Shown piece after piece: positions 1 through 64,000 of a stretch of DNA of 64,000 nucleotides. The position numbers were made by a program, and so were the translations under genes. The stretch lies in NCBI GenBank assembly GCA_015062585.1, contig SUUJ01000003.1, positions 101,774 to 165,773 on the forward strand. The letters are read 5' to 3'. Source of the DNA: Alphaproteobacteria bacterium (GTDB lineage Bacteria; Pseudomonadota; Alphaproteobacteria; RF32; CAG-239). Position 1 is the stretch's first letter; the number at the start of each line of letters is the position of its first letter. A model generated the notes under the pieces. It had not been told where the DNA came from. It made no database searches and saw nothing but the letters and a program-made list of their open reading frames with translations.

Positions 1-8
1 CGTAATGC

Positions 9-141
9 ACAAAAAAACTCGGAGAATAGTACAGATAGAGCGATTTCTAGGAGAGACAAAAATTTTAGCGTACAAATAGCTACGTGAATTTTTGGCTACT
101 CCGTAAAATCGCTCTAGATGTGCTGTTATACGAGTTTTTTA
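9..141 (+). repeat. Copy 1 of a ~130-bp intergenic repeat family resembling Rickettsia palindromic elements (RPE-like); its 3' end coincides with the hydA stop codon
   Basis: Aligns with copies at 12926-13058 and 19242-19366 through the blocks aaaaa(a/t)(c/t)cgga(g/t)aat(a/g)ag ... aaaaatttt(a/g)ag ... gtacaaa ... gtac(a/g)tgaattttt ... gctctaga ... tta(t/g)acga(a/g)ttttt. Contains an internal 11-bp perfect inverted repeat: tagagcgattt at 36-46 pairs with aaatcgctcta at 106-116. Confidence 0.6.
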
Positions 142-1923
142 TTTGTAGACATCACGCTGACGATACTTAGTATGCAGCAATTCGTGGGATTTATGACCAC
201 CTGCTTCACCAAGAAATTCGTCATATAACTTCTTGATTGATTCGTTGTGATGTGACAAACGATTCTTAGCTTGAGTATCTTCGGTGTTCAAACCTTTTGA
301 ACGAAGTTTTCTGACCTCGTCGGTAATACCCCAAGGTTTTTCCATATGTTGCATCATAACTTTTGGCTGACCGCCACCGGAAATACATCCGCCGGGGCAA
401 GCCATAACTTCGATAAAGTGATATGGAAGTTCTTCACCTGCTTCTTGAGCGGCTCTGATATTATCCATAACTTCTTCAACATTGCCTACACCATTAACCA
501 CAGCAATACGAACCTTTGTACCGTTGATATCAACTTCGGCAACTTTTACAGCTTCCAAACCTTCGATAGCCTCAAAGTTTAGCTGACCGAGTTCTTTTCC
601 GGTAATATAGAAGTATGCTGTACGCAAAGCAGCTGTCATCACACCGCCTGTAACACCAAAGATTGTAGCGGCACCGGAATATTCGCCCAAAGGACTATCG
701 GCAGGCTCATCTTTCAATGCCTTAAAGTTAATGCCGGCTTGACGAATCATTTTGGCCAATTCACGAGTAGTCAAAACAACATCAACATCTTGATAGCCTG
801 ATGATGACATGGTTTCATGGCGTCTTACTTCCCATTTTTTGGCGGTACAAGGCATAATAGATACAACTTTTACCTTAGACGCATCCAAGCCCATTTTTTG
901 TGCATAGTAAGTTTTTGCCAAAGCACCGACCATTTGGTGAGGTGACTTACAAGATGACAAGTTCGGCAGGTTTTCAGGATAATATTTTTCAATATAATCA
1001 ACCCATGCCGGACAGCAAGATGTAAACATCGGCAAATTGTCATTATTGGTAAAGCGTTTCACAAATTCAGAAGCTTCTTCAATAATTGTCAAATCAGCTC
1101 CAAAGTTTGTATCAAACACTTTGTTAAAGCCAAGTCTTCTCAAAGCGGCATAGATTTTTTCGGTCAAGTTTGCGCCAAACTCATAACCAAACTCTTCACC
1201 CAAAGCCACTCTTACAGCCGGAGCAATTTGAACAACGGTAACGGTTTCGGGATTTTTAATCATATCCCAAACTTTTTGTGTTTCGTCATATTCAACAATT
1301 GCACCTGTCGGACAGTGAACAGCACATTGACCGCATTTGATACATGGGCTGTCGGCAAGTTTGGTATCGTTAGCACCGGTGATTTTAGTTGCCAAACCAC
1401 GATTTAAATAACTCAATGCCCAAACATTTTGTTCATTTTGGCAGATATCGACACAACGACCGCAAACAATACATTTTGACGGATCCAAAACAATCGATTG
1501 TGTAGAATCATCCAACTCGTCATCTTCAACGATTTTTTGAATCTCGTCGCGATCAACACCCATATGCATTGCCATATCTTGCAATTCACATTGACCGCTT
1601 CTGGCACATTTCAAACAATCATTAGGGTGATTACTCAAAATAAGTTCCAACACGGTTTTTCTGGTTTCGAACAATTCATCATCATTGGTAATAACTTCCA
1701 TACCTTCGCCAACCGGAGTACAGCAAGAACGGATAATGCGACCGTTAACCTTAACAATACACATACCGCAACCTGCTGATGGGTCAACATCAGGGTGTTT
1801 ACACAATGTCGGAATATTTATCTGAACCTTGCGAGCAGCCTCCAAAATACTGGTACCGGCTTCAACTTCAACTTCCATATTATCAATTTTAAGCTTAACC
1901 ATATTATTTCTCCTCTGCATCAA
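139..1923 (-). CDS. hydA: [FeFe]-hydrogenase catalytic subunit (HydA/HndD-like, M3-type). N-terminal 2Fe-2S ferredoxin-like domain, a His-ligated 4Fe-4S site, two 4Fe-4S ferredoxin motifs and the H-cluster domain.
   Basis: H-cluster signature motifs are present: FTSCCPAWV (L1, TSCCP), MPCTAKKWE (L2, MPCxxK) and EVMACPGGCISGGGQP (L3, ExMxCxxGCxxGG). Also CIVCGRCVDIC and CIKCGQCAVHCP (2x 4Fe-4S), HPNDCLKCARSGQC, and an N-terminal CGMC 2Fe-2S motif. 594 aa. Confidence 0.9.
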   Translation of the reverse strand: MMQRRNNMVKLKIDNMEVEVEAGTSILEAARKVQINIPTLCKHPDVDPSAGCGMCIVKVNGRIIRSCCTPVGEGMEVITNDDELFETRKTVLELILSNHPNDCLKCARSGQCELQDMAMHMGVDRDEIQKIVEDDELDDSTQSIVLDPSKCIVCGRCVDICQNEQNVWALSYLNRGLATKITGANDTKLADSPCIKCGQCAVHCPTGAIVEYDETQKVWDMIKNPETVTVVQIAPAVRVALGEEFGYEFGANLTEKIYAALRRLGFNKVFDTNFGADLTIIEEASEFVKRFTNNDNLPMFTSCCPAWVDYIEKYYPENLPNLSSCKSPHQMVGALAKTYYAQKMGLDASKVKVVSIMPCTAKKWEVRRHETMSSSGYQDVDVVLTTRELAKMIRQAGINFKALKDEPADSPLGEYSGAATIFGVTGGVMTAALRTAYFYITGKELGQLNFEAIEGLEAVKVAEVDINGTKVRIAVVNGVGNVEEVMDNIRAAQEAGEELPYHFIEVMACPGGCISGGGQPKVMMQHMEKPWGITDEVRKLRSKGLNTEDTQAKNRLSHHNESIKKLYDEFLGEAGGHKSHELLHTKYRQRDVYK

Positions 1924-3577
1924 CTAATTTATCTAAATATTCATTCTCGTAGAAATTCAGGGTAGACAATACCGGATTAGGAGCAGTTTGACCAAGTCCG
2001 CAAAGCGAAGCTTTTTTCATTGCCGAAGCAATTTTTTTCAACTGTTCCAAATCAGCTTTTGTGCCTTTGCCTTTGTTGATTTTATCCAACAAATTGAGCA
2101 TTTGCTTACCACCGATTCGACAAGGAGAACATTTTCCGCAAGACTCATCTACGGTAAAGTCTAAATAGAACTTAGCTAATGATACCATATCTGAAGAATC
2201 ATCAATAACTATCATACCGCCCGAACCCATAATAGAACCGATTTTTTTCAACTCTTCATAGCATACCGGCATATTCATATAACTTTCCGGAATCACGCCA
2301 CCTGACGGTCCACCTGACTGTACGGCTTTTAATTTTTTGCCATTCGGTACACCACCACCGATTTCATTAACGATTTCGTTAATTGTAGTACCCATCGGAA
2401 CTTCAATCAATCCGGAGTGTTCAACTTGACCGGTCAAAGCAAAAACTTTGGTACCTTTAGATGTTTCTGTACCGAAAGATGCAAACCAATCAGCACCTTT
2501 AAGCAAAATTTTTGACACATTAGCCAAAGTTTCAACATTGTTAACACAAGACGGTTTGCCCCACAAACCTTTGTTTGTCGGATAAGGAGGTCTTGGTCTC
2601 GGAGTACCTCTGGCGCCTTCAATTGAGTGAATCAAAGCAGTTTCTTCACCGCAAACAAATGCACCGGCACCAAGTCTGATGTCAATATTAAAGCAGAAAT
2701 CTGTTCCCATAATATTGTTACCGAGCAAGCGATTCTTTTTACAAGCTTTGATAGCTTTTTCCAATCTTTCAACAGCTAAAGGATATTCGGCACGAACATA
2801 GAACCATCCTTCTGTTGCTCCGATTGCATAAGCAGCTATCATCATACCTTCAATAACGGCGTGCGGATCTCCCTCTAAGATTGAACGATCCATATAGGCA
2901 CCGGGGTCACCTTCATCACCGTTACAGATAATAAATTTTTCATCTATAGTCGGAACTTTGGCAGCCAACTCCCATTTCATACCGGTAGAAAAACCACCGC
3001 CACCGCGACCGCGCAAACCAGATTTTTTAATTTCTTCAACAACCTGAGCCGGTGTCATATTTTTCAAAGCTTTTTCCAAAGCCAAATAACCGCCTCTTGC
3101 CATATATTCTTGAATATCTTCAGGGTCAATATGACCGGCATTCTTCAAAACAACTTTTTCTTGTTTGGTAAAGAAAGGCAAATCTAAAGACAATACATAT
3201 TGCTGAACTTCTTGAGGAACGGCAAAAGGCTCATCGCTTTCGATTGCCGGCAATACATATTTATCCATAATATTTTGTACAGCTTCCAAATCAACGCGTT
3301 TGAACAACACATCTTTTTGCCCTTTGATTTCCACTCTGATAAGAGGTCCCTGAGCACAAAGCCCCATACATCCTGTTGCCACGATTCTTATTTTGTCTTC
3401 AACCTGTTTTTCGGCAATCACATTTTTCATCAAATCAAGGATACCATCACTGCCTGATGATTTACAACCTGTTGAATGACAACAATAAATACTGCATTTA
3501 TATTTTTCAATTTCTGCAAGCTTAGTTTCAGCTATGGCATGAATATCAAATCTTTTATCCAAATCTATTTCGGCCAT
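1904..3577 (-). CDS. hydB: NADH-binding flavoprotein subunit of the hydrogenase (NuoF/51-kDa family, HydB/HndC-like) with an N-terminal thioredoxin-like 2Fe-2S domain
   Basis: GLRGRGGGGFSTGMKWE (NuoF FMN/NADH motif); C-terminal ESCGKCSPCRIGG (NuoF 4Fe-4S); N-terminal CCHSTGC...GCMGLC. Overlaps the hydA start by 20 nt, indicating an operon. Confidence 0.85.
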   Translation of the reverse strand: MAEIDLDKRFDIHAIAETKLAEIEKYKCSIYCCHSTGCKSSGSDGILDLMKNVIAEKQVEDKIRIVATGCMGLCAQGPLIRVEIKGQKDVLFKRVDLEAVQNIMDKYVLPAIESDEPFAVPQEVQQYVLSLDLPFFTKQEKVVLKNAGHIDPEDIQEYMARGGYLALEKALKNMTPAQVVEEIKKSGLRGRGGGGFSTGMKWELAAKVPTIDEKFIICNGDEGDPGAYMDRSILEGDPHAVIEGMMIAAYAIGATEGWFYVRAEYPLAVERLEKAIKACKKNRLLGNNIMGTDFCFNIDIRLGAGAFVCGEETALIHSIEGARGTPRPRPPYPTNKGLWGKPSCVNNVETLANVSKILLKGADWFASFGTETSKGTKVFALTGQVEHSGLIEVPMGTTINEIVNEIGGGVPNGKKLKAVQSGGPSGGVIPESYMNMPVCYEELKKIGSIMGSGGMIVIDDSSDMVSLAKFYLDFTVDESCGKCSPCRIGGKQMLNLLDKINKGKGTKADLEQLKKIASAMKKASLCGLGQTAPNPVLSTLNFYENEYLDKLVDAEEK

Positions 3578-3579
3578 TA

Positions 3580-4053
3580 TTAGTTCTCCTCAAAAGTTTT
3601 GCGCCATTCATCCAAAATAACCGGAACATCATCCGGAGTAACACGGCCATAAGTTTTACCGTTCACCACGCAAACAGGTGCCAAACCGCAACATCCTACA
3701 CAACGCACACTTTGTAAGTGGAACAATTTGTCAGGTGTACTTTCGCCTTCTTCAACACCGAGTTCTTGTTTAAATCTTTCCAAAACCTTGTCATTACCTT
3801 TCAAATAACAAGCTGTACCGGTACATACTGATATCACAGCCTTACCCGGAGCTTCCAATTTGAAAAAGTTATAAAAAGTTAAAACCTCATAGATTCTGGC
3901 CAAAGGAATATTCATTCCCAAAGCCACATCAACGGCATCTTGCCAATCGATATATCCTTTAACGCCTTGAATTTCATGCAAAGCCATAATTAAAGACCCG
4001 CGCTTTTTACGCCATTTATTGGCTGTTTGCGCTGCTTGAGAAACATCAACCAT
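3580..4053 (-). CDS. hydC: NuoE/24-kDa-like thioredoxin-fold 2Fe-2S subunit of the hydrogenase (HydC/HndA-like)
   Basis: Cys motifs CTGTACYLKG and CVGCCGLAPV are typical of the NuoE family. 157 aa. Lies 2 nt upstream of hydB on the same strand. Confidence 0.8.
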   Translation of the reverse strand: MVDVSQAAQTANKWRKKRGSLIMALHEIQGVKGYIDWQDAVDVALGMNIPLARIYEVLTFYNFFKLEAPGKAVISVCTGTACYLKGNDKVLERFKQELGVEEGESTPDKLFHLQSVRCVGCCGLAPVCVVNGKTYGRVTPDDVPVILDEWRKTFEEN

Positions 4054-4221
4054 AATTTTCTCCCTGTTGTAACAATGTTCATCAAAAATGATAAAGAATT
4101 TGTTTTTGTTTTCAAGATAATAATTAGTTGCTACACCAAATTATTATGAATATTCACAAAATTGAAACCAAACACCACAAAAAACTTTAAATATAAAATA
4201 AAACTATTATAATCGCCCCTT
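4054..4221. promoter_or_regulatory. Divergent intergenic region that should carry the promoters of the hydCBA operon and of the lptFG-lptD-surA-ksgA cluster
   Basis: 168-bp AT-rich non-coding gap between divergently oriented start codons. No specific operator motif was identified with confidence. Confidence 0.3.
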
Positions 4222-5349
4222 ATGAAAAAGCTAAATTTATATATAACCAAACAAATAATTATCGGTTTTTTACTGGTAAGTTTTTCTTTGATGTCAATCA
4301 TTTGGTTGTCACAATCATTGCGATTCCTTGATATGATAGCCTCAGACGGCATATCTGTTTCTGTGTTTGTAAAACTTACATCTTTACTTATGCCTCGCAT
4401 TTTTTCGATTCTTGCACCGATTTCATTATTTGCCGCCGTTTTGTTTGTATATAATCGCATGCTTGCCGATCAAGAGCTTGTAGTTATGAAATCGGCCGGC
4501 ATCAGCCCGTGGCAACTTGCTCAACCGGCCATTTGGGTAGGCATCCTTTTGATGTTTTTTAATATTTGGGTTATGAATTACGGAACACCAAAAGCTGAGA
4601 TTGCCTTCAAAAATTTGCAATGGAAAGTAAGAAACAATGTTTCTCACCTTATGCTTCGTGAAGGAGAATTTACCAACTTGCAAAAAGACAAAAACTTAAC
4701 CATTTTTGTTACCTCACACGAAGATGACGACACCGTCAGCGGTATTTTAATCAACGATGAACGCAATCCCGAAAAACGCTCTACCATTACTGCCGAAAAA
4801 GGCGTTATTGTTACCACCGCTTCCGGTCCGCGCATAATATTAGTTAACGGCACACACCAAGAACTAACCAAAAACAACGGTCGTTTTTCTTCTGTTAACT
4901 TTGAAAGATATTCGGTTGATTTCGGACTAAAAGGTACTCAATCTCGCAAGAAAGATTCAGCAAGAACTCATTCTTTTTCCGAACTCATCACCGCTCTTGA
5001 TAATCAATCATTGTCACCGCAAGACCAAAAAAAATGGTTTGTTGAAGGAAACAAACGCATAACATCACCCATATTGGCAGTTTTATATTCTCTACTGGCC
5101 TGTTGCGGTATTCTAATAAGCAATTTTAACCGTCGCGGACAAACCAAAACCATTGCCATAGCATTGTCTTCGGTAGTGTTAATCCAAGCTATTGATCTGA
5201 TATCAGGCAACATCGCATCAAAACATTTGTATTTATTACCGCTTATGTATGCCAATACTTTGTTGCCGTTGATTTTCTGCATCGTTGTACTGTTAAACCA
5301 AAATATTTTATCTGTTTTCAAACCCAAATCCGGAGAAGCCAATGCATAA
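4222..5349 (+). CDS. LptF/LptG-family LPS export permease (YjgP/YjgQ)
   Basis: 375-aa polytopic membrane protein of the same architecture as LptF/LptG (N-terminal TM bundle, periplasmic beta-jellyroll region, C-terminal TMs). Immediately upstream of lptD and overlapping it by 8 nt. Confidence 0.7.
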   Translation: MKKLNLYITKQIIIGFLLVSFSLMSIIWLSQSLRFLDMIASDGISVSVFVKLTSLLMPRIFSILAPISLFAAVLFVYNRMLADQELVVMKSAGISPWQLAQPAIWVGILLMFFNIWVMNYGTPKAEIAFKNLQWKVRNNVSHLMLREGEFTNLQKDKNLTIFVTSHEDDDTVSGILINDERNPEKRSTITAEKGVIVTTASGPRIILVNGTHQELTKNNGRFSSVNFERYSVDFGLKGTQSRKKDSARTHSFSELITALDNQSLSPQDQKKWFVEGNKRITSPILAVLYSLLACCGILISNFNRRGQTKTIAIALSSVVLIQAIDLISGNIASKHLYLLPLMYANTLLPLIFCIVVLLNQNILSVFKPKSGEANA

Positions 5350-7606
5350 AAAATTACTTCTGATTGGTTTTTCAACTATTGCTTTTATGGCTGTTGCAAA
5401 TGCTGAAAACAGCGGTGTAATTGCATTAGATACAAAAAAGACCATTGAAGAAACCAAACACGAAGCTCCGGCAAAACTGGAACCCAAATACAACATTACA
5501 AATGTATTGAGCCGACAAACAACCTCATCTGACGAGGAAGAGAATATTGATATTTATTTTTCTGCCGACGAACTGGTAAACAATTCCTCTGATAACACCG
5601 TGGTTGCAACCGGCAATGTTGAAATTATACGCCAAGACATTACCGTAAAAGCCGACAAAGTTACATACAATCAGGCAACTGATCATATTATAGCCACCGG
5701 CAATGTAATTCTTTTGGAAAAAAACGGCAATGTTGTTTTTGCTGATGAGGTAAACTTAAAAGACAAAATTCAGCAAGCCGATGTCGAAAACATAAAAGTT
5801 ATTTTGCTTGATAAAACAAGATTGGCCGCCAAAAGTTTTCACAAAAAAAGTGACGATACCAAGGTTTTACGCAATGTCGTTTACACCCCTTGCGATAACT
5901 GTCAGGGAGAATCTCCTCTTTGGCAAATGAAGGCGCTAAAAGTGATACACGACACCAAAGGTCAAAATATTGATTATCAAAATGCTTTTTTGGAAATTAA
6001 GGGTGTGCCGGTTTTTTATACACCTTATTTTTCCCATCCGGATCCGTCGGTCAAACATCGTTCGGGATTTTTGTTTCCGCGTCTTGCCAGTAACAATTAT
6101 TTAGGTGCTTCAATTCAACCTCAATATTTTTGGGATATATCCGAACACCAAAATATTATATACAATCCAATTATATCATCTGAAAAGGGCATTATTCATT
6201 CTGCTATTTACCACAAATATTTTTATCGCGGTGAAGTAAATGCCTCCGGTTCTATAATGCAAGATGATGATTATGACGGCCAAGACAAAACCCGAGGAAA
6301 TTTATTTTTACAAGGCCGCTATGAGTTGAATAATTATTGGGTTGCCGACACCGATATAAACTATGTCTCTGACAGCAACTATCTCAAAGATTTGGATATG
6401 CCTAAAAAGGACGATCCTTGGCTGACATCTCGCGTAAGACTTCAAGCTTTTGATAACCGTAATTACGCTTCTGTCGAAGGCTATTATTACGACTTTTTGA
6501 GTTATGAGCTGCGAGGAAAAGATGCTCCTTATGTACTTCCGCTAATGAGCTATGAAAATATTTCAACACCGAACAAATACGGTTTATATGCCAAAACTAC
6601 CTTAAGTACGGCTTCTGTTTATCATGACGACCAAGATGACATGGCATCACACCGCCTTTCAATGATAAATTCTTGGAACTTACCATATAACAGCCCGTTT
6701 GGTGAAAAATATAATTTGATAGCCCAAGTAAAATCTGATCTTTATTACATTGATCAATACAAAACTATCAATAATCAAGAATATACCGGCTCTACTGCCC
6801 GTATATTTCCTCAGTTGGGCTTAGAATGGCGTATGCCTTTTATCAAAAATACTCAAAACACTTCGCAAATTTTAGAGCCTATTGTTGTAGCCGCCATAGC
6901 ACCTAATGACAGCAACAAAGAAAACAAAATTCCTAACGAAGACAGTGATTATATCAATGTAACCGATGTCAACATCTTTGATTTGGACCGCTATTCCGGA
7001 TACGACCGAAATGACACCGGAAGTCGTGTCAGCTATGGCTTAAACTGGAGCGTTTATAATAAAACTTGGGGCCGATCAGCCTTGTTATTAGCTCAAACTT
7101 ACGAATTTGATAAAAAAGAAAACATTTTCAACCGCCCCGGCGAAGAAAACAATTTTTCGGATTATGTCGGTCGCATTTACTCCAGTCCGACAGACTACTT
7201 TTCTTTAATTTATCGTTTCAGACTTGATAAAGATGATTACGACATCAATTATAATGAATTATCTTCTGTCATCGGAAGCGATGTCCTAAAATTTACAACA
7301 TCGTATATTTTCTTTCCTGAAACAGACGAAAATTCTATCATAAACAATTATCGACGCAAAGAAATATATGCAAGCGTAAAGACAAAACTTACTCGCAACT
7401 GGAATGCCGAAGTTTTCGTTCGTCAGGATTTGGAAAGCCAAGAACCCATATCTAGGGGCGGAAGCTTAATTTACGAAGATGAATGTGCCGAATTTTCATT
7501 CAGTGCCGAAAAGGAATATTCCGACGACCCTGAAGCTGAGGATGAAGGCATCGAATTTTACTTTAACTTCTTCTTAAAAACACTTGGTGGAACAAGTAGA
7601 CATTAG
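5342..7606 (+). CDS. lptD: LPS-assembly outer-membrane protein LptD (OstA)
   Basis: 754 aa with a signal peptide. N-terminal OstA-like domain followed by a large beta-barrel. Conserved lptD-surA-ksgA order. Confidence 0.85.
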   Translation: MHKKLLLIGFSTIAFMAVANAENSGVIALDTKKTIEETKHEAPAKLEPKYNITNVLSRQTTSSDEEENIDIYFSADELVNNSSDNTVVATGNVEIIRQDITVKADKVTYNQATDHIIATGNVILLEKNGNVVFADEVNLKDKIQQADVENIKVILLDKTRLAAKSFHKKSDDTKVLRNVVYTPCDNCQGESPLWQMKALKVIHDTKGQNIDYQNAFLEIKGVPVFYTPYFSHPDPSVKHRSGFLFPRLASNNYLGASIQPQYFWDISEHQNIIYNPIISSEKGIIHSAIYHKYFYRGEVNASGSIMQDDDYDGQDKTRGNLFLQGRYELNNYWVADTDINYVSDSNYLKDLDMPKKDDPWLTSRVRLQAFDNRNYASVEGYYYDFLSYELRGKDAPYVLPLMSYENISTPNKYGLYAKTTLSTASVYHDDQDDMASHRLSMINSWNLPYNSPFGEKYNLIAQVKSDLYYIDQYKTINNQEYTGSTARIFPQLGLEWRMPFIKNTQNTSQILEPIVVAAIAPNDSNKENKIPNEDSDYINVTDVNIFDLDRYSGYDRNDTGSRVSYGLNWSVYNKTWGRSALLLAQTYEFDKKENIFNRPGEENNFSDYVGRIYSSPTDYFSLIYRFRLDKDDYDINYNELSSVIGSDVLKFTTSYIFFPETDENSIINNYRRKEIYASVKTKLTRNWNAEVFVRQDLESQEPISRGGSLIYEDECAEFSFSAEKEYSDDPEAEDEGIEFYFNFFLKTLGGTSRH

Positions 7607-7629
7607 TTCATTATAAAAGGAGCAAACCT

Positions 7630-8532
7630 ATGAAACATCTAATAAAGGGACTTTTATTCTGTTTGATGATTATAAGCAATGCTTACGCAAACAATTTTAA
7701 TATCGTCGCTTTAATCAATGGTGATATAATTTCCAGTGAAGATATCCAAGACCAAGTAGATATCTTTATGCTAAATTCTCCTGTTCCTTATAACGAAGAA
7801 ACCAAAGATATGATAACACATCGTGTTATGGCGCAAACCATTGAACAAAAATTAAAACTTCAAGCCGCCGAGAAAGAAAACATCAAAATCAACGATGCCG
7901 ATATCGAAAAGCAAATGCAACTTTGGGCCAAAAAGAACAATACCACCGTATCAGGATTAAAAAACAAAAACATCAATCTTGCAGCTTTGTCAGACAATCT
8001 TAAGGCCGAATTAGCGTGGGTTAAATTGGTACGCAAAAAGTTTTTTCAAACAACTCATATCACCCAAAAAGAGATAAACCAAACAATTGACGAAGTTACC
8101 AAAGATATGGGTATCAAAAAATATCAGGTCTTAGAAATATACTTAAAAAAAGAAAACGCTAAAGATATCAATACCTTAGTTGAAAAACTACGCGAAGACC
8201 CGCGTTTTGAACTATACGCAGCTCGATTTTCCGACGCTCCTTCAGCCGCAAATGGTGGTAATTTGGGCTGGATAAATTCCGGTAAAATGCTCTCAGCCTT
8301 AGAAATGAGATTAAACTCTATGCAACCGGGAGAAGTAAGTGACGCCATTCAAATCGGCAACGGCTATTACATCTTAAAATTGCTTCAAGTTTTCGATCCT
8401 AAGAAAAACCCGGATTTTAAACCCAATCAGCAAGAAATTAAAAACCTGCTTGAAAATCAAAAAATGGAAGCCATTTCCAAAAGAATGCTTCAGGATATAA
8501 AACAAAAAGCCATCATTGAAGTAAAAGGCTAG
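7630..8532 (+). CDS. surA: Periplasmic chaperone / parvulin-type peptidyl-prolyl isomerase SurA-like
   Basis: Signal peptide. C-terminal PpiC/parvulin domain (GGNLGWINSGKMLSALE ... GYYILKL). Position between lptD and ksgA. Confidence 0.75.
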   Translation: MKHLIKGLLFCLMIISNAYANNFNIVALINGDIISSEDIQDQVDIFMLNSPVPYNEETKDMITHRVMAQTIEQKLKLQAAEKENIKINDADIEKQMQLWAKKNNTTVSGLKNKNINLAALSDNLKAELAWVKLVRKKFFQTTHITQKEINQTIDEVTKDMGIKKYQVLEIYLKKENAKDINTLVEKLREDPRFELYAARFSDAPSAANGGNLGWINSGKMLSALEMRLNSMQPGEVSDAIQIGNGYYILKLLQVFDPKKNPDFKPNQQEIKNLLENQKMEAISKRMLQDIKQKAIIEVKG

Positions 8533-8535
8533 GCT

Positions 8536-9384
8536 ATGAATTTAAGAACCGCAATCGATAGTCTGCCTTCATTAAAATTAACAGTCGAAGCACATGGGCT
8601 TTTGGCAAAAAAGTCTTTAGGACAAAACTTTTTGCTCGACCGCAACATTACCGACAAAATAATTGCATTATCGTTAAAAAAACAATCTTTGGATTCGTAC
8701 CAAGGCAGCCATGTTTTTGAAGTTGGCCCGGGCCCCGGCGGATTAACCAGAGCAGTAATCAGTAACAATCCTGACAAAATGACTGTTATAGAGTTGGACG
8801 AGCGTTGCATAAACATAATGCAAGATATTAACTCTAAAACCGGCAATATTTTAGAAATATTGAATCAAGATGCGCTAAAATATGATTTTAGCTATCAAGA
8901 AAATAATGATAAGCACATTGTATCCAATTTGCCATACAATATATCTGTTCCTTTGCTTACCAAATGGCTGTATGACATAAACTGCTACAAATCATTAACG
9001 CTGATGTTTCAAAAAGAAGTTGCCGACAGGATTCAAGCACCTATATCCACCAAAGACTACGGCCGCCTGTCAGTATTAGCACAATTACAATGCAAAATAA
9101 CTCGCCTTTTAGACCTCAATCCTGAATGCTTTACTCCGGCACCAAAAATTTGGTCATCTGTTTTATTGTTTCAGCCTTTGGAAAAAACGCTTAACAAAGA
9201 CGAAATAAATAAGATTGAAAAACTGACAGCTCAAGCTTTTTCAATGCGTCGCAAAATGATACGCCAAAGCTTAAAATCAATCAAAAATCTCGAAGAAATA
9301 TGTGAAAAAATAGGCATAAAAACGACTATGCGCCCCGAAGAAATCACTCCCGAACAATTTTTAGCTTTGAGTAAAGAAATATAA
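8536..9384 (+). CDS. rsmA: 16S rRNA (adenine1518/1519-N6)-dimethyltransferase RsmA/KsgA
   Basis: SLGQNFLLD ... EVGPGPGGLT SAM-binding motifs. 282 aa. Confidence 0.9.
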   Translation: MNLRTAIDSLPSLKLTVEAHGLLAKKSLGQNFLLDRNITDKIIALSLKKQSLDSYQGSHVFEVGPGPGGLTRAVISNNPDKMTVIELDERCINIMQDINSKTGNILEILNQDALKYDFSYQENNDKHIVSNLPYNISVPLLTKWLYDINCYKSLTLMFQKEVADRIQAPISTKDYGRLSVLAQLQCKITRLLDLNPECFTPAPKIWSSVLLFQPLEKTLNKDEINKIEKLTAQAFSMRRKMIRQSLKSIKNLEEICEKIGIKTTMRPEEITPEQFLALSKEI

Positions 9385-9598
9385 AAAAATAAACACACCT
9401 AAAGTCATAGCCTATTTTTTTAACAAAATATAAAAGTCATCCCTGTTTTGTGAGCGATGAGCGAGCAAAATTCAAGGTATCTTCTTTTTTAAAAATTGCC
9501 AAAAACTAAACTTCGACTCGAATAAAATAATATTCTTAACTTTCTCGCACCCTTAAAAAAATCTGATTTTATCATTGTTTTTCAATTAGTTATCGAGC

Positions 9599-9628
9599 TT
9601 GACGGGGGGGGGTAAAACATGGTATAAT
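9599..9628 (+). promoter_or_regulatory. Putative sigma-70 promoter: TTGACG -35, 18-bp spacer, extended -10 TGgTATAAT
   Basis: ttgacg at 9599-9604 and tataat at 9623-9628, with tg at 9619-9620. Sits in a 400-bp intergenic region about 160 bp upstream of the ORF at 9789. Confidence 0.45.
9604..9612. repeat. G9 homopolymeric tract inside the putative promoter spacer
   Basis: Nine consecutive G residues in a ~30% GC genome, directly following the -35 hexamer. Confidence 0.8.
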
Positions 9629-9788
9629 AAATTCATAACAATAAAATTATTTGCTCATTTACAATTATGGTCTGTATGTTTTCATAGCTTTTGTTATGTT
9701 GATATTGGCCTTGTTTGAGTAATAGAATATTTTTCATTTAGAAAAATCGATAAAGAACTATAAATATTAACACAAAAAACAAAAAACT

Positions 9789-10091
9789 ATGTCACAATTA
9801 TTTTTAGCTATTGTAGCTATCGCAAACATTATTTGCTTTGCTTATGCAGTAATCTACGGAGTGAAATTCATTTTCATCAAAAGAAAGCCTAACTTCGACA
9901 AAGACTTCTGGAATGAGAACAAAAAGTATGTTAAAGAGAATTTTAAAGAGTGTTTTAAGATGACACTTGGAGAATTTAAATGGTTTCAAAAACTGGGACT
10001 TTGTCTAGTAGTAGTGATAGCTCCTATATCTGTTCTGGCATTGCTCTTTTCAATTCTATCGGATATGGCTTCAGATTGCTGCGACGACTAA
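9789..10091 (+). CDS. Hypothetical small membrane protein (two predicted TM helices, C-terminal DCCDD)
   Basis: 100-aa ORF with a hydrophobic N-terminus and a hydrophobic central segment, followed by a strong terminator. No recognisable family. Confidence 0.5.
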   Translation: MSQLFLAIVAIANIICFAYAVIYGVKFIFIKRKPNFDKDFWNENKKYVKENFKECFKMTLGEFKWFQKLGLCLVVVIAPISVLALLFSILSDMASDCCDD

Positions 10092-10097
10092 ACAAAA

Positions 10098-10133
10098 CAG
10101 GAAGTGCAAATTGCACTTCCTGCTCTTTATTTT
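10098..10133 (+). terminator. Rho-independent terminator, probably bidirectional, between the small ORF and gpsA
   Basis: Perfect 11-bp stem caggaagtgca/tgcacttcctg with loop aat, then ctctttatttt. Confidence 0.75.
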
Positions 10134-10151
10134 AAACACGAAGAACTGTTT

Positions 10152-11120
10152 TTAAGAAAATTCGCGTTTCAACGACCTTTCAAACAACTTAGTAATAATT
10201 TCTTTAATGTTACCTTTCTCATATATTGCCTGATATAAAGCTTGTGAGATAGGCATATCGATTCCATGTTCATCAGCCAACAGTTTAACCGCTTTTAGTG
10301 TCGGAACACCTTCGGCCAATTTACCAAAATCTTCACCACGAGCAAATTTTTCGCCAAACATACGATTGTGACTGTTCTTCGAGAATAAAGTTGCTTCATA
10401 ATCGCCCAAATGTGAAAGTCCGTAAGCCGTCATCGGATTGCCGCCGAAAAATTTAATCAAACGACCGACTTCGACCGGAGCTCTGGCCATCAAAGCGCCT
10501 TTCAAACCGTACCACTCCAAACCATCCAAAATTCCGGCTGCCAAACCGATAACATTTTTCATGGCAGCGCCGATTTGATTACCGATTAAATCTTCGCCAT
10601 AGTAAAGTCTTATAAGTTGGCTTTGCATAATATTGATGACATATTCTTTTGTGTCTTCCTCATCACTATCGACGACTGCCGCCGACGGAACGCCGCGCAT
10701 ATAGTCTTGAACATGACCCGGACCGCCAAGAGTTGCAATATGGATATTTTGACTTATTTCTTCACGCATAATTTCAAGCATACGCTTACCTGACGGTTCT
10801 TCCAACCCCTTCATAGCCAACAAAAATGTTTTACCCTCTAAATCATATGCACTCAGCTCTTTGCACAAACCTCTGAAATATTGGCAACCGATAGATACGA
10901 TAATAAAATCATTTTTCAAAATTGCCGGAATATTATCAAAAAGTTCCATATTATCGCTAAGCGACAAATAAGGATTTTTGCGAGTATTTTTCAACTCGAT
11001 AAAATTTGGAGATGTCGGGATATCATACATATCAACGCCGTCACATTTTCCGTAATTGGCAACATACCAACCCAAAAATGTACCCCAGCGCCCGCAACCG
11101 ATTAAAGAAATTCTAGTCAT
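10152..11120 (-). CDS. gpsA: NAD(P)H-dependent glycerol-3-phosphate dehydrogenase
   Basis: N-terminal ISLIGCGRWGT Rossmann motif; LAEGVPTLKAV motif. 322 aa. Confidence 0.9.
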   Translation of the reverse strand: MTRISLIGCGRWGTFLGWYVANYGKCDGVDMYDIPTSPNFIELKNTRKNPYLSLSDNMELFDNIPAILKNDFIIVSIGCQYFRGLCKELSAYDLEGKTFLLAMKGLEEPSGKRMLEIMREEISQNIHIATLGGPGHVQDYMRGVPSAAVVDSDEEDTKEYVINIMQSQLIRLYYGEDLIGNQIGAAMKNVIGLAAGILDGLEWYGLKGALMARAPVEVGRLIKFFGGNPMTAYGLSHLGDYEATLFSKNSHNRMFGEKFARGEDFGKLAEGVPTLKAVKLLADEHGIDMPISQALYQAIYEKGNIKEIITKLFERSLKREFS

Positions 11121-11231
11121 AAAAATCTATCCTTATTAAAAAAGGTGTTATTCAATACCAAATTTTTAGCGCAAAAAATATGTTTTTGCAACAATCTAAT
11201 GACAACGATATACAGAATTAAACAAAAGATA

Positions 11232-11591
11232 TTATAAAAAGCCTTTTTTGGTACGCTGACGAGTAACTATGGCAGATATATGATCAAACTGTTCAAAAGA
11301 ATGATAGGCATAGTCAAAACTCTTTTTATCGCAATCATAAAACACTTGATTTGCGAGCATTTGAATAGCTCCGTCAATACGGCGAAAAGCGTCATTATAA
11401 TCTGAATTGAAGTTATTTTTGGTTTTTTTCTTAACTATGGCATGATAAGCAGAAATAACTTTAGCAGTTTCATCGGCCGAATTTGCGTATCCTTTCTCCT
11501 CGAAGTCACGCATAATTCGAGCTGTAGTCTGGTAGAAGCACTTATTAGTCAAGATACTTCTTTGCTTTTTGTTGCTACTATCAATTATCAT
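11232..11591 (-). CDS. Hypothetical protein
   Basis: 119-aa ORF with no recognisable motif. Confidence 0.4.
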   Translation of the reverse strand: MIIDSSNKKQRSILTNKCFYQTTARIMRDFEEKGYANSADETAKVISAYHAIVKKKTKNNFNSDYNDAFRRIDGAIQMLANQVFYDCDKKSFDYAYHSFEQFDHISAIVTRQRTKKGFL

Positions 11592-11792
11592 TTTTCAAAG
11601 CAATCCATAGTTCTTGAATATTTTTTTAGTATCACACTAAAAAATAAAAAGCAAGTTTTTTTCCCAACCTTACAAGGTCTATATTATTATATTTAGTTTA
11701 AGCAAAAGTTAATTGCAACCATATAATAAAAAATATAAAAAACTTGTTGCAAAATAATATATATTTTATTAAGTTTATGAACGAAAGATTAA

Positions 11793-11883
11793 GGATAGAT
11801 GGCCGAGTGGTCGAAGGCGCACGATTGGAAATCGTGTATACCTCCAAAGGGTATCCAGGGTTCGAATCCCTGTCTATCCGCCA
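11793..11883 (+). tRNA. tRNA-Ser (anticodon GGA)
   Basis: Folded by eye. Acceptor GGATAGA/TCTATCC, D-arm GCCGAGTGGTCGAAGGC, anticodon stem CACGA/TCGTG with loop TTGGAAA, long variable arm, T-arm CAGGGTTCGAATCCCTG, discriminator G, encoded CCA. Confidence 0.85.
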
Positions 11884-11896
11884 TTTACAAACAACA

Positions 11897-11919
11897 GCAC
11901 CCTTGCGGTGCTTTTTTTT
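11897..11919 (+). terminator. Rho-independent terminator after tRNA-Ser
   Basis: gcacc-cttgc-ggtgc hairpin followed by T8. Confidence 0.7.
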
Positions 11920-11924
11920 GTAAA

Positions 11925-12052
11925 TACGAGGATTGCCGGATGAGAACCCTGGAGAAAGTGGTTCGAAAACAAGGTTCAGGCAGACGGAAGTATGCCGGTG
12001 AGCAAAGCGAAGAACCGCTGTTTCGGCAGAGCCAATCTCACTCTATCCGCCA
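11925..12052 (+). other. GC-rich (~50% GC) ~128-nt island ending in an 11-nt copy of the tRNA-Ser 3' end (tctatccgcca). Possible att-site remnant or a small structured RNA.
   Basis: Exact 11-mer shared between tRNA-Ser (11873-11883) and 12042-12052. The segment is bounded by terminators on both sides and its composition contrasts strongly with the surroundings. Confidence 0.4.
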
Positions 12053-12061
12053 ATAAAAAAG

Positions 12062-12089
12062 CAACACCCGAAGCGGTGTTGTTTTTTTT
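12062..12089 (+). terminator. Rho-independent terminator closing the GC-rich island
   Basis: caacacc-cgaagc-ggtgttg hairpin followed by T8. Confidence 0.7.
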
Positions 12090-12240
12090 ATTTAATTGTG
12101 ATAGGTCTAGTTTTGAGCCGGTACAAAGCGGCGATAAAACTTCTATACAAAACAAGTGACCGAAGCGAAGTTGTTGAGCATTTTTACAATGCGAAACCTA
12201 CGAAGCAAGAATGGGATTCGAAGAAGACCATCACCCGCAT

Positions 12241-12266
12241 AAAAAAAACTCCCCTAAAAAGGAGAG
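12241..12266 (-). terminator. Rho-independent terminator of tRNA-Gly
   Basis: On the minus strand: CTCTCC-TTTTTA-GGGGAG hairpin followed by U8. Confidence 0.6.
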
Positions 12267-12273
12267 TTAGAAT

Positions 12274-12348
12274 TGGAGCGGGTGATGGGATTCGAACCCA
12301 CGACATCAACCTTGGCAAGGTTGCGCTCTACCCCTGAGCTACGCCCGC
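12274..12348 (-). tRNA. tRNA-Gly (anticodon GCC)
   Basis: Reverse complement reads GCGGGCGTAGCTCAGGGGTAGAGCGCAACCTTGCCAAGGTTGATGTCGTGGGTTCGAATCCCATCACCCGCTCCA. Anticodon loop TTGCCAA; canonical T-loop. Confidence 0.85.
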
Positions 12349-12407
12349 GTCAGTGAGAGAATAAATATCACATATTTTTTATTTTGCAAGCACTTTTTTT
12401 ATTTTTT

Positions 12408-12884
12408 TTATAATTCTTCCACCTGCAAAACCTTTTCAACATCACTAACCTCATTTGCCATCTGCAAAACGGTGTCAAAATCAATCGTTTCTATTGATAA
12501 CAAACCCAAACACAACATTACGATTGACAACAACCTTAACATCCATATCACACTTCTGCTGCCGCGAAACAAACGCCCCTCTTTATCTCTGTTTTGAAAC
12601 AAAAGTTCTACTTCTGCCCACATTGATGTAAAAATAAGCGGAAAGAACAGCATAAAAGGAGCAGAAAGACTGAGCAAAAACTGTACAACCCCTCTTATCC
12701 AAAATCTTGCGTAAAAGTTATGAACACCGATAGCGCCGAGTGTAAAAGCCAACACAATATAGACAGTGCCATTTACCGAAGACTCTTCCTTATCGCGCAA
12801 AATCTTACGAAAGGCCATTTTTTTTCGTTGTTCGGAAATAGATAGATTTTTTACTCTTTTTTTTGTCACGTTCTTATCTTTCAA
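12408..12884 (-). CDS. TM2-domain membrane protein
   Basis: LAFTLGAIGVHNFYARFWIRGVVQFL matches the TM2 domain signature (GxxGxHxFY). 158 aa. Confidence 0.55.
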   Translation of the reverse strand: MKDKNVTKKRVKNLSISEQRKKMAFRKILRDKEESSVNGTVYIVLAFTLGAIGVHNFYARFWIRGVVQFLLSLSAPFMLFFPLIFTSMWAEVELLFQNRDKEGRLFRGSRSVIWMLRLLSIVMLCLGLLSIETIDFDTVLQMANEVSDVEKVLQVEEL

Positions 12885-12925
12885 AAATCTGCATTAGAAA
12901 TCCTTTAGACACTTCCTTAGCTCCC

Positions 12926-13058
12926 AAAAAATTCGGATAATGAGATTTATAGAGTTATTTTCAAAGCGAGAAAAATTTTGAGTAGTACAAAGAAGTACAT
13001 GAATTTTTCGAGATGAAAGAAAATGGCTCTAGAAATCCTTTAGACGAATTTTTCTATT
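12926..13058 (+). repeat. Copy 2 of the RPE-like repeat; it overlaps the last 9 codons and the stop codon of smpB
   Basis: Aligned by eye with the copies at 9-141 and 19242-19366. Internal helix tagagttatttt/aaaatggctcta forms with G-U pairs. The 15-mer agaaatcctttagac is additionally duplicated at 12897-12911. Confidence 0.6.
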
Positions 13059-13505
13059 AAGTTCACGCTCTTTTATACTATCCCTCTTATCATAAAGTTT
13101 TTTACCCTTACCTAAACCGACCTCTAATTTCGCGCGTCCGTTAGTATCAAAAAACAGTCTCATTGCCACCAAAGTTGTGCCCTTGCGAGATAACGAATTG
13201 ATAATATCGATTATCTCCTTTTTTTTCAAAAGAAGCTTGCGCTCACGCTTTTCCGAATGCGAAACATAACCTTTATAAGTATATTCGGCAATATACATAT
13301 TAGATACATATAATTCACCGTTTTTTTCAACCCCAAACGCGTCATTGATATTAGCATGACCAAGGCGCAAAGATTTAACTTCGGTTCCCAAAAGTTCTAA
13401 ACCGGCAACATATTTTTCCTCTATCAGATAATCAAAATTTGCACGGCGATTTTGTGCCACCAAGCCCTTTGATATAAATTCCGATTTATGTTTTTCTTTA
13501 GCCAT
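13029..13505 (-). CDS. smpB: SsrA-binding protein SmpB
   Basis: AQNRRANFDYLIEEKYVAGLELLGTEVKSLR is a typical SmpB core. 158 aa. The C-terminal tail NRKIRLKDF is encoded inside repeat copy 2. Confidence 0.9.
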   Translation of the reverse strand: MAKEKHKSEFISKGLVAQNRRANFDYLIEEKYVAGLELLGTEVKSLRLGHANINDAFGVEKNGELYVSNMYIAEYTYKGYVSHSEKRERKLLLKKKEIIDIINSLSRKGTTLVAMRLFFDTNGRAKLEVGLGKGKKLYDKRDSIKERELNRKIRLKDF

Positions 13506-14557
13506 TACTTTTTATCCAAACTTTGTTTCAACGCCCGACGAACTTTATATGGCAAACCATAATTTTTATATTGCGGAAATTTCTCAACACATTTTGCCCA
13601 TTCTTCTTTTGTCATCAATTCGTTTTTCTCATCTTGAGGTATAATCCACAAGCGCTTAGAAGCTATAAATAGCTCACATTTACCCAAAGTACAACCCTTA
13701 AAATCATCAGTTTCCAAAACACGAATAATTTCAGACATTTCCGGCGAATAATCTGTCTGACCGACTTTTTGCAACAAAAGACCTAAAACACCTTTTGAGA
13801 TTTCAATATGAAGTTTTTTTAGTTTTGCATAATTAACACTGACTAAAACTTGCTCCCACCATCTTACATGAGAAGTTAAAAATTCGTCTATCAACTCTTG
13901 CATAAAAAGTCGAGAATTTTGCAATTTTTTAGCAGTTTCGGACAAACACTGCTCATCAAGTCCGATTTCTTTAAGTTTGGGCAAAAACTTTCTTATTTTA
14001 ACTCTGACAAAATCTTCATCATCATTCATCGGGTCTTCAACCCATTCAATATTTTTGTCCTTACAATATTTTTTCAAATCTTCCGGCAGGACATCAAGTA
14101 AAGGTCTTATCAACAAAACCCCGTCGCGCTGTGAAACCGGCATCATCGAACTCAGCCCGAACAACCCGCTTCCGCGCTGAAGCCTCAACAAAAATGTTTC
14201 GGCCTGATCTCGCATATGATGAGCTGTGGCCAACACTTTGATTTTGTGTTTTTTGCAAAAATCAAACATCAAATTATATCGAGCAAATCTGGCGCTTTCT
14301 TCAATCGATTTTGTAACCTTCGCACCGTCGCTCCACCGCAAAATATGGTGTTCAATATCGTATTTTTTCATCAAAGACGCAACATACTCCGCCTCTTTTT
14401 GCGATTCCTTGCGCAAGCAATGATCGACTGTTAGCGCCACAACATCTTTGCCGATATCTTTTAACATCAACGCCAAAGCCAATGAATCCGCCCCACCGGA
14501 AACACCGACAGCGATTACATTTTCTTTTATATTATGTTTATTAAAGAAACCTAACAT
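13505..14557 (-). CDS. tilS: tRNA(Ile)-lysidine synthetase
   Basis: PP-loop VGVSGGADSLAL. 350 aa. Lies downstream of ybgF as in alphaproteobacteria. Confidence 0.85.
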   Translation of the reverse strand: MLGFFNKHNIKENVIAVGVSGGADSLALALMLKDIGKDVVALTVDHCLRKESQKEAEYVASLMKKYDIEHHILRWSDGAKVTKSIEESARFARYNLMFDFCKKHKIKVLATAHHMRDQAETFLLRLQRGSGLFGLSSMMPVSQRDGVLLIRPLLDVLPEDLKKYCKDKNIEWVEDPMNDDEDFVRVKIRKFLPKLKEIGLDEQCLSETAKKLQNSRLFMQELIDEFLTSHVRWWEQVLVSVNYAKLKKLHIEISKGVLGLLLQKVGQTDYSPEMSEIIRVLETDDFKGCTLGKCELFIASKRLWIIPQDEKNELMTKEEWAKCVEKFPQYKNYGLPYKVRRALKQSLDKK

Positions 14558-14560
14558 CTT

Positions 14561-15385
14561 TTATTTTTTGCAAGCCAGTTCTTCCGCCGACTTGTTTGCT
14601 CTATCCTTCAAATTTTGCGGAGCCTTAGGGAACTCTTTTGCCAAATTTACAAATGCGGTACAAGCCTCTTCCTTTTTACCTAACATTTGCATAGCCAAAC
14701 CTAGTTTTAAGATATTATCGGCCCCCTTATTTCCGTCTTTGTATTTTTCATAACCTTTTGCAAAAGCAACTGCCGCTTTGGCATAATCTTTTTTACCATA
14801 ATACGATTCTCCGAGCCAATATTGAGCATTACCGGCTAGCTTATGCTTGGGAAACTTGGTCAAAAAAGTTGTAAATTTTTCGGTTGCTTCATCGTTTTTA
14901 CCTGCATTTATAGCATCTAATCCTTCTTGATAAACAGCCTCCGGAGATTTTGTTTTAACATCGGGTAATTTTTCGCCCTTGCTTATTGATGCGCCGGCAA
15001 CTGATTTTGGAGCCCCTTTGGCTACCGGAGCATCAAATTTTTTAGCAACTTGTTGGTTGCTCATTCCACCGGCTTCAATAGGTTTGCCCTCAATCATTTT
15101 TAAGCGAACATCAATATCTTTGTTAATCATATTGATTTTATCTTCCAAGGTCTTTATTTGGTGCTCAATCATATCCATACGACCGACAGCATGACGCAAA
15201 GTCTCATCCATCTGACTAATCTGAACAACATCAGCACCACCATCGCGAGCCTGTTTGCGTTGCAAAACTTTTAAGTCTTCTTTTATTTGATCTATTTGGC
15301 GCTGAAGAGCATTATCCGAAACGGCATTTGCCGGAAAAATCGGCAACAAACTCAAACCTATAAACAGTAGCAATGATTTTTTCAT
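14561..15385 (-). CDS. cpoB: Tol-Pal system protein YbgF/CpoB (coiled coil plus TPR)
   Basis: Signal peptide, N-terminal coiled coil, C-terminal TPR repeats (YWLGESYYGKKDYAKAAVAF). Immediately downstream of pal. Confidence 0.8.
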   Translation of the reverse strand: MKKSLLLFIGLSLLPIFPANAVSDNALQRQIDQIKEDLKVLQRKQARDGGADVVQISQMDETLRHAVGRMDMIEHQIKTLEDKINMINKDIDVRLKMIEGKPIEAGGMSNQQVAKKFDAPVAKGAPKSVAGASISKGEKLPDVKTKSPEAVYQEGLDAINAGKNDEATEKFTTFLTKFPKHKLAGNAQYWLGESYYGKKDYAKAAVAFAKGYEKYKDGNKGADNILKLGLAMQMLGKKEEACTAFVNLAKEFPKAPQNLKDRANKSAEELACKK

Positions 15386-15529
15386 TTTGACCTCATATTA
15401 CAAATTTATCATATTTTAATAATAATCTAAAACAAAACAACTCAAATCACAAGTACAAAAAAATTGCTCCCGAACAGTATAAGCTCAAGAGCAATTTTTA
15501 AGTAATGTGAAACTTTCTTTTATGAAAGA

Positions 15530-16003
15530 TTAGTTGCCTGCAACAACTGTTACAGCACGACGGTTTTGAGCCCAAGCTGTTTCATTGTTACCCAAAACAG
15601 CAGGTCTTTCTTTACCGTAAGAAATTGTAGAAATTCTATCGGCTTTGATACCTTTAGAAATCAAGTATTGCTTAACGGCATTAGCACGTCTTTCGCCCAA
15701 AGCCAAGTTGTATTCTCTGGTACCTCTTTCGTCGCAGTAACCTTGAACAACAACATTAACTTCGTCGTGTTTCTTCAACCATTTAACTTGAGTATTCAAA
15801 ACATTGGCAGATTTTGCAGAGATTGCAGAACTGTCATATGCGAAGAAAACTCTATCTTCAGCATTAGCCATAAAATCACGAGCCATTTTAGATGCGCATT
15901 CGCTTCCACCGAACAAAGAGCTTTCACCCAATGTAGAACAAGCAGACAATGCAATAACAGCACAGAATACACTTAAAAGCTTTTTCATTTTAATATTCTC
16001 CAT
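15530..16003 (-). CDS. pal: Peptidoglycan-associated lipoprotein Pal (OmpA-like domain)
   Basis: Lipobox LSAC; OmpA-family C-terminal domain (ERRANAVKQYL ... NRRAV). 157 aa. Confidence 0.85.
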   Translation of the reverse strand: MENIKMKKLLSVFCAVIALSACSTLGESSLFGGSECASKMARDFMANAEDRVFFAYDSSAISAKSANVLNTQVKWLKKHDEVNVVVQGYCDERGTREYNLALGERRANAVKQYLISKGIKADRISTISYGKERPAVLGNNETAWAQNRRAVTVVAGN

Positions 16004-16216
16004 ATGGTTTTTTTAATATTCTAGTTGCATAAAACAACTAATACAGTTTTACCTTATGCAATAAAAACATAATTTTCAATAACAAAAAGAACTTATATAA
16101 TAAAAAAGTTAATAAATTTATTACAAAAGCGCTTCTTTGTAAAAAAACTAAGTTTCTATAAAATAAAATAGTTATTGAGTATAAAAAATTAAAGCCTGTA
16201 CATTTGGCTATAAAAA

Positions 16217-16687
16217 TCAGCCTTTAGGAAACAAATCACATTGGCGCAAAGCCTCGCCGACTACCATAGTTGCCGAAACAGCCACATTTATCGAACGAGC
16301 CTTCTCGTTCATCGGAATAATGATTCTGGCATCGGCAATTTTGTGAACATCTTCAGGAACGCCTGCCGATTCTCTTCCCATTAAAATTATGTCGTTTTTC
16401 TTAAATTCAAAATCAGTATATGGAATTGATGCCTTAGTAGTCATCAACACGATTCGTCCGTACTCATCCTTGTGTTCATCACGAAATGCTAAAAAATCTT
16501 CCCACGAATTGTGCCTGCGATATTCCACCATATCAAGATAATCCATACCGGCCCTGCGCATTGCTTTGTCATTAAAAATAAAACCGCAAGGCTCGATAAT
16601 ATCGATTCCCAAATCAACACAAGCACAAAGTCTCATCATTGTACCTGTATTTTGCGCAATATCCGGCTGAAATAGAACTAATCGCAT
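16217..16687 (-). CDS. trmL: tRNA (cytidine/uridine34-2'-O)-methyltransferase TrmL (SpoU family)
   Basis: 156-aa SPOUT protein. N-terminus MRLVLFQPDIAQNTGTMMRLCA resembles E. coli TrmL. Confidence 0.8.
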   Translation of the reverse strand: MRLVLFQPDIAQNTGTMMRLCACVDLGIDIIEPCGFIFNDKAMRRAGMDYLDMVEYRRHNSWEDFLAFRDEHKDEYGRIVLMTTKASIPYTDFEFKKNDIILMGRESAGVPEDVHKIADARIIIPMNEKARSINVAVSATMVVGEALRQCDLFPKG

Positions 16688-16696
16688 ATTTTATCC

Positions 16697-17806
16697 TTAT
16701 ACATTGAATAAAAAATTAAGCAAATCCCCATCACGAACAACATAATCCTTACCTTCAGAACGCATCTTGCCGGCTTCCTTAGCTCCTTGTTCTCCGCCAA
16801 ATTTTACATAGTCATCATAGGCTATGGTTTCGGCACGAATAAATCCGCGTTCAAAATCCGAGTGAATTATACCGGCGCAAGTCGGTGCTTTCGACCCCTT
16901 TACAAAAGTCCAAGCTCTAACTTCTTTCGGTCCGGCAGTAAAATAAGTCTGCAATCCCAAAAGCTCGTATCCCTCACGAATAATTTTGGTCAAACCTGTT
17001 TCTTCCAATCCCAAAGTTGCCAAAAATTCTTGCTTTTCCTCTTCGTTATCAAGTTGCGCAACTTCCGATTCTATGGCTGCAGAGATAATAACGGCACGAG
17101 CATTTTCATTTTTTGCTTTTTCAAAAACTTTTTTAGAAAACTCATTACCTTCGGCAGCCGAATTTTCATCAACATTACAAACATACAAAACCGGCTTAGA
17201 AGTCAAAAGTTGCAACATTTTATATGTTTTATAAGCATCTTTATTTGCTATATCAGGAGCAGCTGTTCTAGCGGGTTTTCCTGCTTTCAAAGCCTCAATA
17301 ACCGGCCCCATGACACTGACATTTAATATCGATTCTTTATCACCGCCCTTGGCTTTTTTCTGCGCTTGATCAAATCTTTTTTCCAACGATTCCAAATCGG
17401 CAATCATCAATTCGGTTTCGACGATTTCAGCATCGCGTATCGGATCAACCGAACCTTCAACATGGGTAATATTTTCATCTTCAAAACAGCGTAACACATG
17501 AACGATTGCATCAACTTCTCTGATGTTGGCTAAAAACTGGTTACCCAATCCCTCGCCTTTGGAAGCACCTTTTACAAGACCGGCAATATCAACAAACTCT
17601 AACTGTGTCGGCACCACTGATTTCGGATTAACCATTTCGACCAATTTATCCAAGCGTTTATCCGGCACAGCCACTCTACCGGTGTTTGGCTCTATCGTAC
17701 AAAAAGGAAAGTTAGCTGCCTGAGCCGCAATTGTTTGAGTAAGAGCATTAAACAAAGTCGATTTTCCCACATTTGGCAAGCCGACAATTCCGCAATTAAA
17801 TCCCAT
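16697..17806 (-). CDS. ychF: Ribosome-binding ATPase YchF
   Basis: GIVGLPNVGKSTLFNALT G1 motif. 369 aa. Confidence 0.9.
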   Translation of the reverse strand: MGFNCGIVGLPNVGKSTLFNALTQTIAAQAANFPFCTIEPNTGRVAVPDKRLDKLVEMVNPKSVVPTQLEFVDIAGLVKGASKGEGLGNQFLANIREVDAIVHVLRCFEDENITHVEGSVDPIRDAEIVETELMIADLESLEKRFDQAQKKAKGGDKESILNVSVMGPVIEALKAGKPARTAAPDIANKDAYKTYKMLQLLTSKPVLYVCNVDENSAAEGNEFSKKVFEKAKNENARAVIISAAIESEVAQLDNEEEKQEFLATLGLEETGLTKIIREGYELLGLQTYFTAGPKEVRAWTFVKGSKAPTCAGIIHSDFERGFIRAETIAYDDYVKFGGEQGAKEAGKMRSEGKDYVVRDGDLLNFLFNV

Positions 17807-17886
17807 AAAAAAATCTCCAAATTTTATTTATTTTTAAAATTGTTTTTCTTATAGCCGATAAATATTGATTTTTCAAATAAAAAAAC

Positions 17887-17930
17887 CGCCGTTTTCTTTT
17901 TTTTTCAAAAAGAAAACAGCGATTTTTAAT
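17887..17930 (-). terminator. Rho-independent terminator; first copy of a repeated terminator sequence
   Basis: 15-bp stem cgccgttttcttttt/aaaaagaaaacagcg with one mismatch and loop ttttc, flanked by A/T runs. Nearly the same stem recurs at 18491-18517. Confidence 0.65.
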
Positions 17931-18409
17931 CAAATTCGTTCGCGACAAAACTCAGGAGCAAGCATGTTATACAAGTCGATTACATCACTGTAATATGCCG
18001 GTGCTTGTTTTAGCACTCTTTTTGTTTCCACAGACAGATCCCACCTTTTCAAATAGTGAAACAACAAATTGGGATATTGGCATATCATTTTATCTGTGTA
18101 TTTATTACGTGAAACACGGCAAAAACATCTTTGTAACAACAAGTTCTTTTCAGGTCCATAATTTTTCAACTCTTCAAAGTATGCATCACACACATTTCCG
18201 TTCTGATTTAAAAAATTCAAAGCGCTTGAATAGTTGTGCAACACGGATACAAGATCCTTAAACTTGTCATCCCACTTGTTTCTTTTTCGACTGTTTAACG
18301 ACGTCTTGTCAATGTTATTCAAAACAATTGAAACTCTTGTTCCTTCGTCTTTTCCATCCATTGTCATCCATTCTAAATAGCTGACAAATTTATTTAATAT
18401 CTCCAACAT
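17930..18409 (-). CDS. Hypothetical protein (orphan ORF inserted between ychF and pth)
   Basis: 159-aa ORF, Cys-containing, no recognisable motif. Has its own terminator. Confidence 0.5.
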   Translation of the reverse strand: MLEILNKFVSYLEWMTMDGKDEGTRVSIVLNNIDKTSLNSRKRNKWDDKFKDLVSVLHNYSSALNFLNQNGNVCDAYFEELKNYGPEKNLLLQRCFCRVSRNKYTDKMICQYPNLLFHYLKRWDLSVETKRVLKQAPAYYSDVIDLYNMLAPEFCRERI

Positions 18410-18490
18410 ATATATATGTAAATTAACGTTAATAATCCAAAATTATGAACGTACTATACCAAAAAATTGACATTTTTTCAACAAAAAAAA

Positions 18491-18520
18491 CGCCGTTCCG
18501 TTTTCATCAAACGAAACAGC
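18491..18520 (-). terminator. Rho-independent terminator of pth; second copy of the repeated terminator sequence
   Basis: cgccgttccgttt/aaacgaaacagcg stem with loop tcatca and flanking A8. Shares the cgccgtt...gaaacagcgatttt core with 17887-17930. Confidence 0.6.
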
Positions 18521-18596
18521 GATTTTATTAAAATTTAGAGAGTTTTTCTATCATATCTCTCAGCTCTGTCATTATAAAATCTGATAACGACCTCTT

Positions 18597-19169
18597 TTAT
18601 TTGTGATTAAGCATACCCAATTGATTCGAATATTCAGCCACGCCTTTTTTTATCAAAATACCAATTGTCTTAACCACAGTTTCAATTGCTTCATCAAGCT
18701 TATTTTTATCTTCTTTGCCAAAGCCGGACAACACATAATTTATCACTTCAGCACCTTTGTCCTTAGCGTGTCCGACACCCATTCTGATACGATTATAATT
18801 AGGAGTAATTGCCGCATCAATAGACTTTAATCCGTTATGCCCGCCGGCACCACCGCCGATTTTTGCTTTTATTTTGCCGATTGGCAAATCCATATCGTCA
18901 TGTATAACTATAATGTTTTGCGGCAATATTTTATAAAAATTAGCAGCCTTAACCACCGCATTTCCCGATAAATTCATATAAGTATGAGGTTTTAGGATAT
19001 AAACTTTTTCACCCTCAATTTTACCCTCGGCAATAACCCCGTCAAATTTTGCTCTAAATGGCGAAAAACTATATTTGTCGACCAAAGCATCAACCGTCAT
19101 AAATCCGGCATTATGACGCGTATTTTCATATTCTTTTCCCGGATTTCCGAGACCGACGATTAAAAACAT
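18597..19169 (-). CDS. pth: Peptidyl-tRNA hydrolase
   Basis: LIVGLGNPGKEY N-terminal motif. 190 aa. Confidence 0.9.
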   Translation of the reverse strand: MFLIVGLGNPGKEYENTRHNAGFMTVDALVDKYSFSPFRAKFDGVIAEGKIEGEKVYILKPHTYMNLSGNAVVKAANFYKILPQNIIVIHDDMDLPIGKIKAKIGGGAGGHNGLKSIDAAITPNYNRIRMGVGHAKDKGAEVINYVLSGFGKEDKNKLDEAIETVVKTIGILIKKGVAEYSNQLGMLNHK

Positions 19170-19241
19170 TTTATTACCTTTTTTTATTAAAAAAGCGGCT
19201 AAAGTAATTTTTACTCCAACCGCTTATACCTTTTCACTCAT

Positions 19242-19366
19242 AAAAATCCGGATAATGAGGTAAATAATAAGAAATAAGAAATTTTGTGAGCGAGCGTACA
19301 AAGAAGTACGTGACCGAACAAAATGTTCGCAATTTCTGTATTAGTTACCCATTAGACGAGTTTTTA
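19242..19366 (+). repeat. Copy 3 of the RPE-like repeat; its 3' end coincides with the rplY stop codon
   Basis: Shares with the other two copies ccggataatgag ... ttttgtgagcgagcgtacaaagaagtacgtga ... attagacgagttttta. Confidence 0.6.
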
Positions 19367-19648
19367 TTTTCTGACGAAATCTACGTGAATAGCCTTATCA
19401 GAAACCGGGTGGAATTGAACATCTTTGCAAACAACTGCAATTTTTTTACCGTCCAAAACAACTTCGATATCCATATCGTAAAAACCTCTGGTATCCAAAG
19501 CTTTTTCCAATTCAACCGGGTGCAATGAAATCATTACAGGTTCTTGTTTTCCACCATAAATAACTGCAGGAACGCGACCCTCACGACGACATGCACGAGC
19601 TGCCCCCTTACCTGCTTTTTCTCTTTTTTCAGCATTAAATGTAATCAT
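19364..19648 (-). CDS. rplY: 50S ribosomal protein L25 (short form)
   Basis: 94 aa. RVPAVIYG motif. Conserved rplY-pth-ychF neighbourhood. Confidence 0.8.
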   Translation of the reverse strand: MITFNAEKREKAGKGAARACRREGRVPAVIYGGKQEPVMISLHPVELEKALDTRGFYDMDIEVVLDGKKIAVVCKDVQFHPVSDKAIHVDFVRK

Positions 19649-19752
19649 TTTTTTATTCCTTAAATTTTAATCAAATTAAGTGATAAGACCTCCAGGGGTG
19701 TCTTATCTTCCTCGCCTTTTATACTACAAAAAATTTATTTTTCAAGGATTTT

Positions 19753-20358
19753 TTAATCTTGATTATTTAGCGATTTTCTTGAGTTTAGCGCCAACTGAAT
19801 TGTACCCTCGTCCATATAATCAAGCTCGGCACCCATCGGAATTCCTTGAGCTAATGTTGTAATCTTAACACCGCTTTCCTTAAAGCGTGAAACCAGATAG
19901 TGAGAGGTGATTTGTCCGTCAATTGTTGCCGGCAAGGCCAAAACCAATTCTTTTACCTCGCCGGAAGCAATTCTCTTTTCCAAAGCATCAATATTCAAAT
20001 CTTCCGGCACAATGCCTTCCATCGCCGATAAAACACCACCTAATACATGATATTTTCCCTTAAACAAAGAAACTCGTTCCATTGCCCACAAATCAGCGAC
20101 ATCTCTGACCACGCAAATCAACGAGGAATCTCTGGTTTGTGACGAGCATACCGGACATGGCGAAACAGTATCAAAATTGCCGCAAATTTCACAGGTTTTT
20201 ATATTTGATGCTACATTATTTAAGGATTCTATCAATGGCAAAAAAATACTTTCTCTTTTGTTAAGCAAATGCAAAACAATACGCCTTGCCGAGCGTAAAC
20301 CCAGTGACGGTAATTTTGCAATTTGTTTTACCAAAATTTCTATATCGTTTCCTGCCAT
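19753..20358 (-). CDS. recR: Recombination protein RecR
   Basis: C4 zinc finger CEICGNFDTVSPCPVC; Toprim domain. 201 aa. Confidence 0.9.
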   Translation of the reverse strand: MAGNDIEILVKQIAKLPSLGLRSARRIVLHLLNKRESIFLPLIESLNNVASNIKTCEICGNFDTVSPCPVCSSQTRDSSLICVVRDVADLWAMERVSLFKGKYHVLGGVLSAMEGIVPEDLNIDALEKRIASGEVKELVLALPATIDGQITSHYLVSRFKESGVKITTLAQGIPMGAELDYMDEGTIQLALNSRKSLNNQD

Positions 20359-20368
20359 ATCAACACCG

Positions 20369-20689
20369 TTAAAAAGGAAGTTTCATACCGCCTAAATTAA
20401 GTCCGCCGGTAATAGAACCCATAGCTTCGCCCATTTTGGCATCAGCTTTTTCTTTTGCGTCATTATATGCAGCTACAATCAAATCTTCCAAAACTTCAAC
20501 ATCATCTGCGTCAACAATACTTTTATCTAAGTTTATTTTTTTCATTTCGAACTTTCCGCTCAAAACAACCTTAACCATCCCACCGCCGGAAACACCCTCA
20601 AATTCTTCTTGCTCTAGTCTTTGTTGTTCCTCTTGCATTTTCTTTTGCATCATTTGAGCTTGTTTCATCAAACCTTGAATATTCATCAT
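20369..20689 (-). CDS. ybaB: Nucleoid-associated protein YbaB/EbfC
   Basis: 106 aa. MMQKKMQEEQ ... GGLNLGGMKLPF. Lies between dnaX and recR. Confidence 0.85.
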   Translation of the reverse strand: MMNIQGLMKQAQMMQKKMQEEQQRLEQEEFEGVSGGGMVKVVLSGKFEMKKINLDKSIVDADDVEVLEDLIVAAYNDAKEKADAKMGEAMGSITGGLNLGGMKLPF

Positions 20690-20690
20690 T

Positions 20691-22358
20691 TTAATTTTCC
20701 TCTTCCATATATATCATATCATCACCGAAAACATCTTCGCCTTTTTCGGCTTGTTCAATAATTTTGCGGGTCAAAGTTTCGATTTTTGCCCCTTTAAATT
20801 CAGCCATAATAACTTTTACCAAGGGCAAATCCATCACATCTTTTTTCTGCATCATATCTTTTTCAGCTTCTTTATCAGCCAATGTTTGCCCCAAAGGAGC
20901 ACTCAGGACATCTATTTCCCATTTAAAACCCGTAGCCTCTTTCAAGACATTTTGCAAATTCAGTAAAAAGTCATTATTTATTTTTTCCGAAATGGTAATT
21001 TTCATCTTACCGTTAGAAAATTCTTCAAAAGAAATGTCATTTTTTATACTGTAAGACAGCATCATTTTTTTGGCAGAAACCAAATAATCAACTAATTGTT
21101 GAGGAGTATCAAAAATTGTTGCTTCTTTCGATTCGCTATCTTTTGTTATATTTATTTCATTATTAAACCGCGTCGGCGAAACAGTTATATTAGAGTTTTT
21201 TTTTAAGCCGTCCAACAGCTCGTTTGGAGTAGGAAGATTAGCCGAATAAGCCACTCTTATAAGTATCATTTCCAACGCATCTGTTTGTGATGGAGCAATA
21301 TTAACTTCTGAAATACCTTTAATAAACATTTGCCACATTTTTGACAATACCGGCATGGAAATCTGCGAAGCAACGCGACTGCAAAATTCTTTTTCATTTT
21401 CCGATAAGGCTGTATCATTTATCGAATCAGGTACAATTTTTACCTTTGCCAACATATGAACAATATTTATTAAATCATGCAATACAACTACCGGATTTGC
21501 ACCGTCATTAAATTGTTTTGCGATATTGGTAACAACACTTTGTGTTTCACCGGAAATCAAACTTTCAAACAACTCAAAAGTTTGTCCTCTGTCTGCCAAA
21601 CCTACCATTTCTCTGACAACATCGGTTTTAACTTCTCCGGCGCCCAAAGATATAGCTTGGTCAAGAAGTGACAAGCCGTCACGACAAGAACCGTCAGCTG
21701 CTTTTGCTATCAAGTGCAAAGCTTCTTCTTCAGCGTTAAAACCTTCTTTTTGAGCAATATTTTTAAAATGCTCCATAAGAAGTTCAATACTAAGTCTTTG
21801 CAGGTCAAATCTTTGGCAACGCGACAAAACCGTAACCGGAACTTTTCTGATTTCGGTAGTTGCAAAAATAAATATTACATGAGAAGGCGGTTCTTCCAAA
21901 GTCTTCAACAAAGCATTGAATGCCGAATTTGATAGCATATGAACTTCGTCGATGATATATACTTTATAGCGACCGTTTGTAGGCTTGTAACGCACTCCGT
22001 CCAAAATATCTCTGATGTCGTTTACGCCGGTACGAGAAGCAGCGTCAAGTTCCAACACATCGATATGTCTCGATTCGGCAATAGCTTTGCAATTTTCGCA
22101 AATTCCGCAAGGGTTCACCGTTACACCGTTAACAGCATCTTTACCGGTACAATTCAATGCCTTTGCAATAATACGAGCTGTGGTAGTTTTTCCGACACCT
22201 CTGATACCGGTTAAAATATATGCATGGTGAAGACGATTATTTTTTATGGCGTTGGTAATTGTTTTGACCAAAGCATCTTGTCCCAAAAGCTCATTAAAAC
22301 TTTGCGGGCGATATTTTCTTGCCAAAACTACATAATTTTCTTTGTTTTCTTCTGCCAT
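20691..22358 (-). CDS. dnaX: DNA polymerase III subunit tau/gamma
   Basis: AAA+ motifs GIRGVGKTTTARI and IYIIDEVHMLS; Zn module CGICENC. 555 aa. Confidence 0.9.
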   Translation of the reverse strand: MAEENKENYVVLARKYRPQSFNELLGQDALVKTITNAIKNNRLHHAYILTGIRGVGKTTTARIIAKALNCTGKDAVNGVTVNPCGICENCKAIAESRHIDVLELDAASRTGVNDIRDILDGVRYKPTNGRYKVYIIDEVHMLSNSAFNALLKTLEEPPSHVIFIFATTEIRKVPVTVLSRCQRFDLQRLSIELLMEHFKNIAQKEGFNAEEEALHLIAKAADGSCRDGLSLLDQAISLGAGEVKTDVVREMVGLADRGQTFELFESLISGETQSVVTNIAKQFNDGANPVVVLHDLINIVHMLAKVKIVPDSINDTALSENEKEFCSRVASQISMPVLSKMWQMFIKGISEVNIAPSQTDALEMILIRVAYSANLPTPNELLDGLKKNSNITVSPTRFNNEINITKDSESKEATIFDTPQQLVDYLVSAKKMMLSYSIKNDISFEEFSNGKMKITISEKINNDFLLNLQNVLKEATGFKWEIDVLSAPLGQTLADKEAEKDMMQKKDVMDLPLVKVIMAEFKGAKIETLTRKIIEQAEKGEDVFGDDMIYMEEEN

Positions 22359-22381
22359 AAAAAACTCTTTATTTCAAAAAA

Positions 22382-22474
22382 CTGGTGGAGAGAAATCGAC
22401 CTTGGTTAATCTCGTTACGGCTGCTTCCTTCCGGACCTGACCGGATTGGCGAAACACCAACCCGTTCCCCTCCA
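22382..22474 (-). ncRNA. ffs: Signal recognition particle RNA (4.5S/ffs, small bacterial type)
   Basis: The reverse complement contains GGUCAGGUCCGGAAGGAAGCAGCC, the conserved domain IV motif (E. coli 4.5S: AGGUCAGGUCCGGAAGGAAGCAGCC). The terminal helix UGGAGGGG.../...CUCUCCACC closes the molecule. Lies upstream of dnaX as in many bacteria. Confidence 0.8.
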
Positions 22475-22523
22475 AAAACATACTTAGCAAAAAGCCGGTT
22501 GTTTTTCAAGTTTAATTTTTTTA

Positions 22524-24014
22524 TTAGTTAATATATATACCCATATCTCTAAGTTGTTTTTGCGCAACCTCGGAATCATCATATTCGTAACAAAGCCCCA
22601 TTGTCATATCTGAAGATACGGTTTGTCCGTATATAACAATTTGCGCCAATGTTTCATCTTTACCATAAATTTTTGGCATACAATAGTCAGCCGTAATGTC
22701 TACCATCGGCAAAGGTTCGTTAACCTCTTCAAATTGTGCATCGCCGCTATCAACCACAATATTTCCGCTGGGCATAATTTCTATAATATCCAGCGAGTGC
22801 TGATTCGAGCCATTCTTAAAAAATCTGACCCTGCCGTTCAAACCGCTAAAACCGTTAACCGAAGTTATACCTTCGTTTATCGTGTCGCTGTCCCCTTCAG
22901 ATAGCTGATTTGCTATGTTAATTGCATCATAAGCAAGAGTATACAAACTGCTCGGTTTTTCACCAAATGTCGTATAATACTGATTTGCAAAATTATTGTC
23001 TGCCGGCTTGGTCAGTGTCGGATACAAACTTTTTGTAATAACAACTTCATTATTCAAGCGCGCTAAATTCCACAACGATGTACCTAGAAACTGAACTTCC
23101 GGATATCCGGCATCAAAATAAGCAAACATTGATATAGCCGAAGTCAGCTTTGCACCGGTTTCAGGAATAATAACAGCGTCAAAACCAACATCGCCCAGAC
23201 CCTCTCTGGTGGCAATTTTTTTCAAAGCTCTTTCTGCCTTTTCGTCTCCTTCTTCAGCCAGTCTTTCTAATTGACTTTTTATATCAAGTACACGGGCATG
23301 GCGCATATCATAATTTGTCATCTGCTTAACTATTTCCGAAAAATCAGAAGTCCCCGGAGTATAAAAACCGATAACTTTGACCTCTACACCATTTTTTTGT
23401 GCCGATTTTACGGCAGCTTTGGCTACCGAACCGCCGGTAGAATTATCCGGCAACAACAAAGCAAACCTTTTTCTTCCTTTGTTGGCGGCATAAGTCATTA
23501 TTCGGTCGACCTGTTCTTCCAACATCAAGCCCAAAGTATATACTGTCGGTTGCAAAACTTCTTGTGCTGTCGAAAAAGCGATAACAGGCACGCCCTGATA
23601 AATTGTTTCATTGCTGATTGCCTGAACTTCGGTACTCTTTAACGGACCTATAATCAAATCAGAACCCTGATTCATAGCGTTTTCAATAGCAACTCTGGCA
23701 CCGGAAATACTGCTTTTTGTGTCATAATATTGCAAGACTAACTTAGGATTATTTATATCTTGCAAGGCTAACATTGAGGCATATTTTAATCCTGTGCCGT
23801 ATTTAGCATCGGCACCGCTTAAAGGAAGTAACATTCCAACTCTGAAACTATCATTATCAGAAATACTTATTTCTTCAACATCGCTACTAAAACTGTCGGC
23901 CCAACCTTCATCTTTTATCGAATTGGAAGAACACGAAGTTAAAACAAAGCCAAATAAAACAAAACAAAATTTTTTTAACACTTGCTTTTTATCCCAAAAT
24001 ATAAAACAATCCAT
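22524..24014 (-). CDS. LpoA-like lipoprotein with a periplasmic-binding-protein (type 1) fold
   Basis: Lipobox LTSCSS. PBP1-like domain. Synteny matches E. coli, where rsmI lies divergent to lpoA-yraN. Confidence 0.5.
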   Translation of the reverse strand: MDCFIFWDKKQVLKKFCFVLFGFVLTSCSSNSIKDEGWADSFSSDVEEISISDNDSFRVGMLLPLSGADAKYGTGLKYASMLALQDINNPKLVLQYYDTKSSISGARVAIENAMNQGSDLIIGPLKSTEVQAISNETIYQGVPVIAFSTAQEVLQPTVYTLGLMLEEQVDRIMTYAANKGRKRFALLLPDNSTGGSVAKAAVKSAQKNGVEVKVIGFYTPGTSDFSEIVKQMTNYDMRHARVLDIKSQLERLAEEGDEKAERALKKIATREGLGDVGFDAVIIPETGAKLTSAISMFAYFDAGYPEVQFLGTSLWNLARLNNEVVITKSLYPTLTKPADNNFANQYYTTFGEKPSSLYTLAYDAINIANQLSEGDSDTINEGITSVNGFSGLNGRVRFFKNGSNQHSLDIIEIMPSGNIVVDSGDAQFEEVNEPLPMVDITADYCMPKIYGKDETLAQIVIYGQTVSSDMTMGLCYEYDDSEVAQKQLRDMGIYIN

Positions 24015-24064
24015 TTAACATAATGTTTTATTCCAAAATTTCTTTATTGTAAAGAGAGGTCTTT

Positions 24065-24892
24065 ATGAAAAGCGGCATTTATCTTGTAGCAACCCCCATC
24101 GGTAACATTGCCGATATATCCTTACGCGCGCTTGATGTCTTAAAAAATGCCGATATTATTGCTTGCGAAGATACCCGAATAACAAAAAAATTGTTTTCAC
24201 TGCTTGCCGTTTCTACAAGCGGAAAATCTTTTGTTACCATGCATGATCACAATGAAGAAGATATATCCCAATCTTTAATCGATTCGGCCTCATCAGGACA
24301 CATTGTTGCCTATGTTTCCGACGCCGGATCACCGCTTATATCTGACCCGGGATATAAATTGGCAAAAAAATGCCGTAAACAAAATGTCTACTTAACCACT
24401 ATACCCGGAGCTTGTGCCGCAATTTGCGCGCTTCAACTATCAGGCTTGCCATCAAACAGCTTTACTTTTGTCGGCTTTATTCCCAACAAAGACAAGGCTC
24501 GCAAAGACTTGTTTACTAAATACAAAAATTATGATTCAACTCTCATTTTTTATGAAACAGCTAACCGTTTGATAAAAACCTTGGAAGCCCTAAAAGATAT
24601 TTTTCCTCATCGCGAGATATCTGTGGCTCGAGAGATAACCAAACTGTACGAAGAATGCAAAACCGGATCTGTCGACGAATTGCTCACATATTATTCCGAC
24701 AATCAACCAAAAGGCGAAATCGTTTTGATGGTTGCCCCCTCAAACGAAGAAGAAAATATTGACTATGAAGCCGAACTGATACAAGAATTGAAAAAATCAA
24801 CCTTAAAAACTGCGGTAAAAAATATCGTAGAAAAATACAACTTAAACAAAAACGAAGTGTATCAAAAAGCGTTGGAATTAAAAAATGGCTAA
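24065..24892 (+). CDS. rsmI: 16S rRNA (cytidine1402-2'-O)-methyltransferase RsmI
   Basis: GIYLVATPIGNIADISLRALDVLKNADIIACEDTR is the N-terminal signature of RsmI (tetrapyrrole-methylase fold). Confidence 0.85.
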   Translation: MKSGIYLVATPIGNIADISLRALDVLKNADIIACEDTRITKKLFSLLAVSTSGKSFVTMHDHNEEDISQSLIDSASSGHIVAYVSDAGSPLISDPGYKLAKKCRKQNVYLTTIPGACAAICALQLSGLPSNSFTFVGFIPNKDKARKDLFTKYKNYDSTLIFYETANRLIKTLEALKDIFPHREISVAREITKLYEECKTGSVDELLTYYSDNQPKGEIVLMVAPSNEEENIDYEAELIQELKKSTLKTAVKNIVEKYNLNKNEVYQKALELKNG

Positions 24893-25235
24893 AGAAAATC
24901 AAGGAAAATTTGCCGAATTTATGGCTTTGCAATATCTAAGACTTAAAGGCTATGCTTTAGTATCTTGCAATTATATTACCGGCCGCGGAACCGGAGCCGG
25001 CGAAGTTGATATTATTGTCAAAAATCAAAATACTTTGGCTTTTATCGAGGTAAAAAAACGCAAAGATATTTCTACTGCGGCCTATTCCATTCAGCCTAAA
25101 CAACAACAGCGTATTCGTCGTGCAGCCGAAGTTTTTTTGGCTCATCATTCCGAATATCAAAATTTTAACATTCGCTTCGATGCTGTCTTAGTCGAGCTTC
25201 CTTTTAAAATCGAACATATAGAAAATGCTTTTTAA
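24885..25235 (+). CDS. yraN: YraN/UPF0102 family endonuclease-like protein
   Basis: FAEFMALQYLRLKGYALVSCNY ... GEVDIIV ... IEVKKRK. 116 aa. Confidence 0.8.
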   Translation: MAKENQGKFAEFMALQYLRLKGYALVSCNYITGRGTGAGEVDIIVKNQNTLAFIEVKKRKDISTAAYSIQPKQQQRIRRAAEVFLAHHSEYQNFNIRFDAVLVELPFKIEHIENAF

Positions 25236-25272
25236 AACAAAAAACGGTCAGCTATCATGCTAACCGTCTTTC

Positions 25273-25773
25273 TTAAAGGGTACAGAATACATTTTTTGGA
25301 TAACCGGCAAAGTTCATAGACACATAAACCGGCGCGTTTGTGTACATAGCATTGATTTTAAGTTCATCATCTTCATTCTGACAAAAACAGGTTGCTTTTA
25401 TGGCCTCAGATTCATTGTCAGGTAATATCAGATAGCCTTCATAATGACCTTTATCAACTTTTACCGTAGGCACAAAACACCACTCATCGCCATGCGACAC
25501 CAGATAATCAAAAAATCTTTCTCTTGCATCCACAAAAATTCCGATTTGGATGCCGGCAATTACTAAAATAATGCAAATAGACTGTACTAAATCCGGATAA
25601 AAAAACATTGCCCCTATCGCAAAATATATCAAGATCCTGTATATTGCGGCTACTTTTTTTATCTTGGTTAATGTAGTCAATCTATTTCTTATCAACACCA
25701 ACACTATGGTTGATATTGCCAAAATACCTAAAATAACTTTCATAATCAATTTTTGATTTCTATGATATGCCAC
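25273..25773 (-). CDS. Hypothetical membrane protein (3 TM plus a Cys-containing C-terminal domain)
   Basis: 166-aa ORF with no recognisable family. Confidence 0.45.
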   Translation of the reverse strand: MAYHRNQKLIMKVILGILAISTIVLVLIRNRLTTLTKIKKVAAIYRILIYFAIGAMFFYPDLVQSICIILVIAGIQIGIFVDARERFFDYLVSHGDEWCFVPTVKVDKGHYEGYLILPDNESEAIKATCFCQNEDDELKINAMYTNAPVYVSMNFAGYPKNVFCTL

Positions 25774-26018
25774 ATCTTTTTTGATATGTCATATCCGGCA
25801 ATTACAAACTTGGATTCTTGCCAAGCCGGAGGCTCGCTGGATACAAGAAACCCTTCTTCTGTCAAACCGTCTCTTTCAAACTCCACCACATAAAACTTAT
25901 CTGTCGGAGAATATTTGTAGCCGGTTACATTTACAAGTCCAAGATTAAACTTGTTGGTGCTTTTGTAAAGAATTAGCATTACAATAAGCACGAGAACTAA
26001 AAACTTCATAATCGACAT
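25746..26018 (-). CDS. Hypothetical small membrane-anchored protein
   Basis: 90 aa with an N-terminal TM helix. Overlaps the downstream ORF by 28 nt. Confidence 0.4.
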   Translation of the reverse strand: MSIMKFLVLVLIVMLILYKSTNKFNLGLVNVTGYKYSPTDKFYVVEFERDGLTEEGFLVSSEPPAWQESKFVIAGYDISKKMWHIIEIKN

Positions 26019-26081
26019 AATTACTGTTATATTTTTTTAATTTGGACAAAAAAACTAACAAAAAACAATCGTTCTGTCAAT

Positions 26082-26122
26082 AAAAAAAAGCCCCGCTTCT
26101 TTTTCAAAACGGGGCTATTTTA
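26082..26122 (-). terminator. Rho-independent (bidirectional) terminator downstream of hppA
   Basis: gccccg/cggggc stem flanked by A8 and T-rich runs. Confidence 0.6.
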
Positions 26123-26136
26123 CTTTGAAATAACGG

Positions 26137-28566
26137 CTAATCTTTAGCTGCCGGTTCAATTCTCATAGCGTAGAAAGAACGCCATACAAATATCAAACCG
26201 AGTACAAAGAAGCCTATTCCAAGTCCCAATGCCACACATTTTGGAGCGGCGACGGCCATTTCAACAGCCAACAATCCAAATAATGTGGTAAACTTAATAA
26301 TCGGGTTTAATGCAACTGATGATGTATCTTTATAAGGATCACCAACAGTATCGCCTACAACTGACGCATCATGTAAAGCTGTACCTTTTTCACCCAAATC
26401 AACTTCAACAACCTTTTTAGCGTTGTCCCAAGCGCCACCGGCATTAGCCATGTACAAAGCTTGGAAAAGACCAAATACGGCTATTGAAATCAAATAGCTG
26501 GCAAACAAACTTGCATCAAAGCACGCAAAAGCAATTGTAAATGAGAAAATTACAATAAATATGTTAAACATACCTTTTTGCGCATATACGGTACAAATTT
26601 GTACAACTTTCTTAGAATCTTCAATCGAAGCAGCTTTTGCTGTATTAAGCTTGATGTGTTTCTTAATATAGTTCACTGCACGATATGCACCTGTCGAAAC
26701 AGCCTGCATTGAAGCACCCGAGAACCAAAAGATAACGGCACCACCAAGGATAATACCGAACAACACCATCGGATCCAAAAGGTTAAGTTGCAAGTTCAAT
26801 AACAAGATTATTGAGAAAATCATGGTTGTCGCACCGATAACAGCAGTTCCGATTAGCACCGGTTTTGCAGTTGCCTTAAAGGTATTACCGGCAGAGTCAT
26901 TTTCTTCCAAAAAGTGCTTACCGCCTTCAAAATCAGGTTTAAATCCATAAGTTTTCTCGATTTCTTTATCGATTCCCTTAATACTTTCGATTTGTGATAA
27001 TTCAAATACTGATTGAGCATTGTCGGTAACCGGACCATAAGAGTCAACGGCAATAGTAACAGGGCCCATACCAAGCATACCGAATGCCACCAAACCAAAA
27101 GCAAAAATTGTCGGATAAACCATAAAAGCATCCAAACCGCTTCTGGCAGTAAAGAAAGCCACAGCCATAAGACCGACCATAACCAATCCTTGCCAAAAAG
27201 CAGAGAAGTTGCCGGCAACAATACCGGAAATAATGTTCAATGAAGCACCGGCCTCACGCGAAGCATTAACAACTTCTTCAACATGTTTAGATTTTGATGA
27301 TGTAAAGATTTTGGTAAATTCCGGTATCAAAGCAGCTGCCATCGTACCGCAAGAAATAATGACCGAAAGTTTCCACCACAAATCCGGCGACATTTCACCA
27401 ATCATAACATAAGAAACACCGAAGGTTACGGCAATTGAAACAACTGCTGTCAACCAAATCAAACTGGTCAACGGAGTTTCAAAGTTAAATGCTTTTTTAT
27501 TTCCATACAAAGCCTTGGCGACACCACTGTTAATCCAATAAGAAACAATAGATGTCAAAACCATCAGCAAGCGCATTGCAAAAATCCAAACAATCAAGCG
27601 AGCTTGGATATCGATTCCATTGTTAAGCATTACCAAATCACCGTTTTTAGCCCACATCATACCGGCACCCAAAACGATAAATGAAATCAAAGCAACACCT
27701 GTAACACCATATGTTTCAAAACCATCGGCAGTAGGGCCAACGCTATCACCGGCATTATCACCGGTACAATCGGCAATCACACCTGGGTTTCTTGCATCAT
27801 CTTCATCAATTTTGAATATAATTTTCATCAAGTCTGCACCGATATCCGCGATTTTGGTAAAAATACCACCGCAAATACGCAATGCCGAAGCACCCAATGA
27901 TTCACCTATTGCAAAACCGATAAAACAAGCACCCGCGTTTTCTTTATCAACAAACAAAAGTATTGAAATCATCATAACAAGTTCAACACAAATAAGTAAA
28001 ACGCCGATAGACATTCCCGAACGCAAAGGCAAACTCATCACCGGAAAAGGTTTTCCCTTCAATGACAAGAAAGCCGTACGCGAGTTTGCATAGGTGTTAA
28101 TTCTCATACCAAACCATGCTACCGCATATGAACCCAAAATTCCCAATACTGACCACGCCAAAACTGTCATTACTTTCGGTAACGGAGTTGCATTTAAGTA
28201 ATAGAAATAATAGAAAATACACACGGCAATAAATACTTCTAACACTATCAACAATTTTGCCTGCTGTTTCATATATGTTTTGCAAGTTTCGTAAATAGTG
28301 TGCGAAACATTTAACATAGCCTTATGCGCCGGCAATTTTTTGATTCCGAAAAATTCACCCAAGCCGAACAACAATCCGACTAAGCACACACCCAATCCGT
28401 ACAACAAAATTTGCGATCCGGTAAGCGAAAGCCCAAAAATGTTATAAGCAACATCAAGTGATGGAATTTTCAAATCAATTTCCGAAGCTAAGGCATTTGA
28501 ACCAAAAGACAGCAAAGCTATCAAAGTCCAAAAAGTTACATCCTTAATTTTTCTAAAATTTATCAT
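26137..28566 (-). CDS. hppA: Membrane-bound proton- or sodium-translocating pyrophosphatase (V-PPase)
   Basis: DNAGDSVGPTADGFETYG and DTVGDPYKDTSSVALNPIIK match conserved V-PPase motifs (GDTIGDPxKDTSGP). 809-aa polytopic membrane protein. Confidence 0.85.
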   Translation of the reverse strand: MINFRKIKDVTFWTLIALLSFGSNALASEIDLKIPSLDVAYNIFGLSLTGSQILLYGLGVCLVGLLFGLGEFFGIKKLPAHKAMLNVSHTIYETCKTYMKQQAKLLIVLEVFIAVCIFYYFYYLNATPLPKVMTVLAWSVLGILGSYAVAWFGMRINTYANSRTAFLSLKGKPFPVMSLPLRSGMSIGVLLICVELVMMISILLFVDKENAGACFIGFAIGESLGASALRICGGIFTKIADIGADLMKIIFKIDEDDARNPGVIADCTGDNAGDSVGPTADGFETYGVTGVALISFIVLGAGMMWAKNGDLVMLNNGIDIQARLIVWIFAMRLLMVLTSIVSYWINSGVAKALYGNKKAFNFETPLTSLIWLTAVVSIAVTFGVSYVMIGEMSPDLWWKLSVIISCGTMAAALIPEFTKIFTSSKSKHVEEVVNASREAGASLNIISGIVAGNFSAFWQGLVMVGLMAVAFFTARSGLDAFMVYPTIFAFGLVAFGMLGMGPVTIAVDSYGPVTDNAQSVFELSQIESIKGIDKEIEKTYGFKPDFEGGKHFLEENDSAGNTFKATAKPVLIGTAVIGATTMIFSIILLLNLQLNLLDPMVLFGIILGGAVIFWFSGASMQAVSTGAYRAVNYIKKHIKLNTAKAASIEDSKKVVQICTVYAQKGMFNIFIVIFSFTIAFACFDASLFASYLISIAVFGLFQALYMANAGGAWDNAKKVVEVDLGEKGTALHDASVVGDTVGDPYKDTSSVALNPIIKFTTLFGLLAVEMAVAAPKCVALGLGIGFFVLGLIFVWRSFYAMRIEPAAKD

Positions 28567-28720
28567 TTCTGATTCCTATAAACAGGTTAATACAATTTAT
28601 AAAAATACAACAAACAACCCCAAAAAAATCAGGCTGTCGATTCGTTATATTATGAGCAAATCATATGCCAAGAGTCTAAACAATAGGTTAATCTCAAGTA
28701 AACTTTTACAAGATTCTTTT

Positions 28721-29278
28721 CTAAAGCATTATAATCAATCCTGCAGCAATACCTGCATACAATATGATTCCCAAAAAATGCATTCTTGCCACCTTAAAAT
28801 CTGCTGCCGATGGCATCGCATTTTCTATTATTATAGTTTGCAATAAAACATACAAAATATAGTTTGTAACTGTAGGTGTCATAGTAGGTAAAAAATACCT
28901 GTTCAAATAAAACCCTATCGGCAACAACATCAGCGGCGCCATTGATGATGGTATGGCGTTATAAAATGTAATATTGGTAAAACCTACGCTTCCCATTACA
29001 TAGCCGTTTTCATTTCTTCTTGGCATCAAAGTAAAGTTGCATGGTTTTGCATTAAGCAATAACCCTACAATAAAGTGCATTGTTTCATGCAATATTGTTC
29101 CCGGTAAATTTATTAAAGCACACAACAACATCGATTTATAAGTAGCGTTTTTAAGATGAACTAAAACAATCACCAGCAAAATAAGATAAAATCTGTTATC
29201 AAAAAACGACTGCAAAAAAGTAAAAGAATTGATTTTTCCTACCAATAACATCCATTTATAATATAATTGATCAAGCAT
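28721..29278 (-). CDS. Membrane-embedded putative zinc metallopeptidase (HExxH, DUF3267-like)
   Basis: LHETMHFIVG HExxH inside a polytopic 185-aa membrane protein. Paralogous to 32277-32954. Same strand as the adjacent TetR gene, 2 nt downstream of it. Confidence 0.45.
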   Translation of the reverse strand: MLDQLYYKWMLLVGKINSFTFLQSFFDNRFYLILLVIVLVHLKNATYKSMLLCALINLPGTILHETMHFIVGLLLNAKPCNFTLMPRRNENGYVMGSVGFTNITFYNAIPSSMAPLMLLPIGFYLNRYFLPTMTPTVTNYILYVLLQTIIIENAMPSAADFKVARMHFLGIILYAGIAAGLIIML

Positions 29279-29279
29279 C

Positions 29280-29921
29280 TTATTTCGCTCCCTTTAATAA
29301 GGCCAGTCCGGCCACATATGTATTCATCAATAACTTACACAAATTACCTCTATTTAAATCCGATTTCAAATTAAGAGCATTTCCAAGCAAATATCCGCTC
29401 AAAGAAAACAGACTCATTTCCAACACTTTTATTGCTATCTTCTTTTCTTTTTTTCCGATTCCGCCTATCAATTTGGCAACCTGGGCGCTTATCAAAATAT
29501 CGATTTTTTTTATAACTTTTGCAATTGCAATCGAGCTTCTTTTTGCATTAACCGAAAGCTGTGTACAATATAACAAATACCATAAATTAGGATTCTCATT
29601 TATATACATTGTCAACACATCAGCATAACGATTCAGATTATTAAACGGATTCTTTCCTAATACTACCGATTCCATTTTCTCATAAAGATCTGACAATGTT
29701 ATGAAATTTTGTTCGGATATATAGTTATCCATTGTTCCGAATATGTTGTAAACCATTCCCACCGACGAATTTGCTTCTGCAGCTAATTTTCTCGCACTCA
29801 GTGCTTCAACACCTTTTTCAACAACAATTCTTCTACCCGTTTTTAACAAAGCTTCTTTAGTTTTATCCTTTACAAAAGCTTTCAAACGAATATCTTTCAA
29901 ATCGACCATTTGTTTATCCAT
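29280..29921 (-). CDS. TetR-family transcriptional regulator
   Basis: N-terminal HTH LSARKLAAEANSSVGMVYNIF. 213 aa. Confidence 0.75.
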   Translation of the reverse strand: MDKQMVDLKDIRLKAFVKDKTKEALLKTGRRIVVEKGVEALSARKLAAEANSSVGMVYNIFGTMDNYISEQNFITLSDLYEKMESVVLGKNPFNNLNRYADVLTMYINENPNLWYLLYCTQLSVNAKRSSIAIAKVIKKIDILISAQVAKLIGGIGKKEKKIAIKVLEMSLFSLSGYLLGNALNLKSDLNRGNLCKLLMNTYVAGLALLKGAK

Positions 29922-30015
29922 TTACTTTAATAAAAAATTTGTATATATATAACTATACTAAACACAAGAAACTTAAGTATTCAATTTAATTTTTGACATT
30001 TAAGGATATTTTATT

Positions 30016-30894
30016 ATGAAACAGCTCCTTATTTCTTTTATTATAACAATTTTTCTGATATCTGTATCAAAAGCGCAAGATATGGCTATGGATCAAAGCT
30101 TTTTATTCGACGAAGAAGACCAAGTTGTACGCGCCCAAGATTACACCGACGAAAACAGTGAAGAAAATAAGGTGGCTGAAATATCTGCCGATGAAATGAA
30201 CGATGCCGTAAATCAAGCAAAAAACTTACTTAATACCAAGCCTGCAAAATTACCAAAAATAAAACTTCCGAACATGTCTTTTTCCAAACCGGCCTCCTCC
30301 GGACATATTCTTTCTGCCGAAAACTTAAAAATTGCGCCTTTTGGTTTGCTTTGGGGAGCTGATCAAGCCTCTACCCTAAATCAAGGAATAAAATTGCAAA
30401 AAACTGACATGAAAGACTATGTAAACAGCTTTTTAGCAACATCGTTACCAAAACCCATTGATTTTTTCAATCGTGTGTATGCTGTTTTTGGCAAAGACGA
30501 CAAACTTTATCGTATTCTTTCATATAGCGAATTTATTGAAGACGATTCGTCTGCCACCAAAGGCATGGATGCCTACAACAAATACTCAGCTCTACTCGAA
30601 AAAAAATACGGAAATAAACAAGTATTCTTCACACCGGCAGTTGTTGAAAAAACAATAAAAAATTCTCAAGGAAAAGATGAAATTACCAAAGAGAATGCTC
30701 CCTTAGGCAATCCTGACTTTTTAAACCAACTTGCCTCAGGTTCGGCTGTCTTATATTCTACCTATAATAATCAAGATGTTGCTGCCGCTTTAAGCATAGG
30801 TGTTGACGGCGACAAAAAAAGCTATATAGTAATCGACTATAAAAATTTAAGCATTCTCAAAGAACAAGAACAAGAAACTTTGGATGCACTGTAA
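30016..30894 (+). CDS. Hypothetical secreted protein
   Basis: Signal peptide (IITIFLISVSKAQD) followed by an acidic region. 292 aa, no known domain. Confidence 0.5.
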   Translation: MKQLLISFIITIFLISVSKAQDMAMDQSFLFDEEDQVVRAQDYTDENSEENKVAEISADEMNDAVNQAKNLLNTKPAKLPKIKLPNMSFSKPASSGHILSAENLKIAPFGLLWGADQASTLNQGIKLQKTDMKDYVNSFLATSLPKPIDFFNRVYAVFGKDDKLYRILSYSEFIEDDSSATKGMDAYNKYSALLEKKYGNKQVFFTPAVVEKTIKNSQGKDEITKENAPLGNPDFLNQLASGSAVLYSTYNNQDVAAALSIGVDGDKKSYIVIDYKNLSILKEQEQETLDAL

Positions 30895-30917
30895 AAATAT
30901 AAGGACTTTAGGATAAT

Positions 30918-32273
30918 ATGAAAAAAATAGCTTTTAGCGGAGCCTCCGGCAATGGTATAAGTCCGCTTGAACAAATTATGACACTAAAAGGGTATACTGT
31001 CTACGGAACTGACCACAGTTTTGACATTGGCAAAGACGCCGAGCGTAAAAAAGCGCTCAGCGATGTTGGTATAAATATCGTGCACCAAGACGGTTCAGCT
31101 ATTACCGATGACATAGAATTTCTTTGTGTATCAGCCGCGATAAAAGATTCAAACCCTGATGTCAAAAAAGCAAAAGAAAAAAATATACCTATAAAATTTC
31201 GCTCTGATTTGTTAAGAGAGATTTTTTCTCAATATCCTTATGGTATTGCTGTTGGCGGAACTGCCGGAAAAACAACAACAACAGCTATGATAGGCTATGT
31301 ATTGGAAACCCTAAACAAAAAACCTTGCATGATAAACGGCGGTGCTTTATGCAACTTTCAAAACAACAAGGGAATACCCAATTACATCTACAATGAAGGC
31401 GATATCTGTGTAATAGAGGCAGACGAAAGCGATGGGTCAATAACCAAGTACAAACCTTTTGTCGGCATTGTAAACAATGTTTCGCATGACCATACATCTA
31501 TGGAAAAGCTTATGGAATATTTTACAACTTTTGCCAACAATTCTCAAAACATTGTTATAAATTTGGATTGCCCATACAGTTCACAAATAAAGCATTCTTC
31601 ATATAAAACATTTTCAACCAAAAATCCGCAAGCTGATTTTTATGCTCACGATATTACTGCCACCGCCAATGGTGTAGAATATATGTTTATGGGCGAAAAA
31701 TTTCAGCTTCAAATGTTAGGCGCATTTAATGTTTCAAACGCCTTAGCAACCATTACTGCCTGTTCATTTTTAAATATCGATCCGAAAATCTGTGCCAAAA
31801 CATTGGAAGGTTTTCTCGGTATAAAAACAAGGTTGGAAAAAATCGGTTCAAAAAACAATATAACCATATACAATGACTTTGCTCACAACCCCAGCAAAAT
31901 CAGAGCGTCTTTAGAAGCTCTCAAAGCTTATTCCGGACGCATTATTGCAATGTATCAACCTCACACACCTTTTTCGGCCATAAATACAGGTAATGAAATG
32001 GCTCAAGAAATAGCTCAAGTTTTGGAAGAAAACGATATAATGATACTGCAAGAAATCTACGAGTTGACCAAAGACGATGTCGGCATAACTTCTGATAATA
32101 TTGTAAAAGAAATAATAAACAACGGCCACAAAAACGCCATGTTTTTACCGACAAAATCTGATACAAAGGAATTTATCGTAAACAATGTCAAACAAGGTGA
32201 TAGAATTATCATCATGGGCGCTCACGATAATTCACTGGCTGATTTTTGCCGCGAAATTTTGGAAGCCATTTAG
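30918..32273 (+). CDS. Mur ligase family protein (MurC/Mpl-like)
   Basis: GIAVGGTAGKTTTTAMI Mur-ligase P-loop; NDFAHNPSKIRASLEA resembles the MurC/Mpl DxxHHP region. 451 aa. Not located in a dcw cluster. Confidence 0.65.
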   Translation: MKKIAFSGASGNGISPLEQIMTLKGYTVYGTDHSFDIGKDAERKKALSDVGINIVHQDGSAITDDIEFLCVSAAIKDSNPDVKKAKEKNIPIKFRSDLLREIFSQYPYGIAVGGTAGKTTTTAMIGYVLETLNKKPCMINGGALCNFQNNKGIPNYIYNEGDICVIEADESDGSITKYKPFVGIVNNVSHDHTSMEKLMEYFTTFANNSQNIVINLDCPYSSQIKHSSYKTFSTKNPQADFYAHDITATANGVEYMFMGEKFQLQMLGAFNVSNALATITACSFLNIDPKICAKTLEGFLGIKTRLEKIGSKNNITIYNDFAHNPSKIRASLEALKAYSGRIIAMYQPHTPFSAINTGNEMAQEIAQVLEENDIMILQEIYELTKDDVGITSDNIVKEIINNGHKNAMFLPTKSDTKEFIVNNVKQGDRIIIMGAHDNSLADFCREILEAI

Positions 32274-32276
32274 TTG

Positions 32277-32954
32277 TTATAAACCTATCACAGCCAAAAG
32301 TTTGTCCCAATTTTTTGCATTTAAATGTAAAATAAGATTAGAATATGTGATTATTCCATCCCAACTTTTTGAGTTAAAAGCCAAAACCGAGCCAATCATC
32401 CATAAATTGGCCGGAAACAAAAACACAGCACAAAACGGATATCCCACCTTTGGCAAGTCAGTCTGTTTTTCATGAATTTGCGAACCCACCATATCAAAGT
32501 GAAATCCGACAAAAAAACCTAAGATAAAACTTAATATAAAATTAGACGGAGCAAACATTGTATATATGCTTATTCCAACCATGATCATCAAACAATAAAG
32601 AGGAAAAAAATAAGGGGCTATAACAATCAACCAGTTTCCTTCACCTTCGAATGACATAGCACCGCCGGTATCATCCTGATTTATTTTGATTCCCTTTATC
32701 TTGTGAAATGTAATCAACGCAAAAAACGCGTGAGTTAACTCATGTGCCAACACTTCCATACTGGCTCTTGTTGACCCGTCCATAAAAGAACGAGCTATAA
32801 AAAACAAGAAAAATCCGGCACACATTGCCACATATTTCAAGTCGGTAAACTTGAAAAAATCTACTGACTTTATAAGCGCAGGTATCGAAAACAGCAAAAA
32901 AATTGCCACCGGCCATTTAAATAAATTTATCAATCGGTCAAGAATTGCATTCAT
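32277..32954 (-). CDS. Membrane-embedded putative zinc metallopeptidase (HExxH), paralog of 28721-29278
   Basis: LAHELTHAFFAL HExxH. Same topology as the other copy. 225 aa. Confidence 0.45.
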   Translation of the reverse strand: MNAILDRLINLFKWPVAIFLLFSIPALIKSVDFFKFTDLKYVAMCAGFFLFFIARSFMDGSTRASMEVLAHELTHAFFALITFHKIKGIKINQDDTGGAMSFEGEGNWLIVIAPYFFPLYCLMIMVGISIYTMFAPSNFILSFILGFFVGFHFDMVGSQIHEKQTDLPKVGYPFCAVFLFPANLWMIGSVLAFNSKSWDGIITYSNLILHLNAKNWDKLLAVIGL

Positions 32955-33086
32955 AAAAAAACCTCTTTTCGCTTACAAGCTTACCTCTTATAAATTATCT
33001 TTTCATTATTAAAATAAAAACTATTAACATTTCTTCAATACTTATCTTGTAGCATCAAAAACATCCGCAAACAAAGAGGAAAAACA

Positions 33087-33389
33087 ATGGAAAACAAAGA
33101 CATAAACACTTATGATTTTTTAATTAACGAAGATGACGAGGTTATGCTTCTTTTGTATGCAAAAGATTCTTCCGTATCCGACCCTCAAATCATTATTAAC
33201 GAACAATCTTCTTCCGGTGTTTTATATCGCAATAAAAATGATGGTGTCGAAATAAAAGACATACCCGACGATGTTTTAGACATTCTTTTAGGGCAAGAAA
33301 AACTGTTAGTGTGTGAATTATCGTTTGAAGACAACGATGATGACACTAAAATAGCCAACGCTTACGAAACTACTGTTTTGTTCCAATAA
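33087..33389 (+). CDS. Hypothetical acidic protein
   Basis: 100-aa ORF, highly acidic, followed by a terminator. Confidence 0.4.
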   Translation: MENKDINTYDFLINEDDEVMLLLYAKDSSVSDPQIIINEQSSSGVLYRNKNDGVEIKDIPDDVLDILLGQEKLLVCELSFEDNDDDTKIANAYETTVLFQ

Positions 33390-33390
33390 A

Positions 33391-33415
33391 AAACCCGCTT
33401 TACAAAAACGGGTTT
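33391..33415. terminator. Bidirectional rho-independent terminator
   Basis: aaacccg-ctttacaaaaa-cgggttt hairpin with flanking A and T runs. Lies between convergent genes. Confidence 0.65.
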
Positions 33416-33422
33416 ACTTAAT

Positions 33423-33983
33423 TTAAGCTTTTGTAACTACGACCATTGCTTCGCGCAATATCCTGTCATTTATCATATATCCGGTTTGTATTTCCGCAAC
33501 GATTGTTCCGGCTGGTTTATCTTTGTCCGGCACTTCTTGTACCACCTGATGATAATTAGGATCAAAAACCGTTCCCATAATATCCATTTTATGTATGTTA
33601 AACTTATCAAAAACCTTGGTCAGCTCATTTTGAGTAAGCTCAACACCTTTTAACAAACCTTCACAGGCCGGATTTTCTTCTTTTGACGCAACATCAATTG
33701 CGCGTTGTAAATTATCAGCCACACCAAGCAAGTTTTTGGCAAAATTAGCTATGGCAAACTTATTATTTTTTTCAATTTCTTGCTGGCATCTTTTCTTTGT
33801 ATTTTCTGCTTCGGCAAAAGCTCTTAAATAGTCATCTTTAAGCTTCGCGTTTTCTTCCATCAATTTTTCCAAAACCAAGGCTTCTTTATTTTCTGTTTCG
33901 TCACTTGTCGATTCTTTTTCTTCTTCGACAGACTCTTCAACAGCATCTTCTAAATCTTCATTTTCTTCTAAATTATCACTCAT
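33423..33983 (-). CDS. grpE: Nucleotide exchange factor GrpE
   Basis: LKDDYLRAFAEAENTKKRCQQE matches the GrpE signature. 186 aa with an acidic N-terminus. Confidence 0.85.
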   Translation of the reverse strand: MSDNLEENEDLEDAVEESVEEEKESTSDETENKEALVLEKLMEENAKLKDDYLRAFAEAENTKKRCQQEIEKNNKFAIANFAKNLLGVADNLQRAIDVASKEENPACEGLLKGVELTQNELTKVFDKFNIHKMDIMGTVFDPNYHQVVQEVPDKDKPAGTIVAEIQTGYMINDRILREAMVVVTKA

Positions 33984-34125
33984 TTTACTACTCTATAAAA
34001 CAAAACATATTACAACATTCAAATATATACTCAAATTTAGTGACTAATCCTTGACAAGTCAAGAGCAATAACTATTATCATAAGTATAATAACAATTATT
34101 TTAAGGTTTCGAAAGATAAATATAA

Positions 34126-36150
34126 ATGTCAAAAACCAAATATCTTCAAATGCAACAAACATCAGCTTTGTTGCCGTTTGATTTCAACAAGAAAAAATTT
34201 AGTATCACATATAGTGTTCCTTCATCTCCTTTTGCTTTAGAGATTCAAAACTTAGGAAAATGTCAATGTTTGGGCAATCACAAGTGGTCCGATCCCGAAA
34301 AGATAAACGGCTGGATGATATCAGCCGAAACAGCCACTTTTATGAAAGCAGGCGGACTTGGAATGATTGCATCGGAATTGCCCGAAGCTTTTAACCGTAA
34401 ATATTTATCACAAGATGAAAGTCTTACCGTCATCACCCCTATGTATTTAGGTGATACCAAAAAGAAAAAAGCACACTTTGACGGTAAAACTTATTTTGGC
34501 GCCGAGAACAAATCTGCTGACTTGCAAAAACTATGCGACATAACTGTTCCGTTTATGAATGAAAATCAAGAGTTTGTCGATTATTCCGTAACCGTATATA
34601 AAGGAACTTGTGAAAACACTCCTTACATTTTTATGTCAAATGAAAGATTTTTCAATATTGACCCGCACAATGACAATCCGCCGGCTCAAGATGGTTGTTA
34701 CATCTTAAACAAATACGGAATTAACGAAGTAGAGCGTTTTGCTTTCTTCTCAAAAGCCGTATATGAGTTTGTTAAATATTCAATAAAAACTCATACCCAA
34801 CCCTCAACCATCATTGCAAATGACTGGCACTCGGGCGCTCTTTCCGGTTTGATGAAATATCTCCCAATATCTTTGGTAAGCAAAAATCTAATGTCAGAGG
34901 AAGACGCTGATAAAATACGCTCGATTCCCATAATTCATATTGCTCATCACTTGGGCTATCAAGGATGGGATTATCCTAATACTGCTCGTATTTTAAACTC
35001 CTTGTACGAGCTTCAAACAAACTTTGTATTTAAAAACGCCAAAACAATCAAAAATTCAAACAAGCGTACGGTAAATACTTTGATTGTTCACGATTGCTAC
35101 AACCAAGCATCTTGCAACTTTCATTTAGCCGACAGAGTTGTTACCGTATCTAAAAACTATTTGGAAGAAGTTTCCAAAGAGCTCGAATTGGGTTATGATT
35201 TTCGTGATATCTTAAAAATTCGCAAAGACCACCGTACCTTTTTTGGTATAATCAACGGCTACGACAAAAAGTTAATCTCACCAAATGAACAAAAAGTAAA
35301 AGCCATTAACGATTTCTTTGGCAACACAAACTTTAAGATGTTTGATGAAAAATCAATGGATAATAAAAAGCACAACAAATCTGAGTTCATAAAGCTTATA
35401 TCCAAAATATCGACCGATGAAGAGTATAAACAAAAACTTATTCCTCTTATTGATACCTATAAATTTGAAGATATTTCAAAAGATGTAAAAAATTTTGCTA
35501 AAACTCCGATTATTTGCGCAACATCACGCTTGGTAGAACAAAAAGGTTACGATATCGGAGCTCAAGCAATACTTAACTGGATAAAGAAACACACTGATGA
35601 AAATATTGAGTTTCCGATATTTTTACTTGGTGGTGCCGGAAGTGTCGAACTGTTCAAAATGCTCACAAAACTCAAAGACAAAGTCGCAAAAATAAACAAA
35701 GAAGCAGCCAAACGCATATATGTTTTTCATGGCTACAAAGATCAATTTGCCTATGCTATGCAACTGGCTTCCGATTTTTATATGATGCCATGTCGTTTTG
35801 AACCTTGCGGCTTGACACAAATGGAAGCCATGGCTAAAGGAGCTCTTCCGATTGCAACATCTACCGGAGGTTTGGTCGATTCCATAGATGATAAGATTGA
35901 TGGCTTCAGAACAGAAGTATTTTTCTCTAATTCGCGCCATGTTTACGGAAATAACACCACTGCTCGCCGCTTGCAAAACAACGAAAACGCTTTTAGCGAA
36001 ACTTTGGATGAATCACTTCAAACATTCTATGATATGCCAAACTTCATTACTGCAATGCAACGCCGAGCCATGGAAAAAGACTTCAGTTGGGACACAGCCG
36101 GAGGGTCATTAGAAAAATATCACACCCTGTTCCACCGAGGACACCCGTAA
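34126..36150 (+). CDS. GT5/GT1 glycosyltransferase resembling glycogen/starch synthase (GlgA-like), enlarged to 674 aa
   Basis: N-terminal MKAGGLGMIASELPEAF (compare GlgA KxGGLGDV) and C-terminal MMPCRFEPCGLTQMEAMAKGALPIATSTGGLVDSI (GlgA/starch-synthase E-x7-E region). Confidence 0.6.
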   Translation: MSKTKYLQMQQTSALLPFDFNKKKFSITYSVPSSPFALEIQNLGKCQCLGNHKWSDPEKINGWMISAETATFMKAGGLGMIASELPEAFNRKYLSQDESLTVITPMYLGDTKKKKAHFDGKTYFGAENKSADLQKLCDITVPFMNENQEFVDYSVTVYKGTCENTPYIFMSNERFFNIDPHNDNPPAQDGCYILNKYGINEVERFAFFSKAVYEFVKYSIKTHTQPSTIIANDWHSGALSGLMKYLPISLVSKNLMSEEDADKIRSIPIIHIAHHLGYQGWDYPNTARILNSLYELQTNFVFKNAKTIKNSNKRTVNTLIVHDCYNQASCNFHLADRVVTVSKNYLEEVSKELELGYDFRDILKIRKDHRTFFGIINGYDKKLISPNEQKVKAINDFFGNTNFKMFDEKSMDNKKHNKSEFIKLISKISTDEEYKQKLIPLIDTYKFEDISKDVKNFAKTPIICATSRLVEQKGYDIGAQAILNWIKKHTDENIEFPIFLLGGAGSVELFKMLTKLKDKVAKINKEAAKRIYVFHGYKDQFAYAMQLASDFYMMPCRFEPCGLTQMEAMAKGALPIATSTGGLVDSIDDKIDGFRTEVFFSNSRHVYGNNTTARRLQNNENAFSETLDESLQTFYDMPNFITAMQRRAMEKDFSWDTAGGSLEKYHTLFHRGHP

Positions 36151-36165
36151 TAAAATAAAAAAAGT

Positions 36166-37527
36166 TTAAGAACTTAATAAATCTGATGTTTTTGCAATAG
36201 ATGACATTATCCTTTTTGTGTTGTCATTTAAATCCATATTTTCAAAAATGTACAAAGCATCATGAAAATATTCCAAACTTTCTTCCAACAACTCTCTGTC
36301 TTCAGCCTCACGACCGAGACGATAATAAATATTACCGATATTTTCTTGAATCTTAGCCCAAGCAAAAGGGTCTCTTTTTTCGGTAATAACTTTTTGCTGA
36401 TTCTTAAAAGCATTTATTGCCATTTCCGCAATAGCATTGTTTTTTGTTATAGAACTCAAAACACTCAATCTGTGACCCAAGTCGCCTTCAATATCAGCCC
36501 AAAACTCCGGAAACAAAGCATATGTAAAGATTTTTTCAGCTTCGCGCAAATTAAAAACAGCATCTCTCAGAGCTTGTAAGTCATCTTTTTGGCGCCAATA
36601 ATCATATAACAGTTCAGATAATGAAAATGCTATAAAACCGTAATCATAAGGATATACATATTTTCCCAAATGTTTTTGCGCTCTTTGAAAATAGCTTATT
36701 GCGTTTTTATAATGTTTTACCGGATTCTTAATTTCACTGTTAACACCGGCCATATGCAATTGACCATAGTGATTATATATACACCCCAAATGCAAAGGAT
36801 TTGAAATCAGATCTTGGTGAGAAATAGCTGTATCCAACAAATTATTAACCACCTTAAATTCTTTTTCGTTATTATTTTTCTTGCAATATGTAAGGTAAAT
36901 AATTGCCAAAAAATTCATAATATAGGGTAAATATTCAACTCCCATATTTTTAGCAGAATTATCGGCAGACAAAACTTTTATAATTTTTTTCAGCAAATAT
37001 TTTTGCTGAATGGCAATCTGCTTATTTGCAGCGTTTATACTTGCTACAATAGCTCCTGATATAAGATTTAGAATAGATTTAGGAAACAAACAATCTCCTT
37101 CAAACAACGATACCGGCAAAAACAAACTGTCTAACAACGAAACATATGAAGTATTGTTTTTTTCATATTGAGCAGCGGTTTGAAAATTAAGTCTAATTTT
37201 ATCATTCTCGCGACACCCCCAAACAACCACATCTGCCTTTGTTTTATCTAAAATAGCTTGACCTTTATCGATAAAATCAAAAAAAGTACGACCTTCCAAA
37301 TTTAGGAAAGATTTTGAAAAAGGTTCATTAAAATAACTGACATCAAAATAACTTTGACTCCGTAATAGAGCGGCAAAGATTTCTCCGGCAGAGCTTTCCA
37401 CATTTTCGGCAAACTCAACCACAACAACCTTAAAACTTATATTTATGGCCTCTTCTTCAGACAAGGTGTCTTTTTCTTGAGTTGCCGGCTTCAAAAAAGC
37501 ATTCTTCAAAAAGTCAATTATTTGCAT
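36166..37527 (-). CDS. Hypothetical protein, probably TPR/helical-repeat
   Basis: 453-aa ORF. Repeat-like helical segments in the C-terminal half. Overlaps the upstream membrane-protein ORF by 14 nt. Confidence 0.45.
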   Translation of the reverse strand: MQIIDFLKNAFLKPATQEKDTLSEEEAINISFKVVVVEFAENVESSAGEIFAALLRSQSYFDVSYFNEPFSKSFLNLEGRTFFDFIDKGQAILDKTKADVVVWGCRENDKIRLNFQTAAQYEKNNTSYVSLLDSLFLPVSLFEGDCLFPKSILNLISGAIVASINAANKQIAIQQKYLLKKIIKVLSADNSAKNMGVEYLPYIMNFLAIIYLTYCKKNNNEKEFKVVNNLLDTAISHQDLISNPLHLGCIYNHYGQLHMAGVNSEIKNPVKHYKNAISYFQRAQKHLGKYVYPYDYGFIAFSLSELLYDYWRQKDDLQALRDAVFNLREAEKIFTYALFPEFWADIEGDLGHRLSVLSSITKNNAIAEMAINAFKNQQKVITEKRDPFAWAKIQENIGNIYYRLGREAEDRELLEESLEYFHDALYIFENMDLNDNTKRIMSSIAKTSDLLSS

Positions 37528-38638
37528 TTTTTCGCCCTTTTACAGTTTTTGTTTTCTTAGTATTTGAATTTTTTGTTTTTTTCTTCGGTTTTGTCACAAG
37601 ATTTATTGTTTCTTTAATATCCTCAATAACCTCTTCTTTTTTTTCTTTCCAAGTTTTATTTTCTTCTTTCCAGTTAATCAATTTATAAAACTGCCAACAC
37701 ATTATCAAAGCAACAAAACAAGGGATTGAATAACTGTTTACGCCATTAGCCTGCAACACGGCAAAAATAACAACCAATCCGCTCAACAACCACAAGGACC
37801 GAATAATTGTTATAGGAGGCAACCCGCTTTTATAAATTTTAAAACAAAATGAGTTTGTGTTAAAATCTTCATATTTTTTCATAAATGTCAGTTTTTTTAT
37901 AATGCTGACAGTCATTTCTATAACGCAAAACATCACCAATATCACATAACAAGGAAAAGCCATTTCGCTATAAGATAAAAAGCCGAACCATCCTATAAAA
38001 TAACCGACGATAGGCGATACCTCAACCCCCATTGATTGATTCATATAATGCAAATAAGCAATGCACATAGCACCCAGCAAGGTTGCCCCGACAAAACCTA
38101 TAATAAACGGTAAACCGCCAAAAATATATAACAAAACTATACCGGCACTAACGGTAAGACTCTGTATTTGCAAGATAGGATACAATGTTGCAACACAGCG
38201 TATTCCGATAGAAAACAAAAACCATAGCAAAACAGAACATAGTTTATTAACAAATACCGGAGCTGACGGAATAATATCTATAAACAAATCTCCTGCAAAA
38301 ACACCTATCAACGAAGCTACCAAAACCCCAAATTCTATTACATACAAACGATTTATAAAGCAGGTTGCAAAAATTATTATCAAACCGATAAGAGGAGCAA
38401 CAAAGCCACCTATACCAACACTTGAAACAAAATCATATTCATCCCAACAAAACGGAAGCACAAGCAAACAAGTAATTAAACAGCCTAAAACAACAGATGC
38501 TGTTGCTGAAAAGTTTCTTTCTCTAAATTCCCTAAAAAATACTAATTTAGAAAATAAAAAAGCCGTTACGACCGAGCTGATCAAAAACCCGCCCAAAACA
38601 ATTATCCATTGAGTAAACATTGCCTTTTTCTCCCTCAA
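37514..38638 (-). CDS. Hypothetical polytopic membrane protein with a lysine-rich C-terminal tail
   Basis: 374 aa, roughly 9 TM segments. C-terminal KPKKKTKNSNTKKTKTVKGRK. Confidence 0.5.
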   Translation of the reverse strand: MREKKAMFTQWIIVLGGFLISSVVTAFLFSKLVFFREFRERNFSATASVVLGCLITCLLVLPFCWDEYDFVSSVGIGGFVAPLIGLIIIFATCFINRLYVIEFGVLVASLIGVFAGDLFIDIIPSAPVFVNKLCSVLLWFLFSIGIRCVATLYPILQIQSLTVSAGIVLLYIFGGLPFIIGFVGATLLGAMCIAYLHYMNQSMGVEVSPIVGYFIGWFGFLSYSEMAFPCYVILVMFCVIEMTVSIIKKLTFMKKYEDFNTNSFCFKIYKSGLPPITIIRSLWLLSGLVVIFAVLQANGVNSYSIPCFVALIMCWQFYKLINWKEENKTWKEKKEEVIEDIKETINLVTKPKKKTKNSNTKKTKTVKGRKNANN

Positions 38639-38712
38639 GGCTTTAATATAATCAGATACAAAAGACTATATAAGATTAGGTTTTTATCTTCAAGAAAGAT
38701 ATTAGTTTTATA

Positions 38713-39609
38713 CTAATATTTCTTATAGACTTTCGAGATGATTTCAAACAACTCGGGAGTTTCAAAATAGTCGATTCCGTCAATCAATCTTGAAAGCGCT
38801 TCAACCCCTTGCAAAGAATCAAATTCTGAGCTGAATCCATCGGGAAAAGCATAAATATCGGGTAGAATTTTTTGCTCATCAATCTGTTGTTTTGCTTTTT
38901 TCAGCAATTTTACAACTTCAGCAATCATCAAATCTAACTTTTGCCTTTTATTATTATCCGTTAAAATTTGTGAAATATCAGATTGATACATCAAAACATA
39001 TAAATTTCCCAAAAGATATGGAACAAGTTCTTGCCAAAAAAGTTTTTTTGTATTTTTAGCCAATTTTACATTTGTCTTTTTACTTGTCAGCAGATTTTTT
39101 AACTCTTTTACGACTTCCGCTTCACAGCAAATCGTTATATCAGAAACACGATTAAGATGATAAACTTCTTTTTTTGCTTTAACCAAGAAACCATTAAAAT
39201 AGGCTCTTATTTCCTCAATATTATCCAACTGCTCAATAAGTTTTCTATTATAAAACGAAGCAAAATTGATTATAGGAACACCTTTAAGAATCTCATCTGA
39301 CAAATAAATCAAATCTTTTTGATATTCATTAAAAGATGAGGCAAGAAAACAAAACTCCGGTCTTTTTTCTATAAATTTACTACTTCTTATTTCAACATCC
39401 TGGTTTTGAAACGCGCTTTTAATCACATAATTATTCAAGATGTTATTTTTTTCTGCATCGGCAACAAGAGTTACATCAACACCTTTTTCTTGCAACAAAT
39501 GAACCAAAAAAACAGCCAAAGAAGACGACCCTATTACCACAGCATATCTATCAGATTCCAAATCATTTTTTCTAGAAAAAAACATCTCTAACCTTCCTTT
39601 TTCAAGCAA
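38713..39609 (-). CDS. Putative NAD(P)-binding oxidoreductase (possibly ketopantoate reductase-like)
   Basis: Rossmann-like YAVVIGSSSLAVFLVHLL...D. 298 aa. Assignment is weak. Confidence 0.35.
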   Translation of the reverse strand: MLEKGRLEMFFSRKNDLESDRYAVVIGSSSLAVFLVHLLQEKGVDVTLVADAEKNNILNNYVIKSAFQNQDVEIRSSKFIEKRPEFCFLASSFNEYQKDLIYLSDEILKGVPIINFASFYNRKLIEQLDNIEEIRAYFNGFLVKAKKEVYHLNRVSDITICCEAEVVKELKNLLTSKKTNVKLAKNTKKLFWQELVPYLLGNLYVLMYQSDISQILTDNNKRQKLDLMIAEVVKLLKKAKQQIDEQKILPDIYAFPDGFSSEFDSLQGVEALSRLIDGIDYFETPELFEIISKVYKKY

Positions 39610-40850
39610 GCAATAAAAAATCCGTCAGCACCGCCGAAACTATCGGCATAATGAGGCAAAATTCTTATATAGCCTTCTTTTGTAACCATCTTTTTAAGGC
39701 TATCCGGCAACATTTTTTCAAGATGCACAACCTTATAAGCTGTATTATTTTTCACAAACTCATTTATCTGATTTTCGCCTTCTTCTTTACAAAGAGAGCA
39801 AGTGCAATAAAGTAACACTCCGTTTGGCAACAAAACATTGTCGATTCTATCTAAAAATTCTTTTTGAATTTTAGCCTGCGACAAAACATCGCTATGTTTT
39901 TTTGTATGTACAATTTCCGGATGTCTGCGCAAAATTCCGGTTGCCGAACAAGGAGCATCCAGAACGATTATTTCATATTTTTCATTCGTCTTTTCCAAAT
40001 ATTTTATACCGTCTTCACAGATAATTTTTTCCGGTAAAAGTCTTAATCTTTGCAAATTTTCTCTTAAAGTTTTGAGGCGATTTTCGTTTACATCAAGACA
40101 AGTAACTTTTGCACCTCTTGTTAAAAGCTGAGCTGTTTTTCCTCCCGGTGCCGAACATAATTCCAAAACTTTTTTATCTTTTATATCACCAAGCATTTTA
40201 ATCGCTAATGCCGAAGAAAAATCTTGTACCCACCAAGTTCCTTTGTCATAATCAGGCATTTCACTTATTTTACCTTTAGCTTCCAGTCTTAAACTACCTA
40301 AAGGAAGTTCTTTTCCGCCTAATTTTTTTGCCGATTCCACTGAGACGCAACTTATATCCAAAAACGGCATATTTTGTGATGATTTTTCAATTTTTTCGAT
40401 TTCTTTTGACGAATAACTTTTTCTCAATAGAGCCTTAAATTCTTGCGGAAAAAAATCCCCCTTATCCGCGCTGACAAAAATTTCTTTTTGCTTGGCTATT
40501 TTTCGCAACACCGCATTCACAAAACCTGCCACATACTTATCCGTTTTTGCTTTAACAATATTTACATATGAATTGATAACCGCATAATCCGGCGTGTTCA
40601 TATACATCAACTCTACCGCACCTAAAATAAGTGCGCACTGTCCTATTATATTTTGCTTCGAAAGTTTTTTTGTTATCAGCGTTTTCAAAATACTTTTTAC
40701 ATAAACCATTTTACGCAAAGCTGTCATTGTCAGCATCATAACAAAAGCATTATCATCATCCAAAGAGCGCTCATTTGCTTGAAAAACATCGTTTTTATTT
40801 TCCAAAACACTCTTCAGATTTTCTAGTGCATTTTCTCGTAAATCGGCCAT
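39588..40850 (-). CDS. rsmB: 16S rRNA (cytosine967-C5)-methyltransferase RsmB/Sun
   Basis: VLDAPCSATGILRRHPE and LLYCTCSL motifs (catalytic Cys pair). N-terminal NusB-like domain. 420 aa. Confidence 0.8.
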   Translation of the reverse strand: MADLRENALENLKSVLENKNDVFQANERSLDDDNAFVMMLTMTALRKMVYVKSILKTLITKKLSKQNIIGQCALILGAVELMYMNTPDYAVINSYVNIVKAKTDKYVAGFVNAVLRKIAKQKEIFVSADKGDFFPQEFKALLRKSYSSKEIEKIEKSSQNMPFLDISCVSVESAKKLGGKELPLGSLRLEAKGKISEMPDYDKGTWWVQDFSSALAIKMLGDIKDKKVLELCSAPGGKTAQLLTRGAKVTCLDVNENRLKTLRENLQRLRLLPEKIICEDGIKYLEKTNEKYEIIVLDAPCSATGILRRHPEIVHTKKHSDVLSQAKIQKEFLDRIDNVLLPNGVLLYCTCSLCKEEGENQINEFVKNNTAYKVVHLEKMLPDSLKKMVTKEGYIRILPHYADSFGGADGFFIACLKKEG

Positions 40851-41006
40851 TTTTTAATCCTAAACAATAAAAAACATTTTATCTCATCTTAGATAATCAA
40901 GATATTAAATACAAGGATAAAAAATATTCTTGTAAAATATGTTAAAATGCTCTATTTTCAAACCCAAGTGAAAATCAATACTTTTAATAATATCAAGGAC
41001 ATCAAA

Positions 41007-43457
41007 ATGAATAAAAGATATAACGGAAAAGATTCTTTTGCTGCTTGGCAAGAAACTTGGAAACTTGAAGACAGATACAACTTCAAAACTATTGAAAAAA
41101 AATGGCAAGAAATTTGGGAAGACGAAAAAGCCTACAAAGTAGAAATTGATAAAAATAAAGAAAAATTCTATGCCTTGGTCGAATTTCCATATCCGTCAGG
41201 CGCCGGTCTTCATGTCGGACACCCTCGTTCTTATACAGCTCTTGATGTTATATCTCGTAAAAAACGCATGCAAGGTTTCAATGTCTTGTACCCTATGGGT
41301 TTTGACGCTTTTGGTCTTCCGGCTGAAAACTATGCCATCAAAACCGGCGTACATCCGGCTGTTTCCACCAAAGCCAATATCGAAAACTTTACTCGTCAAT
41401 TAAAATCTATCGGCTTCAGTTTTGACTGGGACAGATGTTTTAACACTTGCGACCCCGAATACTACAAATGGACCCAATGGATGTTCATTAAGTTTTTTGA
41501 AAAAGGTTTAGCCTACAAAGACAAAATTGCTATTAACTGGTGCCCTTCTTGTAAAGTAGGATTGGCCAATGAAGAAGTTGTCAACGGATGTTGCGAGCGC
41601 TGTGGAGCTCAAGTTGTCAGAAAAGACAAAGAACAATGGATGATTGCCATTACCAAATATGCTGACAAACTTATCAATGACTTAGAAGATTTAGATTTTA
41701 TCGACAGAGTAAAAGCACAACAAATCAATTGGATTGGTCGTTCTGAAGGTGCCGAACTTGATTTTGAATTTGGCAACGACAAATTAAAAGTATTCACCAC
41801 TCGTCCGGACACTGCTTTTGGTGTAACATATATGGTTATGGCTCCGGAACACGAATTTGTGCAAAAACATATGTCACAATTCGAAAACCAAGCCGAAATC
41901 AAAGCCTATGTTGAAGCAACAGCTAAAAAATCAGACCTCCAACGCAGTATGGGCGAAGAAAAAACCGGTGTCGAATTAAAAGGTATTAAAGCCAAAAATC
42001 CATTCAATGGCGAAATGATTCCTGTGTTTATTTCCGACTATGTTTTAACCGGATACGGAACCGGAGCCATTATGGCTGTTCCGGCCCATGACCAACGCGA
42101 CTACGATTTTGCCAAAGCTTTTAACTTGCCGATAATCCAAGTTTTAGCCGGAGGTAATATCGAAGAAAAAGCTTGGGAAGAAGACGGTGAACATATCAAT
42201 TCCGGATTCTTAAACGGTTTAAACAAAGAAGACGGTATGAAAAAAGCTATTGAATATGCAAAAGCAAATGGTTTTGGTGATTCAAAAGTAAACTTCAAAC
42301 TTCGTGATTGGGTGTTTTCTCGTCAACGCTATTGGGGCGAACCGATACCTATGGTTTATTGCAAAAAATGCGGATGGCAGCCGATTCCGGAATCAGAACT
42401 TCCGCTTACACTTCCCGAAGTTCCTGATTATCACCCAAATGACGAAGGAGAATCTCCTCTTTCCAAAGCAGGAGATTGGCTGAACGCGACCTGTCCGAAA
42501 TGCGGTGCTCACGCAAGACGCGAAACCGACACTATGCCGAACTGGGCCGGTTCTTCTTGGTATTTCTTGCGTTATTGCGACCCGCATAACGACAAAGAAT
42601 TTGCCTCAAAAGAAGCTCTTGATTACTGGATGAATGTTGACTGGTACAATGGCGGTATGGAACACACTACACTTCACTTATTATATTCTCGTTTTTGGCA
42701 CAAATTCTTAAACGAATGCGGACTTGTTCCTACCAAAGAACCATACAACCGCCGCACATCTCATGGTATGATTTTGGCCGAAAACGGCGAAAAAATGTCA
42801 AAATCACGCGGTAATGTAATAAACCCTGACGATATTGTCGATTCTTATGGCGCTGACACTTTCCGCTTATATGAAATGTTTATCGGTCCGTTTGAACAAA
42901 CAGCTTCTTGGTCTGATGAAAGTCTAATGGGTGTATATCGTTTCACTTGCAAAATTTACAATCTTTTCAAAAAAGTTTGCAAAACTGAGCTATCTCAAGA
43001 AGATTTACGCGCAATGCACAAATGTATTTTAGAAGTTACCGAGCGTATTGATCAAATGCGCTTTAACACTGCCGTATCTTCTTTGATGACCTATGTAAAC
43101 TATTTGTCGGCAAAAGAAACCATTCCTTATGAAATGTATGCCAACTTATTAAAATTGCTTTCACCGTTTACACCGCACATTGCCGAAGAAATGTGGGCTC
43201 GTTTAGGCAATACGACTTTGGTTGTTGCCGAAACCTGGCCTCTCGGAGACAAATCATTAGCCGAAGATAATAATGTAACTTTGGCCGTTCAAGTTTGCGG
43301 CAAGGTCAGAGGCACTATCAATCTTCCTAAAGACGCTCCTAAGGAAGAAGCCGAAAAACAAGCTCTTGCTTTAGAAAATGTCAAAAAACAATTGGAAGGA
43401 AAAGAAATCAAAAAGATTATTATCGTTCCAAACAAAATCGTAAATATTGTTGCTTAA
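41007..43457 (+). CDS. leuS: Leucyl-tRNA synthetase
   Basis: HIGH motif (PYPSGAGLHVGHP) and KMSKS (KMSKSRGN). The start was moved to the internal ATG at 41007 (MNKRYNGKD), because the upstream 20 codons are poorly conserved. Confidence 0.9.
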   Translation: MNKRYNGKDSFAAWQETWKLEDRYNFKTIEKKWQEIWEDEKAYKVEIDKNKEKFYALVEFPYPSGAGLHVGHPRSYTALDVISRKKRMQGFNVLYPMGFDAFGLPAENYAIKTGVHPAVSTKANIENFTRQLKSIGFSFDWDRCFNTCDPEYYKWTQWMFIKFFEKGLAYKDKIAINWCPSCKVGLANEEVVNGCCERCGAQVVRKDKEQWMIAITKYADKLINDLEDLDFIDRVKAQQINWIGRSEGAELDFEFGNDKLKVFTTRPDTAFGVTYMVMAPEHEFVQKHMSQFENQAEIKAYVEATAKKSDLQRSMGEEKTGVELKGIKAKNPFNGEMIPVFISDYVLTGYGTGAIMAVPAHDQRDYDFAKAFNLPIIQVLAGGNIEEKAWEEDGEHINSGFLNGLNKEDGMKKAIEYAKANGFGDSKVNFKLRDWVFSRQRYWGEPIPMVYCKKCGWQPIPESELPLTLPEVPDYHPNDEGESPLSKAGDWLNATCPKCGAHARRETDTMPNWAGSSWYFLRYCDPHNDKEFASKEALDYWMNVDWYNGGMEHTTLHLLYSRFWHKFLNECGLVPTKEPYNRRTSHGMILAENGEKMSKSRGNVINPDDIVDSYGADTFRLYEMFIGPFEQTASWSDESLMGVYRFTCKIYNLFKKVCKTELSQEDLRAMHKCILEVTERIDQMRFNTAVSSLMTYVNYLSAKETIPYEMYANLLKLLSPFTPHIAEEMWARLGNTTLVVAETWPLGDKSLAEDNNVTLAVQVCGKVRGTINLPKDAPKEEAEKQALALENVKKQLEGKEIKKIIIVPNKIVNIVA

Positions 43458-44004
43458 AAAAGGAACAAAACCAATGAAAAATATTTTAATTTTGACAACT
43501 TTTATTTTGCTGACAGGATGCGGATTCTCTCCTCTATATGTTCAACATTCCGGCGGCACTTGGACATCAAAAGACAATTATGATACATCCATAACTTATG
43601 AAATGTCACAAATTAGAATAACACCTATTTCAGAGCGTTTTGGCCAACAAATTCGCAACAAGTTGCTAGACCTCATCTCACCAAAAGGAGCCCCGACAAA
43701 AGCCAAATATCGTCTTGATGTAGAATTGGATAAAAAAGAGGTTTCACAACAAGCTATGCGAGACGATGTTACCGCCACCAGTGAGCGCGTTGACTATACC
43801 GTAAACTACAAACTGTATCAAGGTAACACTATTCTTGTTTCCGGTGATTCCTTTGCGTTTGTCAGCTACGATGTGTTGAACAATCCCTATTCCACCACCA
43901 TGGCTCAAAAGAAAAGCGAAGAAAACGCCGCCAACATTATTGCTAATGACATAGCTCTAAGAATTGGTGCTTATTTTCACTCCAGCAAAAGTACGGCTCA
44001 ATGA
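43447..44004 (+). CDS. lptE: LPS-assembly lipoprotein LptE
   Basis: Lipobox LLTGCGF. 185 aa. Conserved leuS-lptE-holA order. Confidence 0.7.
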   Translation: MLLKKGTKPMKNILILTTFILLTGCGFSPLYVQHSGGTWTSKDNYDTSITYEMSQIRITPISERFGQQIRNKLLDLISPKGAPTKAKYRLDVELDKKEVSQQAMRDDVTATSERVDYTVNYKLYQGNTILVSGDSFAFVSYDVLNNPYSTTMAQKKSEENAANIIANDIALRIGAYFHSSKSTAQ

Positions 44005-45020
44005 TATACAAACAAGCTCAACTTGACGGATATTTCAAAAAACCAACACCTTCAATAAAGGCCTTTTTCTTGTATGGTCCAAACGAAGGTTTGATTAGTG
44101 AGTTGAGCAAAAAACTAACTCTTACCGTTACTCAAAATATCAACGATTCCTTTTCTGTCGTTCGCCTTTTGTGGGATGAAATAAAATCAGATATCGGAAC
44201 ACTGTTTTCCGAATATAACGCTATATCTCTTTTAGGCGACCGCAGAGTCATCATATTACAAAACGCCGATAACGACCTTACAAAATACTTAAAAGAGCTT
44301 CTGACATCAAATTCTGATACTTTGCTCATCATTTGCGGAGGTGATAATTTTACCAAAAAATCATCCTTGGTAACTTTTGCTTCCGATTCCGAACAAATGG
44401 TTGTTTACCCTTGTTACGATGACAGAGAAGAATCAATTTCAACATCCGCTCGTTCATTTCTTGTCGAAAAAGAAGTAACATACACTCCCGAGGCTTTCAA
44501 ATTGTTGTGTTCTCGACTTTCTTCCGACCGAAAATTTAATCAAAACGAACTGGAAAAACTCATTACTTATGTCGGAACAAAAAAACATATCGAAATAGAC
44601 GATGTAAAAGCTGTTGTTTTTGATCAGACATCTCTCGGTACCGAAGACTTGTGTTTTTACACTTTTTCCGGTGCAAAAAACGATGCCGTAAAATCACTGA
44701 AACACCTGCTGAACGAAGGCTTTGAGCCTGTAACAATTATCAGAGCGCTGATGTATCACGCTCAAAAATTACTCGAGGGCAAGGCTCTTATGGAAAAAGG
44801 CGAAAAAGCCTACGAAGTATCCAAAAAAATCACTCGCATTTTTTATCGTCAAGACGCAACAAGCTCTCAACTTTCAATGTGGTCAAAAGACCGCTTATTT
44901 GATGTTATAGAACTTCTTTACAAAGCCGAACTCAACTGCAAAACTACTAACATTCCGGCAGAAGAGTACCTTTCTTATACTGTTTTAACTTTGCTTTCTG
45001 CGGCTTCAAAATTGCGTTAA
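44001..45020 (+). CDS. holA: DNA polymerase III subunit delta
   Basis: 339 aa. Position after leuS-lptE. N-terminal clamp-loader delta fold (FFLYGPNEGL). Confidence 0.75.
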   Translation: MIYKQAQLDGYFKKPTPSIKAFFLYGPNEGLISELSKKLTLTVTQNINDSFSVVRLLWDEIKSDIGTLFSEYNAISLLGDRRVIILQNADNDLTKYLKELLTSNSDTLLIICGGDNFTKKSSLVTFASDSEQMVVYPCYDDREESISTSARSFLVEKEVTYTPEAFKLLCSRLSSDRKFNQNELEKLITYVGTKKHIEIDDVKAVVFDQTSLGTEDLCFYTFSGAKNDAVKSLKHLLNEGFEPVTIIRALMYHAQKLLEGKALMEKGEKAYEVSKKITRIFYRQDATSSQLSMWSKDRLFDVIELLYKAELNCKTTNIPAEEYLSYTVLTLLSAASKLR

Positions 45021-45025
45021 AAAAG

Positions 45026-45055
45026 GCTCCGAAAACTCGAAGCCTTTTATTTTAC
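45026..45055. terminator. Bidirectional terminator between holA and trxA
   Basis: ggctccg-aaaact-cgaagcc hairpin followed by ttttatttt. Confidence 0.55.
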
Positions 45056-45069
45056 TCGATTCTAAAAAC

Positions 45070-45384
45070 TTATGCGTTTGCCAAAATCCATTCAACAACT
45101 GTTGACTTCGAATTAAGACCTACTTTTGAATCAACAAGTTTACCATTCTTAAACATCATCAACGACGGTATACTTCTAATTCCCAATGTTGCCGGTGTTT
45201 CCGGAGCTTCATCAACATTCATTTTGCAAATTTTTACTTTATCTGCCAGTTCCACAGATATTTCTTCCATTGTCGGCAACAATTGGCGACACGGTCCGCA
45301 CCATTCAGCCCAAAAATCAACCAAAACCAAACCTTTTTCTTGCAAAACTTCTGCTTCGAACTGATCGTCCTTAATTGCTAACAT
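45070..45384 (-). CDS. trxA: Thioredoxin
   Basis: WAEWCGPCRQL active site. 104 aa. Confidence 0.9.
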   Translation of the reverse strand: MLAIKDDQFEAEVLQEKGLVLVDFWAEWCGPCRQLLPTMEEISVELADKVKICKMNVDEAPETPATLGIRSIPSLMMFKNGKLVDSKVGLNSKSTVVEWILANA

Positions 45385-45470
45385 TATTGTCCCTTTCTCA
45401 ATATAAAATTTCGTTATAATAACTAAATATAATATAAAATTTTCATAAATAAAGATTTTTATTAAAAAAT

Positions 45471-48400
45471 TCAGATATTATCTAATTTCATAATTTTTGC
45501 AGTATTGGTCCACAAAATAAAAGCCTCGACTTTTTTGTTCGGATATATTTCGCAAATCAGCTGCTTGTATGACTTCATTTGTTTTATATATGCCTCTGGA
45601 ACTTCTTCCAAATTTTTTGCCGCTGGCCTGTTAGTTTTATAATCAACGATCATAACCTTATCTTCGCAAACAACCAGTCTGTCAATCTGTCCCGAAATAA
45701 TATGTTCGCCAACCACACCCATCAAAGACACCTCAGCCACCGAATTTTGGCTGAACAACGGTGCAAATACCGGATTCTCTAACAACGATAAAACTTCTGT
45801 TTTTATCTTGTTTTTTTCCTTATCATCAAAATCCAAAACTTGTCTGGCTAAAAATTTATCAATCAAAGATTCTCTTTTATCATCTTTAACCGATGGCATA
45901 AATTGCAATATTTTATGAATAATTTTTCCTCTGGCATACAGTTTTTCATTATTATTTTCCGCCAAAGGAGAAATGGCACTGACAAAACTTTCGTCTTGAT
46001 GAGAAGGGGTAAGCGGTCTTGCCATAAAACCTTCCTCTTTCGGATTTTCCTGTAACCATTCCGGTATAACTAAATCAACCTTTTTTGCCTCATATTTTTT
46101 TATGGCTTCAGGCTCTACTTGTTGCTCAACCTTATACACTAAATTCTTTTGCTTATCCTCTATGGCTATTTTACCAAAAGCCTCTTTAACTGTTTCATAC
46201 CAAGATTCTTCATTCGGCTTATTTTTGTTCTTAAACCCGCATATACACAAGCAATCTTCTGCTCGTGTCAACGCCACATACAACAACCTGTGGTATTCAT
46301 CTAAAGACAACTGCTTTTCGCGACTGATAAGCTCTTCACATCTTTGAGTATATCCGTCTTTGTTCAACGGATACAAAAGCATATCATTATCCTTAAACCA
46401 GCGTCCCTCGCGATTTATACCTTTTACTCTGGTTGTATCAGGCAATATGACAATCGGCGCTTGCAAACCTTTTGACCCATGAACAGTCATAAGTCTTACG
46501 GCGTTATTATTATTCTGTTCCAAATCGCGTTTTACTTCCACATCATCAGCTTCCATCCATTCAACAAAAAGCTGTAATGAAGGTATATGCTCTTTTTCAA
46601 ATTCCAAACTCAAATTAACAAAAACATCTATCGCATCTTCGCAATCATTACCTAATCTTTCTACAAATTTCTTTCTGCCCTCCAGATTATTTAGGACATA
46701 ACAAAACAATTCAAAAGGTCTGACATCCTGCGAAATAGTTAACAATTCATACAAAGTTGCTGCTTGATTTTCGTATCGTTTATCTTTTCTGATACGCTTC
46801 CATACGGAATCTTTTTCTCTGTTATAGCAAAGATTAAACAAATCATCATCAGCCAAACCGAATAATGGCGATTTTAACAAACAAGCTAAATTTAAATCAT
46901 CATCCGGTAACAAACAAAATTTTGCCACTGCCAACAAGTCGCTGATAGCAATTTGGTCGTTTAACTTTATCTTATCAACGCCGGCAATATTTACTCCTAT
47001 ATTTTTACAAGCTCTGACAATTTCCTCAACAAACGATGTTCTTCTTTGAACCAAGATTAAAAAATCACCATATTGTAACGGACGCCCTTTTGCTTCCAGT
47101 AATTCGCCGCTTTCCACCTTGTTTTTTATATTTTCAGCAATCTTGTTCGCTAATCTTGTAGAGGGCGAAACAACACCTATTTTTTCAACCGGAGGCCACC
47201 AAATTTTATCTTCATTATCATTATCTTGCGGCTCAACAAGTTCCCACAATTCAACTCTTCCGCCGTCACCGATACGCGACGGAACATGAGCCATATTTTG
47301 CCCTTCAGACACCACGCCCGACTTAACTTTATCAAAATCAAAAACCGAATTTACGGTATCAAGAATTGCCGCCGTCGAACGAAAAGAAACCTCCATATTT
47401 ACGGTCTTAAAATTACTCGATTCTTTGGCAAAATATTGATGCATTCGTTCAAATTCCGCAGGGTCGGCACCTTGAAACGAATAAATAGATTGTTTTCTGT
47501 CACCAACCACAAAAAATGTCGGATCTTTTTCATGATTTCCCTTACCTGAAAAAAATTCTTTGGTTATTGCCTTAACAATAGCCCACTGTTCCGGTGAAGT
47601 ATCTTGAGCCTCATCAATTAAAATGTTGTCGATTCCGCCATCAAGTTTATACAAAATCCATTCCGCAACTTTCGGTGATTCAAACAACCTTTTGGTAATA
47701 ACAATAAGATCATTATAATCCAATTTTGAATGTGTTTTTTTGTATTGATGATATTTTTCAAGAATTTCCTCGGCAATAATCAAAACCGCTCTGGTAGATA
47801 AAAACAAATTAACCGCTTTTATCTTTTCTTCCAATTCAACACACAAATTTACAAACTCGTCACAATAATCCAATGCTTGCGGATATTTTGCCACAGAATC
47901 ATTTACCAATATTTTGGCTCGAGGCTTACCCTTAGTCAAAAATATATTTACAAATTCTTCCAAATTTTTTTCATCTCGCGCTTTGGCTAAGATATAAGCT
48001 TTTTTTTGCGATGCAGCTGTTCCGACATCTAGTGCTTTTATAATAATTGATAATTTTTCAAAATCTAAATTTTGCCAAAAATCAGCCTTTACATCTTCTC
48101 TGGTAACATCTTTTTTCACACCGAAATTATCGGCAATTTTTTCTATCAAGTTTGCTACTGAAGAATATCCTGACAAACATTCTTCAATCATATTTCTTTG
48201 CAAGGTTATCGATTCCAATATTTCGGGAAAATTCTTTTCATTTGACTCGGCAGTCAAAAAGTCAACAGCTTGCAAAACTTCGTTATTAAAAGAATTGTTT
48301 AATATTTCTTTTTTAATATCTGCCAAAGCATCTCTGGAGCTTCTGTCATCCATAACTTCAAAATATGGCGATATTTTTGCCTCTAAAGGAAATCTCTTTA

Positions 48401-48821
48401 ATACTTCCTGACAAAAAGAGTGAATAGTTTGAATTTTTACACCGCCCGGAGTATCCAGCAACAATGCAAACAGTCGGCGCGACTTTGATAATAATTCATC
48501 ATTAGTTGCCAGCTTTTTACCCAGCAAATTTTCTAATTCTTTTATCAGTTTTTCATCATCAGCAACAGCCCATTTGCTAAGTTTTTCGGCAATACGATTG
48601 TTCATCTCGACAGCAGCCGCTTTGGTATAAGTCAAACACAAAATTCTTGAAGGCAAAACCCCGTCCAACAATAATCGCAACACTCTGTCTGACAGAACTT
48701 TTGTTTTTCCTGTACCGGCCGAAGCCTCAACCCATACCGAATTTTTCGGACTGGACGCAATTCTCTGTTGATTCGAAGCAAGGGTAATCCTTTCTTGTTT
48801 TTGTTTTGCAAAATCAGTCAT
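45471..48821 (-). CDS. addA: Double-strand break repair helicase/nuclease AddA (UvrD-like helicase plus PD-(D/E)xK nuclease)
   Basis: Walker A ASAGTGKT; UvrD helicase motifs; C-terminal nuclease motif VDYKTNRPA. 1116 aa. Gene order addB-addA-trxA. Confidence 0.9.
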   Translation of the reverse strand: MTDFAKQKQERITLASNQQRIASSPKNSVWVEASAGTGKTKVLSDRVLRLLLDGVLPSRILCLTYTKAAAVEMNNRIAEKLSKWAVADDEKLIKELENLLGKKLATNDELLSKSRRLFALLLDTPGGVKIQTIHSFCQEVLKRFPLEAKISPYFEVMDDRSSRDALADIKKEILNNSFNNEVLQAVDFLTAESNEKNFPEILESITLQRNMIEECLSGYSSVANLIEKIADNFGVKKDVTREDVKADFWQNLDFEKLSIIIKALDVGTAASQKKAYILAKARDEKNLEEFVNIFLTKGKPRAKILVNDSVAKYPQALDYCDEFVNLCVELEEKIKAVNLFLSTRAVLIIAEEILEKYHQYKKTHSKLDYNDLIVITKRLFESPKVAEWILYKLDGGIDNILIDEAQDTSPEQWAIVKAITKEFFSGKGNHEKDPTFFVVGDRKQSIYSFQGADPAEFERMHQYFAKESSNFKTVNMEVSFRSTAAILDTVNSVFDFDKVKSGVVSEGQNMAHVPSRIGDGGRVELWELVEPQDNDNEDKIWWPPVEKIGVVSPSTRLANKIAENIKNKVESGELLEAKGRPLQYGDFLILVQRRTSFVEEIVRACKNIGVNIAGVDKIKLNDQIAISDLLAVAKFCLLPDDDLNLACLLKSPLFGLADDDLFNLCYNREKDSVWKRIRKDKRYENQAATLYELLTISQDVRPFELFCYVLNNLEGRKKFVERLGNDCEDAIDVFVNLSLEFEKEHIPSLQLFVEWMEADDVEVKRDLEQNNNNAVRLMTVHGSKGLQAPIVILPDTTRVKGINREGRWFKDNDMLLYPLNKDGYTQRCEELISREKQLSLDEYHRLLYVALTRAEDCLCICGFKNKNKPNEESWYETVKEAFGKIAIEDKQKNLVYKVEQQVEPEAIKKYEAKKVDLVIPEWLQENPKEEGFMARPLTPSHQDESFVSAISPLAENNNEKLYARGKIIHKILQFMPSVKDDKRESLIDKFLARQVLDFDDKEKNKIKTEVLSLLENPVFAPLFSQNSVAEVSLMGVVGEHIISGQIDRLVVCEDKVMIVDYKTNRPAAKNLEEVPEAYIKQMKSYKQLICEIYPNKKVEAFILWTNTAKIMKLDNI

Positions 48822-51702
48822 TATTACCCTCCGTATCGATAACCGACCATTCTTTTACCCTCGCCAAATGTTCATAATCTGAATATTCGGGCACATTTTT
48901 AGGATTAGGTCTGCTCAAATAACCGGTGGTTTCAAAATCAAACAAATTTACTACTTTTCTGATATATTCATCAGTGTTTTGTAAAATAGTATCGACTTCA
49001 TCATCAATACAAATTTTATCATCGCCCAACTTCCAATACATCAAAGAATTAACATCTGCTTTTTCGATATTATCAAATCCGCCTTTTTTAGCTATCAATC
49101 CCTCTATCGGAAGCTGTGGAGCATAACCGTTTTTAACTTCGCTTTTCTTTCTTGCCGCACCGGTTTTATAATCGATGATATTAACTTTTCCGCCCATCAG
49201 TTTATCAATTCTGTCAGCTCTGGCAAAAATCTCAAATTTTCCGGCAGGTAAATCATCCAAATAATAGCGCCCCCAAACTTCGTTAGACACTTTTTCAACC
49301 AAATGACGATACTCGAGTTCTTCATCAACAACCCAACGCATCATTTTTTCCATTTTTGGCAACCAAAACGACAATTTTTCCTTTTTAAATTCGCTTTTGG
49401 CAAAGGCCTCATGTCCCATTTTCAGCAATATATCAAGCGCATTTTCAGGAATTTTTGACGGATACCTACGATTAAATTCTTCCAAAACATTATGTATCAA
49501 ATTACCAAAATCTCTTTTATCTTCCTCTTTGTTCAAATCATCCAACGGCTTCAATTTTAATATATATTCAGCATAGACACCATAAGGATCTCTAAGTAAT
49601 TTTTCAAAGGCGCTGGCTGACATTTTTCTCGGCCTTGCTTCAACCGGAGGTGTCGGACAAGGAGCTTCTATTTTGCAATATCTGACAGGCCTATCCAAAA
49701 ACTTTGCAAATTTTTCAACTTCATGGTCAATCAAGCAATCCTTATCCAACTTAACCGCTTGAATTATTGTTTCCAATCGCATTAACCAACGCGATTTTAT
49801 GGTTGGAGATCCGCCGTTTGTTTTGGCTCTGGTAATATAAACTTTTTTTGCCCCCATTAAATTAGCAAAATCCAAACCTAACACTCCGATTTGCTTTTCC
49901 GGTGACTCAAAACCGAAATCTTTTTTCATCGGTCGCGACATCCATGGATCAGCTTTTGGTGAAACCGGCCAAACTCCTTCATTAAAACTGCCCAAAACTA
50001 TCTCATCATAATGATTTAATCTTGCTTCCATAGGTCCCAAAATTCTAACCCTGTGATGAGTATTTCTTTTGCGTCTTACCATAACAGCTGACATCATAGT
50101 TTCGAGCAAATGTAAATATTCTTTGGTTTCTATCTCGCCCAAAATATCGGCTTTTGCTATCAAACCGGCCATAAAATCAGCACCTGTCTGTCCGTCATCA
50201 CCTCTCCAAAGCTTTTCAACCCCTGATAGCTGACAATCACCGACCAAACTTTCTGCCAACAAAATATGAGTTTGCAAAATATCTTTTAGCGGTGCCTTTT
50301 CTCTTTTCATCAAATTAGAAAAAACATCTGCTTTATTGTAAAATTCACTCAACATTTTTTCGGCTTCATCATTACTAATCTCGCTTCGCCACAAAATTTT
50401 ATCCAAATCAGAAACTTTCTCTTCTATTTCCGACTTATCCTTTTCCATCGTAAACATTTTGTGTTTCATCAAAGCCAAAACTTTTTCTCTTGTTGTATCA
50501 TTTTGGGTTGCCGACACGCACAAACGCATAAAAATACCCCAAGGTGTCAAAGACAACGGAATACCGGCAGAGTCATCAACTTCTATATTCCAGCGCTTTA
50601 GCTCACAAGCCACTCTTCTGGCCAAATTTCTATCAGGTGTCACCAACGCAATAGTTTTTTCTTTTTCTTCCAAAGCGCGCCTTATCATCACGGCAATAGA
50701 CATTGCCTCACCTCGCAAATCCTCACTCTCAACTATTCGCAGACCCTCAAAGGCTTCATTAGTAACAATTCCGGCCAAATCCAGCCACTTTTCACTTGAT
50801 GATGCCGGACGCATAATTTCACTGATAAGTTTTTCTCGGGGTTTATTTTTGCTTTCAACCGCTTCTGCTACTTCTTCCCGTCCTATCTCTAAAAAATCCA
50901 ACAAATGTTTTATCTCAAATTGAGAATGCGTTTCATCAATAGCCTCAAACGATTCTTTATCAAGCTCCTTATCTAAACCGGCTAACCAAACCTCGCCGTT
51001 TTCCAAACCCAAAACAGTTTTTACCAAATTTTTCATAGCCGGAGAAACGGCTGTCGAGCCGGCAACAATAACCCTTTGTTTTAACTTTTGCTCTTGCCAA
51101 ATCTTGCTTTGAATATCAATCAGCTTATTTTTTCTTTCGCTGGCATCAACAACACCCCTATCGCTCAAAATACTTGGCCAATATTGAGTTATAATACCCA
51201 AAAATTTTAATGTTTCTTGCCAATGCTCGGCATATTCTTCCGGTGTCAGATTTGCTAAATTACTCCAATCAAGACCAAACATCTGAGCCGTATCAATTAA
51301 ACTGCCCAATTCCAAAGCCAACGAACAAGCTTGCGATAAAGATATTTTTTCCAAACCGAATTCTTTATATCGGCTCATAATAAGCCTCATGAACAACATG
51401 GTTCTTTCTTGCGATTCTATCACCGGCAAAAGGCTGACAAACTCATCTTGTATATCTTGCCCGCTAAGCATAATTTCATCTTCGTTTACATCGCCCATCG
51501 CTCTCATCTGCGGCAGTAAAGTCGGTGACATTCCTTTTAATTTTACAAAAGCGTCTGCAAGCGATCTTTGCGCTCGACGATTTGGCAACAAAATCAAAAC
51601 TTTTGATAATTCAAGCAAATTATCTTTATAGTCATTTAGCAATTTTTCAGCCAAAACTTCAACGAAACAATTAGACGATGAAACATTAAAAATCTTAGCC
51701 AT
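48814..51702 (-). CDS. addB: Double-strand break repair protein AddB (alphaproteobacterial type)
   Basis: 962 aa. C-terminal RecB-like nuclease motif IIDYKTG. Overlaps addA by 8 nt. Confidence 0.85.
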   Translation of the reverse strand: MAKIFNVSSSNCFVEVLAEKLLNDYKDNLLELSKVLILLPNRRAQRSLADAFVKLKGMSPTLLPQMRAMGDVNEDEIMLSGQDIQDEFVSLLPVIESQERTMLFMRLIMSRYKEFGLEKISLSQACSLALELGSLIDTAQMFGLDWSNLANLTPEEYAEHWQETLKFLGIITQYWPSILSDRGVVDASERKNKLIDIQSKIWQEQKLKQRVIVAGSTAVSPAMKNLVKTVLGLENGEVWLAGLDKELDKESFEAIDETHSQFEIKHLLDFLEIGREEVAEAVESKNKPREKLISEIMRPASSSEKWLDLAGIVTNEAFEGLRIVESEDLRGEAMSIAVMIRRALEEKEKTIALVTPDRNLARRVACELKRWNIEVDDSAGIPLSLTPWGIFMRLCVSATQNDTTREKVLALMKHKMFTMEKDKSEIEEKVSDLDKILWRSEISNDEAEKMLSEFYNKADVFSNLMKREKAPLKDILQTHILLAESLVGDCQLSGVEKLWRGDDGQTGADFMAGLIAKADILGEIETKEYLHLLETMMSAVMVRRKRNTHHRVRILGPMEARLNHYDEIVLGSFNEGVWPVSPKADPWMSRPMKKDFGFESPEKQIGVLGLDFANLMGAKKVYITRAKTNGGSPTIKSRWLMRLETIIQAVKLDKDCLIDHEVEKFAKFLDRPVRYCKIEAPCPTPPVEARPRKMSASAFEKLLRDPYGVYAEYILKLKPLDDLNKEEDKRDFGNLIHNVLEEFNRRYPSKIPENALDILLKMGHEAFAKSEFKKEKLSFWLPKMEKMMRWVVDEELEYRHLVEKVSNEVWGRYYLDDLPAGKFEIFARADRIDKLMGGKVNIIDYKTGAARKKSEVKNGYAPQLPIEGLIAKKGGFDNIEKADVNSLMYWKLGDDKICIDDEVDTILQNTDEYIRKVVNLFDFETTGYLSRPNPKNVPEYSDYEHLARVKEWSVIDTEGNND

Positions 51703-52282
51703 TAAACACCTGTTGCAAAAATTTGGCTACTGCTCGACCTCTGTGTGAAATTTTCTTTTTCTCATCACCGCTCATCTCGGCAAAAGTCCTGTCAAAACCG
51801 TCAGGAACAAAAACCGGATCAAAACCGAACCCGTTTTCACCTCTTCGATGTTCAATGATTTTTCCATCTACACGCCCTTCAAAAAGCTCTATATCTCTAT
51901 CCGGCATTTTCAACGCCAATACACAAGAAAAATGCGCAGACCAATCATCGCTCTTCGATTCCTTAAGCTCGCCTATTAACATAGCTATGGCTTTATCAAA
52001 ATCCCTGTTTGGAGCATATCTTGCCGAATAGACACCCGGTCTTCCGCCCAAAGCATCAACACACAAACCGGAATCATCAGCCAAACAAGGCTTTTTGCAT
52101 AATTTTGCCAATTCTTCAGCTTTTAATATTGCATTTTCGGCAAATGTTGTACCTGTTTCTTCCACATCAGGCAAATTCAAATCATTTGCCGAATAAATTT
52201 TTACCCCATATGGTGCCAACATTTTTTCAAATTCGGCAATTTTACCTTTATTATGTGAAGCTATAACCAGTTCTTTTAACAT
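51695..52282 (-). CDS. rdgB: Non-canonical purine NTP pyrophosphatase RdgB (Ham1 family)
   Basis: ASHNKGKIAEFEKML ... FGFDPVF motifs. 195 aa. Downstream of rph. Confidence 0.9.
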   Translation of the reverse strand: MLKELVIASHNKGKIAEFEKMLAPYGVKIYSANDLNLPDVEETGTTFAENAILKAEELAKLCKKPCLADDSGLCVDALGGRPGVYSARYAPNRDFDKAIAMLIGELKESKSDDWSAHFSCVLALKMPDRDIELFEGRVDGKIIEHRRGENGFGFDPVFVPDGFDRTFAEMSGDEKKKISHRGRAVAKFLQQVFNG

Positions 52283-53004
52283 CCCAAAACATCCTTTTGC
52301 TTAGCAATAATTTGTTTAATACCTTCTTTACCTAACTTCATCAATTCATTAAATTCTTTTTCTTCAAAAGGCTCGCCCTCTGCTGTTCCTTGAATTTCGA
52401 CAATTTTGCCGCTTTCTGTCATAATAAAGTTCATATCGACCTGCGAATTTGAATCTTCTTCATAATCGACATCCAAAACCGCCTTACCATTATAAATGTC
52501 ACAAGAAACTGCTGCCACAAACTCTCTAATCGGATTCTCAGGCAATTTTTTCTCTTTTACTAACCTGTTCAAAGCCAAATACATTGCTATAAACCCTCCG
52601 GAAACCGAAGCAACTCTTGTTCCGCCGTCAGCCTGCAACACATCACAATCTATGGTAATGCAAATATCTTTCATTTTTTCCAAATCAACCACCGCTCTTA
52701 ACGAACGACCTATCAATCTTTGTATTTCTTGAGTGCGTCCCGAAGGTTTTTTAACCTCGCGCTGTACTCTGGTCTGAGTGGAACGCGGCAACATGGCATA
52801 TTCGGCCGTAACCCATCCTTTTTCTTGCCCTTTTAACCAAGACGGTACTTTTTCTTCAACACTTGCTGTACAAACAACATGTGTATTACCATATTTTACT
52901 AAACACGAACCTTCAGCATAAGGATTAAAATTTGTTACAAATTCAATATCTCTAAGCTGATTGTTTTTTCTTCCTGACTTGCGCATTTTTATTTTCTCCG
53001 ACAT
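52276..53004 (-). CDS. rph: Ribonuclease PH
   Basis: RNase PH core (GSCLVKYGNTHVVCTAS ... DCDVLQADGGTRVASVSG). 242 aa. Confidence 0.9.
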   Translation of the reverse strand: MSEKIKMRKSGRKNNQLRDIEFVTNFNPYAEGSCLVKYGNTHVVCTASVEEKVPSWLKGQEKGWVTAEYAMLPRSTQTRVQREVKKPSGRTQEIQRLIGRSLRAVVDLEKMKDICITIDCDVLQADGGTRVASVSGGFIAMYLALNRLVKEKKLPENPIREFVAAVSCDIYNGKAVLDVDYEEDSNSQVDMNFIMTESGKIVEIQGTAEGEPFEEKEFNELMKLGKEGIKQIIAKQKDVLGC

Positions 53005-53106
53005 TCAAAATTATATGCAAAAATTGTAAAAGATTCTCATTTTAAGTGCAACAAAAAAGACCGACTTAAATACATAAGTCGGCCCTTTTGTTTCTGTTTT
53101 TTATTC

Positions 53107-53853
53107 CTATTTTCTGTCGCCCATAAAACGCAACAAATACATAAACAAATTTATAAAATCCAAATAAAGACTCAAAGCTCCCATCAAAGCTTTTTTGGTA
53201 AGAGTTTCATCGCTGTCGGCAGAAGAATAAATCATACGAATTTTTTGTGAATCAAAAGCTGTAAGACCGGCAAAAATACCAACACCGATAAATGACAAAG
53301 CCCAATCAAGTCCTGAACTTTTAACAAAAATATTTACTAGTGACGCAATGATAAGACCAAACAAGCCCATTATCAAAAACGAGCCCATTCCACTCAAATC
53401 TTTTTTAGTTGTATATCCGTACAAACTCAAAGCACCAAAGCTTCCGGCTGTAATCAAAAACACTCTTACCAAACTTGATTGAGTATAAAGCAAGAATATC
53501 GGTGTTAAACTTACACCCATTAACAAAGAATATCCCCAAAACATCATTTGAACTTGCTTAGCTGTACCGGAAGACACAACCCAACTAAAAGCAAACACCA
53601 AAATCAGCGGTGCTATCAAAGCTAACCAACCAAAACCTGATAATGTTGCTCCTTGTGGTGTAATATTAAAAAACACCCTCAATAAAGATGTATTGGCAAT
53701 CAACCAAGCGGCTATACCGGTAAGGCACAAACCACCGGCCATAAAATTATATACCTTAAGCATATAAGAGCGCAAACCCTCGTCGATTGTTCTTGCTTGT
53801 GCTTGAGAATAAATACCGTTTCGCATATTTTTTTCCTTAAATTTGATTATCAC
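53107..53853 (-). CDS. Bax-inhibitor-1/YccA family membrane protein
   Basis: 7-TM protein with a BI-1-type C-terminus. 248 aa. Confidence 0.7.
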   Translation of the reverse strand: MIIKFKEKNMRNGIYSQAQARTIDEGLRSYMLKVYNFMAGGLCLTGIAAWLIANTSLLRVFFNITPQGATLSGFGWLALIAPLILVFAFSWVVSSGTAKQVQMMFWGYSLLMGVSLTPIFLLYTQSSLVRVFLITAGSFGALSLYGYTTKKDLSGMGSFLIMGLFGLIIASLVNIFVKSSGLDWALSFIGVGIFAGLTAFDSQKIRMIYSSADSDETLTKKALMGALSLYLDFINLFMYLLRFMGDRK

Positions 53854-53904
53854 TAAATATAAATATAGGAAAACTTTTTTAACAAATCAATAATGCTTCT
53901 TTTT

Positions 53905-54612
53905 TTAGTTATATTTATAAAGATCTTTGCCTTTAACCTTAAGCCACTTTCTTGACTCCTGATAACAGGGACACAATTCTTCAACCGTCTTCCAAAACAA
54001 TGTGGAATGATTAGGATGTTTAAGGTGTGAAACTTCATGGCATACCAAATAATCAATAACATCCGAAGGAGCCAAGACGATTCGCCAATTATAGTTTATA
54101 TTTCCTTTTGTTGAACAACTGCCCCAACGCGATTTTGTATCTTTTACACTGACCGAAGCTATTTTTACGCCAATTTTTTGTGCTTTTGCCAAAGATATTT
54201 CAGCCAATTTATCTACGGCTTCTTTTTTCAAAAAATCTTTTACCCTACGATGCAAAAAACTTTTGTCTCCGCCAACTTTTAAGATATCATTTTCAAAACA
54301 AGTTCCCTTGTGCTTATCATCATGAGCTATTGTATACTCTTTACCGAACACACTTATTTTTTCACCATCGGCAAAATCAGAAGCCTTTGGAAGTTTGGCC
54401 AACATATTAACAATCCAATCTTCATTGGATTTCAAAAAATTTAAGGCTTGTTTTTTTGAACAATACTTCGGAATACTCAAAACCGGACAATGGCATTTTT
54501 CATCAATCCGCAACACCAATTTTTTTGCGACTGATGATTTTTTTACCTTTATTTCAAAATCAAAATCTTTAGAAAAATCAAAGGTCTTGCCAGTCAACAA
54601 TGTGATTCTCAT
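53905..54612 (-). CDS. YgjP-like metal-dependent hydrolase (DUF45/WLM-like HExxH)
   Basis: VCHEVSHLKHPNHS HExxH...H motif. 235 aa. Confidence 0.7.
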   Translation of the reverse strand: MRITLLTGKTFDFSKDFDFEIKVKKSSVAKKLVLRIDEKCHCPVLSIPKYCSKKQALNFLKSNEDWIVNMLAKLPKASDFADGEKISVFGKEYTIAHDDKHKGTCFENDILKVGGDKSFLHRRVKDFLKKEAVDKLAEISLAKAQKIGVKIASVSVKDTKSRWGSCSTKGNINYNWRIVLAPSDVIDYLVCHEVSHLKHPNHSTLFWKTVEELCPCYQESRKWLKVKGKDLYKYN

Positions 54613-55084
54613 AATCCCTAACCTCTGTTTCCGAAATCAATTTTCTTCCCTTTAACGACTGCTTTGATTCGTGTATTGACGACGCTTTTTTAGTAATCAA
54701 AGGGTGCCACTCAGGCAAATCTTTTCCGTCTGCCAACAACCTGTAAGCACAAGTTTTAGGTAATATTTCCGGCTCGCTCAAAACTGTTTTAAGATCAATA
54801 TCTCGACAATCATCTACCTTTTCAAACCTATGCTCATATATCTGACACAAACAAGTTTCCTCGTCCAAAAAACGACATTTTGCATTAGTAAAACAAACTT
54901 TTCCTCTGATGTCTATTTTGTTCAAACAGCATTTTCCGCAGCCGTCACATAGCAACTCCCATTCATCTTTAGACAAATCTTCCAATTTTTTCTTTTTCCA
55001 AAATTCCGGCTCAAATTTATCCAAATTATCAAATCTGGATTGCGGATCATATTTTTCATCAGGCCAATTATTCATTTTTATCAA
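54578..55084 (-). CDS. ycgN: YcgN/UPF0260 family Cys-rich protein (copy 1)
   Basis: CDGCGKCCLNK ... CRFLD ... CLCQIYEHR Cys cluster and KTCAYRLLADGKDLPEWHPL. Confidence 0.7.
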   Translation of the reverse strand: MIKMNNWPDEKYDPQSRFDNLDKFEPEFWKKKKLEDLSKDEWELLCDGCGKCCLNKIDIRGKVCFTNAKCRFLDEETCLCQIYEHRFEKVDDCRDIDLKTVLSEPEILPKTCAYRLLADGKDLPEWHPLITKKASSIHESKQSLKGRKLISETEVRDYENHIVDWQDL

Positions 55085-55521
55085 AAACTTTCATCTTCTA
55101 TAATATAATCTTCCAAATTATCTTCATCTATCAAATTGTCCGCCACCAAATTTTGCGGCAATTCAGGAATATTTGTTTGTTTATTTTTCAACGGATGCCA
55201 CTCCGGTAAATCGCCGGTTTCATTTAATATCCTATATGCACATTTTTTAGGCATCCAATCCAATTTATCAATATTTTTCGGTGTAACTTTTAAGCACTCC
55301 GGAACCAAAATACAGCGATTCTTATATTCTTTGCATAGTCTTGTTTTTGTATCAAACAAACGACAAATTACCCTTGTATAATAAACCTCATCACTATCTT
55401 CATCTTGGACTTTTACCAAACAACACAAGCCGCAATTACAACAAATTTGCTCCCATTCGTTTTCAGCAAATTCGCTCAAAGGTTTATTTTTCCAAAATGC
55501 TTTTTTCAATCTATTCACCAC
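55081..55521 (-). CDS. YcgN/UPF0260 family Cys-rich protein (copy 2, tandem paralog)
   Basis: CCNCGLCCLVK ... CRLFD ... CKEYKNR and KKCAYRILNETGDLPEWHPL. Overlaps copy 1 by 4 nt. Confidence 0.7.
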   Translation of the reverse strand: MVNRLKKAFWKNKPLSEFAENEWEQICCNCGLCCLVKVQDEDSDEVYYTRVICRLFDTKTRLCKEYKNRCILVPECLKVTPKNIDKLDWMPKKCAYRILNETGDLPEWHPLKNKQTNIPELPQNLVADNLIDEDNLEDYIIEDESF

Positions 55522-57043
55522 CTACGCGTTCCGGCAAATATTCTTCTCTGGCCAAATTACCAAACTGCGCATAATCACCGTTCCAATACAATTGTATGGT
55601 ACCTACCGGACCATGGCGTTGTTTTCCGATAATCACTTCGCCGATATTTTTTGTAGCCTTTACTCTTGCATCCCATTCTTCAAGGCGTTTTTGCAAATGC
55701 TCAGGTGTTTCGCCTGCTTTTTGTTTTGGTTGCTCATTTTGAATATAATAGTTTTCCCTAAACACAAACATTACAATATCAGCATCTTGCTCAATAGAAC
55801 CCGATTCACGCAAATCCGACATCAACGGCCGTTTATCATCACGCGATTCTACACCGCGATTAAGCTGCGACAAAGCAATCACCGGAACTTGCAATTCCTT
55901 AGCCAATATTTTCAAACCGCGAGAAATTTCCGACAATTCCTGTACACGGTTGCCTTCGCCTTTTTTACTTCCTGTTCCGTTAATAAGTTGAATATAGTCA
56001 ATAACGATTAAACCCAAACCCTTATTTCTTTTTAACCTTCTGGCTCGGGTACGAATTGCATTTATATTAAGTCCCGGTGTATCATCAATATACAACGGCA
56101 TTTTCTCCAATTCGCGAACTGCGGCGGCGATTCTGGTAAATTCGGCATTATCCAATTCACCGGTACGCATTTTGTGATTATTGGTTTGAGTAACGGTCGA
56201 CAAGATTCTCGAGGCCAACTGATCTGCTGACATTTCCAAAGAAAAGAAAGCCACACCTTTATTTTTAGCCGGAGTATTTTTATCATGAGCAAAAAACTCT
56301 GCCACATTATATGCAATATTTGTAGCCAAAGCAGTTTTTCCCATTGCCGGACGACCGGCCAATATAATTAAGTCCGAATCATTCAAACCGCCGGTTTTTG
56401 CATCCAAAGCATCCAACCCTGTCGGAATTCCCGATATTTTACCGTCTTTTTGATACGCCATTTCCACGCGTTTTAACGACGATTCCAAAGCCGTTGAAAA
56501 ATCGATAAACCCGGTTTGTGTTTCTCCCTGATTTGCCAAATCAAACAAGCGTTTTTCAGCCAACTCTATTTGTTCATTGGCATCGGAGTCCAAATCCTCT
56601 GTTGTCGCATTTTTGACTATGTCATATCCGGTAGAAATAAGCTCTCTGCGTAAATATTTATCATAAATAAACTGAGCATAGTATTCCGCATTGGTCAAAG
56701 GAGTCGCCGAATCAGCCAATTTTATCAAATAGTTATATCCCCCGACCTCATCCAAAGAGTTACTTTGTTCAAAATAGTTTTTCAAAGTAATCACATCTGC
56801 GACATGACCTCTGGCAATCAAATTCGACAAGATTTCATATATTTTGGCATGAACAGGATCAGCAAAATGTTCGGCGCGCAAAAATTCCGACACTTTTTCA
56901 AAAGTCTTATTATTTGCTAACACCGCTCCGATTAGAGCTTGTTCAGCTTCAATATTTTTTGGCAGTTGCTCTGATTTTAACTCTTCCATGATGCAGTCCT
57001 CAAATTTATTTAATTCAAAACAGAGTCCTTTTATACCAATCAT
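55511..57043 (-). CDS. dnaB: Replicative DNA helicase DnaB
   Basis: Walker A GRPAMGKTALA; DnaB N- and C-terminal domains. 510 aa. Confidence 0.9.
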   Translation of the reverse strand: MIGIKGLCFELNKFEDCIMEELKSEQLPKNIEAEQALIGAVLANNKTFEKVSEFLRAEHFADPVHAKIYEILSNLIARGHVADVITLKNYFEQSNSLDEVGGYNYLIKLADSATPLTNAEYYAQFIYDKYLRRELISTGYDIVKNATTEDLDSDANEQIELAEKRLFDLANQGETQTGFIDFSTALESSLKRVEMAYQKDGKISGIPTGLDALDAKTGGLNDSDLIILAGRPAMGKTALATNIAYNVAEFFAHDKNTPAKNKGVAFFSLEMSADQLASRILSTVTQTNNHKMRTGELDNAEFTRIAAAVRELEKMPLYIDDTPGLNINAIRTRARRLKRNKGLGLIVIDYIQLINGTGSKKGEGNRVQELSEISRGLKILAKELQVPVIALSQLNRGVESRDDKRPLMSDLRESGSIEQDADIVMFVFRENYYIQNEQPKQKAGETPEHLQKRLEEWDARVKATKNIGEVIIGKQRHGPVGTIQLYWNGDYAQFGNLAREEYLPERVGGE

Positions 57044-57110
57044 TTGCTAAAAAACAACAGCTTTTGATTTTTAAAAATTTCAGGCCTGTGGATATTGGGG
57101 ATAATGGGGA

Positions 57111-57149
57111 TAAAAAAAGTCCCACATTATCAAAATGTAGGACTTTTTC
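57111..57149 (-). terminator. Rho-independent terminator of rpmB
   Basis: agtcccaca/tgtaggact stem flanked by A7 and T-run. Confidence 0.6.
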
Positions 57150-57163
57150 TCATTTTGCATAAA

Positions 57164-57451
57164 TTATTTTGCAGAAGCTTTTTTCTTTGCGATAGCTTTT
57201 TTAATTTTTTTAGCTTCATCTGTCAATTTAGTGTTTGAAGTAGATTCCAAATAAGAGTCCAAACCACCATTGTGTTCAATAGTACGCAAAGTTTTTGAAC
57301 AAACTTTCAATTTGAAAGCCTTACCCAAAACATCACTCAACAAAGAAACAACTTGCAAATTAGGCAAAAAACGACGGCGGGTTCTGTTGTTAGCGTGACT
57401 AACATTGTTGCCGCTCATTACGCCTGCGCCTGAAATTTCACATTTTCTAGC
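57164..57451 (-). CDS. rpmB: 50S ribosomal protein L28
   Basis: MARKCEISGAGVMSGNNVSHANNRTRRRFLPNLQ is canonical L28. The start was moved to the internal Met because the upstream 13 codons are not L28-like. Confidence 0.8.
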   Translation of the reverse strand, partial: ARKCEISGAGVMSGNNVSHANNRTRRRFLPNLQVVSLLSDVLGKAFKLKVCSKTLRTIEHNGGLDSYLESTSNTKLTDEAKKIKKAIAKKKASAK

Positions 57452-57616
57452 CATTGTATTTATTCCCTTTTTATAAAAACTCGTTGCCATTTAATACATA
57501 CAATTCTCTCAATAGTCAAGAGAAATTTTGGCCAAAAAGCCTATTTTATTGTAAATAATACAAAATATAGTGGAATTTTTAACCAATTTGGTTTAGTTAT
57601 AAGTTAAATTTTGATT

Positions 57617-57693
57617 GTACCCGTAGCTCAACCGGATAGAGTATCAGCCTCCGACGCTGAAGGTTGAGGGTTCGACTCCCTCCGGGTACGCCA
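57617..57693 (+). tRNA. tRNA-Arg (anticodon CCG)
   Basis: Acceptor GTACCCG/CGGGTAC; anticodon stem TCAGC/GCTGA with loop CTCCGAC; T-arm GAGGGTTCGACTCCCTC; discriminator G plus CCA. Confidence 0.8.
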
Positions 57694-57715
57694 CGCTTTT
57701 TCAAGGTATAAGACT

Positions 57716-58150
57716 ATGACTGACAAAATATACATAACTTGGAACGAATTTCATCAAGATGTAAAAAACCTTTGCCTCAAAATAAAAAACTCCGGACAAG
57801 AGTTTAATAAAATAGTTGCTGTTTCACGAGGCGGATTTATTCCCGCCGGAATCGTCGCTTATGAGTTAAATATCAGAAATTCTGCCGTTATAAATATCAG
57901 CACCTATTTTGATGACAAACATTTAGAGTTAAACGAAATCAGTAACATTCAATCTGTTGGTAATGTTGATGAAAAAACCCTTATCATTGATGATATTTCC
58001 GATACGGGACAAACTTTTAAGCTTATGCGTCAGACTTTTCCGAAAGGGACTTTTGCAACTGTTTACACCAAAGAAAAAGGTCTTAATCAAGTCGATATTT
58101 TCGAGCGCCAAGTTCCTGAAAAATGGCTTGTCTTTCCTTGGGATATATAA
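57716..58150 (+). CDS. gpt: Xanthine-guanine phosphoribosyltransferase
   Basis: 144 aa. YITWNEFHQDV ... IVAVSRGGFIPAGIVAYEL ... IIDDISDTGQT ... FPWD aligns with E. coli Gpt. Confidence 0.8.
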   Translation: MTDKIYITWNEFHQDVKNLCLKIKNSGQEFNKIVAVSRGGFIPAGIVAYELNIRNSAVINISTYFDDKHLELNEISNIQSVGNVDEKTLIIDDISDTGQTFKLMRQTFPKGTFATVYTKEKGLNQVDIFERQVPEKWLVFPWDI

Positions 58151-58159
58151 ATAAAGCCC

Positions 58160-59074
58160 TTATTTTTTTAAGTGATTATCCAATCGGTCTTCTTTTATTC
58201 CTTTGGGATCTTGATGTATAATGACTTGCGCATCGGGATATTTTTTCGTTATGAGCGCTTCAACCTCATCAGTATATTTATGAGCTGTATGCAAATCCAA
58301 CTGACCGTCAAGCTCTAAATGAAACTCAAACATATACCCCGCGCCCAAATCTCTGGTTCGCAAATCATGTGCTTTAGGTTTTATTGAATGACTGGCTATA
58401 ATATTTAAGACATCTTCTCTTATCTTTTCATCCAATTCTCTATCAAGTAATAAACCAACTGCATCTTTCCCCAAAGCAACCGCATTCCACAACAAATATA
58501 TTGCTATCAAAACAGCCGTTAGCGTATCAACTTGCGTAATCCCGAAAAAACGAACCGCAATCAACGAAACAATAATCGACAAATTTGTCAGTATATCCAC
58601 TTTATAATGCAGGGAATCTGCCATAATAGCCTGTGAATTGGTCTTTTTTGCCACCATATGCTGAAAACAAACCAATATAATCGTCGTGACCAAACTGAAA
58701 ATCATAACCGCCAAGCCAAAATCCGTTTGCTTCAAATCAACCGGATGCCAAAAGCGCAATATCGAATCATACAAAATAAACAAGCCTGAAGCCGCCACAA
58801 ACAATGACTGAAATAAAGCGCTCAAAGATTCAACCTTACCATATCCGTAACGATAATTTTTTGATGCCGGTTTTATAGAAATCTTTACGGCAAAAAAAGT
58901 AACAGCCGAAGCAATTATATCTGACAAACTGTCAACCATCGATGACAAAACAGCCAACGAGCCGGTATAAAAAACAGCTACTGTTTTCAATACACATAGC
59001 AAAACTGCCAATGATATTGAGGAAACAGCCGCTATTTTCTTTAGTCGATTTGCTTTATCTTGGCTTAACGGCAT
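58160..59074 (-). CDS. Cation diffusion facilitator family divalent-metal efflux transporter
   Basis: 6-TM N-terminal domain with conserved Asp/His sites (SLSDIIAS, HYKVDILTN) and a cytoplasmic C-terminal domain. 304 aa. Confidence 0.75.
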   Translation of the reverse strand: MPLSQDKANRLKKIAAVSSISLAVLLCVLKTVAVFYTGSLAVLSSMVDSLSDIIASAVTFFAVKISIKPASKNYRYGYGKVESLSALFQSLFVAASGLFILYDSILRFWHPVDLKQTDFGLAVMIFSLVTTIILVCFQHMVAKKTNSQAIMADSLHYKVDILTNLSIIVSLIAVRFFGITQVDTLTAVLIAIYLLWNAVALGKDAVGLLLDRELDEKIREDVLNIIASHSIKPKAHDLRTRDLGAGYMFEFHLELDGQLDLHTAHKYTDEVEALITKKYPDAQVIIHQDPKGIKEDRLDNHLKK

Positions 59075-62000
59075 TATTTATTTTCTCCATATCTTCAAGA
59101 CTTATTTCATAAGAGTTTTTTTCCGTTATTTTTGCAAAAGCTTTCAATGCTTCATTCTTTATATCACCATCGAAATTATAATTTAAGACAACGGCATCTT
59201 TTTTCTTATAAAAAGTCATAACCAATTTTTCAAAGTCTTCGCCGGAAAAAGTTAAAGTAACGCTTGGCTTTTCGATGTTTTCTTTTTTGATTTGACTCGT
59301 TTTTATATTAAGCATGGTACTTACTGTATTTGCAATTTTATCGACATCATTTTCACCATTTAGCCTTGTCATTCTGCCAAACTGCAAATTCCACAAGTCA
59401 TTATATACCCAACCGCTATAATCCAAAGCCAAATCGATAAACGCTACCTTTGCCAACCAAACCTCAAATGTCGGCAAAATTCGGATATATGCACCTTTTG
59501 CGCTTCGGCTTAAATCAACATCATAATCGCCAACTTCGAATGAAACGACATCTTCTTCATCATCGTTTTTCAATGTTACTTTTACGGCGGTACTTTCGCT
59601 ATTTTCAATAGGTAACAAACCGAATTTTTTCATACTCTCCGCTTTGCTTGATTTCTTCTCATAAACCGAAGCTCGCACAATTGCAGCCAATAGATTGCTA
59701 ATTCGATTCTGTTTTACCAAAAATTCTTCTTTGCCTTTCAAAAACCACATATTATCTTTTTTGTAAAAAACTAACTCGCTATCGTGATTTTGCAAAACAA
59801 TAGATGCTACATCATTTATCTTATCATCCAGATTGTTAAACATCGGCTTTTCGATAAAGTCTTTATCATAAACCTCAGGTTGCAAACAAACACCTACAAC
59901 TCCCAAAATAACGAAAACACTGCCGACACCTGCCATAATCCAAAATCTTTTGTTAAAATTAGGTTTTTGCGGTTTGCAAAAACTTATCTTTTTTAAGCTC
60001 AAAGCGACAAAACCGACTATCACAAGCAAAGGTATCGCATAAATATTAAAAAACTTAACCAAGGCATCGGTTCTTTGCATATTATCATTCAACTCTAACC
60101 TTATTTCATAAAGTTCTTTTCTTTTTTCATCCAATTGAGTTTTCACTTTGTTTAATACAGCCAATTCATCAGCCGTAAAGTTTTCTCTTCCCTCAAAAGC
60201 TTTTTTATTGTTAACCTCGGCCAAACCTTTTTTAATCAGATTTATTTGATCAAAAATATCTTTTTCTTTTATCTTAAACTCTATCAAACTTTGTTTTTGA
60301 CGGCGCTCAACTCCCTCAAACGGTCTGATTTTTGGAGATTTTCCTCTTAAATCAATCAGAGTATCATTTCCTGTTAATACATCTAAAGAATTTAAAACAA
60401 AATTGCCGTTATCAAGGTGTGGAATATTATAATTATTATTACCGATAGTTATCGATGAAGTCCAAAAAGAATCATAGAGCATATCGGAATCACCAACGGC
60501 AATTATTTCAAATTGTTTATTTTTATCTTTATTCAAAATATGAACAGCTAAAGGTTTTCTTATATCATCAGCCTCAAATCTTCGCAAAATTTCTGCCGGA
60601 TGAACATTCTGTATGACCGCTTGTGATGAAATCAACTGCGAGTTTTTACTTGCTTCCATCAAAGGTATAAAATAAATATCTGCGTTCTTTAGGGGGCGGA
60701 ATATAGAAGCGGAAGTCATTAACATTCTTTTTAAATTATAGACTTCCGGCATATCGCTATAAAACCCTTTATCTGTTACAAAAAACTGAATCAAATCTTG
60801 GGTTGTTGACGAATAATCAGCCTCTTGGATTGCAACCTGTGAAGAATAATCCAAATCAGCCACAACATAGTTATCATAATAATGAAAGCCCCATTTTTTC
60901 GGTAAATTTCCATAAACAGACTGGTGCATCAATTCATTTTGCGGGCCGACCAAAAACAGTGCTTCCGGTGCCACATCAAAAAATGCCAAAACCTTTCCGC
61001 CAGATATCGAATAGTTATAAATAGCTTCTTCCATATCTTCAGACATTTCTTTCGGATGAGCAATCATCAAAACATCCAAAGAATTGTCTATATCCTTAGG
61101 TGCATTTATTTCTTTTATATTATAAAATTTACTGATTTCATCAGCAATTTGCCAAGACTGAGACAATGTCGGACCATTAAACTTTGACAACATCGGCAAA
61201 GATGTCAACAATCCGATTTTTTTCTTTTTAAGTCCGAGCAAATATATATTTTCGGTTAAATCCTGTTCTAACAAATTTGCTCTTTGCAAAGGAATAAACG
61301 GCACAGATGATATATTTCCGTCTTCATCGCTAAAAACCAATCCGAAATAAGCCGCTACATCAATATTTGAAATAGCTATCTGTTGCAAATCTGACGCAAT
61401 AGCTCTGTCTTCAACATCGCTCAAAGGTTCGGGATTGTATATCTGATAATTGAAGTTACCGTCAGCTTCATCAACATATCTGTCCAATAATATCTTCAAG
61501 TTATCAAAAATCCTTCTGTACCTTTCATCTCTTTCACCCAAGATTGGAGAGTAATAAACCCTCAAGGTCACGGGATATTCGATATTTTTAAGAACTTTTG
61601 TTGTTGACGAAGACAAGGTAAACAACTTTTCTTCCGTAAAATCTATTTGCTTTCCTTTTAACAGTCCGTCACTAAACAAATTAACCGATACAAATATTAC
61701 AAAAACCAAGACAACCGCACTGATATATCCCACCATTGACTTGGTATGCAACCAAAACGCCGTTCCGGTAGTTTTGTAGTTTATGATGACAAAAGTAAAA
61801 AAGTTAAACATAAAAATCAATGAAGCAAAAAAGACTAAACTATTTAACCCCAATAATCCGGAAATAAAAGAATGCAAATGAGTTAAGAAGCTAAAGGAAG
61901 AAATCAAATTTATCATATACTCCGGAACGATTCCTCTAAAATAACTCAAAACATATTCCAACCCGCTAAGGAAAAACAACAAATTCAAAAATACCGATAT

Positions 62001-62495
62001 AACCAAGGCTATTACCTGATTTTTTGTTAATGCGGAAGCGGTTTGCGATACCGACAGCATTGCTCCGGCTAACAAAAAAGCTCCGATATAACTGTTAAAA
62101 ATAACCCAATTGTCAGGCTCTCCCAAAATATTTATTGTTATTATCAAAGGAAATGTCAGAAAAAGAGCAACTCCGCAAAAAAGCCATGCCGCTAAAAACT
62201 TACCCCAAATAAAATCATTGATAGAAACAGGCAAGGTCACAATTTGCAAAATAGTTCCGCTTTTTAGCTCTTCTGACCACAACCTCATAGCAATACCGGG
62301 AACAAACAAAAGATAAAGCCAGGGCAAAAACTCAAACATTGCTCTGAGAGAAGCATTGCCTAATGAAAAAATTCCGCCAAAATACAGCGAAACAGACGCG
62401 TTTAACAGCAAAAAACACACCAAATAAACATAAGCCAAAGGAGATATAAAATAACGATAAAATTCACCTTTTGCTATCGTAAAAATCTTAGACAT
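59055..62495 (-). CDS. Fused ABC-2 permease (GldF-like) plus GldG-like auxiliary domain plus C-terminal DUF4340-like domain
   Basis: N-terminal ~240-aa six-TM ABC-2 permease, then a large extracytoplasmic domain and an additional TM anchor. 1146 aa. Overlaps the upstream ATPase region and is translationally coupled to it. Confidence 0.55.
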   Translation of the reverse strand: MSKIFTIAKGEFYRYFISPLAYVYLVCFLLLNASVSLYFGGIFSLGNASLRAMFEFLPWLYLLFVPGIAMRLWSEELKSGTILQIVTLPVSINDFIWGKFLAAWLFCGVALFLTFPLIITINILGEPDNWVIFNSYIGAFLLAGAMLSVSQTASALTKNQVIALVISVFLNLLFFLSGLEYVLSYFRGIVPEYMINLISSFSFLTHLHSFISGLLGLNSLVFFASLIFMFNFFTFVIINYKTTGTAFWLHTKSMVGYISAVVLVFVIFVSVNLFSDGLLKGKQIDFTEEKLFTLSSSTTKVLKNIEYPVTLRVYYSPILGERDERYRRIFDNLKILLDRYVDEADGNFNYQIYNPEPLSDVEDRAIASDLQQIAISNIDVAAYFGLVFSDEDGNISSVPFIPLQRANLLEQDLTENIYLLGLKKKKIGLLTSLPMLSKFNGPTLSQSWQIADEISKFYNIKEINAPKDIDNSLDVLMIAHPKEMSEDMEEAIYNYSISGGKVLAFFDVAPEALFLVGPQNELMHQSVYGNLPKKWGFHYYDNYVVADLDYSSQVAIQEADYSSTTQDLIQFFVTDKGFYSDMPEVYNLKRMLMTSASIFRPLKNADIYFIPLMEASKNSQLISSQAVIQNVHPAEILRRFEADDIRKPLAVHILNKDKNKQFEIIAVGDSDMLYDSFWTSSITIGNNNYNIPHLDNGNFVLNSLDVLTGNDTLIDLRGKSPKIRPFEGVERRQKQSLIEFKIKEKDIFDQINLIKKGLAEVNNKKAFEGRENFTADELAVLNKVKTQLDEKRKELYEIRLELNDNMQRTDALVKFFNIYAIPLLVIVGFVALSLKKISFCKPQKPNFNKRFWIMAGVGSVFVILGVVGVCLQPEVYDKDFIEKPMFNNLDDKINDVASIVLQNHDSELVFYKKDNMWFLKGKEEFLVKQNRISNLLAAIVRASVYEKKSSKAESMKKFGLLPIENSESTAVKVTLKNDDEEDVVSFEVGDYDVDLSRSAKGAYIRILPTFEVWLAKVAFIDLALDYSGWVYNDLWNLQFGRMTRLNGENDVDKIANTVSTMLNIKTSQIKKENIEKPSVTLTFSGEDFEKLVMTFYKKKDAVVLNYNFDGDIKNEALKAFAKITEKNSYEISLEDMEKINNAVKPR

Positions 62496-62500
62496 TTTCG

Positions 62501-63208
62501 CTACCTCGTAAGTTTTATAAACGCATTTTCCAAAGAATTTGTTCTGGTTTGCTTGGTTATAGATTCCAAATCACCGTCTACTTTTATTTTTCCTTTGTTC
62601 ATAATCATAATTCGGTTTGCAATCGTTTGTGCTTCATCAAGCAGATGTGTAGAAATTATTATTGTTTTTTCACAGCTCATATCTTTTATTAAGCCCAACA
62701 TATGCTCTTTTTGGTTAGGATCCAGTCCGTCGGTAGGCTCATCCAACAACAAAATAGGAGGATTTCCTAAAATACTGACTGCAAAACCAACTCGTCTTTT
62801 ATATCCTTTAGAAAGCGTTTCTATTTTTTGTTTTGCTACATGCTCAATATTAGCCAAACTCATAACTCTTTTTACTTCATCTTTTGCCAAAGACTTCAAT
62901 TCTGCCAAATACCTCAAAAAGCTCTCAACACTCATATCGGCGTACAAAGGGGCTCCTTCAGGCAAAAAGCCGATTTCTCTTTTTGTTTCTATCGGATATT
63001 GTTCGTTATTTTTGCCAAAAATCTCTATTTTGCCATTATTTTGAGATAAAAAACCGGCAATCATATTCATCAGTGTAGATTTTCCGGCACCGTTCGGTCC
63101 CAGTAAAGCTATTATTTGACTGGGATATGCACTAAAAGACACATCGTCTACCGCACATATATTACCAAACGATTTTGAAAGATTCTTAACATCTATTGAA
63201 CAAGGCAT
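62501..63208 (-). CDS. ABC transporter ATP-binding protein (GldA-like)
   Basis: Walker A GPNGAGKST, signature LSKGYKRR, Walker B LLLDEP. 235 aa. Confidence 0.85.
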   Translation of the reverse strand: MPCSIDVKNLSKSFGNICAVDDVSFSAYPSQIIALLGPNGAGKSTLMNMIAGFLSQNNGKIEIFGKNNEQYPIETKREIGFLPEGAPLYADMSVESFLRYLAELKSLAKDEVKRVMSLANIEHVAKQKIETLSKGYKRRVGFAVSILGNPPILLLDEPTDGLDPNQKEHMLGLIKDMSCEKTIIISTHLLDEAQTIANRIMIMNKGKIKVDGDLESITKQTRTNSLENAFIKLTR

Positions 63209-63219
63209 CTTGTTTTTCC

Positions 63220-63963
63220 CTATTTATTAAATTCATAAAGAGCTATTGCAGCAGCCGTTGCCACATTCAAACTTTCGGTTAAAGGCGACATCGGCAACTT
63301 TACCGAAATATCACAATTTTCCTCAACCAACCTTCTCATACCTTTGCCCTCTGATCCCATTATTATTGCGGTTTTCAAAGGTTTTTGCAGTTTATCGATA
63401 GTTGTTTTTGCATACCCGTCCATTCCCACTGTCCAAAATCCTGCGCTTTTCAATTTTTCTATAGCTCGTGACAAATTTGTAACTCTGGCAATCGGTAAAT
63501 GTTCTATCATTCCGGCCGAAGCCTTAGCCATAGCACCATTTTCTATCGGCGAGTTTTTATCCTGCATAATTAAAGCCAGTGTATTAAATGCTACCGCCGA
63601 ACGAATTATTGCACCGATATTTTGCGGATCGGTAACTTGATCTAAGATTAAAATATGACATTTTTCTTTCTCGTCAGCCATATCTAAAATATCATCCAAA
63701 GTATAATCAGGCAATCTGTTACAAAACAGTGCAAATCCTTGATGAACGGCGTCAGAGGAAAACAATTTGTCTATTTCTTTTTTCTCCACAACTTGGGGAG
63801 CTATTTTCGTAACTTTTCTTATTTCATCGACATTTTCTTTTACACACAAAATCTTAGCAACTTGTCTTTTAGGATTCGCCAAAGCAGCCATAACCGCATG
63901 GCGCCCATATAAAATCAAGCCTTTACTACCAACTTCTGTTTTTTGCTTAAAACTTTTACCCAT
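63220..63963 (-). CDS. rlmB: 23S rRNA (guanosine2251-2'-O)-methyltransferase RlmB (SpoU/TrmH family)
   Basis: N-terminal LYGRHAVMAAL substrate-binding domain plus SPOUT C-terminal domain (ILDQVTDPQNIGAIIRSA). 247 aa. Confidence 0.8.
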   Translation of the reverse strand: MGKSFKQKTEVGSKGLILYGRHAVMAALANPKRQVAKILCVKENVDEIRKVTKIAPQVVEKKEIDKLFSSDAVHQGFALFCNRLPDYTLDDILDMADEKEKCHILILDQVTDPQNIGAIIRSAVAFNTLALIMQDKNSPIENGAMAKASAGMIEHLPIARVTNLSRAIEKLKSAGFWTVGMDGYAKTTIDKLQKPLKTAIIMGSEGKGMRRLVEENCDISVKLPMSPLTESLNVATAAAIALYEFNK

Positions 63964-64000
63964 GCCACACCTTCCTTACAATCGTTGAATTATATATCAT

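What the first reader, a model, noticed from the sequence alone, without database searches (positions are those of the whole stretch)
139..4053. Complete three-subunit [FeFe]-hydrogenase operon (NuoE-like, NuoF-like, HydA) in a reduced alphaproteobacterial-type genome
All three H-cluster signature motifs are readable in the 594-aa product: TSCCP, MPCxxK and ExMACxxGCxxGGGQP. The upstream partners carry the NuoF FMN/NADH motif GRGGGGFSTGMKW and NuoE-type 2Fe-2S cysteine motifs. The genes overlap, so they are translationally coupled. This is the architecture of NADH-linked (possibly electron-confurcating) HydABC/Hnd hydrogenases and of hydrogenosomal hydrogenase modules. The flanking genes are ordinary alphaproteobacterial core synteny (lptFG-lptD-surA-ksgA on one side) in a roughly 30-35% GC genome. 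That points to a Rickettsiales/Holosporales-like, possibly anaerobic, endosymbiont with H2 metabolism. Such a combination is rare and bears directly on hydrogenosome/mitochondrion evolution scenarios. No maturase genes (hydE, hydF, hydG) lie in this window. HydB lacks the C-terminal 2x[4Fe-4S] ferredoxin extension seen in Thermotoga HydB, so the subunit composition is intermediate.
Basis: partly seen in the sequence, partly recalled or inferred. Interest (0 to 1): 0.9.

Follow-up and report, generated by a model that had tools for sequence, protein, structure and literature searches.

The report
Gut alphaproteobacterial NADH-linked [FeFe]-hydrogenase operon
This is a real, intact three-gene iron-iron hydrogenase operon, but it belongs to an uncultured rumen/gut alphaproteobacterium rather than an endosymbiont, this kind of operon was already reported in such bacteria in 2016, and its only unusual feature is a flavoprotein subunit that has lost the whole ferredoxin-reducing branch.

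Summary
hydC (3580-4053), hydB (1904-3577) and hydA (139-1902) sit on the minus strand as a compact promoter-to-terminator unit. Every H-cluster and accessory-cluster ligand of CpI is conserved in HydA. The same hydCBA/lptF junction occurs in 8 independent MAG contigs, so it is not a chimera.

The host is an uncultured rumen/colon alphaproteobacterium (probably RF32-like, 36.6% GC), not a Rickettsiales-like endosymbiont. The exact proteins are already in GenBank (MBE6467435-37). HymABC-like hydrogenase operons with NuoE/F homologues in uncultured gut alphaproteobacteria were published in 2016 with the same hydrogenosome framing. HydB and HydC belong to the bifurcating "Bfu" lineage, not to complex I NuoF/NuoE, the source of hydrogenosomal NuoE/F. 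A 60%-identical truncated operon sits in an unrelated 67%-GC organism, which suggests lateral transfer.

What is worth noting: HydB lacks the C-terminal 2x[4Fe-4S] domain (B3, B4) and all five B2 ligands, consistently across the clade. It keeps the N-terminal [2Fe-2S] (B5) and the bifurcating-type flavin-pocket residues. I predict a ferredoxin-independent, non-bifurcating NADH:H2 enzyme of a cofactor complement not yet characterised. Maturases were not found in the window or in any fetched locus.

The parts
3580..4053 (-). hydC. NuoE-like 157-aa subunit with one [2Fe-2S] cluster (C1; Cys77, Cys82, Cys118, Cys122).
   Evidence: PF01257 at 154 bits. Best solved relatives are HydC of A. mobile (130.7 bits) and T. 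kivui (124.6 bits), with the Cys ligands aligned. Identical to GenBank MBE6467437.1.
1904..3577 (-). hydB. 557-aa NuoF-like FMN/NADH subunit of the Bfu lineage, truncated. It keeps B5 [2Fe-2S] (Cys33/38/70/74), FMN and B1 [4Fe-4S] (Cys480/483/486/526). It lacks B2, B3 and B4.
   Evidence: Pfam domains. Alignments to 7t2r_B and 7q4v_B end at about residue 528 of 597. Column-by-column table. GenBank MBE6467436.1, mis-named 'subunit L'.
3257..3499 (-). HydB N-terminal thioredoxin-like [2Fe-2S] domain (B5), residues 27-107.
   Evidence: PF01257 partial match at residues 27-107. Four Cys are conserved with A. mobile, A. woodii and Sphaerochaeta.
2513..3031 (-). HydB FMN/NADH-binding domain, residues 183-355. 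Contains GRGGGGFSTGMKW, DPG-A227-Y-M229-DR and GAGA-F307-VCGEET.
   Evidence: PF01512 at 153.7 bits. Motif columns. Criteria from PMC7311640 and PMC9304861.
1907..2179 (-). HydB [4Fe-4S] B1 domain and the short C-terminal tail. The B2-ligand positions are substituted (N501, K550; D463 lies just upstream), and the protein ends at K557 with no CPxGxC motif and no 2x[4Fe-4S] domain.
   Evidence: PF10589 at 105 bits. B2 ligands per PMC8880783. Alignment and tails.
139..1902 (-). hydA. 587-aa M3-type group A [FeFe]-hydrogenase catalytic subunit (FS2, His-ligated FS4C, FS4A/B, H-domain, small-subunit-like C-terminus).
   Evidence: Pfam and NCBIfam. Ligand-by-ligand alignment to CpI, T. kivui and A. 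woodii HydA. GenBank MBE6467435.1, 587 aa.
373..1239 (-). HydA H-cluster domain, with Cys296/Cys297 (TSCCP), Cys352/Lys355 (MPCTAKK) and Cys502/Cys506 (MACPGGC).
   Evidence: PF02906 at 340 bits. Equivalent to CpI C299/C300, C355/K358 and C499/C503.
4088..4115 (-). Sigma-70-like promoter candidate upstream of hydC (TTGAAA, 16 nt, TATCAT) in the 168-bp divergent hydC/lptF intergenic region. An AGGGAGA Shine-Dalgarno lies 6 nt before the hydC ATG.
   Evidence: Consensus scan, 10 of 12 matches. Sequence. Pattern match only; not shown to function.
1903..1917 (-). hydB-hydA junction. GAGGAG Shine-Dalgarno inside the hydB 3' end, TAA at 1906-1904, a 1-nt spacer, then the ATG at 1902.
   Evidence: Sequence read directly.
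3578..3592 (-). hydC-hydB junction. GAGGAG Shine-Dalgarno in the hydC 3' end, TAA at 3582-3580, a 2-nt spacer, then the ATG at 3577.
   Evidence: Sequence read directly.
12..140 (-). Extended hairpin flanked by A- and T-runs, starting in the hydA stop codon. Probable operon terminator.
   Evidence: MFE -44.9 kcal/mol, z = -7.15, 0 of 200 shuffles fold as well. Relatives have a terminator-like hairpin at the same place: long in L001/L002, short and canonical in L003/4/6/10.

Best explanation
hydC-hydB-hydA is a functional, chromosomally fixed operon of an uncultured anaerobic rumen/colon alphaproteobacterium (probably order RF32). It encodes a heterotrimeric group A [FeFe]-hydrogenase of the HydABC (Bfu) lineage.

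Proposed electron path (inferred). NADH donates a hydride to the FMN in HydB. Electrons then pass through the HydB [4Fe-4S] cluster B1 into the HydA chain (FS2, the His-ligated cluster, two [4Fe-4S] clusters) and on to the H-cluster, where protons are reduced to H2, or the reverse. The HydC [2Fe-2S] (C1) and the HydB N-terminal [2Fe-2S] (B5) sit beside the flavin as in the solved complexes.

Why I predict no bifurcation (inferred). This HydB has lost the whole low-potential branch. All five B2 ligands and the C-terminal 2x[4Fe-4S] domain (B3, B4), which the structural models use to reach ferredoxin, are gone. The enzyme should therefore be a ferredoxin-independent, non-bifurcating NADH:H+ oxidoreductase. 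It would behave like Syntrophomonas wolfei Hyd1ABC, although it descends from the bifurcating clade and keeps that clade's flavin-pocket residues.

Physiology (inferred). In the gut it would reoxidise fermentative NADH when H2 consumers keep H2 low (tens of Pa), and it could run backwards (H2 to NADH) when H2 is high.

Shown: gene integrity, every cofactor ligand, clade-wide conservation of the truncation, operon structure, lineage placement. Inferred: cofactor occupancy, absence of ferredoxin coupling, direction of catalysis, and maturation by HydEFG encoded elsewhere.
For: 1. All catalytic and cluster ligands of HydA match CpI, T. kivui and A. woodii. HydA exceeds the NCBIfam group A6 cutoff.
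2. HydB aligns end-to-end with bifurcating HydBs up to residue about 528 of about 597, then stops.
3. In all 10 alphaproteobacterial loci the B2 ligands of A. mobile HydB (C438, C476, H525, C531, C536; PMC8880783) are D, N, K, absent and absent. No B3/B4 Cys motifs exist. The nearest full-length relatives (Sphaerochaeta, 595 aa) keep them all.
4. B1, B5, C1 and the FMN/NADH motifs are intact.
5. The Bfu family is defined by five BfuB clusters, and characterised non-bifurcating homologues lack subsets of B2-B5 (PMC9304861; PMC11406978). S. wolfei HydB1, which lacks the terminal clusters, is experimentally ferredoxin-independent (PMC5626996).
6. Hyd proteins are 85-96% identical across MAGs whose flanking LptD/LptF are only 62-80% identical. 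This indicates purifying selection, and the truncation is stable.
7. No ferredoxin-type ORF lies anywhere in the 64-kb window.
8. Operon signals are present: promoter-like site, Shine-Dalgarno sequences at both junctions, terminator hairpin.
9. Fermentative context in a related MAG: a group B1 [FeFe]-hydrogenase and AdhE lie next to hydCBA.
Against: - The residue signatures proposed to discriminate bifurcating from non-bifurcating HydB (PMC7311640; A202/M204 in PMC9304861) all read 'bifurcating' here: A227, M229, F307, GGPSG.
- B5 and C1, which S. wolfei-type HydB partly lacks, are retained.
- HydB groups inside the full-length Bfu clade rather than with complex-I-like sequences.
- No biochemical data exist for any member of this truncated subgroup.
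- Maturases HydE/F/G were not found in the window or in about 10 kb around hyd in any related locus, so activity rests on genes I could not see.
- Rumen H2 is often above the roughly 70 Pa equilibrium for NADH alone (the 70 Pa figure is from PMC5626996; the rumen level is my own knowledge). Net H2 evolution from NADH alone may therefore be limited.
Confidence: 0.6

Rival explanations
1. The enzyme is still an electron-confurcating/bifurcating HydABC. Ferredoxin would dock somewhere other than B3/B4, for example at the HydB N-terminal B5 cluster, at C1, or at the distal His-ligated or FS2 clusters of HydA as in CpI. The flavin would still split electron pairs.
For: All bifurcation-type residues around FMN/NADH are conserved (A227, M229, F307, GGPSG), and so are B5 and C1. 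HydB nests within the full-length Bfu clade. Related gut alphaproteobacteria are reported to have PFOR and ferredoxin (PMC4967309), so reduced ferredoxin is available. The bifurcation mechanism of HydABC is still debated between structural studies.
Against: Both structural models route low-potential electrons through B2 and/or B3-B4. All five B2 ligands and the whole B3/B4 domain are missing throughout the clade. The C-terminal Cys residues are conserved in all biochemically characterised bifurcating [FeFe]-hydrogenases (PMC9499530). No substitute ferredoxin gene is in the operon or the window.
Confidence: 0.2
2. The enzyme works mainly as an uptake hydrogenase. It would use gut H2 to reduce NAD+, feeding biosynthesis or an anaerobic respiratory chain, rather than disposing of NADH as H2.
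For: H2 to NAD+ is exergonic under standard conditions. S. wolfei Hyd1ABC catalyses both directions without ferredoxin. NADH-only H2 evolution stalls near 70 Pa, and gut H2 is often higher (my own knowledge). Without the ferredoxin branch the enzyme loses the thermodynamic push that confurcation gives to H2 evolution.
Against: A related MAG places hydCBA next to AdhE and a second, monomeric hydrogenase, which is a fermentative setting. No terminal reductase or respiratory genes are in the window. Direction cannot be read from sequence.
Confidence: 0.25
3. The operon marks a Rickettsiales/Holosporales-like anaerobic endosymbiont, and its HydA plus NuoE/F-like module is evolutionarily linked to hydrogenosomal hydrogenase modules.
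For: The flanks are alphaproteobacterial and the genome is AT-rich. Ruminant RF32 genomes are reduced, about 1.6 Mb (PMC8199421). Degli Esposti et al. argued for alphaproteobacterial ancestry of eukaryotic [FeFe]-hydrogenases from similar MAGs.
Against: - The nearest genomes are gut-content MAGs, one labelled Rhodospirillaceae.
- The window encodes complete envelope and housekeeping functions.
- HydB and HydC are Bfu-type. They score 301 and 46 bits against Paracoccus NuoF/NuoE, but 668 and 131 bits against bifurcating HydB/HydC.
- Hydrogenosomal NuoE/F branch with complex I.
- The closest relatives of the operon outside the clade are in a 67%-GC organism (DnaB 35% identical) and in Sphaerochaeta, which suggests lateral acquisition.
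Confidence: 0.05
4. The hyd segment is a mis-assembly (chimera) or a decaying pseudo-operon.
For: The tetranucleotide correlation of 1-4000 with the whole window is 0.90, against 0.96-0.98 elsewhere. GC is 40.4% against 36.3%. HydB is truncated relative to characterised enzymes.
Against: The same gpsA-ksgA-surA-lptD-lptF / hydC-hydB-hydA order occurs in 8 independent MAG contigs from different studies and hosts. Identical proteins occur on 14-21 contigs, including a 329.8-kb one. GC3 and codon usage match the neighbours. There are no frameshifts or stops, all ligands are intact, and the Hyd proteins are more conserved than the flanks.
Confidence: 0.02

Closest known systems
Electron-bifurcating HydABC [FeFe]-hydrogenases (T. 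kivui 8a6t, A. woodii 7q4v/8a5e, T. maritima 7p5h) and the wider Bfu family, including A. mobile NiFe-HydABCSL 7t2r
   Same: - Same three subunits, and the same hydC-hydB-hydA order as the Sphaerochaeta relatives.
- Highest sequence similarity: HydA 590/570 bits, HydB 668/648/586/544 bits, HydC 131/125 bits.
- Same HydA cluster chain, B1, B5, C1 and FMN.
- Same flavin-pocket residues (A, M, F, GGPSG).
   Different: HydB lacks all five B2 ligands and the C-terminal B3/B4 2x[4Fe-4S] domain. This fails the family's defining 'five clusters in BfuB' feature. HydA also lacks the T. maritima-specific C-terminal [2Fe-2S] domain.
[quoted passage not shown]
   Same: Heterotrimeric HydABC with a HydB that lacks the C-terminal cluster domain. 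Predicted ferredoxin-independent NADH:H2 chemistry. Both live in H2-scavenged anaerobic consortia.
   Different: S. wolfei HydB1 is 407 aa and also lacks the N-terminal [2Fe-2S]. The window HydB is 557 aa and keeps it. The Losey residue signature (T/S, K/S/A, Y, no GGPSG) is not met; the window has A, M, F, GGPSG. In the tree it sits with full-length Bfu HydBs.
HymABC-like [FeFe]-hydrogenase operons of uncultivated human-gut alphaproteobacteria ('Acetobacter sp. CAG:977', 'Azospirillum sp. CAG:239'; Degli Esposti et al. 2016, PMC4967309)
   Same: Long M3-type HydA adjacent to NuoE- and NuoF-like genes, in AT-rich uncultured gut Alphaproteobacteria. Maturases and PFOR are encoded elsewhere in the genome.
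   Different: I could not retrieve those sequences to test identity or whether their HydB is truncated. The 2016 paper does not discuss the HydB cluster complement. The present organism comes from ruminant-type samples.
Sub-type II BfuABC of Hydrogenedentota, Acidobacteriota and Planctomycetota (Zheng & Huang 2024, PMC11406978)
   Same: Natural BfuB variants missing cluster domains and predicted to be non-bifurcating.
   Different: Those lack B3, B4 and B5. The window type lacks B2, B3 and B4 and keeps B5.
Hydrogenosomal Hyd + NuoE/NuoF (Trichomonas; Caecomyces churrovis, PMC13556243)
   Same: HydA working with a 24-kDa-like and a 51-kDa-like flavoprotein pair. Non-bifurcating NADH-dependent H2 production was demonstrated for the fungal complex. 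NuoF lacks the extra clusters.
   Different: Eukaryotic NuoE/F descend from mitochondrial complex I. The window HydB/HydC are Bfu-type: TIGR01959 NuoF at 473 bits is below the 558.65 cutoff, and PDB scores are about 285-301 bits for complex I against 668 for HydB.

Membership tests
Group A [FeFe]-hydrogenase catalytic subunit (HydA, M3 architecture) | H-cluster motifs L1 (TSCCP), L2 (MPCxxKxxE) and L3 (ExMACxGGCxxGGGQP), with the four Cys that bind [4Fe-4S]H and bridge to [2Fe]H. | tested here: met
   Cys297, Cys352, Cys502 and Cys506 (587-aa numbering) align to CpI C300, C355, C499 and C503. Cys296 = C299, Lys355 = K358, Met350/Met500 = M353/M497. E279, E282, R286 and S319 equivalents are conserved.
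Group A [FeFe]-hydrogenase catalytic subunit (HydA, M3 architecture) | N-terminal accessory clusters: FS2 [2Fe-2S], His-ligated FS4C, FS4A and FS4B. | tested here: met
   All 16 ligands align with CpI, T. kivui and A. woodii. Pfam PF13510, PF10588 and Fer4 domains are present.
Group A [FeFe]-hydrogenase catalytic subunit (HydA, M3 architecture) | Curated profile thresholds. | tested here: met
   PF02906 340 bits (cutoff 22.1). PF02256 73.3 bits (cutoff 24). TIGR02512 526 bits (cutoff 406). NF040763 802.7 bits (cutoff 765).
Group A [FeFe]-hydrogenase catalytic subunit (HydA, M3 architecture) | HydE, HydF and HydG maturases in the same genome. | not testable with these tools
   None in the 64-kb window, in 10 kb beyond hydA on the source contig, or in any of 21 loci. 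Reported for related gut alphaproteobacterial MAGs (PMC4967309).
Electron-bifurcating HydABC / Bfu family | BfuB (HydB) carries five Fe-S clusters, B1-B5. These include the B2 site (Cys438, Cys476, His525, Cys531, Cys536 in A. mobile) and the C-terminal 2x[4Fe-4S] B3/B4. | tested here: not met
   The window and all 10 related loci have D, N and K at the first three B2 positions and terminate 4-9 residues later. There is no CPxGxC and no CxxCxxCxxxCP motif. Sphaerochaeta relatives keep them.
Electron-bifurcating HydABC / Bfu family | Bfu-type residues around FMN/NADH: A202 and M204 in A. mobile numbering (= A/E232 and M234 in T. maritima), F367 (T. maritima) and GGPSG. | tested here: met
   DPG-A227-Y-M229-DR, GAGA-F307-VCGEET and G422-GPSG-426. 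Criteria. The mapping to T. maritima numbers is by motif identity, not by a direct alignment to 7p5h_B.
Electron-bifurcating HydABC / Bfu family | BfuC (HydC) with one [2Fe-2S] (C1), and BfuB with B1 and the N-terminal B5. | tested here: met
   HydC Cys77/82/118/122. HydB Cys480/483/486/526 (B1) and Cys33/38/70/74 (B5).
Electron-bifurcating HydABC / Bfu family | Tightly coupled NAD(H)- and ferredoxin-dependent H2 turnover. | not testable with these tools
   Requires enzymology.
Non-bifurcating NADH-dependent [FeFe]-hydrogenase (S. wolfei Hyd1ABC type) | HydB lacks the C-terminal [4Fe-4S] cluster domain. | tested here: met
   S. wolfei description.
Non-bifurcating NADH-dependent [FeFe]-hydrogenase (S. 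wolfei Hyd1ABC type) | HydB lacks the N-terminal [2Fe-2S] (about 400 aa). | tested here: not met
   The window HydB is 557 aa with an intact four-Cys N-terminal domain. S. wolfei HydB1 is 407 aa.
Non-bifurcating NADH-dependent [FeFe]-hydrogenase (S. wolfei Hyd1ABC type) | Losey 2020 residue signature: T/S at Tm232, K/S/A at Tm234, Y at Tm367, no GGPSG. | tested here: not met
   The window has A, M, F and GGPSG.
Non-bifurcating NADH-dependent [FeFe]-hydrogenase (S. wolfei Hyd1ABC type) | Beta subunit falls in the separate non-bifurcating clade. | tested here: inconclusive
   In the NJ tree, window + L008 + P0181 (100% bootstrap) lie inside a 100% clade with all full-length Bfu HydBs, apart from complex-I-like K204 sequences. 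No authentic S. wolfei sequence was available to include, and internal nodes are unresolved.
Respiratory complex I NuoE/NuoF (and the hydrogenosomal 24/51-kDa subunits derived from it) | Passes NuoF/NuoE equivalog thresholds and is closest to complex I subunits. | tested here: not met
   - TIGR01959 473 bits, below the 558.65 cutoff.
- TIGR01958 122 bits, below 142.4.
- PDB scores for NuoF: T. thermophilus Nqo1 393, Paracoccus 301, mitochondrial about 285, against 668 for A. mobile HydB.
- HydC scores 46 bits against Paracoccus NuoE and 131 against A. mobile HydC.
- The genes are not in a nuo operon.
Rickettsiales/Holosporales-type obligate endosymbiont (host claim) | Closest genomes are Rickettsiales/Holosporales, and gene content is that of an obligate intracellular bacterium. 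| tested here: not met
   The closest 11 genome loci are gut or rumen 'Alphaproteobacteria bacterium' or 'uncultured Rhodospirillaceae' MAGs. The window holds Lpt, Tol-Pal, an LpoA-like gene, Mpl, AddAB, Na+-PPase and a GlgA-like gene. Marker-gene taxonomy (GTDB) was not run. RF32 is inferred from PMC8199421.

The most novel reading that the evidence does not exclude
The truncated clade (gut alphaproteobacteria plus the 67%-GC P0181 lineage) is a natural 'minimal Bfu'. It keeps the bifurcating-type flavin pocket, B5 and C1, but has no B2-B4.

There are two possible outcomes:
- If it still confurcates NADH and ferredoxin, the current structural models that route low-potential electrons through B2-B4 would be wrong or incomplete.
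- If it does not, it shows that the 'diagnostic' flavin-pocket residues (A/M/F/GGPSG) do not determine bifurcation.

The genuinely surprising outcome, bifurcation without B2-B4, is the novel case scored here.
Probability: 0.12. Interest if true: 0.65.

Novelty: new variant of a known kind. Interest (0 to 1): 0.3.

Why it matters
The headline (an [FeFe]-hydrogenase with NuoE/F-like partners in an alphaproteobacterium) is already in the literature and in GenBank. My evidence also weakens its use as support for an alphaproteobacterial origin of hydrogenosomal H2 metabolism. The diaphorase subunits are of the Bfu lineage, not the complex I lineage, and the operon type is shared with unrelated bacteria.

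The residual value is mechanistic and ecological.
- Mechanism: this widespread gut clade carries a HydB whose sequence criteria for bifurcation conflict. Cluster content says 'non-bifurcating', while flavin-pocket residues say 'bifurcating'. That makes it a convenient natural test case in the still-open debate on how HydABC enzymes bifurcate.
- Annotation: pipelines such as HydDB group A3, the NCBI 'A6' model and the GenBank label 'subunit L' will misjudge its physiology.
- Ecology: whether these abundant rumen and colon alphaproteobacteria are NADH-driven H2 producers or H2 consumers affects H2 budgets relevant to methanogenesis.

Tried and rejected
1. Chimeric assembly. Rejected, because the junction is conserved in 8 independent MAG contigs and the exact proteins recur on 14-21 contigs.
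2. Recent horizontal transfer seen in composition. GC3 and codon-usage distance of the hyd genes (0.31-0.34; 0.097-0.100) fall inside the range of 37 neighbouring genes. Only a mild tetranucleotide dip remains (0.90 against 0.96-0.98). I treat this as a protein-composition effect or ancient transfer, unresolved.
3. Maturase hunt. I read all ORFs of 140 aa or more in the window, the downstream regions of L002 and L008 and the source contig, and ran a CxxxCxxC / GTPase motif scan over the window plus 19 loci. Nothing was found.
4. A separately encoded ferredoxin replacing B3/B4. The only CxxCxxCxxxC[P] motif in all six frames of the window is inside HydA.
5. Conserved RNA element downstream of hydA. 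The long hairpin is shared only with the two closest MAGs. RNAalifold found no consensus across seven loci. I interpret it as a terminator variant.
6. Literature search for RF32 hydrogenase physiology. Nothing specific turned up beyond the MAG catalogue paper.
7. Calls that produced no result. Searches were rejected for term syntax. The first NJ bootstrap timed out and was redone with a faster script.
8. Eukaryote-inclusive HydA phylogeny. Not possible.
9. Direct alignment to T. maritima HydB (7p5h_B) for Losey's numbering. Only the top alignments are printed, so positions were mapped through the invariant motifs instead.

Full report
**What is there.**
The minus strand of window 139-4053 carries three tightly packed ORFs.
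- hydC: 3580-4053, 157 aa.
- hydB: 1904-3577, 557 aa.
- hydA: listed mechanically as 139-1923, 594 aa with a TTG start.

- HydA: PF02906 (340 bits), PF02256, PF10588, PF13510 and Fer4 domains.
- HydB: PF01512, SLBB, PF10589 and an N-terminal thioredoxin-like [2Fe-2S] segment.
- HydC: PF01257.

HydA passes the curated NCBIfam model NF040763 'NADH-dependent [FeFe] hydrogenase, group A6' (802.7 bits, cutoff 765). The NuoF and NuoE equivalog models are missed (473 against 558.65; 122 against 142.4).

**Gene starts and operon signals.**
The true hydA start is the ATG at 1902, giving 587 aa.
- All relatives are 587-588 aa.
- GenBank and JGI call it so.
- A GAGGAG Shine-Dalgarno sits 8 nt upstream, inside the end of hydB.

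The genes therefore do not overlap. The spacers are 1 nt (hydB-hydA) and 2 nt (hydC-hydB), each with an upstream Shine-Dalgarno. A TTGAAA-16-TATCAT promoter-like site lies at 4115-4088. An unusually stable extended hairpin flanked by A- and T-runs begins in the hydA stop codon (dG -44.9 kcal/mol, z = -7.15). Relatives have a terminator-like hairpin at the same spot. hydCBA is a self-contained three-gene unit.

**Catalytic competence of HydA.**
I compared HydA with CpI and with the HydA subunits of the T. kivui and A. woodii HydABC complexes. Everything needed is conserved:
- CpI C299/C300 (TSCCP).
- M353/C355/K358/E361 (MPCTAKKWE).
- M497/C499/C503 (MACPGGC).
- The proton-path residues E279, E282, R286 and S319.
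- All 16 ligands of FS2, the His-ligated FS4C, FS4A and FS4B.

Nothing suggests a Nar1-like or sensory protein.

**It is not an assembly artefact.**
tblastn of the window proteins against 16 genome loci was run (loci). It shows the order gpsA-ksgA-surA-lptD-lptF / hydC-hydB-hydA in eight independent MAG contigs from different projects and hosts. The Hyd proteins are 85-96% identical there, while LptD and LptF are only 62-80% identical. The operon is therefore under stronger constraint than its neighbours. The exact window proteins are GenBank MBE6467435.1, MBE6467436.1 and MBE6467437.1. They occur on 14-21 contigs, including the 329,832-bp JGI contig the window evidently comes from. GC3 and codon usage match the 37 neighbouring genes. 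Only the tetranucleotide correlation is slightly lower (0.90 against 0.96-0.98).

**Who carries it.**
The nearest genomes are 'MAG: Alphaproteobacteria bacterium' from sheep colon, sheep rumen and roe-deer omasum. There are also SGB bins and 'uncultured Rhodospirillaceae bacterium RUG803'. The paper that produced the RGIG MAGs states that uncultured ruminant Alphaproteobacteria are largely order RF32. It describes them as having reduced genomes (about 1.59 Mb) and lost amino-acid biosynthesis (PMC8199421). RF32 membership is an inference; I could not run marker-gene taxonomy.

The window (36.6% GC) encodes ordinary envelope and housekeeping functions:
- lptF, lptD, surA-like, ksgA, gpsA, smpB, tilS, cpoB, pal, ychF, pth, recR, dnaX and SRP RNA.
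- An LpoA-like protein, rsmI, a Na+-pyrophosphatase (1295 bits), mpl, grpE and a GlgA-like protein.
- rsmB, leuS, lptE-like, holA, addAB, rdgB, rph, dnaB and three tRNAs.

This is a reduced but free-standing Gram-negative gut anaerobe. It is not a Rickettsiales/Holosporales-type endosymbiont. In a related rumen MAG (L008), hydCBA is followed by a group B1 monomeric [FeFe]-hydrogenase (509.9 bits, cutoff 450) and AdhE (1379 bits). That is a fermentative gene set.

**It is already known at headline level.**
Degli Esposti et al. 2016 (PMC4967309) reported that uncultivated human-gut alphaproteobacteria carry a long M3 [FeFe]-hydrogenase. The organisms were 'Acetobacter sp. [quoted passage not shown] The gene is adjacent to NuoE and NuoF homologues ('resembles the hymABC operon'). 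HydE/F/G, PFOR and ferredoxin are encoded elsewhere in those genomes.

**The evolutionary claim is weakened.**
- HydB scores 668, 648, 586 and 544 bits against the bifurcating HydBs of A. mobile, A. woodii, T. kivui and T. maritima. It scores only 393 against T. thermophilus Nqo1, 301 against Paracoccus (alphaproteobacterial) NuoF and about 285 against mitochondrial NDUFV1.
- HydC behaves the same way: 131 bits against A. mobile HydC and 46 against Paracoccus NuoE.
- Published phylogenies place hydrogenosomal and mitochondrial NuoE/F with alphaproteobacterial complex I, far from bacterial HydB/HydC (PMC7449678; PMC13556243).
- The best representative in a 1.84-billion-protein library is P0181 (61% identical, 565 aa). 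It sits in its own hydC-hydB-hydA operon on a 67%-GC contig whose DnaB is only 35% identical to the window's.
- The next relatives are Sphaerochaeta operons at 47-55% identity.

The operon type therefore moves between distant anaerobes. It is unlikely to be an alphaproteobacterial heirloom.

**The one unusual feature is HydB.**
This is correct and goes further. In A. mobile HydB the B2 site is ligated by Cys438, Cys476, His525, Cys531 and Cys536. B3 and B4 lie in the C-terminal ferredoxin-like domain (PMC8880783; PMC9499530).

In the window protein and all ten alphaproteobacterial homologues these positions are Asp463, Asn501 and Lys550. The chain then ends 4-9 residues later. The 595-aa Sphaerochaeta proteins retain C, T, H, CPxGxC and two CxxCxxCxxxCP motifs.

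By contrast, several features are intact:
- B1 (Cys480/483/486/526).
- The N-terminal B5 [2Fe-2S] (Cys33/38/70/74).
- HydC C1 (Cys77/82/118/122).
- The residues proposed as hallmarks of bifurcating HydB: Ala227 and Met229 (= A202/M204 in A. mobile, 232/234 in T. maritima), Phe307 (= F367 in T. maritima) and GGPSG.

So the two published kinds of criteria conflict.
- Cluster complement says non-bifurcating. The Bfu family is defined by five BfuB clusters, and characterised non-bifurcating homologues lack subsets of B2-B5 (PMC9304861; PMC11406978).
- Residue signatures say bifurcating.

The experimentally non-bifurcating S. wolfei HydB1 is 407 aa and also lacks the N-terminal cluster (PMC5626996). 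'Sub-type II' BfuB lacks B3, B4 and B5. The window type (B1 + B5, no B2-B4) is a third complement.

A Kimura-distance NJ tree was built on 386 core columns with 200 bootstraps. It groups window + L008 + P0181 at 100%, inside a 100% clade containing all full-length Bfu HydBs. That clade is separate from complex-I-like sequences with Lys at the M204 position. Other short forms (P0224 from rumen Oscillospiraceae, P0228, P0280) arose independently. Many short homologues keep the B2 motif and lack only B3/B4, for example a HoxF diaphorase, P0188. No stand-alone ferredoxin gene exists anywhere in the window.

**Most likely mechanism.**
Shown: an intact HydA electron chain and H-cluster site, an intact FMN/NADH site, B1, B5 and C1, and no B2-B4.

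Inferred: NADH reduces FMN. Electrons flow from B1 through the HydA clusters to the H-cluster, giving H2, and the path is reversible. With the branch to ferredoxin deleted, the enzyme should be ferredoxin-independent and non-bifurcating, like S. wolfei Hyd1ABC. NADH-only H2 evolution equilibrates near 70 Pa, and the measured values were 17-40 Pa. Net production therefore needs H2 scavenging by methanogens or acetogens or a high NADH/NAD+ ratio. At higher gut H2 the enzyme could run as an NAD+-reducing uptake hydrogenase. I put about 0.6 on the non-bifurcating reading. I put about 0.2 on retained confurcation through another docking site, because of the conserved flavin pocket, B5 and C1. Direction in vivo is open.

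**What could not be settled.**
- Maturases were not found in the window, on 10 kb of the source contig beyond hydA, or in any fetched locus. Their presence rests on the 2016 report for related MAGs.
- I could not verify whether the CAG:977 and CAG:239 HydBs are truncated.

**Verdict.**
The enzyme identification is right. The host, rarity and evolutionary significance are overstated, and the headline is already published and deposited. The residual interest is the clade-wide, laterally shared loss of the whole B2-B4 branch in a HydB that otherwise looks bifurcating. That is a new variant of a known kind and a useful natural test case, not a discovery of a new system. Interest is about 0.3.

Noticed in passing
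window 12-140 (minus strand): A roughly 125-nt extended hairpin flanked by A6 and T7 runs, starting in the hydA stop codon (dG -44.9 kcal/mol, z = -7.15). The two closest MAGs (L001, L002) share the long form. More distant relatives have short canonical terminators at the same position.
   Followed up: partly
L008 12524-16587: In a rumen alphaproteobacterial MAG, hydCBA is followed directly by a group B1 monomeric [FeFe]-hydrogenase (TIGR04105 509.9 bits, cutoff 450; TSCCA / SPCFAKRRE / MSCSGGC motifs) and a bifunctional AdhE (1379 bits). This suggests two hydrogenases with different electron donors in a fermentative cluster.
   Followed up: partly
L017 9499-13471 (ENA ERZ10759792, 67% GC contig): A second lineage carries the same truncated HydB type (P0181, 565 aa; S, S, K at the B2 positions) in a hydC-hydB-hydA operon. 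Its HydB and HydC are 60-62% identical to the window's, but its DnaB is only 35% identical. The host is unidentified.
   Followed up: partly
GenBank MBE6467436.1 (= window 1904-3577): The deposited annotation names HydB 'NADH-quinone oxidoreductase subunit L', and HydA only '2Fe-2S iron-sulfur cluster binding domain-containing protein'. These are mis-annotation and under-annotation that would hide the hydrogenase from keyword surveys.
   Followed up: yes
L020 12622-19066 (source contig beyond window position 1): Beyond hydA lie infB-ylxR-nusA-rimP and then a second LptF/LptG-family permease. hydCBA plus the nusA-infB block therefore sits between the two LPS-permease genes, which are usually adjacent. 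In L002 the same position instead holds a 1328-aa Cys-rich secreted repeat protein (L002 12504-16490).
   Followed up: no
window 54578-55521 (minus strand): Two tandem Cys-rich YcgN-like paralogues (168 and 146 aa; 'CGKCCLNK' / 'CGLCCLVK') overlap by 4 nt, immediately downstream of dnaB.
   Followed up: no
window 26137-28566 (minus strand): An 809-aa membrane pyrophosphatase matching the sodium-translocating PPase equivalog (NF001950, 1295 bits, cutoff 826). This is an ion-motive device consistent with an energy-limited anaerobe.
   Followed up: partly
window 34126-36150 (plus strand): A 674-aa GlgA-like protein with a long divergent N-terminal region. It scores below every glycogen-synthase cutoff (best 209.6 bits against 328).
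   Followed up: no
P0208 / P0343: A HydB-like protein, one member labelled 'Candidatus Woesearchaeota', has lost the B2 ligands (S, L, L) but keeps the C-terminal B3/B4 ferredoxin domain. This is the reciprocal pattern to the many homologues that keep B2 and lack B3/B4.
   Followed up: no
window 1-4000: The tetranucleotide-frequency correlation with the whole window is 0.90, against 0.96-0.98 for every other 4-kb chunk. GC is 40.4% against 36.3%, although GC3 and codon usage are host-like. This is compatible with an old lateral acquisition or simply with the Cys/Gly-rich, highly conserved proteins.
   Followed up: partly

Follow-up and report, generated by a model that had tools for sequence, protein, structure and literature searches.

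Three segments of about 130 nt recur on one strand of the window (the whole 64-kb stretch of alphaproteobacterial DNA analysed here), each at the 3' end of a gene encoded on the other strand, and the question that they raise is what kind of repeat they are. An earlier note had likened them to the Rickettsia palindromic elements (RPEs), which insert into genes and contribute residues to their products, and had offered a terminator or stabiliser module of the 3' UTR as the alternative. The segments belong to a dispersed repeat family of ~125-base hairpins that is undescribed before, no prior account of it having been found in the literature.

The copies in the window

The copies, the genes that they adjoin, and the other features considered at these loci are as follows.

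9..141, + strand: copy 1, subtype A, ~126 nt (covariance model 102 bits; fold -61.1 kcal/mol, z -9.35)
139..1923, - strand: hydA, Fe-only hydrogenase, 594 aa (Pfam Fe_hyd_lg_C and Fe_hyd_SSU, complete to residue 590)
9436..9462, + strand: rejected "possible fragment", unsupported as a family member
12884..12910, + strand: remnant past copy 2, right arm of an older subtype-B unit (by sequence match)
12924..13058, + strand: copy 2, subtype A, ~126 nt (covariance model 91.5 bits)
13029..13505, - strand: smpB, 158 aa (Pfam SmpB; TAG stop codon at 13029-13031, inside copy 2)
19193..19225, - strand: conventional intrinsic-terminator-like hairpin before pth, 17 nt past copy 3
19239..19367, + strand: copy 3, subtype B, ~123 nt (covariance model 111 bits; z -6.38)
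19364..19648, - strand: rplY, ribosomal protein L25, 94 aa (Ribosomal_L25p, 4e-27; stop codon fused to copy 3)

As the earlier note had placed them, the three segments lie on the same strand and are members of one family. Copies 1 and 2 are 70.4% identical over 135 nt (BLAST, E = 1e-7), and copy 3 has both ends and a central block in common with them by the same method. An nhmmer profile run over the 64 kb retrieves just these three (E = 1e-31 to 1e-40), together with copy 1 matched to its own reverse complement, and a covariance model built from 73 copies of other genomes gives them the + strand scores listed above, against just 26-51 bits on the - strand. The next best match of this model with filters off, at 26503-26605 (22 bits), lies within an ORF of 809 aa and forms no hairpin, and it was rejected as a fourth copy. 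The fragment that had been suspected at 9436-9462 was discarded as well: it consists of a 12-nt exact match (E = 1.1), and the model finds nothing there even with filters off and E values of up to 10 allowed.

Each copy, on the + strand, adjoins a - strand gene whose product is recognised by Pfam (Fe-only hydrogenase, SmpB, and L25, respectively). The stop codons of hydA and rplY are indeed the TTA at 139-141 and at 19364-19366, the former (TAA in the gene sense) closing the T-run of copy 1. The overlap of copy 2 with the end of smpB is also borne out, the stop codon lying 24-27 nt within the element, and the right arm of copy 2 (13032-13055) is at the same time the last eight codons of smpB. 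All three copies fold as a single long hairpin of ~125 nt (z-scores of -9.4, -4.8, and -6.4 for copies 1 to 3). The 11-bp inverted repeat that had been singled out in copy 1 (36-46/106-116) is exact, yet it is merely part of this whole-element hairpin; the two G-U pairs by which copy 2 was said to keep the same helix (tagagTTatttt / aaaatGGctcta) are real. The basal stem of copy 1 (AAAAAAACTCG/CGAGTTTTTT) adjoins a purine-mismatch box (GGAGAA/TTATAC), and its apex at 67-87 reads AG-CGTAC-AAATAG-CTACG-TGA, the corresponding apex being GTAC-AAAGAA-GTAC in both copy 2 (12985-12998) and copy 3 (19296-19309).

Comparison with other genomes relates each copy to units elsewhere. A unit beside a non-orthologous gene of MAG JAZUCK (locus L021) matches copy 1 at 100% identity, and the hydA orthologue of L076 has a unit with a different interior at the same stop codon. 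The outer arms of copy 2 are common to a relative (L004/L061), the unit of which has a subtype-B interior. After rplY, the orthologous unit of L031 is 80% identical to copy 3 where the gene flank is 85% identical, and its middle stem has been re-paired. The remnant past copy 2 includes a 16-mer (12895-12910) identical at 16 of 16 positions to the 3' end of smpB (13030-13045), and runs on as ...AATCTGCATTAG, matching the L004 unit; L004, L061, and L105 have matching remnants or tandem units at the smpB locus. The 16-nt direct repeat was rejected as a target-site duplication, since its distal copy runs into the arm of the older unit and relatives have such tandems or remnants. The terminator-like hairpin beyond copy 3 is an exception in the family, just 4 of the 88 arrays having one within 120 nt.

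Extent, structure, and placement of the family

A pattern scan of 185,579 species genomes returned 87 stretches. Alphaproteobacterial MAGs account for ~72 of these, with as many as 7 in a single MAG, and these ~72 further loci are essentially all from uncultured Alphaproteobacteria of the gut or rumen. In ~0.6 Mb of element-centred loci, the covariance model identifies 113 units, distributed over 93 sites, with a length of 122-131 nt or, in a short form, 104-112 nt. The pattern matches in Lysinibacillus and Schaalia were set aside as chance (coding and non-hairpin), and one labelled "Lactobacillus" lies on a 2.8-kb contig with a gene orthologous to those of alphaproteobacterial loci and is probably mis-binned. 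No match to the family was found among 2.9 million viral contigs, on which ground a phage origin was rejected. A known RNA family was likewise ruled out: Rfam 15 detects only tRNAs and SRP RNA in the whole window at the gathering threshold, and nothing at the units of three tandem-unit loci at E values of up to 1. The family appears to be confined to one lineage of uncultured gut and rumen Alphaproteobacteria.

The unit is a single imperfect hairpin, in which an A5-8 run and a T4-9 run surround a basal CTCG/CGAG stem, followed by a conserved purine-mismatch box (GGAKAA opposite TTAKAC), by two or three middle helices that are free in sequence and may be entirely different between units yet stay paired, and by a conserved apex (AG-YGTAC-loop-GTACR-TGA); the conserved parts are thus the ends, the two purine-mismatch boxes, and the apex. 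The ends form imperfect terminal inverted repeats (AAAAAYTCGGAKAAT and ATTAKACGARTTTTT), the apparent conservation of which is inflated in that the search pattern itself required both. In the gene sense, the fusion of stop codon and unit reads TAA-AAAACTCGTATAA... Some units form head-to-tail tandems of two or three, and the others are single. The compensatory change that had been perceived in copy 2 is abundant across the family, with double-sided changes in 25 of 30 pairs (533 cells), and 97.1% of cells across the model matches are paired, a figure that falls to 78% in shuffles and does not exceed 47% in slid controls.

The two strands of the hairpin are not equivalent. In 70 of 73 units, the better fold is that of the antisense-to-gene strand (means of -48.1 vs -40.9 kcal/mol), a whole-fold count that rests on few conserved positions. 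The conserved non-Watson-Crick features, namely the G.A boxes and G.U kept in 86 of 91 units, are purine-rich on this strand, which hints that it may be recognised by a protein. Among sporadic G.U and A.C changes, neither strand is favoured (36 vs 23, or 20 vs 22 minus one column).

The siting at gene 3' ends that had been noticed in the window is general, all 93 sites being at or just past stop codons. For 73 of 79 copies, the gene on the 3' side of the unit is antisense to it and has its stop codon at the T-run (p = 1e-15). Only A's stand between the stop codon and YTCG at 47 of the 68 scored sites, and at 12 of the 68 the ORF ends inside the unit, which adds at most 4 codons; ordinary terminators in the window are 2-75 nt from stop codons. 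The adjoining stop codon is TAA in 64 of 74 cases (background 67%) and TGA in none of the 74 (background 13%, p = 1.5e-4). Contexts are convergent at 52% of units versus a background of 35% (p = 0.013), and a conventional terminator lies within 120 nt of 4 of 88 arrays versus 47 of 360 background genes (p = 0.024), these enrichment and depletion tests being modest (p of 0.01-0.02) and resting on heuristic ORF calls. Between co-directional genes, the residual spacer is longer at units, its median being 198 nt versus 17 nt (p = 6e-10). The genes adjoined are core housekeeping genes, including ftsH (in 9 genomes), lepA, yebC, ABC-F, ackA, htpG, gatB, rplA, rsfS, rplY, smpB, and hydA, and no transposase is encoded among 76 neighbouring genes.

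Orthologous units are 93-100% identical in some cases where the coding flanks are 70-89% identical, and 56-80% identical in others where the coding flanks are 88-95% identical, and units that are 94-100% identical to each other occur at non-orthologous genes. A unit at an orthologous site either outlasts its coding flank in conservation or is swapped for another variant. Sites may also be gained or lost: that of gpsA is empty in the window, where there is an ordinary terminator, and occupied in L061; one unit in L032 corresponds to two in L100; and the site that is empty in L020 is occupied in L055, a clean indel with just a 4-nt ATTT microhomology, repeated on either side of the L055 unit. 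At both smpB and L055, the basal-stem strand nearest the gene consists of native gene sequence. No direct repeats indicative of target-site duplication were found in the flanks of 79 copies, and every solo end in the loci belongs to a truncated unit within an array.

Three states of the smpB locus are observed: empty, overlapped by the unit (-24), and joined to the unit at -13 with the tail replaced. The SmpB tail, ...DRKIRLKDF, is retained in more than 100 homologues, including those of L101 and L102, in which smpB has the same tail and is followed by just a 45-nt spacer with no element, and the DNA shared by smpB and copy 2 is homologous also to element-free outgroups (L106). By this comparison, the smpB codons beneath copy 2 in the window (KIRLKDF) are evidently native and not donated by the element. 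A C-terminus donated by the element was therefore ruled out in the window, given the conserved tail and the element-free orthologues, but it is found in L105, where the tail of SmpB has been replaced by element-encoded KKLV-stop. Internal in-frame insertion into an ORF was not seen at any of the 93 sites. The proposed likeness to RPEs stands in a narrow sense, for the 12 of 68 ORFs that end in a unit and for the replaced tail of L105, and falls short in that the smpB codons of the window are native and internal insertions are absent.

Possible termination, mobility, and recognition of the hairpin

The 3'-UTR terminator or stabiliser module that the earlier note had mentioned as its alternative fits better than the RPE reading, because of the A- and T-run ends around CTCG/CGAG, the sites at ends of transcription units, the scarcity of ordinary terminators, and the conservation at orthologous sites. 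The design is that of an intrinsic terminator, CTCG/CGAG forming the base of the stem between A5-8 and T4-9. The siting is non-redundant and at transcription-unit ends, as judged from modest effects and heuristic gene calls. On balance the evidence leans slightly towards a multi-copy palindromic repeat, resembling ERIC and REP, with a role as a terminator in both directions or as an mRNA 3'-end module. Termination or stabilisation by the units is suggested by their design and context, and they are most likely transcript-end modules that began as a repeat element.

Lying immediately after a stop codon, a unit should have at least part of its length transcribed and would form the first portion of the 3' UTR. 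Its hairpin of ~55 bp followed by U5-8 would halt RNA polymerase arriving from either side, and would cap the mRNA against 3' exonucleases. Given that almost all bases are paired, the fold would be under selection along its whole length, and units would be held nearly unchanged for long periods. New units would be copied from other units, and old ones overwritten likewise, through gene conversion, tandem duplication, and deletion, with joints in short homologies between the TAAAAA(YTCG) end of a unit and the stop region of a gene; such joints would account for the fusion to TAA and for the lack of target duplications. Certain features speak against a terminator: a stem of ~55 bp far exceeds the needs of termination, the rplY copy in the window has an ordinary terminator after it, and the conserved G.A boxes and G.U are on the antisense-to-gene strand, the better folding one in nearly all units. 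Because a symmetric terminator acts in either orientation, function alone leaves the orientation lock unexplained.

Locked orientation, fusion to TAA, and the absence of both target-site duplications and TGA stop codons would suit a non-autonomous mobile element, the single-stranded DNA hairpin of which is read by an HUH/Y1 transposase (IS200/IS605-RAYT) or by an attC-like tyrosine recombinase, with strand-specific insertion beside a short target (T/TAA plus an A-run) and any host function secondary. The conserved mismatches and wobble single out one strand, a role comparable to that of extrahelical bases in attC or of imperfect hairpins in IS608 and REP; there are head-to-tail tandems, identical units at unrelated genes, and breakpoints at the GTAC apex (L021). 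The R' consensus of attC is GTTRRRY, which the GTTAGAC 3' box of some units fits, but the GGAKAAY 5' box does not fit RYYYAAC. The neighbours are core housekeeping genes in conserved synteny rather than cassettes, with no integrase beside the arrays. A nearby HUH transposase or RAYT was rejected as a candidate: tblastn with approximate IS200 TnpA and RAYT queries gave nothing at E < 0.05 in the ~0.6 Mb of loci, a weak negative from a small sample. Unit identity of 93-100% despite flanks of 70-89% is more in keeping with selection on a structure already in place than with recent insertion, and at smpB and L055 the basal stem draws its gene-proximal strand from native sequence. A mobile element of this sort is rated as unlikely. 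An improbable reading, too, is that of a stop-codon-targeting hairpin element, in which a dedicated protein would read the G.A boxes, the G.U, and the GTAC apex on one strand (of single-stranded DNA or RNA) and would put or copy units at the T of housekeeping TAA stop codons, in one orientation and with no target duplication; were it true, the long conservation at orthologous sites would reflect an obligatory protein-hairpin interaction and not plain termination.

It is quite unlikely that the units are a protein-binding structured RNA of the antisense-to-gene strand, for instance an insulator against convergent or antisense transcription at the gene border, or a processing site. This strand is the more stable one (70 of 73 units, -48.1 vs -40.9 kcal/mol) and bears the tandem G.A boxes and almost invariant G.U, at about half of the sites a convergent gene is present that could transcribe it, and its T-run stops exactly at the stop codon of the gene that would be protected. 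However, the difference in stability comes from three or four conserved features, which are few independent observations, and sporadic wobble changes are not biased toward this strand; the co-directional contexts (28 of 58) offer no obvious transcription of it, the stop codon of the convergent gene is 10-950 nt distant, and no Rfam family matches.

Finally, that the segments are local duplications or chance likenesses among AT-rich terminators, which the presence of merely three copies in the window might suggest and which the earlier note tied to a genome-wide search yielding no further copies and no covariation, is almost certainly wrong, because the genome scan, the covariance-model copies, and the covariation clearly show the opposite, with more than 100 units in dozens of genomes, covariation far above controls, and the same apex and mismatch boxes throughout.

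Comparison with known repeats

REP, ERIC, RPE, and Correia elements are palindromic intergenic repeats known in a few well-studied groups, and for several of them debate continues over how they arose, how they spread, and what purpose they serve. The hairpin family is an unusually clean natural data set of more than 100 units from an uncultured gut and rumen lineage, combining locked orientation, fusion to stop codons, variants that are either frozen or swapped whole, and native coding sequence as an arm of the hairpin. Existing metagenomes and metatranscriptomes make it possible to test whether selection on an RNA or DNA fold maintains such repeats, and whether their spread is by transposition or by conversion. 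In practical terms, the units are a marker of the lineage and can mislead gene callers and assemblers at gene 3' ends.

RPEs are palindromic repeats of 100-150 bp in Alphaproteobacteria that can overlap coding sequence and donate residues. The present family resembles them as a palindromic repeat in many copies (hairpins of 122-131 nt, with up to 7 pattern matches per MAG and 3 in the window) and in residue donation, 9 sites ending at the internal TAA of the element and the SmpB of L105 ending in KKLV. RPEs, compared here by their description, insert in frame inside ORFs and RNA genes, whereas these units touch just the extreme C-terminus or the stop codon.

The attC sites of integrons, such as the 123-126-bp repeats of Vibrio cholerae, match the units in length and are likewise imperfect palindromes in a fixed orientation, which directly abut the preceding ORF's stop codon or extend over it; non-paired bases encode the strand, and the informative strand is antisense to the ORF. 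They differ from the present units in setting, which here consists of core genes in conserved synteny and not arrays of promoterless cassettes, with no IntI gene, and in their boxes, the 3' box (GTTAGAC, GTTATAC, or ATTATAC) fitting GTTRRRY just partly and the 5' box (GGAKAAY) not fitting RYYYAAC. Integron cassettes were ruled out by the core neighbour genes (ftsH, lepA, rplY, smpB, hydA, and the like).

The Correia elements of Neisseria (CREE/NEMIS), along with other bacterial MITEs (RUP, BOX, and Nezha), are likewise short, non-coding, multi-copy repeats with imperfect terminal inverted repeats; they are co-transcribed with their neighbours, and their hairpins are processed or act as terminators. 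Correia elements, which have an IS-like ancestor, duplicate a TA target, whereas in the element-centred loci neither a target duplication nor an IS with matching ends was found, and the interiors of MITEs need not pair, whereas here the whole length covaries.

REPs and BIMEs are extragenic palindromes at gene 3' ends, often clustered, and they affect mRNA 3'-end stability and termination; many REPs reportedly lie within 15 nt of stop codons. REPs are 20-40 nt long with a GT[AG]G foot, compared with ~125 nt for the present units, and BIMEs alternate in orientation, whereas these units are arranged head to tail. The hallmark RAYT gene flanked by REPs was not found here (by tblastn with approximate queries in ~0.6 Mb, a weak test).

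ERIC sequences (IRUs) are imperfect palindromes of ~127 bp in transcribed extragenic DNA, non-coding, present in tens to hundreds of copies, and with no known transposase, and ERIC copies at orthologous sites are unusually well conserved. The present units are near-equal to them in size and have in common the whole-element hairpin, the position beside gene ends, a copy number in the tens to hundreds, the lack of coding capacity and of a known transposase, and the conservation at orthologous sites, which for this family was computed here. No sequence relationship is apparent, Rfam giving no match and the host lineage being another. By its description, ERIC occurs in both orientations at a variable distance from genes, whereas 92% of the present units have one orientation and most are fused to a stop codon. 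The A- and T-runs at both ends, the head-to-tail tandems, and the swapping of whole interiors belong to the hairpin family described here.

Repeat units of the window and their anatomy

The three same-strand segments that the earlier note described from sequence alone are present as described (sequence re-read; BLAST), and the genes beside them encode, by Pfam, Fe-only hydrogenase (HydA), SmpB and ribosomal protein L25.

Repeat units and structured RNAs of the window (RNAs from Rfam gathering matches)
9-141 (+): copy 1, adjoins hydA
12926-13058 (+): copy 2, overlaps the 3' end of smpB
19242-19366 (+): copy 3, adjoins rplY (ribosomal protein L25)
11793-11880 (+): tRNA
12277-12348 (-): tRNA
57617-57690 (+): tRNA
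22381-22476 (-): bacterial small SRP RNA

Copies 1 and 2 are 70.4% identical over 135 nt (BLAST, E 1e-7), and copy 3 has both ends and a central block in common with them. ORF calls bear out that the TTA trinucleotides at 139-141 and 19364-19366 are the stop codons of hydA and rplY, and that copy 2 overlaps smpB, which ends 24-27 nt inside the element. A three-copy profile gave a single further match in the 64 kb, of copy 1 to its own reverse complement (72.7% over 132 nt), which means that the whole element is one long imperfect palindrome; the 11-bp inverted repeat reported for copy 1 exists, but only as part of it. Each copy folds into a single full-length hairpin (z-scores of -9.4, -4.8 and -6.4 for copies 1, 2 and 3 against dinucleotide shuffles). 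A covariance model run over the whole window with filters off detected the three copies only, and the supposed fragment at 9436-9462 is a 12-nt match (E about 1) that no model detects.

Read along the + strand of the window, the unit has a basal stem YTCG...CGAR, with an A-run of 5-8 before it and a T-run of 4-9 after it. Beside this stem, GGAKAA faces TTAKAC in a conserved box of G.A mismatches around one A-U pair, and two or three helices lead from there to the apex, AG-YGTAC-(5-7 nt)-GTACR-TGA or GTAG...CTAC, which retains a G.U pair in 86 of 91 distinct units. The family has three subtypes: A, to which copies 1 and 2 belong; B, represented by copy 3 and marked by ATAATAAGA...CTGTATTAG; and the shorter C, of 104-112 nt. 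They have nothing but the ends and the apex in common, and the helices in between differ entirely in sequence, with pairing always kept. The covariation that the earlier note proposed to look for is evident in the covariance-model alignment, where standard pairs fill 97.1% of cells versus 77.8% in column shuffles (0 of 500 reaching the observed value) and 33-47% with partners slid by 1-3 columns, and 25 of 30 pairs change on both sides (533 cells); the model-fitted alignment favours these figures, the margin being very large and single-sequence folds agreeing.

Family size and host range

The host is an uncultured gut or rumen alphaproteobacterium (window G+C 36.6%), and its SmpB homologues carry the label "MAG: Alphaproteobacteria bacterium" and come from animal-gut metagenomes. 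The pattern AAAAWYYCGGAKAA-N80-110-TTAKACGARTTTT, scanned against one genome per species (185,579 species), yielded 87 stretches, about 72 of them in MAGs from rumen, colon and human gut whose titles read uncultured Alphaproteobacteria, Rhodospirillales or "Azospirillum sp."; a single MAG has as many as 7 matches. Fourteen Lysinibacillus matches, all one orthologous coding locus without a hairpin, were rejected, as was a Schaalia match, likewise due to chance. In the fetched loci, about 0.6 Mb in all, a covariance model built from 73 distinct copies recognized 113 units distributed over 93 sites, counts of related sequences and not of independent events; chance or local duplication is refuted. 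Sense-strand scores of 60-132 bits versus 28-53 bits on the reverse strand make the orientation of units unambiguous. Conservation of the ends and the A/T runs is partly built in, because the locus-finding pattern demands both ends; compensated variants such as GTTTG...CAAAC occur among matches made by the model only. Copy number is estimated at about one per 20-30 kb from the window and from second sites in the loci, the MAGs being incomplete. No family in Rfam 15 matches the units, and 2.9 million viral contigs contain zero copies.

A 2.8-kb contig titled Lactobacillus sp. MAG (JAISFX010000040.1) carries a unit together with two mini-hairpin derivatives (AAAACTCGGATAATGAGGCCATTATA...), from which it follows that internal deletions of units occur; its gene is 78% identical to alphaproteobacterial loci, and the contig is probably mis-binned.

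Stop codons, probable transcription-unit ends and strand

The most unusual feature of the family is its stop-codon-linked position and orientation. For 73 of the 79 copies defined by the pattern, the neighbouring gene at the 3' side is antisense to the unit and has its stop codon at the T-run (binomial p 1e-15). Among 68 sites with a callable ORF, 47 have A's alone between the stop codon and YTCG, giving TAA-AAA(A)-CTCGTATAA in the gene sense; at nine the ORF terminates at an in-frame TAA that belongs to the element and lies 13 nt inside it; three are the smpB case; and at nine the unit lies 9-54 nt downstream of the stop. The window's conventional terminator-like hairpins are 2-75 nt from stops, so the zero spacing of units is not simply a habit of the genome. 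TAA accounts for 64 of 74 stops at units versus 67% in 389 background genes (p 8e-4), and TGA for 0 of 74 versus 13% (p 1.5e-4). Because a T usually precedes the A-run even where it is not part of a stop codon, the data suggest that the unit effectively ends in TAAAAA-YTCG, overlapping or supplying the stop. Head-to-tail tandems of 2-3 units occupy 17 of 93 sites, often with truncated units alongside, and unit flanks contain no target-site duplication.

Core housekeeping genes adjoin the units (ftsH in nine genomes, lepA, yebC, an ABC-F ATPase gene, ackA, htpG, gatB, rplA, rsfS and lpxA, besides hydA, smpB and rplY of the window), and none of the adjoining genes encodes a transposase or integrase. 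Nor was a trans-acting gene found in the element-centred 8-kb loci, the only sequence that this search covered. A genuine mobile element, whose single-stranded DNA would be read by an HUH enzyme or a recombinase, is a less likely explanation. Unit sites look like ends of transcription units: contexts are convergent at 52% of units versus 35% for other genes (p 0.013); co-directional pairs have a median spacer, minus the unit, of 198 nt versus 17 nt elsewhere (p 6e-10); and a conventional terminator-like hairpin follows within 120 nt in 4 of 88 arrays versus 47 of 360 background genes (p 0.024), the rate in random chunks being 11 of 486. Since ORFs were called heuristically and the hairpin finder was strict, these tests lend support without deciding the matter. 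Copy 3 is one of the exceptions (terminator-like hairpin at 19193-19225).

Of the two strands, the one antisense to the gene has the better fold in 70 of 73 units, and it is this strand that has the G.A boxes (366 G.A cells versus 2 C.U cells) and the conserved G.U. The asymmetry comes down to three or four conserved positions, and wobble changes that arise sporadically favour neither strand (36 G.U versus 23 A.C; 20 versus 22 without one column). Since the unit starts right at the stop codon, its gene-sense strand has to be transcribed, and the opposite strand would be transcribed at convergent sites only. An RNA that binds a protein and acts on the antisense strand seems slightly less probable than the mobile element.

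Evolution at orthologous sites and likeness to known repeats

Compared with the adjacent 240 nt of coding sequence, units at orthologous sites fall into two groups, many being frozen and others swapped. Frozen units are 100% identical beside flanks of 82% (L019/L092) and 86% (L022/L093), and 93% beside flanks of 70-73% at ftsH (L019/L092 versus L094/L028/L070); L073/L095 has a swapped variant despite close flanks (76% versus 95%), and further swapped cases are 65% versus 89% and 56% versus 88%. Units 94-100% identical occur at unrelated genes of the same or different genomes, copy 1 having an identical counterpart downstream of an ABC-F gene of MAG JAZUCK. The hydA, smpB and rplY units recur with different interiors in the nearest relatives (L076, L004/L061 and L031), and so the window copies themselves show swapping. 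Units also come and go: one present in L055 is missing in L020, the difference bounded by a 4-nt ATTT repeat; L100 has one extra gene-proximal unit relative to L032; and gpsA (10152-11120, -), which in the window has an ordinary bidirectional terminator hairpin (10095-10125, CAGGAAGTGCA...TGCACTTCCTG), has the same stop codon fused to a degenerate hairpin unit in MAG JAFVWM (L061 4431-4568). Two processes together would explain this most simply. Strong selection on the fold, almost all of whose bases are paired, would make change very slow; the swaps and the gains and losses would come from tandem duplication, deletion and gene conversion, in which one unit is now and then overwritten by another.

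At L021 1300-1420, a full unit identical to copy 1 is followed by a subtype-B unit reduced to its 3' half, which begins precisely with the GTAC of the apex; after it come a third unit, cut down to a 5' stub, and an ordinary terminator. Such apex breakpoints may mark a preferred recombination point. In the window, the best sigma-70-like site of the first 20 kb (9599-9628, +; TTGACG-18 nt-TATAAT, upstream of an ORF at 9789..10091) has a nine-G run (9604-9612) in its spacer and could be a slipped-strand, phase-variable promoter.

At smpB, the protein tail ...DRKIRLKDF is kept in more than 100 homologues. Orthologues L101/L102 encode the same tail by AGAAAAATTCGTCTGAAGGATTTTTAG, with 45 nt to the next gene and no element, and homology of the 3' end is still visible in L106 (AGAAAGATGCGTTTAGCTGG), which is more distant and likewise element-free; the last codons of the window smpB are therefore native. 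They happen to resemble the unit end (AAAAAYTCGTMTAA) and so provide the arm nearest the gene, with which the distal arm pairs, and the 16-mer repeat at 12895-12910 is an arm of an older subtype-B unit displaced downstream. L004, L061 and L105 have the same layering of units. Another element-free relative (L104 2480-2820) has a 340-nt G+C-rich intergenic stretch whose long inverted repeats (GTCATTCTGAGG...CCTCAGAATGAC) are a different repeat family. The stretch past the TM2 gene and tRNA downstream of smpB varies among close relatives (window about 11600-12300; L004 4376-5878; L003 4403-5488), one having a gene for a phage-type integrase of 500 aa and another an additional gene for a periplasmic binding protein, and looks like a tRNA-associated island integration spot.

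The earlier comparison with Rickettsia palindromic elements holds in kind at a minority of sites, namely L105, where the native SmpB tail is gone and the protein ends in an element-encoded KKLV-stop, and the nine sites using the internal TAA; it fails for the window smpB and for internal in-frame insertion. With moderate confidence, we favour an ERIC/REP-like palindromic repeat that would now act at the ends of housekeeping transcription units as a putative bidirectional terminator and 3'-end cap, kept by hairpin selection and renewed by copying from other units, with joints in microhomology with the TAAAAA end.
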